This document shows, piece after piece, positions 1 through 64,000 of a stretch of DNA of 64,000 nucleotides. The translations under genes and the position numbers were made by a program. The DNA is from Vicinamibacterales bacterium (GTDB lineage: Bacteria; Acidobacteriota; Vicinamibacteria; Vicinamibacterales; CAVVIG01): positions 5,571 through 69,570 of the forward strand of contig DASRGT010000022.1 in assembly GCA_035650895.1 (NCBI GenBank). Direction: 5' to 3'. Position 1 is the stretch's first letter. Each line of letters begins with the position of its first letter. The notes below the pieces were generated by a model that worked only from the letters and a program-made list of their open reading frames with translations, ran no database searches and was not told where the DNA came from.

Positions 1-737
1 CGTGGAGCGTCGGCGAAGGCGCCTCGACGACGAGCAACGTCACGCTGGCGATGCCGACGGATCTGAAATACAGCACCGTCTACTACTGGCACGTGCGCGC
101 GTCTGATCCGACCACGGTCGGTCCGTTCTCGGGCACCTCCGCGTTCGTGACGCTCGATCAGCCGGTCGTCGTCACGCCGCCGGGCGGCGGAGGCGGTGGT
201 GGAGGCGGCGCCTGCGCCGGCTCGGACCAGATGAATCTCGGGTCGGCGCACGTGTACAACTCGCCGCCCGACATCGCGAGTTGGGCGGTGACCGGCTGCA
301 TCACGCAGTTGACGATGTCGAGCTCGGCCGGCTTGTCGTTCCAGTTCACGACGTACAACAGCTGGCCCGACGTCGTGCCTCCGGGGTGGGACGGTCCGCT
401 GCTGTACACGGTGTGGGCCGTCGTGAACCAGGGCGGCACGTGGAACACCTCCGGCTTCATCCAGATGTGGCGCGGGCGTCCGAGCACCGGCGCGCCGATC
501 CTGGCGGAGTTCGCGCGCAACTGGGCATACGACGCGCGGTGGGGGCCGATGGCGGGGTATCAGCCGCACGCGGGCGAGCAGATGGGGTTCTTCGTGTCGG
601 CCGGCAACGCGCGCGGTTACACCGGCGTCAGTTCGGTCCGCGAGCGCTCCAACGTCGTCGTCGTCCCGCTGCCGGCGGGCGACAACGGGAACTTCTCGTT
701 CTCGCTCGCGCGCACGCTCGGGCTGATCCGGCGGTAG
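1..737 (+). CDS. Secreted/surface protein, C-terminal fragment (5' end lies outside the window): Fn3-like repeat, poly-Gly linker, then an unassigned C-terminal domain
   Basis: Frame 3 is open from base 3, and the track ORF is 51..737. 'YSTVYYWHVRASDPTTVGPFS' matches the repeat motif of the 5103..6227 protein. There are nine consecutive Gly codons at 183..209. Third-position G/C is high. Confidence 0.6.
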   Translation, partial: WSVGEGASTTSNVTLAMPTDLKYSTVYYWHVRASDPTTVGPFSGTSAFVTLDQPVVVTPPGGGGGGGGGACAGSDQMNLGSAHVYNSPPDIASWAVTGCITQLTMSSSAGLSFQFTTYNSWPDVVPPGWDGPLLYTVWAVVNQGGTWNTSGFIQMWRGRPSTGAPILAEFARNWAYDARWGPMAGYQPHAGEQMGFFVSAGNARGYTGVSSVRERSNVVVVPLPAGDNGNFSFSLARTLGLIRR

Positions 738-745
738 ACTGAACC

Positions 746-1795
746 GTGCTCCGATTCGCGTTGGTGGCGGCTGTCGCATGCGCGGCGGCCGCCTGCTCCG
801 GTTCCAGCACCACGCCCACGCCCGTCACGCCGCCGCCTCCGCCGCCGGCGCTGCAGATCACGTGCCCCGACGATCAGAAGCAGCAGTCGACCGTCGGTCA
901 GCCGGTTCCGGTCAGCTATCCGGCGGCCACGGCCACCGGCGGCACGCCGCCGACGCAGGTGGTCTGCGCGCCCGCGAGCGGCGCCGTGTTCCCGATCGGC
1001 ACCACGCCAGTCAACTGCACCGCCACCGATTCGAAGAACGTGACGAACAAGTGCTCGTTCAACGTCACGTTGACCGTGCCGCCGAAGATCGCGTTCACGA
1101 AGTTCGTCGCGTTCGGCGACAGCATGACCGCCGGTCAGGTCGTGTCGGAAAACAGCATCGCCGTCACCGAAGGCGGCGTCACCTCCTGGCTGCGCCCGCT
1201 CGTCGTCGACGTGGCGAAGTCGTACCCGACGCTGCTGCTCGGCGACCTGCAGGCGCGCTACACCGGCCAGGCCGGAACGCTGCTCGTCGCCAACGCGGGC
1301 CTGCCGCTCGAGACCGCCGTCCAGGGCGCCAGCCGCCTGCCGTCGGTGGTCGACGGCGGCGCGTACCAGGCGCTGCTGCTGATGGAAGGCGTGAACGATT
1401 TTCCCGACTACCAGTCTGCCGCGGGCGGCATGCGGACGATGGTGCAATACGGCAAGCGGCGCGGACTGCGCGTCTATCTCGCGACGGTGCCGCCGCAGAA
1501 TCCCAACACGAGCGCGTGCGGCAAACGGGGCGGCAACTGGGCGTTCGTCTCGCCGTACAACGATCTGCTGCGAAGCATCGCCGCGAGCGAAAACGCGACG
1601 CTCGTCGATGTCAACGCGGCGTTCAACGGCGACACGACGACGTTGATCGACTGCGACGGCCTGCACCCGACGCCTGCCGGCTATCGTGTGATCGCGGACA
1701 CGTTTTCGAAGTCGATCCAGAGCACGCTCGAAGCCGCGTCTTCGGCGGTGGCGAACACGTTCGCCAAAACTGCACGCTCTCGCAAGCCGCGTTAA
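746..1795 (+). CDS. Lipoprotein with an HYR-like Ig module fused to an SGNH/GDSL hydrolase domain
   Basis: GTG start. Signal peptide plus lipobox Cys ('AAAAC|SGS'). Pro-rich linker. HYR-like 'ITCPDD..ATATGGTPPTQVVC..GTTPVNCTATD..CSFNVTL'. SGNH blocks 'FGDSMTAG', 'EGVND' and 'DGLHPTPAGY'. Confidence 0.8.
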   Translation: MLRFALVAAVACAAAACSGSSTTPTPVTPPPPPPALQITCPDDQKQQSTVGQPVPVSYPAATATGGTPPTQVVCAPASGAVFPIGTTPVNCTATDSKNVTNKCSFNVTLTVPPKIAFTKFVAFGDSMTAGQVVSENSIAVTEGGVTSWLRPLVVDVAKSYPTLLLGDLQARYTGQAGTLLVANAGLPLETAVQGASRLPSVVDGGAYQALLLMEGVNDFPDYQSAAGGMRTMVQYGKRRGLRVYLATVPPQNPNTSACGKRGGNWAFVSPYNDLLRSIAASENATLVDVNAAFNGDTTTLIDCDGLHPTPAGYRVIADTFSKSIQSTLEAASSAVANTFAKTARSRKPR

Positions 1796-1837
1796 TCGCG
1801 AACAGATCACCCTGTAGACTGAAGGGCGATTCCCGAA

Positions 1838-2881
1838 TTGGATCGCCTTCTGACTCCTTTACGATTCGCGTGGGCGGCAGCCGTCTGCGCCGCCGCCGGC
1901 TGCTCGAGTCCGACCGTGTCGACGACGATCCCTCCGCCTCCGCCAGCGCTGCAGCTCGCGTGTCCCGACAACCTGTCGGTGCAGTCGACCACCGGCCAGC
2001 CGATTCCGATCTCGTATCCGCCGGCCACGGCGACCGGCGGCACGCCGCCGACGCAGGTCGTCTGCTCGCCGGCAACCGGTTCCGTGTTCGCGCCCGGCAC
2101 GACGCCGGTGCAATGCGTGGCGACCGATTCGAAGAACGTCGGCGCGTCGTGCGCGTTCACCGTCACGGTGACGCTGCCGCCGAGGCTGGCCGCGACCAAA
2201 TTCGTCGCGTTCGGCGACAGCATGACCGCGGGGCAGGTGATCTCGGAAGGCGCCGGCCTGATCATCCGGACGCTGCAGCTCGACGACGCGAAGGCGTATC
2301 CGACGCTGTTGCTGTCGATGCTGCAGGGCCGCTACACCGGCCAGGCGGGCGGACTTGTGATGTTCAAGGCCGGCGTGCCCGGGGAAACGACGGCCGGCGG
2401 GGTCGGTCGTCTCCCGACGATCATCGACGGCGGCACCTACGACGTGCTGCTGCTGATGGAAGGGGCCAACGACTTTCCGAACTACCAGGCGGCGCTCGGA
2501 AACATGCGCACGATGATCGAATACGCAAAACGGCGTAACCTGCGCGTCTACGTCGCGACGGTGCCGCCGGAGAACCCGACGCCCGATCCGCTCTGTTACG
2601 CGAACCTGGGCGGCAACTTCGCGTCGGTCGATCCGTACAACAGCAGCCTGCGCGCGCTGATCGGCAGCGAAGGGGTGACCCTCGTGGACGTCGGCGCGGC
2701 CTTCAACGGCGATTTGTCGCTCGTGGACTGCGACGGCCTGCACCCCACGCCCGCCGGCTACCAGCTGATCGCGAGCACCTTCTTCAAGGCCATCGAAGCG
2801 ACGCTCGAACTGCCCGCGACGCCGACCGCGACGTCGACGCCGTTCAGGACGGCCGCGGCACGCGCTCGTAGATCTCGATAG
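1838..2881 (+). CDS. Lipoprotein, HYR-like module + SGNH/GDSL hydrolase (tandem paralog of 746..1795)
   Basis: TTG start in the track. Lipobox 'AAAGC|SS'. Same architecture as its neighbour, with long identical stretches ('ATATGGTPPTQVVC', 'TKFVAFGDSMTAGQV', 'DCDGLHPTPAGY'). Confidence 0.8.
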   Translation: MDRLLTPLRFAWAAAVCAAAGCSSPTVSTTIPPPPPALQLACPDNLSVQSTTGQPIPISYPPATATGGTPPTQVVCSPATGSVFAPGTTPVQCVATDSKNVGASCAFTVTVTLPPRLAATKFVAFGDSMTAGQVISEGAGLIIRTLQLDDAKAYPTLLLSMLQGRYTGQAGGLVMFKAGVPGETTAGGVGRLPTIIDGGTYDVLLLMEGANDFPNYQAALGNMRTMIEYAKRRNLRVYVATVPPENPTPDPLCYANLGGNFASVDPYNSSLRALIGSEGVTLVDVGAAFNGDLSLVDCDGLHPTPAGYQLIASTFFKAIEATLELPATPTATSTPFRTAAARARRSR

Positions 2882-5063
2882 CGGGGCTCAGGTCGCGAAG
2901 GAACGACAGCGGGTTGGTATCGTTCCTCGGGCCGACGAGGTCCGGGTGGCCGCCCGGCAGCCACGTCCAGGGCGCATACGACCGATGGCGGTACGCGAGG
3001 CGGTAGCCGAGCGTCCCGTCGTGCAGCCCGTCGACGAGCGCCGCCTCGGGGCGGTGCGGCTTGAGCGCGCGCGCGTAGTCGGCGTTGACGACGAAGTAGT
3101 CCGGCTGCCAGCGGATCAGGTCGTCGGTGGTGTGGATGTCGATCGCGCGCAGGCCTTCGGTCCGCGGGTTGACGACGTCGGGGAAGGTCGTCGCGACGAG
3201 ACCGGTACGGCTGGCGTGCGCGCGCAGCCACGCTTCGGCGTCGTATCGCGTGTCGCGGACCATCAGCGCGTCGACGGTCGCCGCGTAGAGCAGCGAGTAG
3301 GCGAGCGCCGCGACGGCGAGGCCGCGCCACCACCCGAGGCCCGTCGCGGCGTCGGTCGCACGCTCGAGCGCGACGCCGGCGAACAGCGCCTGCACGACGA
3401 AGATCGGCAGCAGATAGCGGTCGTAGTCGTACAGCACGACGGCGATGAAGCCGACGTAGTACGCCGCGGCGACGAGCGCGAGGATCAGCGCCGCGCCGCG
3501 GAGCCGCGGCGTCCGCAGCGCGATGACGAACCCGCCGACGCTCGCCGCGAACAGCGGCCACCCCCAGGATCGGACGACGAGCGCCGCGCTCGTCGCGAAG
3601 AGGCCCCACTGGCCCTCCGCGGTCGGCGCGAACATCCGGTAGTTGCGGCCCGGGCCGGTGATGTCGCGGAGGTGATCGACGAAGCCGTGCGCATTCAGCG
3701 GCAGGTTCTGCACGGCGACGAACAGCGCCGCCGCGACGGCGCCGCCGAGCCACAGCCGGCGATCGGCGACCGACTGCCAGCGACACGCCAGCACGACGGG
3801 CATCGAGAGGAACAACGCGTAGGCCTGATCCTTCGTACAGACCGACATGGCCGCGCAGCCCGAGAAGAGCAGGACGTCGCGCAGCGCGCCGGTGTCGAGC
3901 GCGCGGAGATAGAAGGCGAGCGCGGCGGTGAACCAGAAGACGTACGACATCTCCGGGTTGGCGGTCTTCGCGTAGTACACGAACAGCGGCAGCAGCGCGA
4001 GCGCCGCGGCGGCCCACACGCCCGCTCGCCGACCGAACGTCCGCGCGCCGCAGACGTAGAGCGCGATGGTGGTCCCGGCGGCGGCGATCACGCTGACGGA
4101 TCGCCCGAGGACCGAGAGGATCGTCACTTCCTGGGCATCGGGCAGGCGCACCCAGCCCATCGCGTCGACCAGCAGCCAGGGGCTGTACGCGATCGTCAGC
4201 ACGTAGAAGTGGAGTGGCGGATAGCGATCGAACCACCCGAACGAGAAGCGGTGCGACAGCGCGATCAGGACGGCCTTGGGCGTCAGCTCGTCGCCCGCCC
4301 AGCCGCTCGGCAGCCCCCACCAGATGCCGATCACGTTGAGCAGGGCGGAGCCGACGATCACGCCGGCGAGCGCGCGACGGACGGGGTCGCTCCAGAGGTG
4401 CGCGGCCGCGCGCGCGAGCGGCGGCCGAACGCGCGCGGCCAGCGCGAGGAGCAGCAGCGCCGCCCACACCCAGAACACCCACGCGAGGGCGCGCCGCAGC
4501 AGCGCGCTCGCGATCATGCGCGAGAACTCGGCCCTGCGCGCCCACAGCGCCCAGGTCGGGATCGGCTCGAGCCGGCCGCGATCGATCCCCCAGCGCAGGC
4601 CGAACGCGAAGTCGCCGCCGTCCTGGAAGTAGCGGATGAAGATTTCGTGGATGCCGCGCTCGAGATGCACGGTGCCGAACGCGGGCAGGTCGGCGTGCCG
4701 TCCGGCTTCCTCGACGACCAGGCGCCCGTCGACGTACGTCCACGCCCCGTCGTCCGAATCGGTTTCGAAGGTGTAGTCGCCGGCGCGCGTGACGAGCAGC
4801 GAGCCGCTCCAGGTGACGCTGAACGCATCGGGCGGCGCGCCGTGCCAGGCGAGGCGGATGCCGTCGGTCGACGGCCGCGCTTCGACGAGCGACCGGACCG
4901 GCGCGGTGGACCAGTTGACGTCGGCGAAGTACGTGGCGTTGAGGCCCTGCGGCAGCCGATCGACGCGCGTGCCGCCCGCCAGCAGCAGGAGCAGCAGCGT
5001 GGAGCCGCCGACGAGGGTGCGCAGCACGGAGTGCGATTTTATGTGAAATAAATCGCGTTCCAT
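2844..5063 (-). CDS. PA14 domain fused to a GT-C (GT39/GT83, PMT_2-like) polytopic glycosyltransferase
   Basis: N-terminal anchor. PA14-like 'GLNATYF..FSVTWSGSL..AGDYTFETDSDDGAWTYVDG..IRYFQDGG'. Then many TM helices with a 'FGWFDRYPPLHFY' loop typical of PMT_2-type enzymes. The first 12 codons are AT-rich, so the GTG at 5027 is an alternative start. Confidence 0.8.
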   Translation of the reverse strand: MERDLFHIKSHSVLRTLVGGSTLLLLLLAGGTRVDRLPQGLNATYFADVNWSTAPVRSLVEARPSTDGIRLAWHGAPPDAFSVTWSGSLLVTRAGDYTFETDSDDGAWTYVDGRLVVEEAGRHADLPAFGTVHLERGIHEIFIRYFQDGGDFAFGLRWGIDRGRLEPIPTWALWARRAEFSRMIASALLRRALAWVFWVWAALLLLALAARVRPPLARAAAHLWSDPVRRALAGVIVGSALLNVIGIWWGLPSGWAGDELTPKAVLIALSHRFSFGWFDRYPPLHFYVLTIAYSPWLLVDAMGWVRLPDAQEVTILSVLGRSVSVIAAAGTTIALYVCGARTFGRRAGVWAAAALALLPLFVYYAKTANPEMSYVFWFTAALAFYLRALDTGALRDVLLFSGCAAMSVCTKDQAYALFLSMPVVLACRWQSVADRRLWLGGAVAAALFVAVQNLPLNAHGFVDHLRDITGPGRNYRMFAPTAEGQWGLFATSAALVVRSWGWPLFAASVGGFVIALRTPRLRGAALILALVAAAYYVGFIAVVLYDYDRYLLPIFVVQALFAGVALERATDAATGLGWWRGLAVAALAYSLLYAATVDALMVRDTRYDAEAWLRAHASRTGLVATTFPDVVNPRTEGLRAIDIHTTDDLIRWQPDYFVVNADYARALKPHRPEAALVDGLHDGTLGYRLAYRHRSYAPWTWLPGGHPDLVGPRNDTNPLSFLRDLSPAIEIYERVPRPS

Positions 5064-5102
5064 CGTGCATTTTTATCAACTTAATGTTATAAAGATGCAT
5101 CC

Positions 5103-6227
5103 ATGAGGAACTTCCGATCCGCACTCGGGTCCGCCACCGCTGTACTCGCACTGGCGTGTGCGGCGTGCACGGGCAGCAGCACGCAGCCGACGGGCGGCGG
5201 CTCGTCGACCGTCACCTCGCCGACCGGCGTCGCGCCCTCGGCGAGCGCGCAGATCAAGTTCAGCGATCAGCCGGTCACGCTGATCGTCAGGAACGCCGTC
5301 GTCACGCAGTCGCCGGGGACGACCTACACGTTCGAGGTGGCGACCGACGCGGCCTTCGGCACCACGGTTCAGACGAAGGACGGCGTGGCGGAAAGCACCA
5401 GCGGGCAGACCAGCGTCCGGCTCGATGCGCTCGCCGCGTCGAAGGACTACTACTGGCGCGCGCGCGCGACCGCGGCCGGCACGGCCGGTCCCTACTCCGC
5501 GCCGATGAAGTTCACGATGGGCGCGGCCGTCGTGCTGAGCGCGCCGACGGCGATCGGGCCGCTGACCGGCGCGACGACGTCCACGCGGCCGACGCTGCGG
5601 GTGGCCAACGTGACCCGCACCGGGCCGGCCGGCGCCATCACCTACAAGTTCGAAGTGTCGACGTCGACCACCTTCACGCCGCTCGTCGTCAACGTCACGC
5701 AGAACGAGGGCGTCAACGAAACCGGCTACATCCTCACCAACGATCTGACGCCGGGGACGACCTACTACTGGCGCGCGACCGCGATCGACGCGCAGAACGG
5801 CGTGTCGAGCACGCCGAGCCCCATCCAGAGCTTCACGCCGGCGCGGTCGGCCGCCGAGGCGCTGGCGTCGCAGATCGGCATCACGCTGTGGCCGGGGGCC
5901 ACGCCGCCCGGAACGACCGGGCACGCGACGATGGGCGAGGCGGGCCCGTTCGGGCAGGGCTGGGACCCGAAGACGCTGTACTACGCGCCGCAGAACGCGT
6001 TCTTCCAGAGCCCCGACGCCGAGATGCTGCGCCTGTTCGACCTGCTCGATCGCGGCTTCGATCCCGACGGCGCCATCGGCTGGATGAACACGAACGGCTA
6101 TCCGACCGCCGCCGTGTGGTATCCGCCGCCGGACAAGGCCGTCATCGGTCTGCACTACGTCTATCTCGCGTCTCGCGGGAAAGTCGTCACCAACAGCATC
6201 TGGGACGTCGTATTGAGGGTCGAATGA
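5103..6227 (+). CDS. Lipoprotein with three Fn3-like repeats and an unassigned C-terminal domain
   Basis: Signal peptide and lipobox ('LALACAAC|TGS'). Repeats end in 'KDYYWRARATAAGTAGPYS' and 'TTYYWRATAIDAQNGVSS'. ATGA overlap with the next gene. Confidence 0.75.
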   Translation: MRNFRSALGSATAVLALACAACTGSSTQPTGGGSSTVTSPTGVAPSASAQIKFSDQPVTLIVRNAVVTQSPGTTYTFEVATDAAFGTTVQTKDGVAESTSGQTSVRLDALAASKDYYWRARATAAGTAGPYSAPMKFTMGAAVVLSAPTAIGPLTGATTSTRPTLRVANVTRTGPAGAITYKFEVSTSTTFTPLVVNVTQNEGVNETGYILTNDLTPGTTYYWRATAIDAQNGVSSTPSPIQSFTPARSAAEALASQIGITLWPGATPPGTTGHATMGEAGPFGQGWDPKTLYYAPQNAFFQSPDAEMLRLFDLLDRGFDPDGAIGWMNTNGYPTAAVWYPPPDKAVIGLHYVYLASRGKVVTNSIWDVVLRVE

Positions 6228-6859
6228 GACACATCAGATACGCCGTCCTCGTGTGGGCGGCGCTCGGCGGAGTGGCCGCCGCGCAGTCGCCGACGGCGGC
6301 CGACGATTCGCGCGGGTACATCGAAGGCGTCGCGCAGTCGGCGTTCGGCAACGTGACGAGCCAGTCGTTCGGCGGCGAGATCGGCGTCAAGGTGCGGCCC
6401 GGCCTGCAGGTGTTCGTCGACGGCGGGTACGTCCGCGACACGACGCCCGGAGCGCTGAGCTCGCGCGCGCAGTCGATAGCCGCCGACATCAGCACCAAGG
6501 CGGGAGGCGGCACGTATCGCGTGAAGCAGCCGGTGACGTTCGGCGTTGCCGGCATCAAGTACTGGCTGCCGGTCGACCAGTCGCGGTTCGCGCCGTACGT
6601 GATGTTCGGCGGCGGCATGGCGCGCGTCCAGGAGGACACCACGTTTACCGTGGCGACCGGCAACGTGTCGGACTACGTCGCCGTCGGCAGCGATCTCGTC
6701 GGCACCCAGACGAAGGGGATGATCAGCGGCGGCGTCGGCGTCGACGTCGCGGTCGGCCGCTCGTTCTACGTCGATCTGCAGTACCGGTTCGGCCGCGTCT
6801 TCACGACCGACGGCCTCAACATCAACCGCGCGGGAGCCGGCGTCGGCGTTCGCTTCTAG
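6224..6859 (+). CDS. Outer-membrane beta-barrel protein (OmpA/OmpW-like porin family)
   Basis: Internal ATG of the composite ORF 5156..6859, overlapping the upstream stop (ATGA). Signal peptide 'VAAAQ|S'. Alternating beta-strand pattern. C-terminal 'GAGVGVRF' with a terminal aromatic residue. Confidence 0.7.
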   Translation: MRHIRYAVLVWAALGGVAAAQSPTAADDSRGYIEGVAQSAFGNVTSQSFGGEIGVKVRPGLQVFVDGGYVRDTTPGALSSRAQSIAADISTKAGGGTYRVKQPVTFGVAGIKYWLPVDQSRFAPYVMFGGGMARVQEDTTFTVATGNVSDYVAVGSDLVGTQTKGMISGGVGVDVAVGRSFYVDLQYRFGRVFTTDGLNINRAGAGVGVRF

Positions 6860-6866
6860 GACGCCG

Positions 6867-7397
6867 ATGAAGCGCGCCGCCCGCGCGAACCGACGCGGAC
6901 GCCCGCCGAAGTTCGGGCGCCCGGGTCAGGTCGTCGCGGTCACCCTGCCGGCGGAAGTCGTCCGCGGACTCCGCCGCATCAATCCGGATCTCGCCTGGGC
7001 GATCGTCCAGCTGTTTCAGCGCGGCGCCAACGGCGTCGGCCGCAAAGAGCGGCGCGCCGACTCCGAGCTCGTGGCCGTGGCCGACGGCCGCTCGCTGATC
7101 GTCGTCAACCGCGACGCGCTGAAGCAGCTGCCGGGCGTCAACGTCATCCCGCTCCACGACGACCGCGCGTTCCTCGCCTTCGATCGCGACGCGACGCTCG
7201 CCGATCTCGAACTGGCCGTCCTCGAGCGCCTCGGCAGCCGTGCGGTCGGCGCGCGCGAGCGCAAGGCGCTCTCGGAGCTGAAACTGCACGTGCACCGCTG
7301 GCGCCACGATCCCGAGCTGCGGTGCGAGATGCGGTCGATTATCGTGATCGAAAAGACCGCCGCAACGCGAAAGCGCAGCCGGCCGACGTCAGCATGA
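6867..7397 (+). CDS. Hypothetical protein (basic N-terminus 'RRGRPPKFGRPG'), function unknown
   Basis: 176-aa ORF with strong third-position G/C bias and no recognisable motif. Its 3' end overlaps the convergent gene by 59 nt. Confidence 0.5.
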   Translation: MKRAARANRRGRPPKFGRPGQVVAVTLPAEVVRGLRRINPDLAWAIVQLFQRGANGVGRKERRADSELVAVADGRSLIVVNRDALKQLPGVNVIPLHDDRAFLAFDRDATLADLELAVLERLGSRAVGARERKALSELKLHVHRWRHDPELRCEMRSIIVIEKTAATRKRSRPTSA

Positions 7398-8766
7398 GCG
7401 GCAGCAGGCTCGCCAGCCCGCGCAGCCCCATCTTCATTCCGAGATTGAACGCCGCCTTCGGCTCCGTGTGCGCGCGGAAGTCTGGATTGGCGCCGCCCGA
7501 CACGAACGTCTGCGGGTTCAGCGCCAAGTCGCCGTCGGCGAACGCCGGCCACAGCAGCTCGGCGACGGGCCGCCGGATGTTGTTGGGCGGGAGCGGCGCC
7601 GTCGACACCGCGACGAGCGTCAGGGCGACGCCGTACGCGGCGACCAGCGCGAGTGCGCCGCGCACCAGCCGCGGCACGGCCGTCCACAGCGCCGCGAGGC
7701 CGATGCACAGGAACGGAATCGCGGGCGACGCGTGGCGCGGTCCGTACGACCATCCACCTTCCCAGTACGCGTAGCTCGCGTTGAGCAGGACGTAGTAGAC
7801 CGCGATCACCGCGGCCGCGACCGCGACGAGCCGCCGCCGCACCAGGCACAAACCGACCGGCGCACACGCGAGAACCGGCGCGAGCGGCAGCAGCCCGCGG
7901 TACTCGCCGAACAGAATCCGGCGCAGCCGGATCATGCGCGGGAGGTCGACGCCGTAGAACCCCTGCTGCATGCCGACGTAGCTCGATTCGCTCGCGTAGC
8001 CGATGTGGAACGGCGAGCCGAAACACGCATACTGGTACGCCATCAGCACCGCCGCCGGGACGAGCGCGCCAATCGTCAGCGCGCCGACCACGCGCAGCCG
8101 CCGCGCGCGATCCAGCCGCCAGACGTGCACCAGCGTCAGCAGCGCGATCACCACGGCCGGGATCGCCGCCGGAAATTCGGACACGGTCGCCCAGCCGGCG
8201 CAGAGGCCCGCCATCGCTCCGCGGCGCCAGTCGCCATCGCCCGCGCGGCACGCGGAGGCGAAGGCGAGGACGAGCAGCGAGGCCGAAAACGCGTGGCCGA
8301 TGAAGATCGTGGCCAGCGTCCAGATCGGTGTGCCGAGGCCGAAGACGACGGCGGCGACGAGCGCCCCGGCCGCGGACGAGCCGAGCTCGACGCACAACGA
8401 AAACAGCGCGACGCCGGCCATCGCCGTGAACAGACCCGCCGTGAAGACGGTGGCGAGGTACGACAGCAGCGCGATGCCGGGATAGTCCTCCGAATCGACG
8501 CCGAGCGCCCGTGCCAGGGGGCGCGCGATCGCCACGATCGGCACCGCCGTCAGCGACAGGCCCGGCGCCTTGTCGGAGTAGTAGTGGCCGTGGTCGAACG
8601 CCTTGTCGCCGGTCGAGAGCTGATAGGGGTCGATGACAAAGGTGTGCTCGTTCGTGATCGCGCGCACCAGCGCGTACCGCGTGTTCTGGTTCCATCCGCC
8701 CGCCTGGTAGAAGTAGGCGTACGCGACGAACAGCAGCGCGAAGAGCGCCCAGTGCGTCCGGGTCAC
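7339..8766 (-). CDS. Large polytopic membrane protein, putative GT-C-type glycosyltransferase
   Basis: Real start taken as the GTG at 8766, which overlaps the flippase stop (GTGA). The track ORF 7339..9720 is over-extended. More than 10 hydrophobic helices. Loop motif 'HYYSDKAPGLS'. The GT-C assignment is inference. Confidence 0.65.
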   Translation of the reverse strand: MTRTHWALFALLFVAYAYFYQAGGWNQNTRYALVRAITNEHTFVIDPYQLSTGDKAFDHGHYYSDKAPGLSLTAVPIVAIARPLARALGVDSEDYPGIALLSYLATVFTAGLFTAMAGVALFSLCVELGSSAAGALVAAVVFGLGTPIWTLATIFIGHAFSASLLVLAFASACRAGDGDWRRGAMAGLCAGWATVSEFPAAIPAVVIALLTLVHVWRLDRARRLRVVGALTIGALVPAAVLMAYQYACFGSPFHIGYASESSYVGMQQGFYGVDLPRMIRLRRILFGEYRGLLPLAPVLACAPVGLCLVRRRLVAVAAAVIAVYYVLLNASYAYWEGGWSYGPRHASPAIPFLCIGLAALWTAVPRLVRGALALVAAYGVALTLVAVSTAPLPPNNIRRPVAELLWPAFADGDLALNPQTFVSGGANPDFRAHTEPKAAFNLGMKMGLRGLASLLPLMLTSAGCAFALRRSFRSR

Positions 8767-9971
8767 GCGTACCTTCGCAGTCCGGCCGCGAGGATCGCGA
8801 GGCTGACCGCTTCGCCGGCCACCGTCGCGCCCGCCGCGCCGACCGGCCCGTAGTGCGGAATGACGTACAGGTTCAGCCCCACGTTGACCGCCAGTCCGAC
8901 GAGGCCGGTCTGCAGCAGCAGCCGTTCGCGATCCACCGAAATGGCGATGGCGTGAAGAATCCAGATCGCGAACACCACCGGCAGCCCGACGACGAGGATG
9001 CGGAACGCGGCGGTCGCGGCGGCATAGTCGGCGCCGAACAGCACGACGAGCAGCGGCGTCGCGATCGCGAAGGCGACCAGCGCAACGGCAGCCCCGAGCG
9101 CCGCCGATCCCGAGACGCCGCGGATGGCGAGCAGTCGATGCTGTCGGCGATCGGTCGTGAACAGCGCCGACAGCCTCGGCGTCAACACCGTCGACAGCGC
9201 GAGCGCGGCATAGGTGAAGCCTTCGTAGATCCGGTAGGCCGCCGCGTACAGGCCTGTCTCCGCGTCCGTGCGCATCGATCCGAGCATCACGCCATCGACG
9301 TACGAGTACAGGTTCAGCACGACGAGAAAGAACCCGAGCGGCAGCGCCGTGCGGTGCAGCTCGCGCCAGACGCCGGCATCGTACGCGAAGCCGACGCCCC
9401 CGAGCCGGGTCTGCGTGACGACGAGCGCCAGCACGAGCGCGGCGCCGCGTGCGATCACGAACGCGATCGCCAGGCCGCGCAGCCCGGTGCCCATCATCAG
9501 CGCCGCGACCCCCACGACGAGGAGCAGAATCCGATCGGCGAGGACGACGATCGCGTCCCAGCCGAAGTGCTCGAGGCCCTGCAGCACGCCGCGGATCGTC
9601 AGCATGTAGGAGCGGAAGACGAGCGACCCGCCGATGAGATAGCACGCGAGCCGCACATCCCACTGCGGGCGCAGCAGGTTCGCCGTCACCACGAGCACCG
9701 CGAGCGCCGCGGTGGCCCACAACAGCTTGATCGCCAGCGCGTGGCGCAGCAGAAACGACGCGCGGGACTTGTCGCGCGCGACCGCGCGGATCGTCACCTG
9801 GTGCAGCCCGAAGTCCATCAGCGTCTCGAACACGCCGCCGAGGAGCAGCGCGAACGAGAACTTGCCGAGCTCGTCGACGCTGCCGAGCATGCGCGCGGCC
9901 GCGATGTAGAGCAGCAGCAGCAGCGCGGCGGTGCCCGCCGAGATCGTCGAGTAGAGGAAGTTGCGGATCAT
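8763..9971 (-). CDS. Wzx-like oligo/polysaccharide flippase (MOP superfamily)
   Basis: Internal ATG at 9971 ('MIRNFLYSTISAG..') overlapping the upstream GT4 stop (ATGA). About 12 TM helices. Typical Wzx/PST-family composition. Confidence 0.8.
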   Translation of the reverse strand: MIRNFLYSTISAGTAALLLLLYIAAARMLGSVDELGKFSFALLLGGVFETLMDFGLHQVTIRAVARDKSRASFLLRHALAIKLLWATAALAVLVVTANLLRPQWDVRLACYLIGGSLVFRSYMLTIRGVLQGLEHFGWDAIVVLADRILLLVVGVAALMMGTGLRGLAIAFVIARGAALVLALVVTQTRLGGVGFAYDAGVWRELHRTALPLGFFLVVLNLYSYVDGVMLGSMRTDAETGLYAAAYRIYEGFTYAALALSTVLTPRLSALFTTDRRQHRLLAIRGVSGSAALGAAVALVAFAIATPLLVVLFGADYAAATAAFRILVVGLPVVFAIWILHAIAISVDRERLLLQTGLVGLAVNVGLNLYVIPHYGPVGAAGATVAGEAVSLAILAAGLRRYA

Positions 9972-11170
9972 CGCGCCGGCGCCGCCAGCCGCTCGACGAG
10001 GGCGGCGTAGCGCTCGAGGAGCGCGTTCGCCTCGAACCGCTCGCGCGCGACGGCGTATCCGGCGCCGGCGATGCGCGCGCGCAGCGCGGGGTCGCCGAGC
10101 ATCCGCTCGATCGCGCGCGCCAGCGAGGCGGCCGATCGCGGCTCGTGCACGACGGCCGTCTGGCCGTCGACGCAGAAATCCCCGAGCCCGCCCACCGCCG
10201 ACGTGACGACCGGCACGCCGCTCGCCATCGCCTCGATGGCCGTGTTGCCGAGCGCCTCGAAGTGCGACGGCTGCACGAAGACGTCCGCCGCCCGGTAGAA
10301 GGGTGCCGGGTCGGGCGTGCTCCCCTCGAAGCGCACCGCGTCGCCCAGTCCGTGCGCCGCGACGTAGGCGCGCGCCGGCGCCCCGGCGTCCCACGCGTGC
10401 CCCGGCATATCGGGACCGACGAGGACGAGCAGGGCGTCGCCCCGATCGGCGATCCGCCATGCCTCGACGAGATCGTTGACGCCTTTCTCGACGCTGAGCC
10501 GCCCGACGAAGAGCACGATCGGCCGCTCCTGCGGCCATCCGAACCGCGCGCGGAGCAGCTCGCGTTCCCCCGGCTCGGGACGGCGGAAGCGCGCGATGTC
10601 GACGCCGTGGGGCAGGTACACCACGCGCTCGCGCGGCACGCCGGCGCGGATCGCTTCGCGCTCCAGATCCCGCCCGATGCAGACGATCGTGTCGGCCTGC
10701 TTGTAAATGGCGCGCACCGGTCCCCGCAGCAGGCGGGCGATCGCCGATTCGCGCGGCAGCCCCGACGTCGACTGCGCGTCGGCGCCCGCCAGCACGCCGG
10801 CGACCTCGCCCTGCGCGACGACCCGCTTGCGCATCAGGCGCGCCAGCGGGATGGCCGCCGCGCCGATCCCGCGGTAGTCGACGCACACCACGACGTCGTA
10901 CCGCGCGCGCGCCCTCACCATGCGCGCGGCGAGCGCCGGCAGCATCAGCCACTTCCCGCTGCCGCGGCGCGCGCCCGGCGGCGCGAGGCGGCGCACCGGC
11001 ACGCCGTCGATCAGCACGCGCTTCTTGTCGGTCGGCTCCACCTGCTTGGTGACGACCTCGACGCCGAAGCCGTGGGCGTGCAGGTATCGCACGAGCTGCC
11101 GCGCGTGCACTTCGACGCCGCCGACGACGGGGTGGTAGTAGGTCGTCACCACCAGCACGTTCGGCTTCAT
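9968..11170 (-). CDS. Glycosyltransferase family 4 (GT-B)
   Basis: 'MKPNVLVVTTYYHPVVGGVEVH', 'FVGRLSVEKG' and the 'PSHFEALGNTAIEAMASGVPVV' EX7E-type motif. The ATG at 11170 overlaps the upstream stop (ATGA). Confidence 0.85.
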   Translation of the reverse strand: MKPNVLVVTTYYHPVVGGVEVHARQLVRYLHAHGFGVEVVTKQVEPTDKKRVLIDGVPVRRLAPPGARRGSGKWLMLPALAARMVRARARYDVVVCVDYRGIGAAAIPLARLMRKRVVAQGEVAGVLAGADAQSTSGLPRESAIARLLRGPVRAIYKQADTIVCIGRDLEREAIRAGVPRERVVYLPHGVDIARFRRPEPGERELLRARFGWPQERPIVLFVGRLSVEKGVNDLVEAWRIADRGDALLVLVGPDMPGHAWDAGAPARAYVAAHGLGDAVRFEGSTPDPAPFYRAADVFVQPSHFEALGNTAIEAMASGVPVVTSAVGGLGDFCVDGQTAVVHEPRSAASLARAIERMLGDPALRARIAGAGYAVARERFEANALLERYAALVERLAAPAR

Positions 11171-12210
11171 CGAAGCACGGTCCGCGTGAGCAGCCGCCAG
11201 TACGCATCGAGCGTCCGCTCGTACGCGGTCTTCGCGCGCCTGAGCCACCCGCTGCCGATCAGATCGTCGCGCGCGACCATCGGCGCGCTGACGAGCAGTT
11301 CGCGATCAGGTCGACGCCGGATCCGCCGCGCCAGCGCCCGGTCGCGCGGCAGCGTCGGCAGCAGCGCGACGAGTCCGCCCAGCGCGCGGGCGTAGGTGAG
11401 CGCGTGCCCCTTGGCGGCCAGCACGGCGAACTGCACCGGTTCGTGGACGAGCAGGGCGGGCGCAATCGCCGCGATCGTGCGCAGCTCGTAATTCTTGAGG
11501 ATGAAATGCCAGCGGTTGCGAATCTGATAGTAGAAGAGCCACGCGCTGCGCGGACGGCTGTTGTGCAGCACGATCGCCTCGGGCAGCTCCCGGATCTTGT
11601 ACCCCGCCATCCTGATGCGATGCGTGAAGTCGCCGTCCTCCTTGCCGATGAAGTACCGCTCGTCGAACAGGCCGACGTCGATCGCCGCCTGCCGGTCGAG
11701 CAGCAGCGCGCAGGTGGGGGCGGCGCCGATGTCGAGCGGCTTCGGTCCACGTTCGTCCAGCGGCCGGTCCAGCCACGGGTTGACCGCCTCGCAGACGAAG
11801 TGCAGCGCCCCGCCCGCGTACTGGATCCGGTCCGGCCGGCCCGCGTGCACGACGATCGGGCTGCCGACCTTGATCGTCGGATCGGCGACCATCGCCGCGT
11901 GCAGCCGCTCGACGACGTCCGGGCGGATGCGGACGTCGGCATCCATCAGCAGCACGAACCGCTGCGTCGCCTCCGTGATGCCGACGTTGCGTCCCGGGCT
12001 CGGGCCGTCGTTTCGATCGAGGCGGCGCACGCGGATCGCCGGATGCGTCCGCGCCAGCCAGTCGGCGGTGCCGTCGCTGCTCGCGACGTCGACGAGGACG
12101 ATGCGGCCGGGCGGGCAGCCCGCGGCGAGCACGGAATCGATGGTCTCGGGAAGCGCGGGCAGGTTGTTGTGCGCGACAATCGCGACCCCGGTGTCCGACG
12201 GCCAGGTCAC
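11167..12210 (-). CDS. Glycosyltransferase family 2
   Basis: 'VAIVAHNN..', 'LVDVASSDGT', and 'LLMDADV' (DxD). GT2 (GT-A fold) pattern with a C-terminal membrane-associated helix region. Confidence 0.85.
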   Translation of the reverse strand: MTWPSDTGVAIVAHNNLPALPETIDSVLAAGCPPGRIVLVDVASSDGTADWLARTHPAIRVRRLDRNDGPSPGRNVGITEATQRFVLLMDADVRIRPDVVERLHAAMVADPTIKVGSPIVVHAGRPDRIQYAGGALHFVCEAVNPWLDRPLDERGPKPLDIGAAPTCALLLDRQAAIDVGLFDERYFIGKEDGDFTHRIRMAGYKIRELPEAIVLHNSRPRSAWLFYYQIRNRWHFILKNYELRTIAAIAPALLVHEPVQFAVLAAKGHALTYARALGGLVALLPTLPRDRALARRIRRRPDRELLVSAPMVARDDLIGSGWLRRAKTAYERTLDAYWRLLTRTVLR

Positions 12211-12232
12211 GGTCGACGGTCCATGGTCACGG

Positions 12233-13270
12233 TCATCTCGCGGCGGACACGAACCAGGCGCGGCCGCGGCCCGGCAGGCAGGTGAGGAACTTGCCGTTCA
12301 GCCGCATCAGGTGGAAGCGATCGCCGTGCGCGCGGACGCCGCGGCGGCGCAGCGGCTGCTCGGCGAAGCAGAGCACGTGGCCCGTCGCGTCGACCGACTC
12401 GCGCGCGATCTCGCCGGCGATCCCCCAGGGCATCGCGACGTGCGCGATCGTCTTGCCGAGGCGTGCGCCCAGGATCGCGCGCGCGTCGGCCAGTTCCGCG
12501 CGGATCGTCGAGCGGCGTTCGGCTTCCGACTCGAAGCGGCCCTGCGTTCCGTTCGCGACGTCGCGGAGTTCGCGCCGCCAGCCGGCGCGGCCGAAGAATT
12601 CCGCGCCGCCGTTCTCCGCGACGTGACGGCGGCACCGATCGGCGGCGGCCTCGTCCGCGTGGAAGCGCAGCGCGTCGGACATCCGCGACCGCCGCGGGTA
12701 GAGCGGCGTGCCGAGCGCGTCGGCTTCGATGGGCCGGTTGAGGAGCGGCTCGCGCGCGAACTGCGGCGACACGAAGTCCACGATCTCCGCACCGCTGAAG
12801 ATCATCGCGTGCGCGCGCGTGTGCGACTGGACGTCGAAGACGCCGCTCGATTCCAGCTCGCGCAGCTGCGCCCAGGTGACGAAGGGCGAGTCGGCGCCCT
12901 CGTCGGCCACGCGCGCCGGGATGGCGAACAGGACGGCGCGCATCCCGAACTGCTTCAGCAGCGGATATGCCACCTCGTACGCGCTCGACCACGCATCGTC
13001 GAAGGTGAGGGCGATGGAGCGCGGCGCGGGCCGGACACCGTCGATGACGAGGCGCGCCATCTCGTCGCAGGCGACGGTCCGGTAGCCGTTCTCGGCCAGA
13101 TAGCGCAGCCGCGGCTCGAGCCAGTCGCGCGTCACCTCGTGGAGGTGGAAGACGGGCAGCTGGTCGCCGACCGATCCGCCGAAGAGGAACGCCGGATAGC
13201 AGCCGGTGGCGAGATCGAGCACACCGCGCACGGGACCGCCTCGTTCGGCGAATGGAGGTCTCGCGGACAT
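12233..13270 (-). CDS. Polysaccharide deacetylase (NodB-homology domain)
   Basis: 'IALTFDDAWSS', 'FAIPA' and 'SHTRAH' motifs. Start placed at the ATG at 13270 ('MSARPPF') because the track start at 13348 would abut the divergent gene's ATG. Confidence 0.75.
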   Translation of the reverse strand: MSARPPFAERGGPVRGVLDLATGCYPAFLFGGSVGDQLPVFHLHEVTRDWLEPRLRYLAENGYRTVACDEMARLVIDGVRPAPRSIALTFDDAWSSAYEVAYPLLKQFGMRAVLFAIPARVADEGADSPFVTWAQLRELESSGVFDVQSHTRAHAMIFSGAEIVDFVSPQFAREPLLNRPIEADALGTPLYPRRSRMSDALRFHADEAAADRCRRHVAENGGAEFFGRAGWRRELRDVANGTQGRFESEAERRSTIRAELADARAILGARLGKTIAHVAMPWGIAGEIARESVDATGHVLCFAEQPLRRRGVRAHGDRFHLMRLNGKFLTCLPGRGRAWFVSAAR

Positions 13271-13348
13271 AGGGGAATCGATGACGAATATTGTAGTCTC
13301 CGCGTTAGAATATGCGCGCGATTGTGTCGCTTTTCTGACGGAGGGCAT

Positions 13349-14542
13349 ATGGCCGTTTCACGCCGCAGGTTCGTAGGGGGCATCGCCGCCGCGCTCGGGT
13401 ACCTGGGCGCCGGGCCCGAGCTGGATCTCGTCGCTCAGCAGGGCGGCGCCGGCGTGCCGGGCCAGCAGCGCGGCCGCGGCCCGCGTGCCGCGGTGGATCT
13501 CTCCAAGATTGCGAAGATCAACAACAACGAGAATCCGTACGGCGTCCCCCCGGTGGTCCGCACGGCCATGGAAGATCCCAAGGCGTGGGAATGGGCCAAC
13601 CGGTACGGCGCGCCAGACGGCGGACTGAACCAGGCGATTCAGGAGCTGCACGGCGTCAGCGCCGAGCACGTCATCCTCGGCTGCGGGTCCGGCGAGCTCC
13701 TCAGCTCCATCACGATCGCGATGTTGATCGCCGATCCGAAGAAGAAGGTGCTCGGCGTCAATCCGACCTACAACGATCCGTACTCCAAGGCGTCGCAGAT
13801 CGGACGCGAGACGATCCGCGTGCCGCTCAACAAGGACTACACGCAGAACATCCCGGCGATCATCGACATCGCGAACAAGCGCGCCGCCGAAATCGGGTTC
13901 ATCTACATCGTCAACCCGAACAACCCGACCGGGATGATCGTGCCGAAGGATCAGATCAAGCAGCTGCTCGACGGCATTCCCGCCGACATGCCGGTGCTGA
14001 TCGACGAGGCGTATCATCACTTCGTCGACAGCCCCGACTACGAATCGTCGATGAAGTACGTCCTCGAGGGACGCCACGTCATCGTCTGCCGGACCTTCTC
14101 GAAGATCGCCGCGCTTGCCGCCATGCGCCTCGGCTACGGCGTCGGCCATCCGGAGCTCATCAAACGCGTGCACACCTTCACGACGGGCAGCCAGTCGATC
14201 ACGGTGAAGTTCGGCGGCGCCGCGTCGCTCAAGGACACGGCCGGACAGGCCAGGACCAAAGCGCTCAACAAGCAGGTCCGCGACGACACGATCGCCAAGC
14301 TGAGGGCGATGGGCTACGAGGTGCTGCCGTCGGAGACCAACTTCTTCATGGTCGGCCTCAAGCGCGAGGTTAGCGAGGTCGCGTCCGAATTCCAGAAGCG
14401 CGACGTGCTCGTCGGCCGGCCGTTCCCGCCGATGACCAAGCATCTGCGCGTGTCGGTCGGAACGCAGGCCGAGATGGACAAGTTCGTGGCCGCGTTCAAG
14501 GAGATCATGGCGACGCCGGCGAAAGCCACCGCCGGCGCGTAA
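13349..14542 (+). CDS. Class I/II PLP-dependent aminotransferase (HisC-like) with an N-terminal twin-arginine (Tat) signal
   Basis: GGAGGG RBS 5 nt upstream of the ATG. 'MAVSRRRFVGGIAAALGYLGAG' is a Tat motif. 'INNNENPYG', 'NPNNPTG' and the 'TFSKIAALAAMRLGY' PLP-Lys motif are present. Only the last 397 codons of track ORF 11561..14542 are real. Confidence 0.8.
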   Translation: MAVSRRRFVGGIAAALGYLGAGPELDLVAQQGGAGVPGQQRGRGPRAAVDLSKIAKINNNENPYGVPPVVRTAMEDPKAWEWANRYGAPDGGLNQAIQELHGVSAEHVILGCGSGELLSSITIAMLIADPKKKVLGVNPTYNDPYSKASQIGRETIRVPLNKDYTQNIPAIIDIANKRAAEIGFIYIVNPNNPTGMIVPKDQIKQLLDGIPADMPVLIDEAYHHFVDSPDYESSMKYVLEGRHVIVCRTFSKIAALAAMRLGYGVGHPELIKRVHTFTTGSQSITVKFGGAASLKDTAGQARTKALNKQVRDDTIAKLRAMGYEVLPSETNFFMVGLKREVSEVASEFQKRDVLVGRPFPPMTKHLRVSVGTQAEMDKFVAAFKEIMATPAKATAGA

Positions 14543-14561
14543 AGGTCGAGAGCGTCGGTCG

Positions 14562-14585
14562 GGGCGGTGACCGCGGTCACCGCCC
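14562..14585. terminator. Perfect 24-nt GC-rich palindrome between convergent genes (candidate bidirectional terminator hairpin)
   Basis: GGGCGGTGACCGCGGTCACCGCCC lies between the stop at 14542 (+) and the stop at 14598 (-). There is no U-tract. Confidence 0.45.
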
Positions 14586-14597
14586 GGCCCGTCCGCG

Positions 14598-15137
14598 TCA
14601 CCGCTTCCGCTGCTGGATCTGCGCGAGGAAGAACTCCTTCAGCCGTTCGTTCGTCAGCCCGAGCTCCGTCGCTTCGTTCAACGCCTTCTCGGTGTCCCAC
14701 CCGTCGACGATGGTCCGTTTCATGAGCCACATCCCGGCGGCCCTTCCACCGCCCGCTCAATGGATGAACGCCGGCTGTACGCCCGGCGCGGTGATCGTCT
14801 TGAGGAAGGTGTCGACCGCCGCCGGATCGGGCGCCGACGCGCTGAACGGGATGTGATAGTACGGGATGCCGGCCGCCTTCGCCGCGGCGACGTTCGCCTC
14901 GATGTCGGCGCCGGGCTCGGTTGCCAGGCGCAGGTTGATGATCGACGCATAACCCATTTTGTGGATTTCCGCGATCGCGGTCGGCGTAATCGCCCCCGCG
15001 CACGCGACGGTCGACTCGACTTTCGCGAAGTTCCTGATCCCCGGCACCTCCTGCCGGACCACCTGCGCCGTCGCCGCGACGGCCATCACGCCGGCCGCGA
15101 CCGCGGCCAGCGCCAGCTGCGACATCTCTGGTTGCAC
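14598..15137 (-). CDS. Periplasmic DUF442/TIGR01244-type (PTP-fold, CX4R) sulfurtransferase/phosphatase-like protein, interrupted by an in-frame TGA (14757..14759) at the catalytic Cys position. It is either a selenocysteine candidate or a recent pseudogene.
   Basis: AAGGAGGT RBS 7 nt upstream of the GTG at 15137. Signal peptide 'VAATAQ|V'. The track ORF stops at '..PAFIH*'. The same frame then continues as 'AGGGRAAGMWLMKRTIVDGWDTEKALNEATELGLTNERLKEFFLAQIQQRKR*', which reconstitutes the family motif H-[C/U]-x-x-G-x-R. Confidence 0.6.
14736..14753 (-). other. Hairpin directly 3' of the in-frame UGA (candidate SECIS-like element)
   Basis: On the mRNA: UGA GCG GGCGG-UGGAAGGG-CCGCC. That is a 5 G-C pair stem and an 8-nt loop with G at loop position 2. 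The flanking CAU..AUG can extend a lower stem. It sits closer to the UGA than in the E. coli fdhF model. Confidence 0.25.
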
Positions 15138-15196
15138 GCCCGCACCTCCTTCGACCGTTACCGTGTCGAACGCGTAGTTATTCTATGATGTGACCC

Positions 15197-17029
15197 GTGT
15201 CCCCGGCGCGAGTCGTCGCCGCGGTGCTGCTGTTCCTTGTGCTCGCCGCGGCACTGTCGGTCGACGTCGTCAAGACGAACCCGAACAAGAGCGACGAAGC
15301 GACCTACGTGATGATGGCGCTGAGCGCCGCGTACGATCACGACCTCGCCTACCAGCGCCGCGATCTCGAACGCTACATGGGCCTGTACCGCTGGGGCCCT
15401 GACGGCATCTTCCTCAAGCGCGGCAAACAGCTGCACCTCCGGGTCGGCGGCGGATTGCCGTTCGTCCACCTGGCCAAGACGCCGGACCGGCAGCCCGATC
15501 GTCTCTTCTTCGGCAAGGCCTTCATCTATTCCGTCGCGGCGGCGCCGTTCGTGCGCCTCTTCGGCCTGAACGGGATGCTGGTCTTCAACGTCCTGCTCGC
15601 ATTCCTCGTCTGTGTCTGCGCCTACAGGTTTCTCGCCGTCCAGTCGGGGCCGCTCGCGTCGCTCGTTTTCGCGCTCGCCTTCGTCGGCGCGACGTGCGTG
15701 CCGGTGTATCTCGTGTTCCTCACGCCGGAGATGTTCCACTTCGCGCTCGTCTTCGTCGCGTACTTCCTCTGGCTGTACAAGGAAGTCCTGCCGGAGGACG
15801 CGCCGTCGTGGTTTCGGCGCGGGTGGACCGACGTCGCGGCCGCCATCCTGCTCGGCATCGTCACCTACTCGAAGCCGACGCATGCGCTGCTCGTCGCGCC
15901 GCCGGTCCTCTGGGCGTTCTGGCGCCGCCGCTTCGCCGTCGGCATCTCGTTCGGCGTCGCGGCGGTCGCGGTCGCCGCAGCGTTGTTCGGCGTCAACGCG
16001 CTGGTGACGGGGGAGTTCAACTACCAGGGCGGCGACCGCCGCGAATGCGTCGCGCGGTTCCCGTTCGACGGCACACCCGATCCCTGGGACTCCGCGCGCT
16101 GCCTCACGATGGCGACCGACGATGCGGACACGCAGAACGTCTTCACCGATTTCCGCAGCCGGCTGGCGCACAACGTCGAATATTTCTTCGTCGGACGGCA
16201 CTTCGGCTTCGTTCCGTATTTCTTTCCCGGAGTCGTCGCGATCCTGCTGTGGCTGGCGTCGGGGGAGCGCGCGCGGCCGTGGCGCGGCCTGACGCTCGCG
16301 GCCGTCGCGGCATCCGCGCTGGCGCTGCTCGTCTTCGCGCCGTTCACGTGGAGCGGCGGCGGCGGACCGTCGGGCAACCGCTACTTCATGAGCCTCTACG
16401 CGCCGCTGTTCTTCCTGACGCCGCCGCTCTCGTCCACGCTCCCGGGCCTCGTGGCCTGGCTCGGCGGGGCGCTGTTCACGGCGAAGATGCTGACCGATCC
16501 GTTCGGCGCGGCGAAGCACCCCAACGACATCACCGCGAAGGGATTCGCACGGCGGCTGCCGGTCGAGATCACGATGGCCAACGACCTCCCGATCATGCTC
16601 GAAGGGCCGCGCGCGCACTCCTGGTTCCACGACGTGCTGCTGTACTTCCTCGACGAGCACGCCTACAATCCGGATCCGCCCGACCCGCAGGGCGACACCT
16701 GGCTGTGGATCGCCGGCGATGGCCGCGCCGACATCCTGATGCGCTGCGAGTGGCCGATCGATCACCTGACGATCACCGCGGATTCGCCGATCGCCACCAC
16801 CTTCGTCGTTTCCGCGGGCGCAGAGCAGGCGACCATCCCGATCCCGCGCGGACGGCCGGTCACCTTCGACGTGCCCGCGTCGGGCGTGCGCGACTATCGC
16901 AGCTGGGCGTACCTCCTGACGGCGCGATCCACCGAAGGGTTCACGCCGCGGCTGCTCGATCCCGAATCGACCGACGCCCGCAACCTCGGCGTCCGGATCA
17001 AGTTCACCGCCGTGCCGCGCACGCCATGA
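15197..17029 (+). CDS. Polytopic membrane protein, putative GT-C glycosyltransferase (ArnT/PMT-like)
   Basis: GTG start. N-terminal TM helix followed by an acidic loop 'KSDEATYVMMALS' (a DE motif as in GT39/GT83). Multiple TM helices. About 200-aa C-terminal soluble domain. Confidence 0.7.
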   Translation: MSPARVVAAVLLFLVLAAALSVDVVKTNPNKSDEATYVMMALSAAYDHDLAYQRRDLERYMGLYRWGPDGIFLKRGKQLHLRVGGGLPFVHLAKTPDRQPDRLFFGKAFIYSVAAAPFVRLFGLNGMLVFNVLLAFLVCVCAYRFLAVQSGPLASLVFALAFVGATCVPVYLVFLTPEMFHFALVFVAYFLWLYKEVLPEDAPSWFRRGWTDVAAAILLGIVTYSKPTHALLVAPPVLWAFWRRRFAVGISFGVAAVAVAAALFGVNALVTGEFNYQGGDRRECVARFPFDGTPDPWDSARCLTMATDDADTQNVFTDFRSRLAHNVEYFFVGRHFGFVPYFFPGVVAILLWLASGERARPWRGLTLAAVAASALALLVFAPFTWSGGGGPSGNRYFMSLYAPLFFLTPPLSSTLPGLVAWLGGALFTAKMLTDPFGAAKHPNDITAKGFARRLPVEITMANDLPIMLEGPRAHSWFHDVLLYFLDEHAYNPDPPDPQGDTWLWIAGDGRADILMRCEWPIDHLTITADSPIATTFVVSAGAEQATIPIPRGRPVTFDVPASGVRDYRSWAYLLTARSTEGFTPRLLDPESTDARNLGVRIKFTAVPRTP

Positions 17030-18642
17030 CGCCGCGGCGAGAGCTGGGGCTCGTGCTGCTCGCGAGCGCCCTGCTCACGATCGCGCTGACCTATCCGCTC
17101 GCGTTCCGGCTCGGCGCCATCGGACGCGTCGACAACGCCGACGGGCAGTTCTCGATCTGGAACGTGGCGTGGGTGGCGCGCACGATCGGCGTGTCGCCGG
17201 CGCACCTGTTCGACGCGAACATCTTCTATCCGAACACCGGAACGCTCGCGTACTCGGAGAGCAACCTCGGCGCCGGCGTGGTCGCGGCGCCGGTCTACTG
17301 GCTGACGCGCAACCCGTTCGCGGCGCACAACGCCGCGGTGCTGTTCGCGTTCTTCCTCAGCGGCATCGCGATGTTCTTCCTCGCGCGGCACCTGACGCAC
17401 GATCCGCGCGCGGCCGCCGTTGCCGCGATCGGCTACGCGTTCTGTCCGTACGTCTACGCGAGGACGTCGCACATCCAGCTCCTGATGATCGGCGGGCTGC
17501 CGTTGGTCCTGCTCGCGCTGCACCGGCTCGCCGAGCGTCCGTCGGCTGGCCGCGGCGCCGCGCTGGGGCTGGCGATGGGGCTGCAGGCGCTGTTCTGCGG
17601 CTACTACGGCATTTTCGCCATCCTCATCGTCGGGTACGGCGTGCTGACGCTCGCCACCGTCCGCCGGTTGTGGACCGACCGCCGATTCTGGGCGGGGCTC
17701 GGCGCCGGCGCGCTCGTCTCGCTGGCGATCGTCGTTCCCGCGTTTCTGCCGTACGTGCGGCTGCAGGGACACGGCTTCGGGCGCACCCTCGAGGCGGCGG
17801 CGTCGTTCTCGGCGAACTGGAGCGCCTACCTCGCGAGCTCGTCGCACGCGCACGTGTGGATGCTGTCGGTGATCCCTCGGCCGAGCGAGTCGTTGTTTCC
17901 CGGATTCGTCGTGCTGGCGTGCGGCGTGGCCGGCGCGGCGATCGCGCGCCACGATCGCCGCGGCGAGCGGCTGTGGCTCTACGGCGGGCTCGGCGTCCTG
18001 TCGTGCTGGGCGTCGTTCGGACCGCGCGCGAAGTTCTACAGCGTGTTGTACGACCTGATTCCGGTCTTCACCTGGATGCGCGCGCCGGCCCGATTCGGTC
18101 TGCTGGTCACGCTCGCGCTGTGCGTGCTCGCCGCGGTCGCGGTGTCACGCTGGCTGCCGCGCACGCCGGCCGGCAACGCCCTCGCGATCGCGCTCGCCCT
18201 CGTCACTGCGGCCGAGCTGTCGACCACGTGGCCGATGCGTGAGGTCGATCAGGTGGAGCCGGTGTACCGCGTGCTCGCGCGGCTCGATCCGGGACCGGTG
18301 ATCGAAATGCCGTTCTGGTATCTCGAACCGATGTTTCCCCGGCACACCTATTACATGCTGCAGTCGACGCAGCACTGGATGCCGCTCGTCAACGGCTACA
18401 GCGACTACCTGCCGCCGGACTTCCTCGAGCACGTGATGACGCTGGCCGCGTTCCCGAGCCGCGAATCGCTGCGACTGCTCGGACCGGAACACGTGCGCTA
18501 CGCGATCATCCATCGCTACTGGTACGGCGACGATACGTGGGCGACCGTCGTGCCGCGGATGCGGGAGCTCGCGCCGTACCTGAAGCTGCTGTACGAAGGC
18601 GAAGGGACGCAGCTTTACGAGATCGTCGGGTTTCCGCCGTGA
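17026..18642 (+). CDS. Large polytopic membrane protein (GT-C/polymerase-like, unassigned)
   Basis: The ATG at 17026 overlaps the upstream stop (ATGA). 'RVDNADGQFSIWNVAWV' loop, more than 10 TM helices and a C-terminal soluble domain. Only the 3' part of track ORF 15694..18642 is real. Confidence 0.7.
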   Translation: MTPRRELGLVLLASALLTIALTYPLAFRLGAIGRVDNADGQFSIWNVAWVARTIGVSPAHLFDANIFYPNTGTLAYSESNLGAGVVAAPVYWLTRNPFAAHNAAVLFAFFLSGIAMFFLARHLTHDPRAAAVAAIGYAFCPYVYARTSHIQLLMIGGLPLVLLALHRLAERPSAGRGAALGLAMGLQALFCGYYGIFAILIVGYGVLTLATVRRLWTDRRFWAGLGAGALVSLAIVVPAFLPYVRLQGHGFGRTLEAAASFSANWSAYLASSSHAHVWMLSVIPRPSESLFPGFVVLACGVAGAAIARHDRRGERLWLYGGLGVLSCWASFGPRAKFYSVLYDLIPVFTWMRAPARFGLLVTLALCVLAAVAVSRWLPRTPAGNALAIALALVTAAELSTTWPMREVDQVEPVYRVLARLDPGPVIEMPFWYLEPMFPRHTYYMLQSTQHWMPLVNGYSDYLPPDFLEHVMTLAAFPSRESLRLLGPEHVRYAIIHRYWYGDDTWATVVPRMRELAPYLKLLYEGEGTQLYEIVGFPP

Positions 18643-19598
18643 TGGCTGCGTGACACGTACACGGCGGCGCCCGACAGCGAGAAGATCATGATGAGCGCCT
18701 GGCCGACCAGCGACATCAGGATCGCGCCCTCGACCGGCTGGCCGATCCGCGCAAAGTAGAGCGAGAACGTCGCCTCGCGGACGCCGAATCCGCTCACCGA
18801 GATGGGCAGCATCTGCACGACGAACGAGATCGGCACGATCACCGCGAGGTCGGCGAACCGGATCGTCGCGCCCAGCGCGATGATCACACCGTAGTAGAAC
18901 ACCACCATCGTGGCCTGCACGAAGATCGCGGCGCCGAAGCACTGCGCGAGGCGGACCGGATGGCGCCGGAACCGCGACAGGATCTGCGTCAGGTTGTCGA
19001 TCCGGCCGCCGACCCACTCCGGATGGATGACCGACAGCGGCCGCAGCAGGCGGCCGAAGCCGTCGGGCACGAGGACGGCGGGCGCCGACGCCGCCGCGCC
19101 GACGAAGAACCCGACCCACAACCACGCCGGCCAGATCGGCACCGCCGCCGGGTGCAGCGCGCCGGCCGCGGTCGCGCCGATCGCGGCGATCAGCACGAGC
19201 GCGATCACGCCCATGACGCGATCGGCCAGAATCACCGTCGTCGCGACCGTCTTCGACTTGGTGTACTTCGCCGTGTCGGCGATGCGGAAGAAGTCGCCGC
19301 CGATGTTGCTCGGCAGGAAGTTGTTGAAGAACAGCGCGACGAGATACGACCCGATCAGCGTCGTCGCCGGCACCCGCACCTCCTGCGCTTCGAGCAGGAC
19401 GTGCCATCGCCACAGGCTCGCCGCGACGTTGATGCAATAGAGCGCGAGCGCCGCGGCGAGCCACGCCGGCGACGCGTGCTTCGCGCTGTTCCAGAGGCGC
19501 GCCGCATCGATCCGCGAGAACAGGAATGCGAGCAGAACGATGCTGACCGAGATTTTCAGCGCCAGGATGACGGACCGGCGGCCGGTAGAGGTGCTCAA
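18615..19598 (-). CDS. UPF0104 / LPG-synthase-TM 'flippase-like' membrane protein
   Basis: About 8 TM helices. 'FFNNFLPSNIGGDFFR' motif typical of the family. TTG start as given by the track, so the start is uncertain. Confidence 0.7.
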   Translation of the reverse strand: MSTSTGRRSVILALKISVSIVLLAFLFSRIDAARLWNSAKHASPAWLAAALALYCINVAASLWRWHVLLEAQEVRVPATTLIGSYLVALFFNNFLPSNIGGDFFRIADTAKYTKSKTVATTVILADRVMGVIALVLIAAIGATAAGALHPAAVPIWPAWLWVGFFVGAAASAPAVLVPDGFGRLLRPLSVIHPEWVGGRIDNLTQILSRFRRHPVRLAQCFGAAIFVQATMVVFYYGVIIALGATIRFADLAVIVPISFVVQMLPISVSGFGVREATFSLYFARIGQPVEGAILMSLVGQALIMIFSLSGAAVYVSRSHHGGNPTIS

Positions 19599-19646
19599 GG
19601 AAACGGGTTAGGGTACTACGAATTATGCGAAAATCACAGGAACCCT

Positions 19647-20858
19647 TTGCGCATCCTGATGATTGCGCCCGAGCCGTTCTTCGAACCGCGCGGGACGCCG
19701 TTCAGCGAATACCACCGCATCCGCGCGCTGACCGCGCTCGGCCATGACGTCGACCTCGTGACCTATCCGTTCGGCCAGCCGGTGTCGATGCCGGGGCTGC
19801 GGATCTTCCGGTGCGCGAGGCCGCCGTTCATCTCGCGCGTGAAGATCGGACCGTCGGCCGCCAAGCTTCCGCTCGACGCGATGCTGACGCTCACCGCCGT
19901 GCGCCGCGCAGCCGCCGAGCGATACGACGCGATCCATTCGCACGAGGAAGGCGGCGTCATCGGCGCGGCGCTGTCGGCGATCCTGCGCGTGCCGCACCTC
20001 TACGACATGCACTCGAGCCTGCCGCAGCAGCTGACGAACTTCGCGTTCAGCGGATCGCGGATCCTCCGCGCCGTGTTCGTCGCGCTCGAGCGGTTCATGA
20101 TCCGCCGATCCCGCGCGGTGATCGTCATCTGTCCCTCGCTCGAAGAAACGGTCCGCGCGATCGCGCCGGACGCGCGAACGGTGCTGATCGAGAACGCGCC
20201 GGGCTCGGTCGAGGAACAGGCCACCTCGGAGCAGGCAGCGGCGGTCCGCGCCTCGCTCGGCCTCGCCGCATCGACGCCGATCGTGCTCTACACCGGTACG
20301 TTCGAGGCGTACCAGGGGCTCGATCTTCTGTTCGATGCCTGGGCCGTCGCGCGCCGCCGCGTGCCGTCCGACGCGCGGCTCGTCCTCGCCGGCGGCAAAC
20401 CGGATCAGATTGCGGCAGCGCGGGAGCTGGCCCGCCGCGCCGGCGTCGACGCGTCGACCGTGTTCGCGGGCGAGCGGCCGGCATCCGAGATCCCCGCCTA
20501 TCTGCTCGCGGCGGACGCGCTCGTCTCGCCGCGGTCGCGCGGCACCAACACGCCGCTCAAGATCTATCAATATCTGCGGTCGGGGAAGCCGATCGTCGCG
20601 ACGCGCCTGCTGACGCACACGCAGGTCCTCGACGACGACACCGCGATGCTGACCGACGCGACTGCCGAGGCGTTCGGCGCCGGCATCGCCGCCGCGCTCA
20701 CGGACCGCGCGCGCGCCGCCGCGATCGGCCGCCAGGCGCAGCGCCTGGCCGAGACGAAATACAGCTACGAGGCGTACCTGGAGAAGACGCGGCAGGCGTG
20801 CGCGGCGCTCTTCGAGGCGCGCCGTCCGCACGCCCAGCCGGCGAAGGACGTCGCGTGA
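19647..20858 (+). CDS. Glycosyltransferase family 4
   Basis: An in-frame TTG at 19647 gives the classic N-terminus 'MRILMIAPEPFFEPRGTP'. The ATG at 19659 is an alternative start. C-terminal 'SPRSRGTNTPLKIYQYLRSGKPIV' GT-B motif. Confidence 0.8.
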   Translation: MRILMIAPEPFFEPRGTPFSEYHRIRALTALGHDVDLVTYPFGQPVSMPGLRIFRCARPPFISRVKIGPSAAKLPLDAMLTLTAVRRAAAERYDAIHSHEEGGVIGAALSAILRVPHLYDMHSSLPQQLTNFAFSGSRILRAVFVALERFMIRRSRAVIVICPSLEETVRAIAPDARTVLIENAPGSVEEQATSEQAAAVRASLGLAASTPIVLYTGTFEAYQGLDLLFDAWAVARRRVPSDARLVLAGGKPDQIAAARELARRAGVDASTVFAGERPASEIPAYLLAADALVSPRSRGTNTPLKIYQYLRSGKPIVATRLLTHTQVLDDDTAMLTDATAEAFGAGIAAALTDRARAAAIGRQAQRLAETKYSYEAYLEKTRQACAALFEARRPHAQPAKDVA

Positions 20859-21625
20859 CGCAGTCCGCCAGCGAGCCGCGGAGCGGGGATCACTACAGCT
20901 ACGCCCACTACGCGAACGAGCGCACCGCCCGGACGTTCGACGATCTGCGGTTCGGCGGGCCGATCGGCAGCCTCGTCGCGAGCTCGCAGGCCAAGACGCT
21001 CTCGGATTTCGTCGGCCGGATTCAGCACCGCCGCATCCTCGACGTGGGCACGGGCACCGGCCGCGCGGCGCTGCTGTTCGCGCGCGGCGGCGCGCGGGTG
21101 ACGGCGGTCGACGCGTCGCCGCAGATGCTGGAGGTCGCGCGCGCCCGCGCCGACGAGCAGGGCATCCGCAGCATCACCTTCGGCGTCGGCGATGCGCACG
21201 CGCTCGAGTTCGCCAGCCGCAGCTTCGACGTCGTCTGCTGCCTGCGCGTGCTGATGCACACGCCGCGCTGGCGCGCCGTCGTCGCCGAGCTGTGCCGCGT
21301 CGCCGATCAGCTCGTCATCGTGGACTACCCATCGGCGACGAGCGTGGCGCTCGTCGAATCGGTCGCGCGCCGCGCGGCGCACGCCGTCGGCGTCCGCACC
21401 GAGGCGTACCGCGTCTTCACGCATCGCACCATCGCCGACGCGCTCGCGCGCAACGGGTTCCGCGTCCGCTCGGTCCACCGGCAGTTCGTCCTGCCGATCG
21501 CGCTGCACAAGGCGATCGGTTCGCGCAGCTTCACGCAACGGAGCGAGACCGTCCTCGACCGCCTCGGCCTGCTGAAACCGTTCGGCTCGCCCGTGTCGCT
21601 CGTGGCCGAGCGATGCGCGTCCTAG
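20855..21625 (+). CDS. Class I SAM-dependent methyltransferase
   Basis: The GTG at 20855 overlaps the upstream stop (GTGA). 'ILDVGTGTGRAAL' motif I and 'FDVVCCLRVLMH'. Confidence 0.8.
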   Translation: MTQSASEPRSGDHYSYAHYANERTARTFDDLRFGGPIGSLVASSQAKTLSDFVGRIQHRRILDVGTGTGRAALLFARGGARVTAVDASPQMLEVARARADEQGIRSITFGVGDAHALEFASRSFDVVCCLRVLMHTPRWRAVVAELCRVADQLVIVDYPSATSVALVESVARRAAHAVGVRTEAYRVFTHRTIADALARNGFRVRSVHRQFVLPIALHKAIGSRSFTQRSETVLDRLGLLKPFGSPVSLVAERCAS

Positions 21626-22593
21626 TCACCGGCGCGACCGGCTTCACGGGCGGCCACCTGGCGCGAACGCTCGTGCGGCACGGACACGCGGTCGGTGCGC
21701 TCGTGCGCGACCCGTCCCGCGCCGGCGATCTCGCGGCCGCGGGCGTGACGCTCGTGCCCGGCGATCTGCGCGATGCGGCGTCGCTGGCCGTGGCCACGCG
21801 CGACGTGGACGTCGTCTACAACGTCGCCGCGCTGTACCGTCAGGCGGGGCTCGCCGACGAGGTGTATCGGGACGTGAACGCGCGCGGCGTCGCACGCGTG
21901 GTCGCCGCCGCCGCGGCCGCGCATGTCCGCCGCGTCGTGCACTGCAGCACGGTCGGCGTGCACGGCGACATCGAGCAGCCGCCCGCGAACGAGGACGCGC
22001 CGCTCCGGCCGGGCGACATCTACCAGGCGACGAAGCTCGAAGGCGAACGCCTCGCGCGGCAAGCGGCCGCACGCTTTGGCATCGAGGTCGTCGTCGCGCG
22101 GCCGTCGGGCATCTACGGCCCCGGCGATCGGCGCCTGTTGAAGCTCTTTCGCGGCGTCGCGCGCCGGCGGTGGATCACCCTCGGCAGCGGAGAGATCTAT
22201 TACCATCTGACGCATATCGACGATCTCGTCGAAGGGTTCCGTCTGTGCGGCGAGCATCCCGCCGCCGCGGGGCGCACCTACATCCTGGCCGGCGGGGAAG
22301 TCACGACATTGAACGAGCTGGTCCGAATCGTCGCGGAGGTCGCCGGCGTGCCGCCGCCGCGGCTGCATCTGCCCGTGTGGCCCGTCTGGACGGCGGGGGC
22401 GGCGTGCGAAGCGCTCTGCGCGCCGCTCGGCGTCGCGCCGCCCCTCTATCGGCGGCGCGTCGACTTCTTCACGAAGAGCCGCGCGTTCGACATCGCGCGG
22501 GCGCGCGCCGACATCGGCTTCGCGCCGCAGGTGACGCTTCGGGACGGCATCCGGCGCACGCTCGACTGGTACCGCGAACATGCCTGGCTCTGA
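21613..22593 (+). CDS. NAD-dependent epimerase/dehydratase (extended SDR)
   Basis: 'MRVLVTGATGFTGGHL' Rossmann motif and the 'YQATKLEGE' YxxxK motif. 13-nt overlap with the upstream gene. Confidence 0.85.
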   Translation: MRVLVTGATGFTGGHLARTLVRHGHAVGALVRDPSRAGDLAAAGVTLVPGDLRDAASLAVATRDVDVVYNVAALYRQAGLADEVYRDVNARGVARVVAAAAAAHVRRVVHCSTVGVHGDIEQPPANEDAPLRPGDIYQATKLEGERLARQAAARFGIEVVVARPSGIYGPGDRRLLKLFRGVARRRWITLGSGEIYYHLTHIDDLVEGFRLCGEHPAAAGRTYILAGGEVTTLNELVRIVAEVAGVPPPRLHLPVWPVWTAGAACEALCAPLGVAPPLYRRRVDFFTKSRAFDIARARADIGFAPQVTLRDGIRRTLDWYREHAWL

Positions 22594-23326
22594 GGTGACC
22601 ATCCCGCGCGCGCAGGATCAGCTCTTCGCGGCCGGATCGAGCGGCCGCGAGAAATATTCGGCGCTCGTGGTCGGACGGCCCGGGTGGGGCGCGCTGATCA
22701 GGCACGAGCTGATCGTGTCGATCGCGCAGGCGCGCGCCGGCGCGCTCGGCCTCGCGCTGCGCAAGGCGCTCTATCCGCGGCTGCTCGGATCGTGCGGACG
22801 CAACGTCGTGTTCGGGCAGAACGTCGTGCTGCGGCATCCGCACAAGATCCACATCGGGAGCAACGTCGTCGTCGACGACAACTGCCTGCTCGATGCGAAA
22901 GGCGATTCGAACCAGGGCATCCGGATCGGCGACGGCGTCTTCGTCGGGCGCAACACCATCCTGTCGTGCAAGAACGGAGACATCGAGCTCGGCGACGGCG
23001 CGAACCTCGGCTTCAACTGCGAGGTGTTCTCGGCGAGCCGCGTGACGATCGGGCCGGGCGTCCTCATGGCGGCCTATGCGTACGTGATCGGCGGCGATCA
23101 CGACTTCTCCGATCCGTCGGCGGCGGTGCTCGACCGGCCGCGCGTGTCCGCCGGCGTGACCATCGGCGGCGGCGCCTGGATCGGCGCCGGCGCCAAGATC
23201 CTCGACGGCGTCGCTGTCGGCGAGCGCGCCGTGATCGGCGCAGCGGCCGTGGTTCGCGAGTCGGTGCCGCCCGCGGCGGTCGCGGTCGGCATTCCCGCGC
23301 GGGTCGTCTCCTCGCGAACGCCTTGA
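22580..23326 (+). CDS. Hexapeptide-repeat (left-handed beta-helix) acyl/acetyltransferase
   Basis: Repeated [LIV]-G-x4 hexapeptides: 'IHIGSNVVVDDNCLL..IRIGDGVFVGRNTIL..IELGDGANLGFNCEV..VTIGGGAWIGAGAKIL'. Confidence 0.8.
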   Translation: MPGSEVTIPRAQDQLFAAGSSGREKYSALVVGRPGWGALIRHELIVSIAQARAGALGLALRKALYPRLLGSCGRNVVFGQNVVLRHPHKIHIGSNVVVDDNCLLDAKGDSNQGIRIGDGVFVGRNTILSCKNGDIELGDGANLGFNCEVFSASRVTIGPGVLMAAYAYVIGGDHDFSDPSAAVLDRPRVSAGVTIGGGAWIGAGAKILDGVAVGERAVIGAAAVVRESVPPAAVAVGIPARVVSSRTP

Positions 23327-24342
23327 CCGTCGCCGTCGTCACCTCCAGCCCGCCGGGCGTCGAGGGCGGCCACCTCGTCATCGCGCGCGCGCTCGCGGCG
23401 GCGCTGCGCGAGCGCGGCCACGACGCGGAGATCGTGACGACGCCGGACTACGGCTTCGGACGGTTGACGCGGAGCTATCGCGCGGCGCGAGCCACCGACG
23501 TGTCGCGATTCGATCGGGTGATCAGCCTCCGCTATCCGAGCTTCGCCGTCCGGCACCCGCGCCACGTGTGCTGGCTCAACCACACGATGCGCGAGTACTA
23601 CGACCTGTGGCCGCGCTTCGCCGCGTCGATCTCGTGGCGGAACCGGATCAAGGAGGGGGTGCGGCGCGCAATCCTCCGTCACGTCGATCGCCAACTGCTG
23701 CGCCGCAACGTCACGCGCGTCGTCGCGCAATCTCAAACGATTCAGCGGCGGCTCGCCGCCGACTTCGGCATCGCCGCCGAGGTGGTGTATCCGCCGCCGC
23801 CGCTGCGCGGCTATCGATGCGACGCGTACGACGACTACGTCTTCAGCGTGTCGCGGCTCGATCCGCTGAAGCGCGTCGATCTGCTGATCCGCGCGCTCGC
23901 CGAGCTGCCGGCGCGGCACGTGCGCGCCGTAATCGCCGGCGACGGCGAGGGAGCGGGCTCGCTGCGCGATCTCGCGCGCCGCCTCGGAGTGGCCGACCGC
24001 GTGTCGTTCCTCGGCCGCGTCGACGAAGAGACGGTCCTCGCGCACCTGGCGCGGTGCCGGACGGTGTCCTTCACGCCGTTCGCCGAAGATTACGGCTTCG
24101 TGACGATCGAGGCGTTTGCGTCGGCGAAGGCGGTGATCACGTGCCGCGACAGCGGCGGGGCCGCGGAGCTGGTCGAAGACGACGTCAGCGGCGTGATCTG
24201 CGAGCCGACGCCGGCGGCGATCGCGATCGCGCTGGCGCGTCTCGCCGACGACCGCGCGCTCGCCGAGCGCATGGGCTCGGCGGCGGCGCGGCGCGCCGCG
24301 GCGACGACGTGGGACGCCGCCGTCGCACGCCTGCTGCTATGA
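23323..24342 (+). CDS. Glycosyltransferase family 4
   Basis: The TTG at 23323 overlaps the upstream stop (TTGA). 'VSRLDPLKRVDLLI', 'GDGEG..L' and the 'FTPFAEDYGFVTIEAFASAKAVI' EX7E-type motif. Confidence 0.75.
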   Translation: MTVAVVTSSPPGVEGGHLVIARALAAALRERGHDAEIVTTPDYGFGRLTRSYRAARATDVSRFDRVISLRYPSFAVRHPRHVCWLNHTMREYYDLWPRFAASISWRNRIKEGVRRAILRHVDRQLLRRNVTRVVAQSQTIQRRLAADFGIAAEVVYPPPPLRGYRCDAYDDYVFSVSRLDPLKRVDLLIRALAELPARHVRAVIAGDGEGAGSLRDLARRLGVADRVSFLGRVDEETVLAHLARCRTVSFTPFAEDYGFVTIEAFASAKAVITCRDSGGAAELVEDDVSGVICEPTPAAIAIALARLADDRALAERMGSAAARRAAATTWDAAVARLLL

Positions 24343-25220
24343 TTCCGGGAATGGCGGCGATTCGCTACGAGGCGCCCGCGACGGTTGCGGACGCCGTGAA
24401 CCTGATCCAGGCCGACCCCGCCGCCCGCATCCTGGCCGGCGGCACAGATCTGCTCGTGCAGTTTCGCGCCGGCGTGCGTCAGCCGACGGCGTTCGTCGAC
24501 GTCAAACGGATCCCCGACCTCGTCGACATCGCCATGGATGCCGGGGGGTTGCGCCTCGGCGCGGCGGCGTGCGCGGCGGCGATCGGCGAACAGGCCCACG
24601 TCAGGCGGCTCTGGCCGGGCCTCGCCGAAGCGGTTCACCTGATCGGGTCGACGCAGATTCAGGGTCGCGGGACGGTGGGCGGCAACGTGTGCAACGCGTC
24701 GCCGGCGGCCGACACCACCTGCGCGCTCATCGTGAACCGCGCGATGTGCCTCATCGCCGGGCCGAGCGGCGAGCGTCGGGTTCCCGTCGAATCGTTCGTG
24801 ACCGGCCCCGGCCGGACGGTGCTCGCCCCGGGCGAGCTGCTGGTCGCGCTGTGGATTCCGCGGCCCGCGCCGCGGACGGCCGATGCGTACCTGCGACTCA
24901 TCCCGCGGAGCGAAATGGACATTGCCGTCGCCGGCGCGGCGGTCAGCGTCACGCTGGATCCCGCGGGCACCTGCACGGCGGCGCGCGTCGCAATCGGCGC
25001 GGTCGCGCCGACGGCGCTGCTGGTGCCGGCCGCGGCCCGGGCGCTCGTCGGCACGACGCTGGACGAGTCCGCGCTGCGCGCGGCGGCCGACGCTGCGGGC
25101 GCCGCGGCCAGGCCGATCGACGACAAACGGGGCACCGCCGCGTACCGGCGGACGGTGGTCGGCGTGCTGACGCGTCGCGCGGCGAAGATCGCCGCGGCTC
25201 GCGCGGAAAACAGGCGATGA
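24339..25220 (+). CDS. Xanthine dehydrogenase/CO dehydrogenase family, FAD-binding (medium, CoxM-like) subunit
   Basis: The ATG at 24339 overlaps the GT4 stop (ATGA). 'ILAGGTDLLVQ', 'TVGGNVCNASPAAD' and 'KRGTAAYRR'. Confidence 0.85.
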   Translation: MIPGMAAIRYEAPATVADAVNLIQADPAARILAGGTDLLVQFRAGVRQPTAFVDVKRIPDLVDIAMDAGGLRLGAAACAAAIGEQAHVRRLWPGLAEAVHLIGSTQIQGRGTVGGNVCNASPAADTTCALIVNRAMCLIAGPSGERRVPVESFVTGPGRTVLAPGELLVALWIPRPAPRTADAYLRLIPRSEMDIAVAGAAVSVTLDPAGTCTAARVAIGAVAPTALLVPAAARALVGTTLDESALRAAADAAGAAARPIDDKRGTAAYRRTVVGVLTRRAAKIAAARAENRR

Positions 25221-25699
25221 AACTCCATATCAACACCACCATCAACGGCGAGCCGGCCGAGTTCCTCTGCGACGGCCACGAGACGCTCGTCTCGGCGCTT
25301 CGCAACACGCTCGGGCTGACGGGCACGAAGGAAGGCTGCTCGACCGGCGACTGCGGCGCGTGCTCGGTCCTCCTCGACGGACGCCTGGTGCCGTCCTGTC
25401 TCGTCCTCGCGCCGGAAGCGCACGGTCGATCGATCACGACCATCGAGGGCATCGCGAGCGGCGACACGCTGCACCCGCTGCAGCGCGTGTTTCTCGAGGA
25501 CGCCGCGCTGCAGTGCGGCGTCTGCACGCCAGGCTTCATCATCGCCGCGAAGGCGCTCCTCGACGCGAACCCGAACCCGACCGAAGCGCAGGCGCGCTTC
25601 TGGCTCGCCGGCAATCTGTGCCGGTGCACCGGCTACGACAAGATCATCCGCGCGGTCCTCGACACCGCGGCGACGATGAACGAGGCAGCGGCGGTATGA
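25217..25699 (+). CDS. Xanthine dehydrogenase family, [2Fe-2S] (small, CoxS-like) subunit
   Basis: ATGA overlap. 'GCSTGDCGACSV', 'QCGVCTPG' and 'CRCTGY' cluster ligand motifs. Confidence 0.9.
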   Translation: MKLHINTTINGEPAEFLCDGHETLVSALRNTLGLTGTKEGCSTGDCGACSVLLDGRLVPSCLVLAPEAHGRSITTIEGIASGDTLHPLQRVFLEDAALQCGVCTPGFIIAAKALLDANPNPTEAQARFWLAGNLCRCTGYDKIIRAVLDTAATMNEAAAV

Positions 25700-28011
25700 G
25701 CGAACGGACATTCGAAGTCGTCGGCACCCGGCCCGTCCGCCACGACGGCGTCGACAAGGTCACCGGCCGCGCCGCGTACGGCGCCGATGCGAACTGGCCC
25801 GGCATGCTGCACGGCGCCCTCCTCCGCAGCCCGCACGCGCACGCGCGCATCGTCTCGATCGACACGCGCGCCGCCGCCGCCGCGCCCGGCGTCAAGGCCG
25901 TGCTGATCGGCGCCGATCTTCCCGACACGCACGCCACGATCTCGCTCGGCGAAGCGGCGATGGACGTGCGCGACATGAGCCACAACCTGATGGCGCGCGA
26001 CAAGGTCGTGTACCACGGCCAGCCGGTGGCGGCCGTCGCCGCGACGACGCTCGACGCCGCGCGGGAGGCGCTCGGCCGGATCGTCGTGCAGTACGAGGTG
26101 CTGACCCCGGTGCTGACGGTCGACGAGGCGCTCGCACCGGGCGCGCCGCTGCTGCACGACGACCTGGTGACGAAAGGCGCCGCGGTGGGGCCGAAGACCG
26201 GGACGAACCTCGCCGGACGGTACGAGTTCAAGCGGGGAGACGTCGCCGCCGGCTTCCAGGAGGCGGACACGATCGTCGAGCGCGAGTTCCGCACGGCCAC
26301 GGTGCACCAGGGCTACATCGAGCCGCACGCCTGCATCGCGCGGTGCGGTGAGGACGGACGCGCCGTCGTCTGGTGCTCGACGCAGGGGCCCTTCGTCGTC
26401 CGCGACGCGACCGCGGCGATTGCCGGGCTCGATGCGGCGCACGTCAAAGTGATCCCGAGCGAAATCGGGGGCGGCTTCGGCGGAAAGATCGTCGTGTACC
26501 TCGAGCCGATCGCCGTCGCGCTCTCGCGGAAGGCGCAGCGGCCGGTGAAGATGGTCATGAGCCGCGACGAGGTGTTCCGCGCGACCGGGCCGACGTCGGG
26601 CACGAAGGTGCACGTCAGGATCGGCGCCAGGCGCGACGGGACGATCGTCGCCGCGCGCGTGTCGCTGTGGTACGAAGCGGGGGCGTTTCGCGGGTCGCCG
26701 GTCGGCGCCGGCGCGATGTGCGCGCTCGCGCCCTACACGATCCCGAATTTCTTCATCGACGCGCACGACGTGGTCGTCAACAAGCCGAAGGTGGCCGCCT
26801 ACCGCGCGCCCGGATCGCCGATGGCGATGTTCGCCGTCGAATCGGTCATCGACGAGATCGCGCGCGAGCTGAAGATGGATCCCATCGACCTGCGCCTGAA
26901 GAACGCGGCGGCCGAAGGGGACCAGGCGGCGTACGGACCGAAGTTCGGGCCCATCGGGCTGCGCGCCGTCCTCGACGCGGCGAAGCGGCATCCACACTGG
27001 AGCGCGCCCGTCGGGCCGAACCAGGGCCGCGGCTTCGCGCTCGGCTTCTGGTTCAACGGCGGCATGAACTCGGCCGCGACGATCACGCTGGGCGCCGACG
27101 GCAGCGCCGCCGTCTTCACCGGCAATCCGGACATCGGCGGAACGCGGGCGGCGCAGGCGATGATGGTGGCCGAAGAGCTCGGCGTCGACGTCGACCGCGT
27201 GCGGCCCACCGTCGCCGACACCGACACCGCCGGATACACCGACGTCACCGGCGGCAGCCGTGTCTGCTTCGCGACCGGAATGGCCGTCATCCAGGCGGCG
27301 CAGGAAGTCCGCGAGGAGCTGAAGCGGCGCGCCGCGAAGATGTGGAACGTGGCGCCCGAGCAGGTGACGTGGGAGCGCGGCCGCGTGCTGCCGCCGGCCG
27401 GCGCCAAGGACGCCAAGAGCGGCGCCGACGCGCAGCCGCTGACCGTCGCGCAGATCGCCGCCCGGATGACGCACACCGGCGGACCCATCGTCGGCCGCGC
27501 GGCGCTGTACGCGCCCATGGCCGGTCCCGGCTTCGGCGCGCACATCTGCGACCTCGAGGTCGACCCCGAGACCGGCCGCAGCCGCGTCGTCCGCTACACG
27601 GCGCTGCAGGACGTCGGCAAGGCGGTGCATCCGAGCTACGTCGAGGGACAGATCCAGGGCGGCGCCGCGCAGGGCATCGGCTGGGCGCTCAACGAGGAGT
27701 ACGTCTACAACCGCGACGGCGTGATGGAGAACGCGGGGTTCCTCGATTACCGGATGCCGGTCGCGTCGGATCTCCCGTTCATCGACACGGTGATCGTCGA
27801 GGTGCCGAACCCGCTGCATCCCTACGGCGTTCGCGGCGTCGGGGAAGTGCCGATCGTTCCGCCGCTGGGCGCCGTGGCCAACGCGATGCGCTCGGCGACC
27901 GGAATCCGCTTCACGGAACTCCCGCTGTCGCCGCCGCGCGTCCTCGAGCAGATCGCCGGCGTCGACGCGCGCCGCGAAGGCCGTCCCGGGACCGTCGCCG
28001 TTGGAGCGTGA
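25696..28011 (+). CDS. Xanthine dehydrogenase family, molybdopterin-binding (large) subunit, substrate unknown
   Basis: ATGA overlap. 'GVDKVTGRAAYGAD', 'VHQGYIEPHA', 'GGGFGGK', 'AAYRAPGSP', 'GIGWALNEE' and 'GVGEVPIVP'. Confidence 0.9.
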   Translation: MSERTFEVVGTRPVRHDGVDKVTGRAAYGADANWPGMLHGALLRSPHAHARIVSIDTRAAAAAPGVKAVLIGADLPDTHATISLGEAAMDVRDMSHNLMARDKVVYHGQPVAAVAATTLDAAREALGRIVVQYEVLTPVLTVDEALAPGAPLLHDDLVTKGAAVGPKTGTNLAGRYEFKRGDVAAGFQEADTIVEREFRTATVHQGYIEPHACIARCGEDGRAVVWCSTQGPFVVRDATAAIAGLDAAHVKVIPSEIGGGFGGKIVVYLEPIAVALSRKAQRPVKMVMSRDEVFRATGPTSGTKVHVRIGARRDGTIVAARVSLWYEAGAFRGSPVGAGAMCALAPYTIPNFFIDAHDVVVNKPKVAAYRAPGSPMAMFAVESVIDEIARELKMDPIDLRLKNAAAEGDQAAYGPKFGPIGLRAVLDAAKRHPHWSAPVGPNQGRGFALGFWFNGGMNSAATITLGADGSAAVFTGNPDIGGTRAAQAMMVAEELGVDVDRVRPTVADTDTAGYTDVTGGSRVCFATGMAVIQAAQEVREELKRRAAKMWNVAPEQVTWERGRVLPPAGAKDAKSGADAQPLTVAQIAARMTHTGGPIVGRAALYAPMAGPGFGAHICDLEVDPETGRSRVVRYTALQDVGKAVHPSYVEGQIQGGAAQGIGWALNEEYVYNRDGVMENAGFLDYRMPVASDLPFIDTVIVEVPNPLHPYGVRGVGEVPIVPPLGAVANAMRSATGIRFTELPLSPPRVLEQIAGVDARREGRPGTVAVGA

Positions 28012-28012
28012 C

Positions 28013-28255
28013 GTGGCAACCGTGTATCTGCCGAGCGGCTTCGCGCAGTTCACGGGCGGCGTCGAATCGGTGGCGATCGAGGCGCCGCGCGTCGCCGAAC
28101 TGCTCGCCGCGCTGCGAACGCGCTTTCCGGCGCTCGCCGATCAGCTCGACGAGATGGCGGTCGCAATCGACGGGACGATCTATGCCGAGCCCGGCTACCA
28201 GCCGTTGCGCGCCGACAGCGACGTGCACCTCGTGCCGCGGATCGCCGGAGGGTAG
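28013..28255 (+). CDS. MoaD/ThiS-family ubiquitin-like sulfur-carrier protein (C-terminal Gly-Gly)
   Basis: GTG 1 nt after the upstream stop (the track's TTG at 28001 is an alternative start). About 80 aa, ending '..HLVPRIAGG*'. Confidence 0.7.
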   Translation: MATVYLPSGFAQFTGGVESVAIEAPRVAELLAALRTRFPALADQLDEMAVAIDGTIYAEPGYQPLRADSDVHLVPRIAGG

Positions 28256-28266
28256 AGCGCGCGAGC

Positions 28267-29064
28267 ATGCCGTACACCACCGAACTCGAATCGCGCCTCG
28301 CGAAGAAAACGACGAAGGCCATCGTCGACTTCGCGATGATCGAAGACGGCGACCGCGTCATGATCGGGCTGTCCGGCGGCAAGGACAGCTGGGCGCTGCT
28401 GCAGATCCTCGACGTGCTTCGCCAGCGCGCGCCGATCGCGTTCTCGCTCGTCGCGGTCAACGTCGACTCCGGCTACAAGGAATACAAGCACGACCTCATC
28501 GCGAAGACCTGCGAGGCGCGGGGCTGGGAATATCGCATCGAGCACACCGGCATCGGCGAGGCGATCGACGAGATCCTCGACGAGGGGGCGACGCCCTGCT
28601 CCCTGTGCGCGCGGCTGCGGCGCGGCGTCCTCTACCGCATCGCCCGAGAGGTCGGCGCCACGAAGATCGCCCTCGGCCACCATGCCGACGACTTCATCGA
28701 AACGCTGCTCCTCAACCTGTTCTTCGCCGGCTCGCTGAAGGCGATGCCCGCCAAGCTCGTGTCCGACGATGGGGAGCACGTCGTCATACGGCCGCTGGTG
28801 TACGTGGGGGAGGACGAGGCGCGCGCGTACACGAAGGAACGCGAGCTGCCGATCATCGGCTGCTGCTGTCCCGCGTGCGGCGACCTGAGCCTCCAGCGGC
28901 AGCGTACCAAGCGGCTGCTGATGGAGCTCGAGCGCGAGCACCCGGGCGTGAAGAACTCGATGCTGAAGGCGCTCGGCAACGTCGCGCCGCGCCATCTGCT
29001 CGACACGCGGCTGAATCCGCCGGCCGAGCTGCGGCGGAGCCCGCAACTGGCCGGCCGGCGCTGA
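28267..29064 (+). CDS. ttcA: tRNA 2-thiocytidine(32) synthetase TtcA (PP-loop ATPase)
   Basis: 'GLSGGKDS' PP-loop, 'CSLCARLRRG' and 'CCCPACG' Cys motifs, and 'LGHHADD'. Confidence 0.85.
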   Translation: MPYTTELESRLAKKTTKAIVDFAMIEDGDRVMIGLSGGKDSWALLQILDVLRQRAPIAFSLVAVNVDSGYKEYKHDLIAKTCEARGWEYRIEHTGIGEAIDEILDEGATPCSLCARLRRGVLYRIAREVGATKIALGHHADDFIETLLLNLFFAGSLKAMPAKLVSDDGEHVVIRPLVYVGEDEARAYTKERELPIIGCCCPACGDLSLQRQRTKRLLMELEREHPGVKNSMLKALGNVAPRHLLDTRLNPPAELRRSPQLAGRR

Positions 29065-29111
29065 CGCGTCGAGCTCTGTCGACCGTGGCCCGTTGACCGT
29101 CCGCTTCGCCC

Positions 29112-29567
29112 ATGCTCGCCGTGATCCAACGCGTGACATCCGCCTCCGTGACCGCCGGCGCCTACACCTCGGCGATCGGTCCCGGCCTTCTGGTGCTCGT
29201 CGGCGTCGAACGTGGAGATGCGCCCGCTGACGTGGAGTTCATCGCACGCAAGGTGCGCGAGCTGCGGCTCTTCGCCGACCCGGCGGCGCCCCGGAAGGAG
29301 TTCGACCGATCGGCTGCCGACCTCGCGAGAGACGTGATGGTCGTGTCGCAGTTCACGCTGGCGGCCGACTGCCGCAAGGGGCGCAGGCCCTCGTTCGACG
29401 CAGCCGCGCCGCCGGCCGAAGCGCAGCCGCTGTACGAGTCGCTGGTGCGGGCGCTGGAAGCCGCGGGCGTCCGCGTCGCCACCGGCGTGTTCCAGGCCCA
29501 CATGCAAGTCGCGCTCGTCAACGACGGACCGGTCACGATCCTTCTCGACAGCAGGAGATCCGCTTGA
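29112..29567 (+). CDS. dtd: D-aminoacyl-tRNA deacylase
   Basis: 'MLAVIQRV', 'VSQFTL' and 'NDGPVTILLDS'. Confidence 0.9.
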   Translation: MLAVIQRVTSASVTAGAYTSAIGPGLLVLVGVERGDAPADVEFIARKVRELRLFADPAAPRKEFDRSAADLARDVMVVSQFTLAADCRKGRRPSFDAAAPPAEAQPLYESLVRALEAAGVRVATGVFQAHMQVALVNDGPVTILLDSRRSA

Positions 29568-30406
29568 ACCGTATTCTCGCCGCGATCGTGCTCACCCTCC
29601 TCGCCGTGCCGGCGTTCGCGCAGCAGCGTCCGCTCGTCACCGAAGATCCGGAGACCATCGGCGCGGGTCGCGTGCTGATCGAAGGCGGCGTCGACGCCGC
29701 CAAGGACGTCACCTACACCGTGTCGGGCCTGAAGGGCAATCTGTGGCGGGTGCCGACGATCGGCATCAGCGTGGGCGTCAGCTCGATCGCCGAGGTGCAG
29801 ATCGACGGCGGGCTGCACGATTCCCTCTCGATCTCGAGCCGCGATCCGCACGCGCCGCTGGCCGGCATGGTGACGGCGACCGGCGACACCACGCACGACA
29901 TCGAGGACACGTTGGTCGGCATGAAGATCCGCCTGGCGCCGGAGACGCCGACGCGCCCGGCGCTCGGCATCCGCTTCGCGACGAAGCTGCCGAACGCTTC
30001 GAACGAGAGCGGCCTCGGCACCGACTCGATGGACTTCTACGGCTCGCTCCTGGGCGCCAAAACCGTCCAGTCGGTCCGCGTCGTCGGCAACCTCGGCGTG
30101 GGGATCATGTCCGATCCGACCGACGGCAACCGCCAGAACGACGTCGTGACCTACGGCTTGTCGTTCGCGCGCGCGATGACGCAGGCCACGGAAGTGGTGG
30201 GAGAGGTGAACGGCCGCGTGTCGGTCCGGAGCGGCGATCCGTTTCCGGGAACCGAGACGCGCGGGACACTGAAGCTCGGCGGCCGGTATACGCGCGGGCC
30301 GCTCCGCCTCGACGCCGGCGTCTTCTTCGGCCTGACGACCATCGACCCGACCATCGGGATCACCGCCGGATTCACCTACGTCTTCAACGCGTTCACGCTG
30401 CCGTAG
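29564..30406 (+). CDS. Outer-membrane beta-barrel protein (unassigned family)
   Basis: The TTG start overlaps the dtd stop (TTGA). Signal peptide 'VPAFA|QQ'. Alternating strand pattern. The C-terminus '..GFTYVFNAFTLP' ends in a Pro rather than the aromatic residue expected for an OM beta-barrel. Confidence 0.7.
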   Translation: MNRILAAIVLTLLAVPAFAQQRPLVTEDPETIGAGRVLIEGGVDAAKDVTYTVSGLKGNLWRVPTIGISVGVSSIAEVQIDGGLHDSLSISSRDPHAPLAGMVTATGDTTHDIEDTLVGMKIRLAPETPTRPALGIRFATKLPNASNESGLGTDSMDFYGSLLGAKTVQSVRVVGNLGVGIMSDPTDGNRQNDVVTYGLSFARAMTQATEVVGEVNGRVSVRSGDPFPGTETRGTLKLGGRYTRGPLRLDAGVFFGLTTIDPTIGITAGFTYVFNAFTLP

Positions 30407-32007
30407 AACGCGCGCAGGTCGGCGATCTCGCGCCGGCGGCGCTCCTCGGACCAGCCCAGTTCGTCGCCCACGATGGCGGCGGCGCGCATCACCGCGTCGT
30501 CGCCGGGATCGCCGAGCGCGCCGAGCGGCGTGCGCCTGACGACGGCGTCGGCGAGCGTCACCGCCATCTCGCTGCGGGCGGCCAGGACGAGTTGCGCGCC
30601 GATGACCGGCGAACCGGCGCCGACGCGGCTCCGCCAGTCGCGCCGTTCGTCGGCGATGGTCAGCACCTCGCGGTAGCGCGACCCGTACGCGGCGATCAGG
30701 TGAGGGATCGTGTCGGCGGGCAGGCCGGCATCGTGCTCGCGCCGCGCGTCGCCGATGGCGAGACCGACATCGCGGATCGATCCGCCCGGCAGCGGCACGA
30801 GTGCCGTCCGGCAGGGGACCGGCGCGCGTTTCAGCTTCGCGAGCGCGCGGTCGGTGACGCGTTCGGCCACGGCTCGCGCCGTGGTGTACTTCGTGCCGAT
30901 CGCGCTGAGGAGGCCTTCGACGCCGCGCTCGGCATGGTCGAAGACCAGGTCGCGGCCTTCGAGCGAGACGCGTCCGTCGCGCACCACCGCGGGGACCACG
31001 CCGCGGTGGACGAGCGTGACGTCCTTCAGCGTCAGGTCGAGCGCCGGGTACGCCTGGTTCAGCTCGGCGATGAAGGCGACGACGTCCGCTTCGTGCACGT
31101 CGCCGTCAGCGGGGTCGATCGTCCGCGGCGACTCCCACGTGCCGAACATCGCGCGCTCGCGCCAGGGGACCAGAAAGAGATTGCGTCCCGACGGCGACCG
31201 GCCCCCGAGCGCCACGTCGCCGGCGTCGCGCGAGGTGATCAGGTTCATCGCCTTCAGCATCGGGATGCCCGACGGAATCCGCAGCGGCGCCAGCAGGCGG
31301 TCGACCTGCGAGCCGGTGGCGTTGACCGTCAGCTCCGCGGCGATGTCGAAGGTGCGATCCGCGACGCGGTCGCGCGCGCGGACGCCGACGACCCGACCGC
31401 CGTCCACACGCGGTTCGAGCGCGTCCACGTAGTTCGCGGCGACGGCGCCGTGCTCGACGGCGGCGAGGCAGAACGACAGCGTCAGCCGGTCGGGTTCGAG
31501 CGTGACGTAGTCGTAAAACACCGCGGCGCCCCTCAGCCCGTGTCGCTTCAGGCCGGGGAACTCCTGGACGGCGGTCGCGCGGGACACGACGCGCCCGGCC
31601 GGCAGCCGGTGGGTCGCCGGGAGAGCGCGGTTGCGGTCGAACGCGATCGCCCGGTCGAGGAGAAACCCGGCCCGCATCGCGAGCTTGCCGCGCGTCAGCG
31701 ATCGGTACAGCGGCACGGCAAAGGCGAGCGGCTCGACGGTGTGCGGCGCGATGCGCGCGATGGTCCTGCGCTCGCGCACCGACTCGCGCGCCCGGCCGAC
31801 GTCGAGGTGCTGCAGGTACCGCAGGCCGCCGTGGATCGTCCGGTGGTGGTTGAACGAGGAGCCGCTGCCGAAATCGCCGCGCTCGATCAGCGCGACCGCG
31901 AGCCCCCGCTGCGCGGCGTCGTACGCGATCGCCAGGCCGTAGATCCCGCCGCCCACGACGAGCAGGTCGTATGTCCGGGCGGACAGCCGTTCGACGTCGC
32001 GTGTCAC
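30376..32007 (-). CDS. glpD: FAD-dependent glycerol-3-phosphate dehydrogenase
   Basis: 'YDLLVVGGGIYGLAIAYDAAQRGL', 'SSFNHHRTIHGGLRYL' and a C-terminal GlpD-type helical domain. Confidence 0.8.
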   Translation of the reverse strand: MTRDVERLSARTYDLLVVGGGIYGLAIAYDAAQRGLAVALIERGDFGSGSSFNHHRTIHGGLRYLQHLDVGRARESVRERRTIARIAPHTVEPLAFAVPLYRSLTRGKLAMRAGFLLDRAIAFDRNRALPATHRLPAGRVVSRATAVQEFPGLKRHGLRGAAVFYDYVTLEPDRLTLSFCLAAVEHGAVAANYVDALEPRVDGGRVVGVRARDRVADRTFDIAAELTVNATGSQVDRLLAPLRIPSGIPMLKAMNLITSRDAGDVALGGRSPSGRNLFLVPWRERAMFGTWESPRTIDPADGDVHEADVVAFIAELNQAYPALDLTLKDVTLVHRGVVPAVVRDGRVSLEGRDLVFDHAERGVEGLLSAIGTKYTTARAVAERVTDRALAKLKRAPVPCRTALVPLPGGSIRDVGLAIGDARREHDAGLPADTIPHLIAAYGSRYREVLTIADERRDWRSRVGAGSPVIGAQLVLAARSEMAVTLADAVVRRTPLGALGDPGDDAVMRAAAIVGDELGWSEERRRREIADLRAFYGSVNALKT

Positions 32008-32109
32008 GAGTACATCCTAATCGCTGTCGCTCATCGGTTTCCGATCGGCGGTCGCCGGTTCGGGCCGCGGATGACCGCCGGCCGATGACCGCTGCTATAG
32101 TGCTGTTCC

Positions 32110-32868
32110 GTGGCGACGACGGCGGAGATCCGCGAGTACTGGGAGCGGCACATTCACGACCTCGAGATCACCAGGCATCCGGTCGGGTCGCGCGGCTTCT
32201 TCGACGACCTCGATCAGTATCACTTCGAGAAGCTGCACCACCTGCTGGCGCTCGTGCCATTTGACGGCGCGCGCGGCCGAACGGTTCTCGAGGTCGGCTG
32301 CGGCGCGGGCGTCGACCTCGCGCGGTTCGCCCGGGGCGGCGCGAGCGTCACCGGCGTGGACCTGGCCCCCTCGGCGATCGCGCTCGCGCGAACGAACTTC
32401 GAGCAGCAGGGCCTGCGCGGAGCGTTCGAGGTGGCCGACGGCGAACAGCTGCCGTTCGCCGACGACACGTTCGACCTCGTGTTCGCCCACGGCGTCGTCC
32501 AGTACACGGCCCACCCGCAGCGGCTCGTCGACGAGTGCCGCCGGGTGCTGAAGCCGTCCGGGCAGGCGATTTTTCAGGTGTACAACCGGCTGTCGTGGCT
32601 GAACGCGCTGTCGAAGCTGATGAAGGTGAATCTCGAGCACGAGGACGCGCCCGTGCTGCTCAAGTTCAGCATCGGCGAGTTCACGCGGCTGCTCGCCGGC
32701 TTCCGTGCCGTGCGCATCGTGCCCGAGCGGTTTCCCGTACGGTCGCGTCTGCACGGCGGCTGGAAGGGCGCCGTCTACAACGGGTTGTTCGTCGGCACCT
32801 TCAACGCGCTGCCGCGCGCGTGGGTGCGCCGCTTCGGCTGGCACCTGCTGGCGTTCTGCACGAAATGA
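32110..32868 (+). CDS. Class I SAM-dependent methyltransferase
   Basis: GTG start. 'VLEVGCGAGVDL' motif I and 'FDLVFAHGVVQY'. Confidence 0.8.
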   Translation: MATTAEIREYWERHIHDLEITRHPVGSRGFFDDLDQYHFEKLHHLLALVPFDGARGRTVLEVGCGAGVDLARFARGGASVTGVDLAPSAIALARTNFEQQGLRGAFEVADGEQLPFADDTFDLVFAHGVVQYTAHPQRLVDECRRVLKPSGQAIFQVYNRLSWLNALSKLMKVNLEHEDAPVLLKFSIGEFTRLLAGFRAVRIVPERFPVRSRLHGGWKGAVYNGLFVGTFNALPRAWVRRFGWHLLAFCTK

Positions 32869-33665
32869 AATTTACGAAAGCGCACGCCTACGGAAACGAC
32901 TTTCTGTACGTCCTGGCCGCCGACGCCGGCACCGGACCGTTCGACCGGCTGGCGCGGGAACTGTGCGATCGTCACACGGGCGTGGGCGCCGACGGGTTGA
33001 TCCTCTACACGCCGTCGCCGCGCGGCGCCGAGATGCGGCTGCTGAACGCCGACGGCAGCCCGTCGGAGGTGTCGGGCAACGGCGTCCGCGGCCTCGCCGC
33101 CATCCTCCTGCGCGACCAGGCCGCGACCGACGCCACCGTGGTCGTCGCCACCGTGGCCGGCGACAAGTCTCTGGCGCGGACGGCGCGGGAGGGGTCGCGT
33201 CAGACGTTCCGCGCCGCGATGGGGTTGCCGCGCGAGATCCGCGAGCTCCAGCTCGTCGCGGGGGGCGAGGCGCTGACCGTCGTGTCGCTGAACATCGGCA
33301 ACCCGCAATGCCTGGTCCTCGGCGACATTCCCGGCGACGAGCGGTTCAATCGGCTCGGCGCCGCCTTAGAGCGCCATCCCGCGTTTCCCGACGGGACGAA
33401 CGTCGAGTTCGTCCGTGTCGACGCACCGGATCGCGTGACGATCCGCATCTGGGAGCGCGGCGTCGGTCCGACCTCCTCGTCCGGCACCGGGTCCTGCGCG
33501 TCGCTCGTGGCGGCCGCCCGCTTCGGCGGCGCTTCGCGCCACGCGACCATCGTCGCGCCCGGCGGCGCGCAGCGCGTCGAGTGGCGCGAGGACAACGTGT
33601 ATCTCACCGGGTGGGCAGAAATTCTCTTCGACGGCGTCTGGCTGCGGTCGGATTCTTCCCGGTAA
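32865..33665 (+). CDS. dapF: Diaminopimelate epimerase
   Basis: ATGA overlap. 'HAYGNDFL', 'SGNGVRG', 'GNPQCLV' and 'GTGSCASL'. Confidence 0.9.
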   Translation: MKFTKAHAYGNDFLYVLAADAGTGPFDRLARELCDRHTGVGADGLILYTPSPRGAEMRLLNADGSPSEVSGNGVRGLAAILLRDQAATDATVVVATVAGDKSLARTAREGSRQTFRAAMGLPREIRELQLVAGGEALTVVSLNIGNPQCLVLGDIPGDERFNRLGAALERHPAFPDGTNVEFVRVDAPDRVTIRIWERGVGPTSSSGTGSCASLVAAARFGGASRHATIVAPGGAQRVEWREDNVYLTGWAEILFDGVWLRSDSSR

Positions 33666-34250
33666 CTAGCGGCGTCGGTGCGCGCCGGCCGCGGCGGCGG
33701 CCTCGAGATCGCGCGCGGTGGCCAGCAAACGCGTGGTGGTGCCGGCGATGGTGTCGCCGACGTCGGCGTACTGGCCCGCCTGGAACGCCGCGCGCGCTTT
33801 TTGCAGGGTCTCGTCGCCATCCGCGATCAGGCGGCGCGCGTCGGCGAGCGTGCGTGGAGCGACACGCGCGGCCTCGGCCGCTTTCAGCCGGGTGCGCGCT
33901 TCGACGAGCGCCTGCGTGGCGTCGCGGAGCGTGCGATCGGCGTCGGCGCGCGCGGCCGCTTTGCCGTCGCCGGCCTGCTTCGCGGCGAGCTGGGCATGTT
34001 CGCGCGCATCGAGCGCGTGGTTCAGCGCGAGGCGGTAGTCGCGATCGGCCACCGCGTCGGTGGCGTCCTTCAGCGCTTTTTCGGCGGCCGTCAGTTCGTC
34101 GTGCGCGTACTGATCGGCGCCGGCGGCCTTGGCGGCGTCGATCGCGCCTTGCGCCTGCTGCATTTCCTTGTCGGGAGGATCGCCGCAGCCGGCGGTGGCT
34201 ACGACGAGCGTCAACAGGATGCTCGGAAGCCAGCGGCGCGCGGACGACAT
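33666..34250 (-). CDS. DUF4398-like helical lipoprotein
   Basis: Lipobox 'VATAGC|GD'. Ala/Asp-rich helical repeats 'A..YA..EL..A...L..A'. Confidence 0.65.
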   Translation of the reverse strand: MSSARRWLPSILLTLVVATAGCGDPPDKEMQQAQGAIDAAKAAGADQYAHDELTAAEKALKDATDAVADRDYRLALNHALDAREHAQLAAKQAGDGKAAARADADRTLRDATQALVEARTRLKAAEAARVAPRTLADARRLIADGDETLQKARAAFQAGQYADVGDTIAGTTTRLLATARDLEAAAAAGAHRRR

Positions 34251-34547
34251 GAGGAGAGGATAACAGTTTTCGGTTGTCGGTTATCGATCGTCGCAGGGCG
34301 GCGGACCGTTCCGATCGTCGGAGAGACACCATGCGGCAGTTCCGAAGGCCCGAGGTCGGCCGCGTCGCGCGCGGTGGCGGCGCAGAGCGAGACGATGTGG
34401 CGCTCGATCGGCGTCCTCGACGCAGCGGATCACGCCGCGCCGGTCGACGCCGTTCGCGCGCGAAGCGGATGCGCGCCGGCCGGCTCGGGACGATCCGTCA
34501 CCTCTCGTCGAGCCGACGGCCGACGACCGACGGCGGGACAGTGTAAG

Positions 34548-35216
34548 ATGAAGCGTTTACTGCCCGGCGATCGTCCGCGCGAGAAGCTGTTGCGCCTTGG
34601 CGCGTCGGCCCTCGGCGACAACGAGCTCGTCGCGGTGCTCGTCGGCGTCGGCACCCCACGCGCCGATGCGCTGACGATCGCAGCCGACCTGCTCGCGAGC
34701 TGCGGCGGCGTGCACGGCCTGGCGCGCGTCGATGGCGAGCGGCTGCGGTGCGAGCACCGCCTCGGCGCCGCGAGGGCGGCGCGGATCCTGGCCGCCATCG
34801 AGTTGGGCCGCCGGACGTTCGCGGCGCCGCCGGGCGTGCGGGTGCAGATTCGGGGGCCGCAGGATGCGGCGGCGTACTTGCTGCCGCGATTCGGGTCGAG
34901 CGACGTCGAGCGGTGCGGGCTGCTGCTGCTCGACGCGAAACACCGCGTGTTCCGCACGTGCGTCCTGACGGTCGGCACCGGCAACGCGTCGATCCTGGAG
35001 CCGCGCGACGTGTTTCGCGAAGCCGCCCGCAGCAGCGCGACCGCGATCGTGGTCTTCCACACGCATCCCTCAGGCGACCCGACGCCCAGCGCGGATGACG
35101 TGGCGCTGACGCGGCGGCTCAGGGCCGCCGGCGAGCTGATCGGCATCGATGTCGTCGATCACCTGGTGCTCGGAGACATGACCTACGTGAGCTTGAAGGA
35201 GTCGAGGCGTCTGTGA
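34548..35216 (+). CDS. radC: RadC-family JAMM-motif protein
   Basis: 'RPREKLL..G...L.DNELVAVL' N-terminus and the 'HTHPSGD' JAMM motif. Only the 3' part of track ORF 33678..35216 is real. Confidence 0.85.
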   Translation: MKRLLPGDRPREKLLRLGASALGDNELVAVLVGVGTPRADALTIAADLLASCGGVHGLARVDGERLRCEHRLGAARAARILAAIELGRRTFAAPPGVRVQIRGPQDAAAYLLPRFGSSDVERCGLLLLDAKHRVFRTCVLTVGTGNASILEPRDVFREAARSSATAIVVFHTHPSGDPTPSADDVALTRRLRAAGELIGIDVVDHLVLGDMTYVSLKESRRL

Positions 35217-36487
35217 GCCGCGTGCTCTATTTCGATTGTTTTTCCGGCATCTCCGGCGACATGGCGCTCGGCGCGCTGATCGACGCGGGGCTGCCGGTCG
35301 ATGCGCTGCGGCAGGCGCTCGGCAGCCTGGCGCTCGGCGACGCGCACATCCACGTGGATCGCGTGCTGCGGGCCGGCGTGGCCGCGACCAAGTTTTCGGT
35401 GCACGAGCACGCGCACGATCGCGAGCGCCACGAACACGCGCACGACCACGGACACCACGAACACCTGCACGACCACGGGCGCCACGGCCACGCGCACGAA
35501 CACGGCGACGGCGGCCACCATCACCCGCACCGCTCGCTGCCGGACATCTACGCGCTGATCGACGCGTCGGCGCTGCCTGCCACCGCGCGCGCGCGGGCGA
35601 AGTCGATGTTCGAGCGGCTCGCCGAAGCCGAGGCGGCCATCCACCAGATGCCGGTGGAGCAGGTGCACCTGCACGAGGTCGGCGCGCTCGATTCGATCAT
35701 CGACATCTGCGGCATCGCGTTCGCCATGGAGTGGGTCGGCGCCGACCGTGTCGTCTGCTCGCCGCTCAATGTCGGCGGCGGCATGGTGCAGTCGGCGCAC
35801 GGCCATTTCCCCGTGCCGGCGCCGGCCACGGTCAGGCTCCTCGGCGCCGCGCCCATCTACAGCGGCGCGGTGCAGAAAGAGCTCGTCACGCCGACGGGAG
35901 CGTTGATCGCGACGACGTTTGCGTCGGCGTTCGGGCCGATTCCCTCGATGACGGTCGAGCGCGTGGGATACGGCGCCGGCGACCGCGACGAGCCGTCGAC
36001 GCCCAACGTGCTGCGCGTGCTGATTGGCGCGGAAGCCGCCGCCGCCGATGCCGGCGACCGCGTGGTGGTCGTCGAGTGCGAGATCGACGACATGAACCCG
36101 CAGATTTTCGGCGTCGCCATGGAGCGCCTGTACGCGGCCGGTGCGCTCGAGGTGTTCTACGTCGCCGTGCAGATGAAGAAGAACCGCCCGGGCACGCTGC
36201 TGACCGTCATCGCGCCGCCCGACAGGCGCGCGGCGATCGCCGACGTCATCTTCGCGGAGACGACGACGATCGGGCTGCGGCACAGCGAAGTGTCACGCCT
36301 GTGTCTGACACGCGAAATCGTGAGGGTCGACACCCCGCTCGGCCCGGTGCGCTTCAAGGTCGCCTCGCGCGACGGCCGCGTCGTGAACGCCCAGCCCGAA
36401 TTCGACGACTGCGCCGCGCTCGCGGCGCAGCATAATCGTTCGGTGAAGGACGTGCAGGCCATCGCGATTCGGGCGTTTCAGCCGTGA
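35213..36487 (+). CDS. larC: Nickel-pincer cofactor biosynthesis protein LarC (nickel insertion), single fused ORF with a His-rich tract
   Basis: GTGA overlap with radC. 'LYFDCFSGISGDM' and 'LHEVGALDSIIDI'. His-rich region 'HEHAHDRERHEHAHDHGHHEHLHDHGRHGHAHEHGDGGHHHPH'. Confidence 0.85.
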   Translation: MSRVLYFDCFSGISGDMALGALIDAGLPVDALRQALGSLALGDAHIHVDRVLRAGVAATKFSVHEHAHDRERHEHAHDHGHHEHLHDHGRHGHAHEHGDGGHHHPHRSLPDIYALIDASALPATARARAKSMFERLAEAEAAIHQMPVEQVHLHEVGALDSIIDICGIAFAMEWVGADRVVCSPLNVGGGMVQSAHGHFPVPAPATVRLLGAAPIYSGAVQKELVTPTGALIATTFASAFGPIPSMTVERVGYGAGDRDEPSTPNVLRVLIGAEAAAADAGDRVVVVECEIDDMNPQIFGVAMERLYAAGALEVFYVAVQMKKNRPGTLLTVIAPPDRRAAIADVIFAETTTIGLRHSEVSRLCLTREIVRVDTPLGPVRFKVASRDGRVVNAQPEFDDCAALAAQHNRSVKDVQAIAIRAFQP

Positions 36488-38427
36488 AGCAGTACTTCCT
36501 GACCACCGCGATCGACTACGTCAACAGCCGGCCGCACCTGGGCACGGCGTACGAGAAGGTCTGCGCCGACGTCATCGCGCGCTACAAGCGGCTCTGCGGG
36601 TTCGAGACGCGGTTCCTGATGGGGAACGACGAGCACTCGCAGAACGTCTTCAAGAACGCGCAGGACCTCGGCCTCGATCCGCTCGCCTACTGCGACCGGA
36701 TGGAGCAGGAGTTCCGCCGCACGTGGGCGCGGCTCGACGTGTCGTTCGACGACTTCATCCGGACGACCGAGCCGCGGCACCGCGCCGGCGTCACCGCCCT
36801 GGCGCAGCGCGTCTACGACGCCGGCGACATCTACGAGGGCGTGTACGAGGGGTGGTACTGCGTCAGCTGCGAGGAGTTCAAGCAGGAGAAGGACCTCGTC
36901 AACGGCAACTGCCCGCTGCACCCGACGGTGAAGCCCGAATGGATCCGGGAGAAGAACTACTTCTTCCGGCTGTCGAAGTATCGGCAGCCGCTGCTCGAGC
37001 ATTTCGCGGCGCATCCCGAATTCCTCGAGCCCGACATCCGCCGCAACGAGATCCTGCGGCTGATCGAGGGCGGCCTGATCGACGTGTCGGTGAGCCGCGC
37101 CGGCCAGTCGTGGGGCATCCCGCTCCCCTGGGATCCCTCGAGCGTCGTCTATGTCTGGTTCGACGCGCTGATCAACTACGCGTCCGCGGTCGGCCTCGGC
37201 GGCGACGCGCCGCTGTTCGACAAGTGGTGGCCGGCCGATCTGCACGTGATCGGCAAGGACATCACGCGTTTCCACACCGTCATCTGGCCCGCGATGCTGC
37301 TGTCGGCCAAGCTGCCGCTGCCGCGCCAGGTGTTCGGTCACGGCTTCATGACGATGAACGGCCAGCGCATGAGCAAGACGCTCGGCACGATCGTCGATCC
37401 CATCGTCGCCGCCGACCGCCTCGGCCAGGATCCGCTGCGTCTCTATCTCGTCAAGGAGATCGTGTTCGGCAGCGACGGCGATTTTTCGTGGGCGCGGTAC
37501 GACGAGCGATACAACGCCGACCTCGCCAACAACCTCGGCAACCTCGTGAGCCGCGTGTCGGCGATGGCCGCACGGTACCGGCAGGGCACGCTCGCGCCCG
37601 TCGCGGCGACCAACGATCAGCTCGCGCGCGTCGCCGAGCAGGCGGTGGCCGCCTATCGGTCCGCGATGGACCGCTTCGCGCTGCACGAGGGCGCCGCCGC
37701 GGCGTTCTCGCTGGTCGATGCGACGAACGAGTTCATCGCCGCGACGGCGCCGTGGACGCTGGCGAAGGACCCCGCCAGCGCCGACCGCCTGACGCAGGTG
37801 CTGTTCGACGCCGCCGAGGCCGTGCGTCTCGCGGCGGTGCTGCTGGAACCGGTGATGCCCTCCTCGTCGCGCGAAATCCTGCGCCGCGTCGGGGCCTCCA
37901 CCGAAGGCGTGCTGTTCGATCGCGACGGCCGATGGCGGACCGACGGAGCGCGCACGCTGCTCCAGGAGGGTCCGCTGTGGCCGCGCAAGGAGATCCCGAC
38001 CGTGAGCGACAACCCGTTACCGCCCGATCAACCGGCGCCCGAGGCGCGCGTCGACGCCCCACAGGCGCCGCCGAAGGCGCCTGACGCCGTCCAGGCGCCC
38101 GAGCGCATCTCCATCGACGACTTCATGAAGGTGGAGCTCCGCGTCGCGCGGGTGCTGACCGCGGAAAAAGTGGAGAAGTCGAAGAAGCTGCTCAAGCTGA
38201 CGGTGGACGTCGGCACCGAGCACCGCACGCTGGTCGCGGGAATCGCCGAAGCCTACGATCCCGAATCGCTCGTCGGCCGCAGCGTCGTCATCGTGTTCAA
38301 CCTGAAGCCCGCGAAGCTGATGGGGATCGAGTCGAACGGGATGGTGCTCGCCGCGAGCCCCGACGGCGGGATGCCCGAGGTGGTGTCGTTCGTCAATCCG
38401 CCCGCGCCCGGCACGCGCGTGCGCTGA
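36484..38427 (+). CDS. metG: Methionine--tRNA ligase with a C-terminal tRNA-binding (Trbp111/EMAPII-like) domain
   Basis: GTGA overlap. 'SRPHLGTAYE' (HIGH-like) and 'RMSKTLG' (KMSKS). C-terminal 'KVELRVARVL..KLLKL.VD.G'. Confidence 0.95.
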   Translation: MKQYFLTTAIDYVNSRPHLGTAYEKVCADVIARYKRLCGFETRFLMGNDEHSQNVFKNAQDLGLDPLAYCDRMEQEFRRTWARLDVSFDDFIRTTEPRHRAGVTALAQRVYDAGDIYEGVYEGWYCVSCEEFKQEKDLVNGNCPLHPTVKPEWIREKNYFFRLSKYRQPLLEHFAAHPEFLEPDIRRNEILRLIEGGLIDVSVSRAGQSWGIPLPWDPSSVVYVWFDALINYASAVGLGGDAPLFDKWWPADLHVIGKDITRFHTVIWPAMLLSAKLPLPRQVFGHGFMTMNGQRMSKTLGTIVDPIVAADRLGQDPLRLYLVKEIVFGSDGDFSWARYDERYNADLANNLGNLVSRVSAMAARYRQGTLAPVAATNDQLARVAEQAVAAYRSAMDRFALHEGAAAAFSLVDATNEFIAATAPWTLAKDPASADRLTQVLFDAAEAVRLAAVLLEPVMPSSSREILRRVGASTEGVLFDRDGRWRTDGARTLLQEGPLWPRKEIPTVSDNPLPPDQPAPEARVDAPQAPPKAPDAVQAPERISIDDFMKVELRVARVLTAEKVEKSKKLLKLTVDVGTEHRTLVAGIAEAYDPESLVGRSVVIVFNLKPAKLMGIESNGMVLAASPDGGMPEVVSFVNPPAPGTRVR

Positions 38428-38429
38428 GC

Positions 38430-39209
38430 GTGATCGACTCCCACTGTCACCTCGCCGACGACACGTTCGCCGGCGATCTCGACGCCGTCGTGTCGCGCGC
38501 GAGGGACGCCGGGCTCGAGCGCGTCTGCGTCATCCTCGAGGCGGGCAACGCGAGCGAGGCGGCGCAGGCGCAGCGGCTCGTCGCGCTGTGGCCCGACGTG
38601 CGGGCGGCGATCGGCGTGCACCCGCATCAGGCGCACGAGTTCGCGACCGATCCCGAACGCGCGGCCGACGTGGTCCGCGACCAGTTCGCGCGGACGCCGT
38701 TCGCCCGCGCGATCGGCGAAATCGGGCTCGACTACCACTACGATTTCTCGCCGCGATCGGTGCAGCACGGCGTGTTTCGCGCCCAGGTCCGGCTCGCGCG
38801 CGAACTGCAGCGGCCGGTGGTCATCCACACGCGCGAAGCCGACGCCGACACCATCGCGATCCTCGAAGAGGAGGGGGGCGGCGACCTTCGCGGCGTGCTG
38901 CACTGCTTCACCGGCACCCCCTGGCTGCGGGATGCCGGCCTCGCCCTGGGCTTCTTCGTCTCGCTCGCCGGCATCATCACCTTTCCGAAAGCGGGGGACC
39001 TCCGCGACACCATCCGTCCGGTTCCGCTCGACCGCCTGCTGACCGAAACCGACAGCCCGTTTCTCGCGCCGGTGCCGCACCGCGGCAAGCGCAACGAACC
39101 GGCCCACGTCGTGCGAGTGGTGGAGACGCTGGCGGAGCTGCACCAGACCAGCGTCGACGCGATGGGCCGGCAGACGGCGTCGAACTTCCACGCGCTGTTC
39201 CGGCCGTGA
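38430..39209 (+). CDS. TatD-family metal-dependent hydrolase
   Basis: GTG 2 nt after the metG stop. 'IDSHCHL', 'GEIGLDY', 'VIHTREA' and 'ETDSPFL'. Confidence 0.9.
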   Translation: MIDSHCHLADDTFAGDLDAVVSRARDAGLERVCVILEAGNASEAAQAQRLVALWPDVRAAIGVHPHQAHEFATDPERAADVVRDQFARTPFARAIGEIGLDYHYDFSPRSVQHGVFRAQVRLARELQRPVVIHTREADADTIAILEEEGGGDLRGVLHCFTGTPWLRDAGLALGFFVSLAGIITFPKAGDLRDTIRPVPLDRLLTETDSPFLAPVPHRGKRNEPAHVVRVVETLAELHQTSVDAMGRQTASNFHALFRP

Positions 39210-39229
39210 TAAAGTCCTAACCTGAACCT

Positions 39230-45232
<6,003 letters not shown>

Positions 45233-45251
45233 TGGACGGCGGCAACCGCGG

Positions 45252-45257
45252 TACAAT
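45252..45257 (+). promoter_or_regulatory. Candidate -10 box (TACAAT) for rnpB
   Basis: TACAAT ends 5 nt before the first base of the P1 helix of RNase P RNA. No clear -35 was identified. Confidence 0.3.
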
Positions 45258-45261
45258 GGCT

Positions 45262-45728
45262 TGTTCGCAGCGAGCCAGACGATCGTCCGCCTTCGCTCTT
45301 CGGACCGTGGCGCGATCAGGCTTCCTCCGGGGAGCTTGCGCGCGCGCTCGAAGCGCCGCGGGGGCGGGAGGAAAGTCCGAACTCCGCAGGGCAGTGCGCC
45401 GGGTAACGCCCGGTCGGGGCAACTCGAAGGACAGTGGCACAGAAAACACACAGCCGAACCCGCCGGCGTCGCGCAAGCGGCAATGACGGGTGGCAATGGT
45501 GAAAAGGTGCGGTAAGAGCGCACCGCGCGCGTGGCAACACGCGTGGCAGGCAAAACCCCGCACGGAGCAAGACCAAATAGGGAAGCTTGGACGGCCCGTC
45601 CGCATGGCTTCCGGGTCGGTCGCTTGATCCCGCCAGCGATGGCGGGGCTAGAGGAATGATCGTCACCCGCCGTCGCCTTCACGGGCGGCGGCGCGGGACA
45701 GAATTCGGCTTACGGCTCGCTGCGAACA
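45262..45728 (+). ncRNA. rnpB: Bacterial RNase P RNA (type A)
   Basis: Universal motifs 'GGAGGAAAGTCCGAAC', 'ACAGAAAACA', 'GGTAAGAGCGCACC' and 'ACAGAATTCGGCTTA'. A 15-bp P1 helix forms between TGTTCGCAGCGAGCC (45262..45276) and GGCTCGCTGCGAACA (45714..45728). Confidence 0.9.
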
Positions 45729-45733
45729 CTCAC

Positions 45734-46885
45734 ATGAAGAGACTGTTGCTCGTCGTCGTCGCGACCCTGGCGGCGGCCGCACAAACCGCGAACGGCCTCG
45801 GCGGCCAGCAGGCGCCCGGCCAGATCCGTCCCCGTCCCGCCGAAGGCCGCGAGCCCGAGTTCAAGCCGCCGACGATCCGCGAGTACCACCCGAAATCGCA
45901 GCTCGTCACGCCCCAGCATCCGGTGCCGCGCGCGAAGTACCCGGTCATCGACATCCACAGCCATCAGCCGACGCCGATTTCGAACGAGGAGTTCGGGCGG
46001 GTCGTGAAAGGGATGGACGCGAACAACCTGCGCCTGCTCGTGAACCTGAGCGGATCGTGGGGCGAACGGCTGCACCGCGGTCTGGACGCCATCAGGAAGA
46101 GTCCGTACGCCGATCGGATGGTGTTGTTCGCCAACGTCGATTTCAGCCGCGTCGGTCCGGGTGCCGGCGCGCAGCTCGCCAAAACGCTCGACGCCGATCT
46201 GAACGCCGGCGCGCTGGGGCTGAAGGTCTTCAAGGACCTCGGGATGTTCGATCGGAAAACGGACGGCAGCCGCCTGAAGGTGGACGACCCCGAGCTGGAC
46301 GCGATCTGGGACACGTGCGCGAAGCACAACGTGCCGGTCTTGATCCACATCGCGGAGCCGCCGGCGTTCTTCGAGCCGCTCGATTACACGAACGAGCGCT
46401 GGCTCGAGCTCTCGCTCTATCCCGATCGCCGCCACCAGACCGGCGTGCGCTTCGAGGAGCTGCTCGCGGAACGCAACAACATGATCGCGCGCCACCCGAA
46501 CACGAAGTTCGTCCTGGCGCACTTCGGGTGGCATGCCAACGACCTCGCGCGCGCCGGCAAGCTGCTCGACGAGCACCCGAACGTCTACTACGACGTGGCC
46601 GCGGTGCTCTACGACTTCGGGCGCCAGCCCCGCGCCGCCCACGAGTTCTTCGTCAAGTACCAGGACCGCCTCGTGTTCGGGAAGGACAGCTACCAGCCGG
46701 ACGAATACCCGTACTACTGGCGCGTGTTCGAAACCAACGACGAGTACTTCGACTACTACCGCGACTATCACGCGTTCTGGAAGTTGTATGGCATCGGGTT
46801 ACCCGACGCCGTGCTGCGGAAGCTCTACTATCAGAACGCCCTGAAGCTGGTGCCCGGCATCCCGCACGCCGGCTTCACGGATTAG
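45734..46885 (+). CDS. Secreted amidohydrolase-family (TIM-barrel metal hydrolase, Amidohydro_2-like) protein
   Basis: The internal ATG at 45734 gives the signal peptide 'MKRLLLVVVATLAAAAQ'. 'VIDIHSHQ' HxH motif and 'VLIHIAEP'. The upstream part of the track ORF overlaps rnpB and is rejected. Confidence 0.75.
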   Translation: MKRLLLVVVATLAAAAQTANGLGGQQAPGQIRPRPAEGREPEFKPPTIREYHPKSQLVTPQHPVPRAKYPVIDIHSHQPTPISNEEFGRVVKGMDANNLRLLVNLSGSWGERLHRGLDAIRKSPYADRMVLFANVDFSRVGPGAGAQLAKTLDADLNAGALGLKVFKDLGMFDRKTDGSRLKVDDPELDAIWDTCAKHNVPVLIHIAEPPAFFEPLDYTNERWLELSLYPDRRHQTGVRFEELLAERNNMIARHPNTKFVLAHFGWHANDLARAGKLLDEHPNVYYDVAAVLYDFGRQPRAAHEFFVKYQDRLVFGKDSYQPDEYPYYWRVFETNDEYFDYYRDYHAFWKLYGIGLPDAVLRKLYYQNALKLVPGIPHAGFTD

Positions 46886-46908
46886 TTTTTGCACCTCAGC
46901 TCGTCACT

Positions 46909-47859
46909 ATGTCGACGTACCTCGTAACCGGCGGCGCCGGATTCATCGGATCGCACCTGGCGGAAGAACTCGTCCGCCGCGGCCACACCGTTCGCGTGGT
47001 CGACAACCTGATCACCGGCAAGCGCCGCAATCTCGAACACCTGTCCGGCGTGGAATTCCTGGAAGGCGACCTCGCCGACCCGGGCGTCGCCGCGCGGGCG
47101 GTGGAGGGCGCCGACTTCGTCCTGCACCAGGCGGCGATCCCCTCGGTGCCGCGGTCGGTGAAGGATCCGGTGACGTCGAACCGCGCGAACATCGACGCGT
47201 CGCTGAACATCCTGGTCGCGGCGCGGGACGCCGGCGTCAAGCGCCTCGTCTACGCCGGATCGTCGTCGGCCTATGGCAACACGGCGACGCTGCCCAAGCG
47301 CGAGGACATGCCGACCGCTCCGCTCTCGCCGTACGCGCTGCAGAAGCTGGTCGCCGAGCAGTACTGCCAGATGTTCACGCGCCTCTACGGGTTCGAGACG
47401 GTCACCATCCGCTACTTCAACGTCTTCGGGCCGCGCCAGGATCCGAGCTCGCCGTACTCGGGCGTCATCTCGCTCTTTTCGACCGCGCTCCTCGAGGGGA
47501 CGCAGCCGGTGATCTACGGCGACGGCGAGCAGACGCGCGACTTCACCTACGTCGCCAACGTCGTCGACGGCGTCCTGCGGGCGTGCGAGGCGAAGGGCGC
47601 CGCCGGCGAAGTGATCAACGTCGCGTGCGGCACGCGCATCTCGTTGAACGGCCTCCTCGCCGTGATGAACGGGATCGTCGGCTCGAACGTCCAGCCGATC
47701 TACCGCGAACCGCGCGCCGGCGATGTGCGCGATTCGCAGGCCGACATCACGAAAGCGCAGGCACTGCTCGGGTACGCGCCGATCGTGTCGCTCGAAGAGG
47801 GGCTGGCGCGCACCATCGACTGGTGCCGCAGCGAAGCGGCCGCGACCGCCGGCCGCTAG
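46909..47859 (+). CDS. NAD-dependent UDP-sugar 4-epimerase-like SDR (WbpP/TviC-like)
   Basis: 'YLVTGGAGFIGSHL', 'SSSAYG', 'SPYALQKLVAE' (YxxxK) and 'RYFNVFGPRQ'. Confidence 0.85.
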   Translation: MSTYLVTGGAGFIGSHLAEELVRRGHTVRVVDNLITGKRRNLEHLSGVEFLEGDLADPGVAARAVEGADFVLHQAAIPSVPRSVKDPVTSNRANIDASLNILVAARDAGVKRLVYAGSSSAYGNTATLPKREDMPTAPLSPYALQKLVAEQYCQMFTRLYGFETVTIRYFNVFGPRQDPSSPYSGVISLFSTALLEGTQPVIYGDGEQTRDFTYVANVVDGVLRACEAKGAAGEVINVACGTRISLNGLLAVMNGIVGSNVQPIYREPRAGDVRDSQADITKAQALLGYAPIVSLEEGLARTIDWCRSEAAATAGR

Positions 47860-47991
47860 CCGCCTTCCGAGCGCATTCCAGCTCCCGTCCCCGACGCGCA
47901 GCCCCGCGGACCGCAGGGGCGCCGCGGGCGGCACATGCCACGCGACCGGAGCGGGTGGACGCGGCCCGCGGTGCCGTTACAATACCGCGAC

Positions 47992-49890
47992 ATGACGCGC
48001 CGGCCCACCCGATGGCTCTTCGTGATGCTGCTCGCGGCCGCCGTGCCGTCGACCCTCGGGGCCGCCGAGCGGCCGTGGCGCGTCATCCGCGGGCGCAACG
48101 TCGAAGTCTTCGGGCAGCAGTCGCCGCGGACGCTCCGCGACATCGCCGTCGAACTCGAACAGTTTCGGGTCGTCCTGGGCAATCTGGTCCGCGGCGCGCG
48201 CCAGCCGCAGGCGCTGCCCACCGAGGTCTACATCTTCGACGACTACGAGGCGATGAAGCCGTTCGTCCCCCTGTACCAGGGACGCCCCGCGTCGCTCGGC
48301 GGCTTCTGCCTCTGCACCTCCCCCGACGGCGGCAGCATCATCGTCGCCAGCCTGTCGCGGTATTCGGATTCGTCGGAGATCATCTACCACGAGTACTCGC
48401 ACCTCCTCCTGTCGAACGTGATGACGACGGTGCCGGTGTGGTTCAACGAGGGGCTTGCCGAGTACTTCAGCACCTTCCGGCTGCACGGCGACCAGGCGCA
48501 GGTCGGCCGTGCGATCGACCGTCACATCGAGCTGCTCCGCGAGCGGTTCATCCCGCTGGATCAGCTGCTCGCCGTGGACCACTCGTCGGCGCTCTACAAC
48601 GAAGGCACGCGGCGGTCGATCTTTTACGCCGAGTCGTGGGCGCTGGTGCACTACCTGCTGCTCGGACGGCCCGACGGCGCGGCGACGATCAACAAGTACA
48701 TCAACGCGTACGCGAACGGCGCGCCGACCGCCGACGCGCTCGCCGCGGCGGTCGGGGAGCCGGTCAAGGCGCTCGACGCCGACCTGCGGCGGTACGTGAA
48801 CCGGCTGCTGTTCAACGCGGTCACCTACACGTTGTCGCAGCCGGTCGCGGTGGACCAGCCCGACGTGGCGGCGGCGATCGCGCCGGCCGAGGCGTCCGCG
48901 CGCCTGGGCGAAATCGACCTGCGCGTGAACCGGCCGGACGACGCGGCGCGCCGCATCGAGACCGCGGCCGATGCGCGGCCGGCGGCCGGGCGGGCGCAGC
49001 TCGCGCTCGCGCAGCTGCGCCTGCAGCAGAACCGTCATGACGAAGCGTGGCAGGCGCTGCGGTCGGCGGCGCAGCTCTCGCCGAACGACTACACCGCGCA
49101 GTACCTGTACGGCCTGATGCTCCTGCGCGGAGCCGGCAATCGCGACGCTTCGCGGTCGACGGCCGAATGGGCGAGCGCCGCGCACGGCGCGCTGGCGCGC
49201 GCCGTCGCCATCCATCCCGATTCGGCCGCGGCGCTCGTGTGGCTGGCGTACGCCGATATCGAGCTCGACGCGAACCTCGAGGAGGCGCGCGACGCCACCG
49301 CCAAAGCGCTGGCGCTGGCGCCGGGACGCGTCGACTACGCGTTGCAGCTCGGCGAGGTTCGCATGCGCATGGGCGATGCCATGGGGGCCCGGCAGGTGTT
49401 TGCCGCGATCGCGAAGGGCGATGCCGAGCACGAAGAAACACGGCGCGCGGCGCGGCTGCTGCGCCTGCTCGACGAACGCGATCGCCTGTCGCGTCCGGCC
49501 GCGGCGCCTTCCGCGCGCGACTCGGGCGAGCACGACTCCGTGGACGTCACGTTCGACGACCCGCAGGCCAGCACGCGCGAAACGCTCGACCTCTCGACCA
49601 CCCGGTTCCGCCTTCGCGACCCCGGCGCGGGGGAGCAGCGCGCGTTCGGCGAGCTGGTCGCGATCGAATGCGGAGCCGGCGGCGTCCGGTTCCGCGTTCG
49701 TGCGGGCGGCGGCGACACGGTCGGCACGGCGGCGCGGATGGAAGACGTCGAACTGACGGCGTACGGCAACCAGCGGGACATGACCATCGCCTGCGGGGCG
49801 CGAACGCCCCCCGATCCCGTGTACCTGACGCGCCGGGCCGACGGCACGGCCGTCGCCGTCGAATTCATGCCGAAGGGGTACGTTCCGTAA
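47992..49890 (+). CDS. Secreted putative zinc metallopeptidase (HExxH, DUF1570-like) with a TPR-like helical region and a C-terminal beta domain
   Basis: Signal peptide 'AVPSTLGAAE'. 'IIYHEYSHLL' HExxH followed by 'WFNEGLAEYF'. Helical repeats in the middle third. Confidence 0.65.
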   Translation: MTRRPTRWLFVMLLAAAVPSTLGAAERPWRVIRGRNVEVFGQQSPRTLRDIAVELEQFRVVLGNLVRGARQPQALPTEVYIFDDYEAMKPFVPLYQGRPASLGGFCLCTSPDGGSIIVASLSRYSDSSEIIYHEYSHLLLSNVMTTVPVWFNEGLAEYFSTFRLHGDQAQVGRAIDRHIELLRERFIPLDQLLAVDHSSALYNEGTRRSIFYAESWALVHYLLLGRPDGAATINKYINAYANGAPTADALAAAVGEPVKALDADLRRYVNRLLFNAVTYTLSQPVAVDQPDVAAAIAPAEASARLGEIDLRVNRPDDAARRIETAADARPAAGRAQLALAQLRLQQNRHDEAWQALRSAAQLSPNDYTAQYLYGLMLLRGAGNRDASRSTAEWASAAHGALARAVAIHPDSAAALVWLAYADIELDANLEEARDATAKALALAPGRVDYALQLGEVRMRMGDAMGARQVFAAIAKGDAEHEETRRAARLLRLLDERDRLSRPAAAPSARDSGEHDSVDVTFDDPQASTRETLDLSTTRFRLRDPGAGEQRAFGELVAIECGAGGVRFRVRAGGGDTVGTAARMEDVELTAYGNQRDMTIACGARTPPDPVYLTRRADGTAVAVEFMPKGYVP

Positions 49891-50089
49891 CCGGCCTGCC
49901 CGATTCCCTCCCTGAGGAATAACAAAGGCCGTCTCGAAGGAGACTTCCGCGTCACCGGCGACTTCGGCCTCCGGGTTACATAAGTTTTTCAGAAAGAACT
50001 CGACAGAAAGACGGATCCTTCCGCCTAGAATGTGCGCTCGTTCCCGAGAACAGTTCAGCGGCGTTCGTCATCGCAGTGGCGAGGGATTT

Positions 50090-64000: not shown

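Follow-up and report, generated by a model that had tools for sequence, protein, structure and literature searches.

Organisation of the locus

A complete gene for a protein of the DUF442 family lies on the minus strand of the 64-kb window, by which we mean the whole stretch of DNA analysed, and the features of this gene are collected in Table 1. The reading frame opens at a GTG (15137), runs for 126 codons to an in-frame TGA (14757..14759) and continues through 52 sense codons to a stop at 14598..14600, and the residues around the internal triplet read FIH-TGA-AGGGR. An earlier sequence-only reading of this DNA had described the same frame across the TGA, together with a strong ribosome-binding site and a signal peptide. 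The peptides that it quoted are identical to those obtained here, an AGGAGG does precede the GTG by 7 nt, and the N-terminal hydrophobic segment ending in A-T-A/Q (the slash marks the cleavage site) is again predicted to be a signal peptide. In relatives, the corresponding region likewise holds an R/K-containing n-region, a hydrophobic core and an A-x-A/Q motif, and residues 1-20 of an ortholog have an AF2 pLDDT below 50. Elsewhere in the window TGA is an ordinary stop codon that ends 26 of 47 genes, and no further in-frame TGA with coding signal on both sides was found in the 64 kb.

Table 1. Features of the DUF442 locus, listed in the direction of transcription
Feature	Position	Strand	Basis or remark
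Shine-Dalgarno sequence AGGAGG, 7 nt 5' of GTG	15145..15150	-	Read in sequence
Complete gene, DUF442/PTP-fold protein (predicted to be exported)	14598..15137	-	179 codons, GTG start; proposed Sec-UGA is codon 127
Predicted Sec-type signal peptide, aa 1-24, hydrophobic core, A-T-A/Q cleavage motif	15066..15137	-	Inferred from sequence
Second invariant Cys (C46), motif TVACAGA	15000..15002	-	Invariant in alignments A1 and A4
In-frame UGA, proposed selenocysteine codon (residue 127), catalytic nucleophile position	14757..14759	-	Conservation in relatives; TGC in Cys forms
P-loop U-A-G-G-G-R (CX4R type), after strand AFIH and before a helix	14742..14759	-	Alignments and model
Hairpin GGCGG/CCGCC proposed earlier; overlaps and competes with the candidate SECIS	14736..14753	-	Unsupported as SECIS
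Candidate bacterial SECIS hairpin	14724..14743	-	RNAalifold consensus and conservation
True stop TGA of the DUF442 gene	14598..14600	-	Read in sequence
Perfect 11-bp inverted repeat GGGCGGTGACC-GC-GGTCACCGCCC	14562..14585	-	Read in sequence

Family and fold of the product

When Cys is placed at the TGA, the product matches PF04273 over aa 40-140 with 43.2 bits (gathering score 26.1), and this match spans the active-site loop and the junction at the TGA. The matches to TIGR01244 (aa 37-166, 50.3 bits, curated cut-off 85.85) and to NF040641 Blh (46.2 bits, cut-off 625) fall below their cut-offs; therefore, we regard the protein as a distant relative and do not file it as a member of either. For the same reason, its assignment as a sulfurtransferase rests on the Pfam domain and the fold and not on an equivalog. 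No match to the rhodanese domain PF00581 was found at E values up to 1, and the arsenate reductase selenoprotein models TIGR00014 and NF041106 gave no match. The AF2 model of an 83%-identical Cys ortholog (pLDDT 85.7) has a PTP-type fold, for which the best Foldseek match is the DUF442 structure 3GXH, with 2F46 (also DUF442) and TpbA also among the best PDB matches.

The earlier claim that the TGA stands at the catalytic Cys of a DUF442 CX4R loop is borne out by the alignments, in which the TGA falls on the column of the invariant Cys in H-C-x4-R. This column holds Cys in all 14 full-length homologues of alignment A1 and in at least 90% of the sequences of alignment A4, and the catalytic Cys132 of TpbA (PDB 4R0S/4R0T) aligns with it. 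It is possible that the second invariant Cys, Cys46, acts as a resolving or partner thiol.

Conservation of the TGA among relatives

The earlier reading had proposed that close relatives be compared at this codon. TGA is present in the loci of 27 of 27 related GTDB species representatives, whose products share 64-87% amino acid identity, and in 80 of 80 metagenome contigs (L058 among them) that were fetched out of 327 relatives detected. The same TGA is found in an ENA assembly and in a second NCBI record, and a JGI cluster member shows the same 126-aa truncation. Each of the 120 best matches to the fragment before the TGA is a truncated gene call; the lengths span 118-157 aa and are almost always 123-126 aa. 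This amounts to a systematic annotation error shared by NCBI, JGI, ENA and Logan; the gene calls end at the TGA, and the active site is therefore removed from the annotated products.

The TGA forms make up one clade of 87 distinct sequences, and 112 Cys forms lie outside it. Five TGC (Cys) forms are nested within the TGA clade, and TGC occupies the UGA column in L110-L115. Together with the hairpin sequence that is retained in the three nested forms whose DNA was read (see below), this is the pattern that Zhang et al. (2006) described for Sec-to-Cys revertants.

Translation past the TGA

In every complete relative, the frame past the TGA stays open for 52-53 codons and leads to the same C-terminus. 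The dN/dS ratio is 0.153 past the TGA (0.162 when the first 15 codons are left out) versus 0.166 before it, with dS of 0.84-1.09. The eight codons between the TGA and the next ATG were considered separately in a 28-species alignment (A3), where they vary at six third-position sites, by one synonymous first-position AGA>CGA change and by one Gly>Ser change. Because these codons vary almost only synonymously, they must be translated in this frame, which excludes re-initiation at the ATG; judged by these substitution patterns, the codons downstream of the UGA are translated.

A conserved hairpin downstream of the UGA

The candidate SECIS consists of a 5' arm GGGCCGC (14743..14737), a loop CGGGAU (14736..14731) and a 3' arm GUGGCUC (14730..14724), and its conserved form is GRGCCGC-CGGGAU-GUGGCUC with the loop in the middle. 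The stem of 7 bp starts 13 nt after the UGA and the apical loop 20 nt after it, with a calculated energy of -9.6 kcal/mol. Its pairs are kept in 28 of 28 species, the sole variable stem position being A/G opposite U, and the element is intact in 114 of 115 sequences, across which the stem has 7-8 bp and the energy ranges from -9.6 to -12.8 kcal/mol. In a GCA-GGU variant, an extra A-U pair closes a GGUA loop. The hairpin agrees with all four published bSECIS criteria, among them an apical loop that starts 16-37 nt after the UGA, although these criteria are permissive here, with 8.6% of the window's UGA triplets passing. The element is absent from the outgroup Cys forms, and the three nested TGC forms whose DNA was read (P0001, P0003, and P0006) retain the hairpin sequence.

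Synonymous variation is reduced around the UGA, with an entropy of 0.26 within codons -1 to +12 versus 0.53 elsewhere (p=0.0017). Across the gene, the 12-column stretch with the least synonymous variation is -3 to +11, and the candidate SECIS lies in this frozen zone. The codons fixed there are rare in this genome (CAT 18%, AGR 4%, and AAA 17%). No double-sided covariation was detected in the hairpin among the 28 species because the region is too conserved. The single-sequence fold around the UGA is unexceptional (z=-0.15); for the window sequence the minimum free energy (MFE) fold favours a competing structure, and the candidate hairpin is part of the MFE fold in 60 of 115 sequences. Rfam, searched at gathering and permissive thresholds, gave nothing relevant near the UGA and only RNase P in the window.

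Two other helices were considered for the same role. The hairpin GGCGG-UGGAAGGG-CCGCC, which the earlier reading had proposed as the SECIS and which begins 3 nt past the UGA, does exist but is not the conserved element: six of the 28 species lack its closing pair, and its apical loop, with a start only 8 nt past the UGA, lies too close for the 16-37 nt range. The upper helix of the MFE fold was also tested on the alignment. Both were rejected because their pairs are broken in 6-8 of the 28 species. A second, weaker hairpin with a UGGCU loop had been drawn as well; what was drawn there is the 3' arm of the conserved element.

Selenocysteine use in the lineage

Vicinamibacterales belong to the most abundant bacteria of soils and are largely aerobic. 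Acidobacteriota are known users of selenocysteine in the literature, and Sec use is usually tied to anaerobes. Nothing specific on selenocysteine in Vicinamibacter or Luteitalea stood among the top-ranked matches of our literature search. The Sec machinery was searched for with ARAGORN and with tblastn using E. coli SelA, SelB, and SelD, on fragments and not on whole genomes; neither selA, selB, selD nor tRNA-Sec was found in the window (64 kb) or in fragments from relatives amounting to about 440 kb (about 500 kb in all).

On the contig of one relative (L020), the gene beside the TGA-containing DUF442 gene belongs to the curated selenoprotein family NF041054 (WAxxUGC; E=7.8e-83). This neighbouring gene has its TGA where the motif has U, and a canonical CCUGCCA-GGU-UGGCAGG hairpin comes after it. 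A homology search with the WAxxUGC protein returned Cys homologues only, with few named matches that are mostly labelled as Planctomycetes.

A proposed selenocysteine codon at the catalytic site

The earlier proposal of selenocysteine has gained strong support from comparison: more than 100 relatives carry the TGA, downstream dN/dS is near 0.15, Cys homologues are found at the same column, and a hairpin of SECIS type follows. Given that the UGA is conserved and pairs with Cys forms at the catalytic column, and given the conserved hairpin, the frozen synonymous sites and the fold, we consider that the UGA at 14757..14759 is very probably a conserved selenocysteine codon in the catalytic site of a DUF442 protein that is predicted to be exported.

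We suggest the following mechanism. With the ribosome at the UGA, the hairpin (7-8 bp, loop C-G-G-G-A-U or G-G-U-A) would stand at the mRNA entrance 13 nt downstream and, as a bacterial SECIS, would recruit SelB-GTP-Sec-tRNA(Sec), so that 52 more codons are translated. The P-loop would be completed by these codons, which would also encode three C-terminal helices, and the result would be a full-length exported protein of 179 aa whose mature part is a DUF442 (PF04273) PTP-fold domain with Sec as the nucleophile of the H-x-A-G-G-G-R P-loop. Experiments on other DUF442 domains have shown thiosulfate:cyanide or GSSH:sulfite sulfurtransferase activity via this Cys. After export, the most likely activity of the enzyme here would be a rhodanese-type transfer of sulfane sulfur, or possibly of selenium, through an Se-S (selenopersulfide) intermediate, and Cys46 may serve as its partner thiol.

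Alternative explanations

The earlier reading had offered a very recent TGC>TGA mutation or a base-call error as alternatives, and both are refuted because the TGA recurs in relatives and in independent assemblies, with more than 100 diverged sequences carrying it. This comparative evidence rules out both an error and a recent nonsense mutation as the origin of the TGA. Although single-base errors occur and the window derives from a metagenome-assembled genome, the recurrence of the TGA across projects and platforms (NCBI, ENA, JGI, and Logan) leaves a sequencing or assembly artefact with a negligible probability. It is also very improbable that the gene is a pseudogene, or that its real product is the truncated 126-aa protein and the TGA a true stop that arose from TGC by nonsense mutation. 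In favour of it, all public gene callers end the protein at the TGA, TGC becomes TGA through a single C>A change, and the 126-aa product alone still matches PF04273 (34.1 bits). However, such a product would have no P-loop at all and would miss three helices of the fold, and the TGA is fixed in 27 species and in 87 distinct sequences of one clade. Moreover, a dead tail would drift toward a dN/dS of 1 and gather stops and frameshifts, whereas the 52-codon tail is open in every complete relative and evolves at 0.15 with saturating dS. A stop at the TGA followed by re-initiation at the ATG at 14732, with an exported piece of 126 aa and a cytoplasmic piece of 44 aa as the expected products, could draw on the ATG-initiated 44-aa ORF (14598..14732) that is called as a separate gene in an ENA contig, and on a Shine-Dalgarno-like GGAAGG, in purine-rich GGAAG(A/G)G form, 9 nt 5' of this ATG. 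Yet the almost exclusively synonymous variation of the eight codons between TGA and ATG, which encode the invariant P-loop AGGGRAAG, argues against it, and the two pieces would sit in different compartments; we hold this splitting of the protein to be even less probable than truncation.

The data presented here prove translation through the UGA and not the identity of the residue. Programmed readthrough could insert Cys by a tRNA with a UCA anticodon (a selC*-like tRNA-Cys or an acidobacterial allo-tRNA), perhaps with a SelB-like factor, or Trp by near-cognate decoding. Mukai et al. (2017) described allo-tRNAs of Acidobacteria as possible nonsense suppressors and a selC* tRNA-Cys(UCA) that reads opal as Cys in other phyla, and the result of the Sec-machinery search in the window and the relatives' fragments would fit such decoding. 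The same study, however, placed selC* in Firmicutes, Thermodesulfobacteria, Nitrospirae, and Proteobacteria, not in Acidobacteria. A general suppressor would clash with the use of TGA as the stop of 26 of the 47 genes in the window, and with Cys insertion nothing would prevent TGC from replacing TGA in a clade of order-level breadth. In its position and in the G-G signature of its loop, the hairpin resembles the SECIS elements that depend on SelB; the site is that of a catalytic Cys, which is the typical place of Sec, and a recognised selenoprotein with a canonical SECIS stands on the contig of L020. We therefore consider readthrough with a residue other than Sec to be unlikely. Should the hairpin direct a non-canonical decoding, in which, for example, a SelB-like factor works with a selC*-like tRNA(UCA) or an acidobacterial allo-tRNA to insert Cys or another residue, this would amount to an order-wide, SECIS-directed non-Sec recoding in aerobic soil bacteria, for which we see a similarly small chance.

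Relation to known proteins

The selenocysteine reading places the protein beside several characterised systems. The Cys-type DUF442/PF04273 proteins, namely the Blh N-terminal sulfurtransferase domain of Xylella and Agrobacterium, the SQR-fused DUF442 of Cupriavidus pinatubonensis, 2F46 (NMA1982), and 3GXH, share its Pfam domain, its PTP fold and a short P-loop of the form H-C-x4-R in which the nucleophile occupies the matching column. They differ in using Cys where the protein studied here has a UGA-encoded nucleophile, the proposed Sec. Unlike them, it is a stand-alone protein with a predicted signal peptide, is not fused to an SQR or persulfide dioxygenase, and is encoded outside any sqr-pdo or bigR operon. 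Its best sequence match of solved structure (E=4e-4) is TpbA, the periplasmic dual-specificity tyrosine phosphatase of Pseudomonas aeruginosa (4R0S, 2M3V), which is periplasmic, as is predicted here, has the same fold and carries Cys132 at the UGA column. However, TpbA has a Cys nucleophile, an identity of about 21% and a C-x5-R loop (C-K-H-G-N-N-R) in place of the C/U-x4-R found here, so that Arg is offset by one in the ungapped alignment, and phosphatase activity is not implied for DUF442 proteins.

Among selenoproteins, the rhodanese-like proteins (PF00581, forms 1-5, including TsoB) of the 2026 catalogue are predicted sulfurtransferases with Sec in place of the persulfide-forming Cys, as we propose here, and were identified by the same logic of Sec/Cys pairs and bSECIS elements. 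They have the PF00581 fold as opposed to a PTP-like DUF442 fold with CX4R, and they belong to a lineage other than the soil Vicinamibacterales. The arsenate reductase selenoproteins (TIGR00014 UxxS; NF041106 UxxC) are alike in that, as is proposed here, Sec takes the position of a Cys nucleophile, one that attacks an oxyanion or enters a covalent intermediate, but they represent another family with another motif and context. The ResA-like WAxxUGC selenoprotein (NF041054) resembles the DUF442 ortholog in its TGA at a conserved Cys column and its G-G-loop hairpin 20-21 nt downstream, but is a thioredoxin-fold redox protein, is already curated, and is absent from the window.

Novelty and implications

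The suspicion of the sequence-only reading that this family is not listed among selenoproteins proved correct. The May 2026 catalogue of 119 prokaryotic selenoprotein families (Table 1 of that work) has no entry for PF04273, TIGR01244, DUF442, BLH, or a phosphatase. In NCBIfam release 20, only two models that are not selenoprotein models (TIGR01244 and Blh) match, and no selenoprotein model does; our literature search found no co-mention of 'selenoprotein' and 'DUF442'. From the sequences compared, there is in all likelihood a DUF442 selenoprotein family that is missing from current catalogues, is common in soil Acidobacteria and is truncated in every public gene call examined. If so, it would be a new family in the prokaryotic selenoproteome.

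Most known selenoproteins are thioredoxin-fold redox proteins (2026 catalogue). A PTP-like fold with a CX4R P-loop, predicted export and an occurrence mainly in Vicinamibacterales (Acidobacteria subdivision 6) would be unusual, if confirmed. With Sec at the site, which we rank as likelier than non-Sec recoding, this would be the first PTP-fold selenoenzyme, exported to the oxidising periplasm of a lineage that ranks among the most abundant in soil, and confirmation would have a bearing on soil selenium demand. The natural Sec/Cys pair with its recent revertants could provide a test bed for the part played by selenium in persulfide or phosphoryl transfer. A family-specific model would mend hundreds of records.

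Surroundings of the gene

Gene neighbourhoods were unlike across the five contexts compared (window/L001 and Cys-form loci) and gave no functional clue. The inverted repeat lies 12 nt past the true stop, between convergent genes, and was not called by a terminator scan that requires a T-run. It is likely a transcript-end hairpin of a kind that has no T-run.

Results

The reading frame described in the sequence-only reading, in which 52 further codons follow a TGA, was recovered with peptides exactly as quoted, and the strong ribosome-binding site noted there is the AGGAGG that precedes the GTG start. Profile searches with the 179-aa product, in which C was placed at the TGA, matched PF04273 (BLH_phosphatase/DUF442) at aa 40-140 with 43.2 bits (gathering threshold 26.1), spanning the junction ...PAFIH-TGA-AGGGRAAGMW..., and TIGR01244 at aa 37-166 with 50.3 bits, which is below the curated cut-off of 85.85. 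Alignments with full-length homologues place the TGA (residue 127) in the column of the invariant Cys of H-C-x4-R, as had been proposed for the CX4R loop. Among solved structures, which also included the DUF442 prototype 2F46, the TGA lines up with TpbA, a periplasmic phosphatase, at its catalytic Cys132 (replaced by Ser in the C132S mutant 4R0T). In a six-frame scan of the whole window, this was the only site where an in-frame TGA is flanked by high-GC3 coding signal on both sides. TGA is the stop codon of 26 of the 47 genes in the window and therefore the genetic code is not reassigned.

Features of the TGA-containing gene, its surroundings, and the second TGA gene in a relative (window positions unless marked L020)
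Feature	Position	Strand	Detail
Start codon GTG	15137	-	7 nt 3' of AGGAGG (15145..15150)
Open frame	14598..15137	-	126 sense codons, TGA 14757..14759, 52 sense codons, stop TGA 14598..14600
Candidate SECIS	14743..14737, 14736..14731, 14730..14724	-	GRGCCGC-[CGGGAU]-GUGGCUC; RNAalifold
Hairpin proposed earlier, rejected	14736..14753		GGCGG-UGGAAGGG-CCGCC
His codon before UGA	14757-14762 region	-	CAT
Possible alternative lower helix	14721-14730	-	CAU-U-GAGC with GCUC-AUG
Second Cys, codon 46	15000-15002	-	TVACAGA
Perfect 11-bp inverted repeat	14562-14585		GGGCGGTGACC-GC-GGTCACCGCCC
Surrounding genes (ENA copy)	8763-13357, 15194-20858		
RNase P RNA class A, RF00010	45327-45727	+	232 bits
Second TGA gene, beside the DUF442 ortholog	L020:1153-2973, TGA L020:1858-1860	-	TGA scan of flanks

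In the window gene and its relatives, the N-terminus has a hydrophobic core followed by A-x-A|Q and looks, from sequence, like a Sec-type signal peptide. The Cys at codon 46 is invariant across both the selenocysteine (Sec) and Cys forms of the subfamily and could act towards residue 127 as a resolving or partner thiol. The inverted repeat has no T-run, lies between the true stop and a convergent aminotransferase gene, after the second TGA and not the first, and probably serves both transcripts as an end hairpin.

The alternative raised at the outset, a base-call error or a very recent TGC>TGA nonsense mutation, is ruled out in both its versions. Three nearly identical copies of the 126-aa truncated product are found among NCBI, JGI, and ENA sequences, and independent contigs from ENA (L001) and from a second NCBI assembly (L002), which belong to one population with the window contig, carry the same TGA with 1 nt difference in 621, so that the codon is no sequencing artefact. 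Nor is it recent, as TGA is kept in diverged relatives, namely in 27/27 loci from GTDB species representatives (64-87% aa identity; mostly Vicinamibacterales or Acidobacteriota MAGs) and in all 80 metagenome contigs fetched from the 327 relatives detected. All of the best 120 protein clusters matching the pre-TGA fragment, drawn from NCBI, JGI, ENA, and Logan, are truncated (118-157 aa, nearly all 123-126 aa) and bear labels such as 'sulfur transferase domain-containing protein' or 'PTP superfamily phosphohydrolase (DUF442 family)'. The next ATG after the TGA is a possible re-initiation site, from which the tail would be translated as a separate product. However, the eight codons between the TGA and this ATG encode the remaining P-loop, AGGGRAAG, and in the 28-species nucleotide alignment (A3) their variation is almost all synonymous (six third-codon positions, one synonymous first-position AGA>CGA, and one Gly>Ser); these codons are therefore read in this frame.

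The frame after the TGA stays open for 52-53 codons in every complete relative and ends in a common C-terminus, ...QQRKR. By the Nei-Gojobori method, over all pairs among 26 clean species-level sequences, dN/dS was 0.166 upstream of the TGA (101 codons; dS 0.91, dN 0.151), 0.153 downstream (52 codons; dS 0.84, dN 0.128), and 0.162 downstream when the first 15 codons were removed (dS 1.09, dN 0.176). Since a ratio of 0.15 is held at saturating synonymous divergence, the tail is not dead.

Several individual copies merit separate mention. TGA forms were found in bins assigned to Acidimicrobiia (L019, VFZL01000005.1, a 180-kb contig of a lake MAG with loop AGGSR), Gemmatimonadaceae (L003, a 1.9-kb contig), and Terriglobia (L021), through either mis-binning or horizontal transfer. 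Two Microflora Danica long-read MAGs (L028 and L029) have frameshifts before the TGA and an intact frame after it; these are probably assembly indel errors rather than pseudogenes. The metagenome copy L058 (Ga0114129_10367730) has several lesions, reads PACIH-TGA-AGGGRD, and carries a C>A that makes its hairpin less stable, at about -6.8 kcal/mol; either this copy is decaying or the contig is of low quality.

RNAalifold identified a hairpin that starts 13 nt 3' of the UGA and that replaces the one proposed from the single sequence as SECIS. The latter loses its closing pair in 6/28 species and has an apical loop that starts 8 nt after the UGA. The single-sequence MFE fold is not conserved either, its upper helix being broken in up to 8/28 species. 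In the RNAalifold hairpin, all seven stem pairs form in 28/28 species, the sole variable stem position being A/G opposite U, and the structure is intact in 114 of 115 sequences, the exception being L058, which has other lesions too. A GCA-GGU variant class has both changes in the loop, where an extra A-U pair closes a GGUA tetraloop. Calculated energies range from -9.6 to -12.8 kcal/mol. The hairpin, whose apical loop begins 20 nt after the UGA, agrees with the published bacterial SECIS (bSECIS) model on all four counts (stem of 4-16 bp; loop of 3-9 nt with G[G/U] at its start; UGA-loop distance of 16-37 nt; energy of at most -7.5 kcal/mol). This model is permissive in a 70% GC genome, where 8.6% of 1204 window UGA triplets pass (4.7% with stems of at least 7 bp), and the single-sequence fold has z=-0.15, so that the weight of the hairpin rests on conservation. 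Normalised synonymous entropy was 0.26 in codons -1..+12 compared with 0.53 elsewhere (Mann-Whitney p=0.0017), invariant codons occupied 4/10 columns there compared with 5/99 elsewhere (Fisher p=0.004), and the 12-column stretch with the least variation in the whole gene was -3..+11. The fixed codons are ones that this genome seldom uses (His CAT 18%, Arg AGA/AGG 4.4%, Lys AAA 17%). Ordinary outgroup Cys forms do not have the hairpin, giving only -1.0 to -6.3 kcal/mol under forced pairing and no GG in the loop. Constraints on protein and RNA combine to leave the hairpin so little variation that no double-sided covariation could be seen in it.

In 115/115 sequences the UGA is preceded by CAT, even though this is a minority His codon here. 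The alternative lower helix that it can form would be invariant, would sequester the UGA, and would use the 3' arm of the SECIS hairpin, so that the two structures would compete; the invariant CAU may reflect a two-state structure or a termination-context effect.

A neighbour-joining tree was built from 87 distinct TGA and 117 Cys forms. Every TGA form belongs to a single clade of 92 tips, and the only Cys forms nested in that clade are the homologous proteins P0001, the P0002/3/4 group, and P0006; the 112 other Cys forms lie outside. The DNA for P0001, P0003, and P0006 has TGC at the site with the hairpin sequence still present, a 'remnant SECIS' pattern described for Sec-to-Cys revertants (Zhang et al. 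2006). The simplest account is that Cys gave way to Sec once at the base of the clade, that the Sec form was then passed on vertically over a long time, and that it reverted at least 2-3 times.

Discussion

We consider it very probable that this gene genuinely encodes Sec, and the interpretation offered from sequence is supported, apart from its choice of hairpin. The remaining doubt arises because Sec machinery and the protein level lie outside this comparative evidence. There were no tRNA genes in the window, and tblastn with E. coli SelA, SelB, and SelD, together with ARAGORN, returned nothing relevant in 500 kb comprising the window and the relatives' locus fragments. Indirect evidence for the Sec trait in the lineage is positive. 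A TGA scan of all relatives' flanks gave one clear second case. It lies in the Acidobacteria MAG L020, in which the TGA-DUF442 ortholog shares 70% identity with that of the window. The neighbouring gene reads ...LLVTWASW-TGA-GCRLDLP..., matches NF041054 (the curated NCBIfam selenoprotein model for ResA-like WAxxUGC motif-containing protein; E=7.8e-83) with its TGA at the motif U, has at least 95 homologues with Cys at this position (WASWCGC), and carries a hairpin of textbook type, CCUGCCA-GGU-UGGCAGG, 21 nt downstream of the TGA. Upstream of it lie an N-run gap and a partial paralogue. Published reports describe selenoproteins in Acidobacteria (Zhang et al. 2006), Acidobacteriota MAGs with Sec-type [NiFe] hydrogenases, and Occallatibacter riparius with three selenoprotein genes. 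A rival reading, in which the UGA is decoded not by Sec-tRNA(Sec) but, for instance, by the allo-tRNAs or selC* tRNA-Cys(UCA) that Mukai et al. describe, is unlikely, as it fits poorly with the normal use of TGA as a stop, with the SECIS-type signal, and with the long-term retention of TGA over TGC.

The mechanism, with a UGA, a SECIS within the coding sequence, and a Sec/Cys pair at the catalytic residue, is entirely standard. We rate the DUF442 TGA form as a previously unlisted selenoprotein family, as the sequence-only reading had suggested. PF04273, TIGR01244, and any DUF442 or PTP-fold entry are absent from Table 1 of the May 2026 catalogue of 119 prokaryotic selenoprotein families (PMC13188914), in which the entries closest in function, rhodanese-like forms (PF00581) and arsenate reductases, belong to different families. 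This protein also lacks a selenoprotein model in NCBIfam release 20 and is not among the nine new families of deep-Sep, and our literature search returned no paper combining 'selenoprotein' and 'DUF442'. The points of note are the fold, the predicted exported location, the abundance in soil metagenomes, and the uniform mis-annotation.

An AlphaFold2 model of an 83%-identical Cys ortholog (pLDDT 85.7, pTM 0.80) has strand 122-125 (AFIH), then the P-loop from Cys/Sec, then helix 129-143. Structurally, it is closest to DUF442 3GXH and 2F46, the archaeal PTPs Tk-PTP and SsoPTP, and TpbA; the CX4R loop is shared with DUF442, whereas TpbA has CX5R. Rhodanese-type sulfurtransferase activity through this Cys has been demonstrated experimentally for Blh of Xylella and, via Cys94, for the SQR-fused DUF442 of Cupriavidus. 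The product is most likely an exported sulfane-sulfur (or possibly selenium) transferase, in which transfer would proceed through a Se-S intermediate at residue 127 with Cys46 as a candidate partner thiol; phosphatase or oxyanion-reductase chemistry is possible.

Gene neighbours differ among the five contexts compared (window/L001 and Cys-form loci) and thus do not point to a function. In the ENA copy, the gene is surrounded by glycosyltransferases, a polysaccharide deacetylase, a Polysacc_synt-type (polysaccharide biosynthesis) protein, and large DUF6311/PMT_2-like membrane proteins, a set that resembles a locus for exopolysaccharide or the cell envelope and shows no evident link to sulfur or selenium metabolism. 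The bacterial RNase P RNA is the sole Rfam family in the window at the gathering threshold.
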